NCBI GenBank assembly: GCA_054661495.1
Contig: BAAFSQ010000495.1
Span: forward strand, 1-5,195
Length of the DNA stretch: 5,195 nucleotides
Origin: Zygophlyctis sp. KS116
Lineage: Eukaryota > Fungi > Chytridiomycota
Direction of reading: 5' to 3'
In this document: positions 1 through 5,195 of the stretch, in pieces
Numbering within the stretch: position 1 is the stretch's first letter
Layout: every line of letters begins with the position of its first letter
Position numbers and translations under genes: made by a program
The notes under the pieces: model-generated
Seen by the model: the letters and a program-made list of their open reading frames with translations, nothing else
The model's database searches: none
Told to the model about the DNA's origin: nothing

Positions 1-240
1 TCTTGGAATTTCAATTAGTGGAATTTGATCTCACTAAATTATTTTTATTTTTCACAATTCTTTATTTTTCTTTTTCTAATCTTTAAATCAGCATAAGCAT
101 TATATTCAGGGTATATTCACCCCCAATTGAATAAATTTTATAGTAATATTTGATTGAGAATTTGTGTTTGATTAATAAATTTTTAGCTGCTGTGATTTGT
201 AGGATAATTTGAGAATTGAAACTAAGTTGATATTCTGTCA
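1..240 (-). repeat. 3' LTR (240 bp)
   Basis: Identical to 4956-5195 and immediately preceded on the minus strand by the purine tract AGGATAGGAGGAG. Its outer end coincides with the window edge. Confidence 0.95.
44..66 (-). terminator. Putative polyadenylation signals (AATAAA x2) in the 3' LTR
   Basis: AATAAA occurs on the minus strand at 66-61 and 49-44, downstream of the TATA as expected for R/U5. Confidence 0.45.
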
Positions 241-253
241 CTCCTCCTATCCT
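241..253 (-). promoter_or_regulatory. Polypurine tract (plus-strand primer)
   Basis: AGGATAGGAGGAG lies immediately 5' of the TG of the 3' LTR. Confidence 0.9.
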
Positions 254-305
254 ACATATCAGATCGCGGAAAATTCTCTTTATTATATGTTGCGCGTTAA
301 TTCTC

Positions 306-357
306 CTAATTTCCGATATTTTAATGATTTCCAATATTCTGCTAATTTCCGATATTT
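306..357. repeat. Three ~18-bp-period direct repeats in the 3' UTR
   Basis: CTAATTTCCGATATTT occurs at 306-321 and 342-357, with a variant GATTTCCAATATT at 326-338. Confidence 0.75.
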
Positions 358-395
358 AATACCTATTTAAATTTGGTATCGATTTAGTACTCCGA

Positions 396-3300
396 TCATT
401 GAAAATGTTGATTTTGCGATTTAAATTCATTGATTTCCCAATTCTTGATACCCATTAATTCTTTGAACTTATTATATTGATCTTTTGGTAGCGGTTTGGT
501 CATAATATCCGCTATCTGATCTTTTGTATTGATATAGATTAAATTCACAGTCTTATCTTGCACAGCCTCGCGTATAAAATGATATCTGAGAGCAATATGC
601 TTAATTCTCGGATGGTTTTTAGTAGAGACCGCCAAATATAATGCACCTTGATTATCACAATATAGAGGCGTCGGTAAATTATCAGCATATCCAATTTCTC
701 CAAGTATTTGTCTATAGTAAATTATTTCTTGTATTGCACTTGTAAGTGCTTGATATTCAGCCTGAGTACTTGATAAAGATACAGATCTCTGAGGATGTGA
801 GTGTGCACTGACTAGAGAACCATTATAAAACAAAACTCCTCCTGTCCTTGATAATCTGGTTTCTTTGCAATCAGCCCATGTAGCATCTGAATAACATTTT
901 ATTCCTTCATTATTTGATGGTCCAATTCTTAGAGAATGTTCTCTGGTGCTATACAAATAACAAAGAATCCTTTTTGCTGCGTTCCAATGTATATTAAATG
1001 GTTTTGCACAAAATTGACATAAAAAGTTTACAGCAAACATTATGTCTGGTCTTGTATGTCTAGATATGTAAAGTAAACTGCCCATTATAGCACGATATGG
1101 TACTGTTTCATCCAATTCTGTGTTAGTATTGATAGATTGATTCACAAAATCAGTAATCATAGGTGTGTTAAAAGTTTTAGTTTTACTTATTTCAAATTTG
1201 TTTGCTACAGCTTCAATGTAATCTGCTTGATTCATATATATGAATTGATTTTTAATTTTTAAATTGATTTTCAGATACAGGATATCACTTGTCTGTATTT
1301 TAATTTTGTATTTTAGTGTTAATTGTTTAATTATTTCATCTAAAGTTTTCTGATCAGACGCTGATATGATCCCATCATCTACATGAAAAGCGATAAAAGA
1401 GTTTTTCCTAAAGTATAGATTCCAATCTGACTTCGTTTTCTTGTATCCCATTTCTTTTAGTGTTTTCCATAGTTCATCATTCCACAATTTAGGAGCATCA
1501 TTTGATCCATACAACGCTCGATTAACTTTAAAAACATGTGTTGACTCTTTTACAAACTGTGGATGAGCGATTGGAATTCCAATATATAGGTCTCTATTCA
1601 TTTTTGCATTTAAAAATGCAGTTGAAACATCAATGAATGTAAATTTCCACTTGAGTGTTTGTATGAGACATAAAATCAACTTCAGGTTTTCTGTTCTGAT
1701 TACAGTTGCAAAAGTTTCCTCAAAGGATAGATCCACCTTTTCAAGATCTCCTCGTAGACACAATCTAGCCTTATAGAGTACCGGAGCTGGTTTTCGAGCA
1801 AACACAATTCGTGTCTTATTGATTTCTATTCCCTTGTCAAGTTCACATCTCTTTACCAAAGTGAATGTGTCTAATGCATCTAATGCACTATATTCTGTTT
1901 GTAATGCAGTCAACCATCCATTTCTCTCTCTATGATATAAAGCCTGTTTATAATTCCTCGGAACATCATCCACAAAGTGTATTGCATCACCTATAATGTT
2001 CGTGTAATCAAGATCTTGTTCTTTTTGTGAGTTCTTTTCTCCGGAACTTCTTAATCTTCTCGGTTGATTTATATCTATTGGCTCTTGTGTCCAAGTTTTT
2101 CCATTCAAACCAGTATCTCTATTTAAGACCTTTTGTTTAGATTGAATAGACTGATCATTATTTTCTACTCTAGGTGGTAATACGAGTCGCAATCTTGGAA
2201 TAAATGATCTTTGATGTTGATTTCCAGAAGTTGAATTGGCACTCCTGAGATTTAAAGTATTATTAGATTGATTTCTTTCAATTGCATTTTGCAATATATT
2301 AAAATCCTTTCTTTCCACTTCTTGTGCAAATGGAATATTGAATCTAACCTTTTTAATTATCTTTTGTTTTGGAAGAGGTGTCTCTTCTTCATCGTTTTTT
2401 ATCTCTTTGAATATATTTTCTTTGAAATCCACATGCCTAGATATTATTATCTGTTTTCCTGTCCAGATCAGATAAGAGTTTGAATGCTCTGAGTATCCTA
2501 TGAATCTGCCCATTTTTGCATTTGGATCAAACGTCTTTCTGTCATCCGAATGAATGTGGTAATAGCACAAGCAACCAAACACTCGTAAATAGTCAACCCT
2601 TGGTTTTCTGCCAAATATTAGCTCGAAAGGAGTCTTCGAAGTGTTCTTAGTGTTTATACATCTATTGTAGATGTAGTTTGCTGTCTCTACGCTTTTCATC
2701 CAAAAAGATTTTGAAATGTCTGCATGGGTAATCATTGATCTAGCCATTTGATTGATGATTCTTATCCTAGATTCAGCTACCCCATTAGAAGATTGTGATT
2801 TGGCTGATGTATATTGTTGTCTTATTCCATTTTCTTTTAAATATTCAGAAAAGTTTCCAAATATGTACTCTCTTGCCTGATCAGATCTTATACATTTCAC
2901 TCTCTTTTCAGTTTGTTTTTCAATCCATCTTCTAAATTCTATAAATTTTTGTAGTATTTCTGACTTCTTTTTAATTCCATATACTTGACCATATGATGAT
3001 GCTAGATCTACCATCACAATGTATCCATTATATCCTTCAATAGAAGTAATGTTGATTGGGCCCTTATAATCAATCACTATCATCTCCAGGATCTGATATT
3101 TTTGTCTTTCATACGGTATAAGATGAGTTTTATACTTGGATTTTGTTAGAGAACATGAATTGCAATTATTCATATTTTTATCTTTCAGTGAGAGTCCGAT
3201 AATTGCATCCGAATCACTCATCTTTGCTATTCTGTCATTTCCAATGTGTCCGAAACGAAAGTGAGCCAAAGAAAAATCAATAGGTGATTTTTTATAAGTA

Positions 3301-4916
3301 TAAAATATATGATCTGCAGAATTGGATATTTTTATACTATATAATAAATTTTCTTCTAAAGATGCTTGAAATAGTATTTTCCCTTGATAAGAAACTTGTT
3401 TTCCCTTTTTGACATTTTTTATTTCTAATTCCAGATTTTTATGTAGATAACCTTCAGATATTATATTAATTTTTGATGTTGGTACATAAATAGCTCGATT
3501 AAGCTTTAGAGTTGTTTGACCATTTTCTTGATCTGTAATTTTTATAATACAAGGTCCTTCCCCCAGGGCATCGCCATTAGTTTGAGTGTTTCCTTGAGTA
3601 TTATACGTACCAAGAAATTTTGGTATTTCATATCTTTGAAATTTTTCTGTTTCAAAGTATTTAAAGTTTCTGAGCAAATTTGTGGTACTACCACTGTCAA
3701 CTATGGCAGTTTCTGTTGTATCTCTTAAAGAATTCATCCCATCACACACTGAATCATTCACTAGCTTGGGATAATCAGTTTTGGTTATGAATATCTGATT
3801 TGGATTATCAGTATTTTCATTCAGTATCTGATTTCTATAGTCAGTATTGTTAATTATCTGATTTGGATGATCAGTATTATTATTAATTATCTGATTTGGA
3901 TAATCAGTATTATTATTAAAAGTCTGATCTGTGTGATCAGTATTATAGAAGTCTAAATAGAATGAATTATCCATATTATTATCAATGGCTTCTCCCACAT
4001 TATAAGGCCAATCAGCATCTTCCATTTGAAAACTGACCTTCTGTTCATTTTCCATGAGATAATTCTGTCTATCTTGAGGTTTATTTTCCTTGTTCTTATA
4101 GTCTCTTTTCTTTCTTGAGATTATGTCCCAGTGAGGCAATTTGATTCCGCTTCTTTTAGGCGAAGAACAATTATTTGGTCGATGTCCAAAACCTCCACAA
4201 TTGAAACAGATAAGATTTATATTAAATGATTTATCATCATTCTGAGATCTTCCATTATTCAAATTTTTGTTTATATCTTCATTAAAAGTAGTAAAAACAT
4301 CTGATCCCATTTTCACTCTTCTGCCCTTCAGGTAATTATCTAGATTTTTCATTTGTTTCAATAAATCTTCCAGTTTTACATTGTAATCCTCTTGAGCAAT
4401 CAATGGTCCAATTATAGGTCCATACTTGGTAGCTACTCCATTTATAAAGATCATTAATAAGTCCTTTTCTTGTATTTCTCCCCCAGCATCTTTCAACTTA
4501 AGATAATTTGAACTGAATCTATTGTGATAGACGTCTATATCACATGATTCCTCTTGGTTCATTTCTTCTAATTCTTTTCTGATCAATTTGATTGCAGAGG
4601 TAGAGTGATCTAAGACTTTCCCTTTAATCTTTGTTAAATTTCCATGAGCTGAGAGGCTCCACATGAAAATCCCTTTATATTCATCTGAAAGTGAATCATA
4701 TATTATTGACTTCGCTAGATCATCTTTCTTGACCCATTCGGACAATTTTCTTTCATAGTCTTCTATCCTATCATCAGGACTAGGTGCAGGTTGTCCAACA
4801 GCAGCTCCTAAAACAACTTCCTTAACCTGGAGGCGGTAGAAAGCTGATGTGATATCCTGTATCCATCTATGACCATTCTGATTGGTCAGAATTGTCACAT
4901 TTACGCTTGAATTCAT
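396..4916 (-). CDS. gag-pol: Gag-Pol polyprotein (Gag, CCHC zinc knuckle, aspartic protease, integrase, reverse transcriptase, RNase H), 1506 aa, single frame
   Basis: Motifs CFNCGGFGHRPNNC; IVDSGST; HFRFGH..CNSC; IDYKGP/RSDQ/NGVAE; YKARL, DVSTAFL, HVDD; YSDATW, SSTQAEY, CDNQGA, ADIMTKPL. The ATG has A at -3. Confidence 0.97.
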   Translation of the reverse strand: MNSSVNVTILTNQNGHRWIQDITSAFYRLQVKEVVLGAAVGQPAPSPDDRIEDYERKLSEWVKKDDLAKSIIYDSLSDEYKGIFMWSLSAHGNLTKIKGKVLDHSTSAIKLIRKELEEMNQEESCDIDVYHNRFSSNYLKLKDAGGEIQEKDLLMIFINGVATKYGPIIGPLIAQEDYNVKLEDLLKQMKNLDNYLKGRRVKMGSDVFTTFNEDINKNLNNGRSQNDDKSFNINLICFNCGGFGHRPNNCSSPKRSGIKLPHWDIISRKKRDYKNKENKPQDRQNYLMENEQKVSFQMEDADWPYNVGEAIDNNMDNSFYLDFYNTDHTDQTFNNNTDYPNQIINNNTDHPNQIINNTDYRNQILNENTDNPNQIFITKTDYPKLVNDSVCDGMNSLRDTTETAIVDSGSTTNLLRNFKYFETEKFQRYEIPKFLGTYNTQGNTQTNGDALGEGPCIIKITDQENGQTTLKLNRAIYVPTSKINIISEGYLHKNLELEIKNVKKGKQVSYQGKILFQASLEENLLYSIKISNSADHIFYTYKKSPIDFSLAHFRFGHIGNDRIAKMSDSDAIIGLSLKDKNMNNCNSCSLTKSKYKTHLIPYERQKYQILEMIVIDYKGPINITSIEGYNGYIVMVDLASSYGQVYGIKKKSEILQKFIEFRRWIEKQTEKRVKCIRSDQAREYIFGNFSEYLKENGIRQQYTSAKSQSSNGVAESRIRIINQMARSMITHADISKSFWMKSVETANYIYNRCINTKNTSKTPFELIFGRKPRVDYLRVFGCLCYYHIHSDDRKTFDPNAKMGRFIGYSEHSNSYLIWTGKQIIISRHVDFKENIFKEIKNDEEETPLPKQKIIKKVRFNIPFAQEVERKDFNILQNAIERNQSNNTLNLRSANSTSGNQHQRSFIPRLRLVLPPRVENNDQSIQSKQKVLNRDTGLNGKTWTQEPIDINQPRRLRSSGEKNSQKEQDLDYTNIIGDAIHFVDDVPRNYKQALYHRERNGWLTALQTEYSALDALDTFTLVKRCELDKGIEINKTRIVFARKPAPVLYKARLCLRGDLEKVDLSFEETFATVIRTENLKLILCLIQTLKWKFTFIDVSTAFLNAKMNRDLYIGIPIAHPQFVKESTHVFKVNRALYGSNDAPKLWNDELWKTLKEMGYKKTKSDWNLYFRKNSFIAFHVDDGIISASDQKTLDEIIKQLTLKYKIKIQTSDILYLKINLKIKNQFIYMNQADYIEAVANKFEISKTKTFNTPMITDFVNQSINTNTELDETVPYRAIMGSLLYISRHTRPDIMFAVNFLCQFCAKPFNIHWNAAKRILCYLYSTREHSLRIGPSNNEGIKCYSDATWADCKETRLSRTGGVLFYNGSLVSAHSHPQRSVSLSSTQAEYQALTSAIQEIIYYRQILGEIGYADNLPTPLYCDNQGALYLAVSTKNHPRIKHIALRYHFIREAVQDKTVNLIYINTKDQIADIMTKPLPKDQYNKFKELMGIKNWEINEFKSQNQHFQ
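470..900 (-). other. Ty1/Copia-type RNase H
   Basis: Catalytic residues D (885-887), E (756-758), D (654-656) and D (507-509) lie in YSDATW, SSTQAEY, CDNQGA and IADIMTK. Confidence 0.93.
930..1964 (-). other. Reverse transcriptase (RVT_2-like) plus connection region
   Basis: PRNYKQAL..W..A...E..AL, YKARLCLRG, DVSTAFLNA (D 1629-1631), ALYG, HVDD (1374-1385), YRAIMGSLLY..TRPDI. Boundaries are approximate. Confidence 0.93.
2455..3263 (-). other. Integrase: HHCC zinc finger (3263-3153), D,D(35)E core (D 3069-3071, D 2880-2882, E 2772-2774) and Copia GKGY-like region
   Basis: HFRFGH...CNSC; IDYKGP; RSDQAREY; NGVAES with 35 residues between D and E; LRVFGC..FIGYSEHSNSY. Boundaries are approximate. 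Confidence 0.93.
3690..3698 (-). other. Aspartic protease catalytic DSG (aa 407-409)
   Basis: AIVDSGSTTNL, with downstream YVPTSKINIISEGYL matching the Copia protease 'yVP....NLlS' motif. Confidence 0.9.
3762..3944 (-). repeat. In-frame 33-bp (11-aa) tandem repeat, about 5.5 copies, consensus NTDxPNQIINN
   Basis: Units start at 3944, 3911, 3878, 3848, 3815 and 3782 (spacing 33, 33, 30, 33, 33). Confidence 0.9.
4167..4208 (-). other. Gag nucleocapsid zinc knuckle CX2CX4HX4C (aa 237-250)
   Basis: CFNCGGFGHRPNNC followed by a basic stretch (PKRS...RKKRDYK). Confidence 0.95.
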
Positions 4917-4941
4917 TGTAGTCTTTCTTTTCTTCTTCTTT

Positions 4942-4955
4942 TTCGACTGTTAATC
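4942..4955 (-). promoter_or_regulatory. Primer-binding site complementary to the tRNA-Asn(GUU) anticodon stem-loop (5' half-tRNA primer)
   Basis: The minus strand GATTAACAGTCGAA directly abuts the LTR. The plus strand reads TTCGA-CT-GTT-AA-TC, i.e. anticodon stem 5' strand, 7-nt loop with GTT anticodon, then positions 39-40. Confidence 0.8.
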
Positions 4956-5195
4956 TCTTGGAATTTCAATTAGTGGAATTTGATCTCACTAAATTATTTT
5001 TATTTTTCACAATTCTTTATTTTTCTTTTTCTAATCTTTAAATCAGCATAAGCATTATATTCAGGGTATATTCACCCCCAATTGAATAAATTTTATAGTA
5101 ATATTTGATTGAGAATTTGTGTTTGATTAATAAATTTTTAGCTGCTGTGATTTGTAGGATAATTTGAGAATTGAAACTAAGTTGATATTCTGTCA
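4956..5195 (-). repeat. 5' LTR (240 bp)
   Basis: Identical by eye to 1-240. On the minus strand it starts TGACAG, ends CCAAGA and is directly followed by the PBS. Confidence 0.95.
5091..5097 (-). promoter_or_regulatory. Putative TATA box in U3 of the 5' LTR (copy at 136-142)
   Basis: TATAAAA lies about 100 nt into the LTR, upstream of the AATAAA motifs. The AT-rich context weakens the call. Confidence 0.55.

Follow-up and report, generated by a model that had tools for sequence, protein, structure and literature searches.

A complete copia-type retrotransposon of the chytrid Zygophlyctis sp. KS116 is probably primed by a 5' half of tRNA-Asn(GUU)

The stretch of DNA analysed here, referred to as the window, is the entire contig C495 (5195 bases) of the 12.7-Mb, 1175-contig assembly of Zygophlyctis sp. 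KS116. It is a complete Ty1/copia-type LTR retrotransposon, lying on the minus strand. A repeat comparison within the window returned positions 1-240 and 4956-5195 as direct repeats that are 100% identical. Read along the sense strand, the element consists of an LTR, a 14-nt site, a 25-nt leader, gag-pol, the polypurine tract (PPT) GGATAGGAGGAG and the second LTR (Table 1). The Pfam domains follow each other in the reading frame as Retrotran_gag_2, Pol_BBD, gag_pre-integrs, rve, SH3_retrovirus and RVT_2, which is the gag - protease - integrase - reverse transcriptase/RNase H order of copia elements. The protease region is a barrel by Pfam, and a DSGS motif was seen in the frame. Both direct LTRs and a PPT before the 3' LTR are present, and a near-identical tract, AGATAGGAGGAG, holds the equivalent position in two related families of the same genome, L042 and L045. 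The contig stops at the LTRs, so any target-site duplication (TSD) lies outside the window.

Table 1. Features of the retrotransposon in the window (positions in the 5195-base contig).
Feature	Position	Strand	Description
5' LTR	4956..5195	-	240 bp, sense TGACAG...CCAAGA; 100% match to 1-240; starts after the PPT in the other copy, stops before the primer binding site
Primer binding site GATTAACAGTCGAA	4942..4955	-	pairs with host tRNA-Asn(GTT) 27-40, 14/14, three genes; unique in the window
Single gag-pol ORF, 1506 aa	396..4916	-	from the ORF list; Pfam domains in copia order
gag	4344-4763	-	part of the gag-pol ORF
CCHC knuckle	4167-4208	-	motif, in the gag-pol ORF
Protease region	3438-3704	-	part of the gag-pol ORF
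Integrase	2802-3344	-	part of the gag-pol ORF
RVT_2 reverse transcriptase, active site HVDD	1155-1868	-	part of the gag-pol ORF
Polypurine tract GGATAGGAGGAG	241..252	-	abuts the 3' LTR on its upstream side; read from the sequence
3' LTR, 240 bp	1..240	-	100% match to 4956-5195; outer edge is the contig end

The element is intact and probably recently active, the signs of activity being the identical LTRs and the open frame. Contigs from freshwater, estuary and lake metagenomes, covering at least three independent studies, also contain the element itself or variants about 98% identical to it. Furthermore, internal parts of the element recur at 100% identity in contigs of lake metatranscriptome libraries (runs X16-X20), which suggests transcription in nature, with DNA carry-over as an alternative. 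In an independent study, the primer binding site (PBS) is covered by one variant contig, and none among the changes listed for this contig falls inside the site.

Two further peculiarities of the contig were observed. Between gag and protease (3765-3977, minus strand; aa 314-384), about four imperfect 33-nt coding repeats encode an Asn/Asp/Thr-rich peptide repeat of the NTD-x-PNQI type. Both contig termini, window positions 1 and 5195, coincide exactly with the outer LTR edges. These limits are compatible with an assembly broken at the LTR tips by several identical copies or by unintegrated DNA. In contrast, contig C563 (L049) has a 77-nt terminal overlap that resembles a k-mer loop.

The sequence following the 5' LTR does not begin with TGG, which confirms the statement of the initial annotation that the element is without a TGG-type PBS. 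Plus-strand positions 4942-4955 read TTCGACTGTTAATC, or GATTAACAGTCGAA in the sense of the element, and touch the LTR directly. The same annotation had described this site as mirroring the anticodon arm of tRNA-Asn(GTT), and both the letters and the adjacency to the LTR are exactly as it gave them. The motif occurs once in the window (0.07 occurrences are expected by chance at up to two mismatches), and ARAGORN found no tRNA gene there. The host genome holds three tRNA-Asn(GTT) genes, and each of them contains the motif in its anticodon arm at 14/14, where an identity of 12-14 nt over tRNA positions 27-40 had been foreseen. Thus, the element has an internal, anticodon-arm PBS beside its 5' LTR rather than a complement of a tRNA CCA end.

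In the 74-nt tRNA-Asn, the motif spans linear positions 28-41, which are canonical positions 27-40 given one extra base in the D-loop. This stretch takes in the 5' strand of the stem and the seven-base loop, whose anticodon is GTT, and reaches two bases into the 3' stem strand. The neighbouring tRNA bases, G26 and G41, are left unpaired by the PBS of the window; therefore, the putative primer is a 41-nt 5' fragment ending at C40. Besides the 14-mer, no match to tRNA-Asn longer than 8 nt was found in the first 700 bases of the element.

The motif is not a peculiarity of this one element. Its 11-base core occurs at 26 sites genome-wide, compared with 6 for a control. Of the 26, 3 lie in the tRNA genes and 16 at LTR junctions, and the remaining 7 appear random. 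tRNA-Asn is the only type of tRNA gene among them. At the 16 junctions, the window included, the LTR-side sequences are mutually unrelated, yet the first base of the motif adjoins U5 at all 16 and the motif is exact (14/14) at 15. The exception is a diverged relative on contig C64, in which a G replaces the last A and could still form a G-U pair with U27. The limits of the motif are also sharp: the preceding base is A or G at 16/16 junctions and never the C that would pair with G41, and the following base extends the pairing to G26 at only 1/16. Conservation among copies and families, which the initial annotation had named as a check, is therefore found at 16 junctions belonging to very different families.

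Downstream of the motif lie copia-type polyproteins that are 24-53% identical to that of the window. L038, L042 and L045 are the closest (48-53%), seven further motif-bearing families share 24-31%, and two motif loci are without coding capacity. The window element and at least a dozen others in this genome thus appear to start copying from a tRNA-Asn 5' half. A scan of metagenomes for the PBS, with tRNA-gene contexts excluded, gave a copia polyprotein downstream in 0/81 among the matches listed; chance matches dominate there, so the scan is no gauge of how widespread the motif is.

Some further loci deserve a brief mention. On a GC-richer metagenome contig (L084), two 2.6-kb units that are 83-92% alike and lack a copia ORF retain the Asn-arm 14-mer beside TGTCAA/TGTAAA (196-276 and 2772-2852), and they may be non-autonomous elements with an Asn-half primer. 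In L051 (around 1576-1596), after an LTR end reading ...AACAACA, a partial duplicate (GATTAAA) of the first seven bases of the PBS immediately precedes the full site. A 224-nt repeat pair in L036 was considered as an LTR element and rejected, as it has no LTR-element features.

Halves of other tRNAs seem to serve relatives of the element elsewhere. The best database relative of the window polyprotein is 36% identical, and the PBS was read in nine relatives from other assemblies. In 6/9, an iMet-half site follows the LTR end directly, in the register that the initial annotation had proposed for the window, namely the loop plus 2 nt, ending at C40. The metagenomic relative L052 has a Lys-CUU-arm site, one base from the core of the window. 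Another metagenomic relative, L053 (31% identical), carries at positions 54-67, after an LTR end reading ...TTAGCA, an arm-shaped site with the anticodon GTT and different stem bases, possibly an Asn-half PBS suited to the tRNA-Asn of another host. The PBS of the ninth relative is not clearly readable.

In the host genome, two variants of the iMet arm were found at 0 and 4 sites, respectively, so iMet-half elements are rare or absent there. The Lys-CUU-arm core GATTAAGAGTC occurs at 25 sites, compared with 5 for a control; some of these are surely tRNA-Lys genes, and the remaining ones could be Lys-half-primed elements. An Arg-UCU-type core was found at 13 sites. Two of them are tRNA genes, a match of 15 bases is reached only at L056, and the others look random. 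L056 (C2:32599-32609, minus strand) matches the anticodon arm of the host tRNA-Arg(TCT) over these 15 bases, after an AT-rich, LTR-like end, and may represent a Tca2-style Arg-half PBS in the host genome.

With a misplaced LTR boundary, GATTAACA would count as LTR sequence, giving the LTR the canonical CA end, and a different site would be the true PBS. Such a shift would be compatible with the accepted LTR end of the window, ...AAGA, which is non-canonical compared with the usual ...CA, and with the contig stopping at the LTR, which leaves the 3' flank outside it. Nevertheless, we regard it as very improbable in view of three other families of the genome, L042, L045 and L047, which are represented by complete elements with identical LTRs and with their flanks present. 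In all three, unrelated DNA and not the motif follows the 3' LTR. The 5-bp TSDs CTTCA (L042) and TAAAT (L045) set the LTR as TGTTG...TGTCA, with the motif beginning at the very next base; a target-site duplication was also looked for at the flanks of L047, and none was seen there. The TSDs of these sister families place the edge one base ahead of the motif, which is missing from the 3' flanks; the motif therefore lies outside the LTR. In the window, the repeat halts exactly at the motif, and the LTR 3' edge (...CCAAGA) rests on these contig and repeat limits and on an identical junction in C64, where the LTR tail has diverged to about 77% identity. The two LTR tips also have T....GAAT.TC in common, in the motif-adjacent register.

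The other copies of the window's own family are limited to C64 and C279, whose LTRs are truncated or rearranged and show no LTR 3' end beside a flank. The copy on C64 (L035; 2954-3054 and 7397-7634) is a rearranged, dead copy of a diverged relative: its 5' LTR is truncated, its PBS reads ...TCGAG, and its 3' LTR breaks off at about 160 bp, where an inverted LTR start is joined to it. Two contigs from public runs (X11 record 1 and X4 record 16) extend 86 and 19 letters, respectively, past window position 1. The proposal of the initial annotation that a tRNA-Asn half is the primer is thus supported by the agreement of the anticodon arm in all host tRNA-Asn genes, by the restriction of the motif to the inner side of the LTR in L042, L045 and L047, and by its conservation among families; the window copy itself ends at the LTR and offers no flank of its own to read.

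Half-tRNA priming of the copia/Ty5/Tca2 type is the best reading of the site, because of the 14/14 match, the 16 junctions, the edge fixed by TSDs and the lack of a complement for self-priming. A chance resemblance, a different tRNA whose arm is similar (such as Lys-CUU, which differs by one base) or self-priming in the manner of Tf1 are hardly credible in its place. The anticodon arms of ANN-decoding tRNAs are indeed alike, and the Lys-type core is enriched in the genome too, but Lys reaches 13/14 at best where Asn reaches 14/14. Chance is excluded because the motif recurs at so many junctions, and the excess of its core over the control points the same way. Self-priming of the Tf1 kind needs a segment of the 5' transcript that is complementary to the PBS; the longest PBS complement in the LTR is 6 nt, and this candidate was rejected. 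The motif might also be conserved for a role other than priming, such as packaging, dimerisation or tRNA capture, with another primer in use. As the link from the site to priming is drawn from sequence, there is some room for such a role, but it is improbable: the motif sits exactly in the PBS slot, with its first base against U5 throughout, the iMet-half PBSs of relatives (copia/Ty5 type) occupy the same slot, and no TGG-type or self-priming site was found.

The complementarity of the PBS to tRNA-Asn, its position, its register and its cross-family conservation are matters of direct observation. Judging from these letters, minus-strand synthesis is very probably primed by a 41-nt 5' fragment of the host tRNA-Asn(GUU), ending at C40 and pairing through positions 27-40 with the 14-nt PBS. 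In copia-type half-tRNA priming, the 3'-OH comes from a 5' fragment of a tRNA, and the last base of the LTR is where minus-strand strong-stop DNA begins. For the window element, a postulated agent would make a likewise postulated cut in the 3' strand of the anticodon stem of tRNA-Asn, leaving the 41-nt fragment. The fragment would then anneal to the PBS directly after the 5' LTR and, instead of the whole tRNA, would provide the 3'-OH. During plus-strand synthesis, the PBS would be recopied from the primer. G26 is usually m2,2G in eukaryotic tRNAs, and the sharp 14-nt length of the site may reflect plus-strand copying of the primer that halts before this modified base. The modified t6A37, and possibly Q34, of tRNA-Asn fall within the paired stretch; this counts against such pairing, but equally so for the known iMet and Arg cases.

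It may also be that the anticodon arm of the whole tRNA-Asn anneals first and that the cut at 40/41 follows, made by the RNase H of the element or by a host nuclease in the particle, so that no pool of pre-existing halves is involved. This is a variant of the half-tRNA explanation rather than a contradiction of it, and we consider it a serious possibility, a little short of an even chance. The sequence data fit both routes alike. Three or more copia groups, which do not form one clade, end exactly at C40, and either route could yield such an end. If the cut follows annealing, replication would be independent of the tRNA-halving pathway of the host.

Internal-tRNA priming is established for Drosophila copia and yeast Ty5, both of which use an iMet half. 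Like these two members of the genus Hemivirus (Pseudoviridae), the window element has a PBS that abuts the 5' LTR, an anticodon-arm pairing that ends two bases into the 3' stem, and a single gag-pol ORF with the copia domain order. It differs in its primer, which is tRNA-Asn and not tRNA-iMet, and in its LTR end, ...AAGA where copia and Ty5 have ...CA. The PBSs of Candida albicans elements correspond to internal stretches of tRNA-iMet or tRNA-Arg-UCU (PMC4139406). The element Tca2 of this yeast, with its internal fragment of tRNA-Arg-UCU, and the window element are both fungal copia elements with an internal PBS for a non-initiator, ANN-decoding tRNA, albeit for Arg-UCU in one and Asn in the other. 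Tca2 has a stop codon separating gag from pol (PMC2194720), whereas the window element has one open frame.

Other half-tRNA primers have been assigned in filamentous ascomycetes and in plants. The PBS of the FunCo1 copia elements, whose hosts are filamentous ascomycetes, corresponds to an internal stretch of tRNA-Lys (PMC5445492). Their core, like that of L052, is one base from the core of the window, with the anticodon CTT for GTT, and the primer is Lys instead of Asn. Among the plant copia lineages, Osser, Bryco and Gymco-II use a half tRNA-Met and Bianca a half tRNA-Ile (PMC6317226). In this account, half-tRNA priming is restricted to copia elements, and the identity of the tRNA was switched more than once. 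These lineages differ from the present one in their plant hosts and in their tRNAs.

The initial annotation did not recognise the tRNA-Asn half as a primer of characterised Hemivirus-type elements, and this overstated its novelty. Kojima 2024 (PMC10886601) named tRNA-Asn-GTT as a primer of Helenus elements in rust fungi (Pucciniales), and reported complementarity to a tRNA anticodon loop for most PBSs of fungal Helenus elements. In section 3.6 of that paper, one primer appears two times as 'tRNA-Asp' and a single time as 'tRNA-Asn-GTT'; of the two names, Asn is the one that agrees with the deposited sequences. In the sequence file of the paper, the internal regions of Helenus-3_PGr and Helenus-2B_PSt open with the 14 PBS bases of the window, preceded by a C. 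Text and sequences together therefore put a tRNA-Asn primer with the same PBS on record, computationally, for rust fungi. Helenus-3_PGr, Helenus-2B_PSt and their presumed autonomous partner Copia-6_PHord resemble the chytrid set in their copia-type partners and 5-bp TSDs. The hosts are basidiomycetes, whereas ours is a chytrid, and the Helenus families are small and non-autonomous. Furthermore, the extra C of the annotated Helenus internal region, which matches tRNA position 41, is absent at 16/16 chytrid sites. The assignment of the Helenus primer is computational only, as is the present one.

The relationships among these elements were explored with an RT-RNase H tree of 19 rows, which is unrooted and thinly sampled, includes relatives without named references, and uses PBSs as read in this analysis. 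The clade of the window, L050, L052 (Lys) and L053 form one well-supported group, and the other Asn families fall beside or inside the iMet group. An AU test rejects the ten Asn rows as a single group (p = 1.2e-5), and well-supported branches force at least two changes of primer. Such an unrooted, thinly sampled tree fits an ancestral Asn primer with losses and several gains of Asn alike. One-base steps between near-identical arms, as between Lys-CUU and Asn-GUU, would offer an easy route for primer switching, because the PBS would be rewritten from whichever primer was used. A more far-reaching idea, which we put forward only tentatively and hold to be rather unlikely, is that the host decides the primer. 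Two to three copia lineages in this chytrid would each have switched to the tRNA-Asn 5' half, with their nearest kin elsewhere using iMet or Lys halves, as a specific 41-nt fragment would come from the cell or from the particles and the PBS is rewritten from the primer used. If this were true, how tRNA halves are made and how a primer is chosen could be tested directly in one organism.

The window element is a chytrid addition to the known half-tRNA-primed copia elements, and neither its mechanism nor its primer is new. What is new here is the chytrid host, and the many diverged lineages (24-53% protein identity) that have a common primer and do not form one clade. PBS finders restricted to tRNA 3' ends miss or mis-annotate such elements. 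With the chytrids, a basal fungal lineage joins the hosts of half-tRNA-primed copia elements, and in this genome a whole resident population of diverged families appears to use one non-initiator tRNA half. One primer across lineages that are not a clade gives a handle on primer switching in LTR elements and on the question whether hosts supply specific tRNA fragments.
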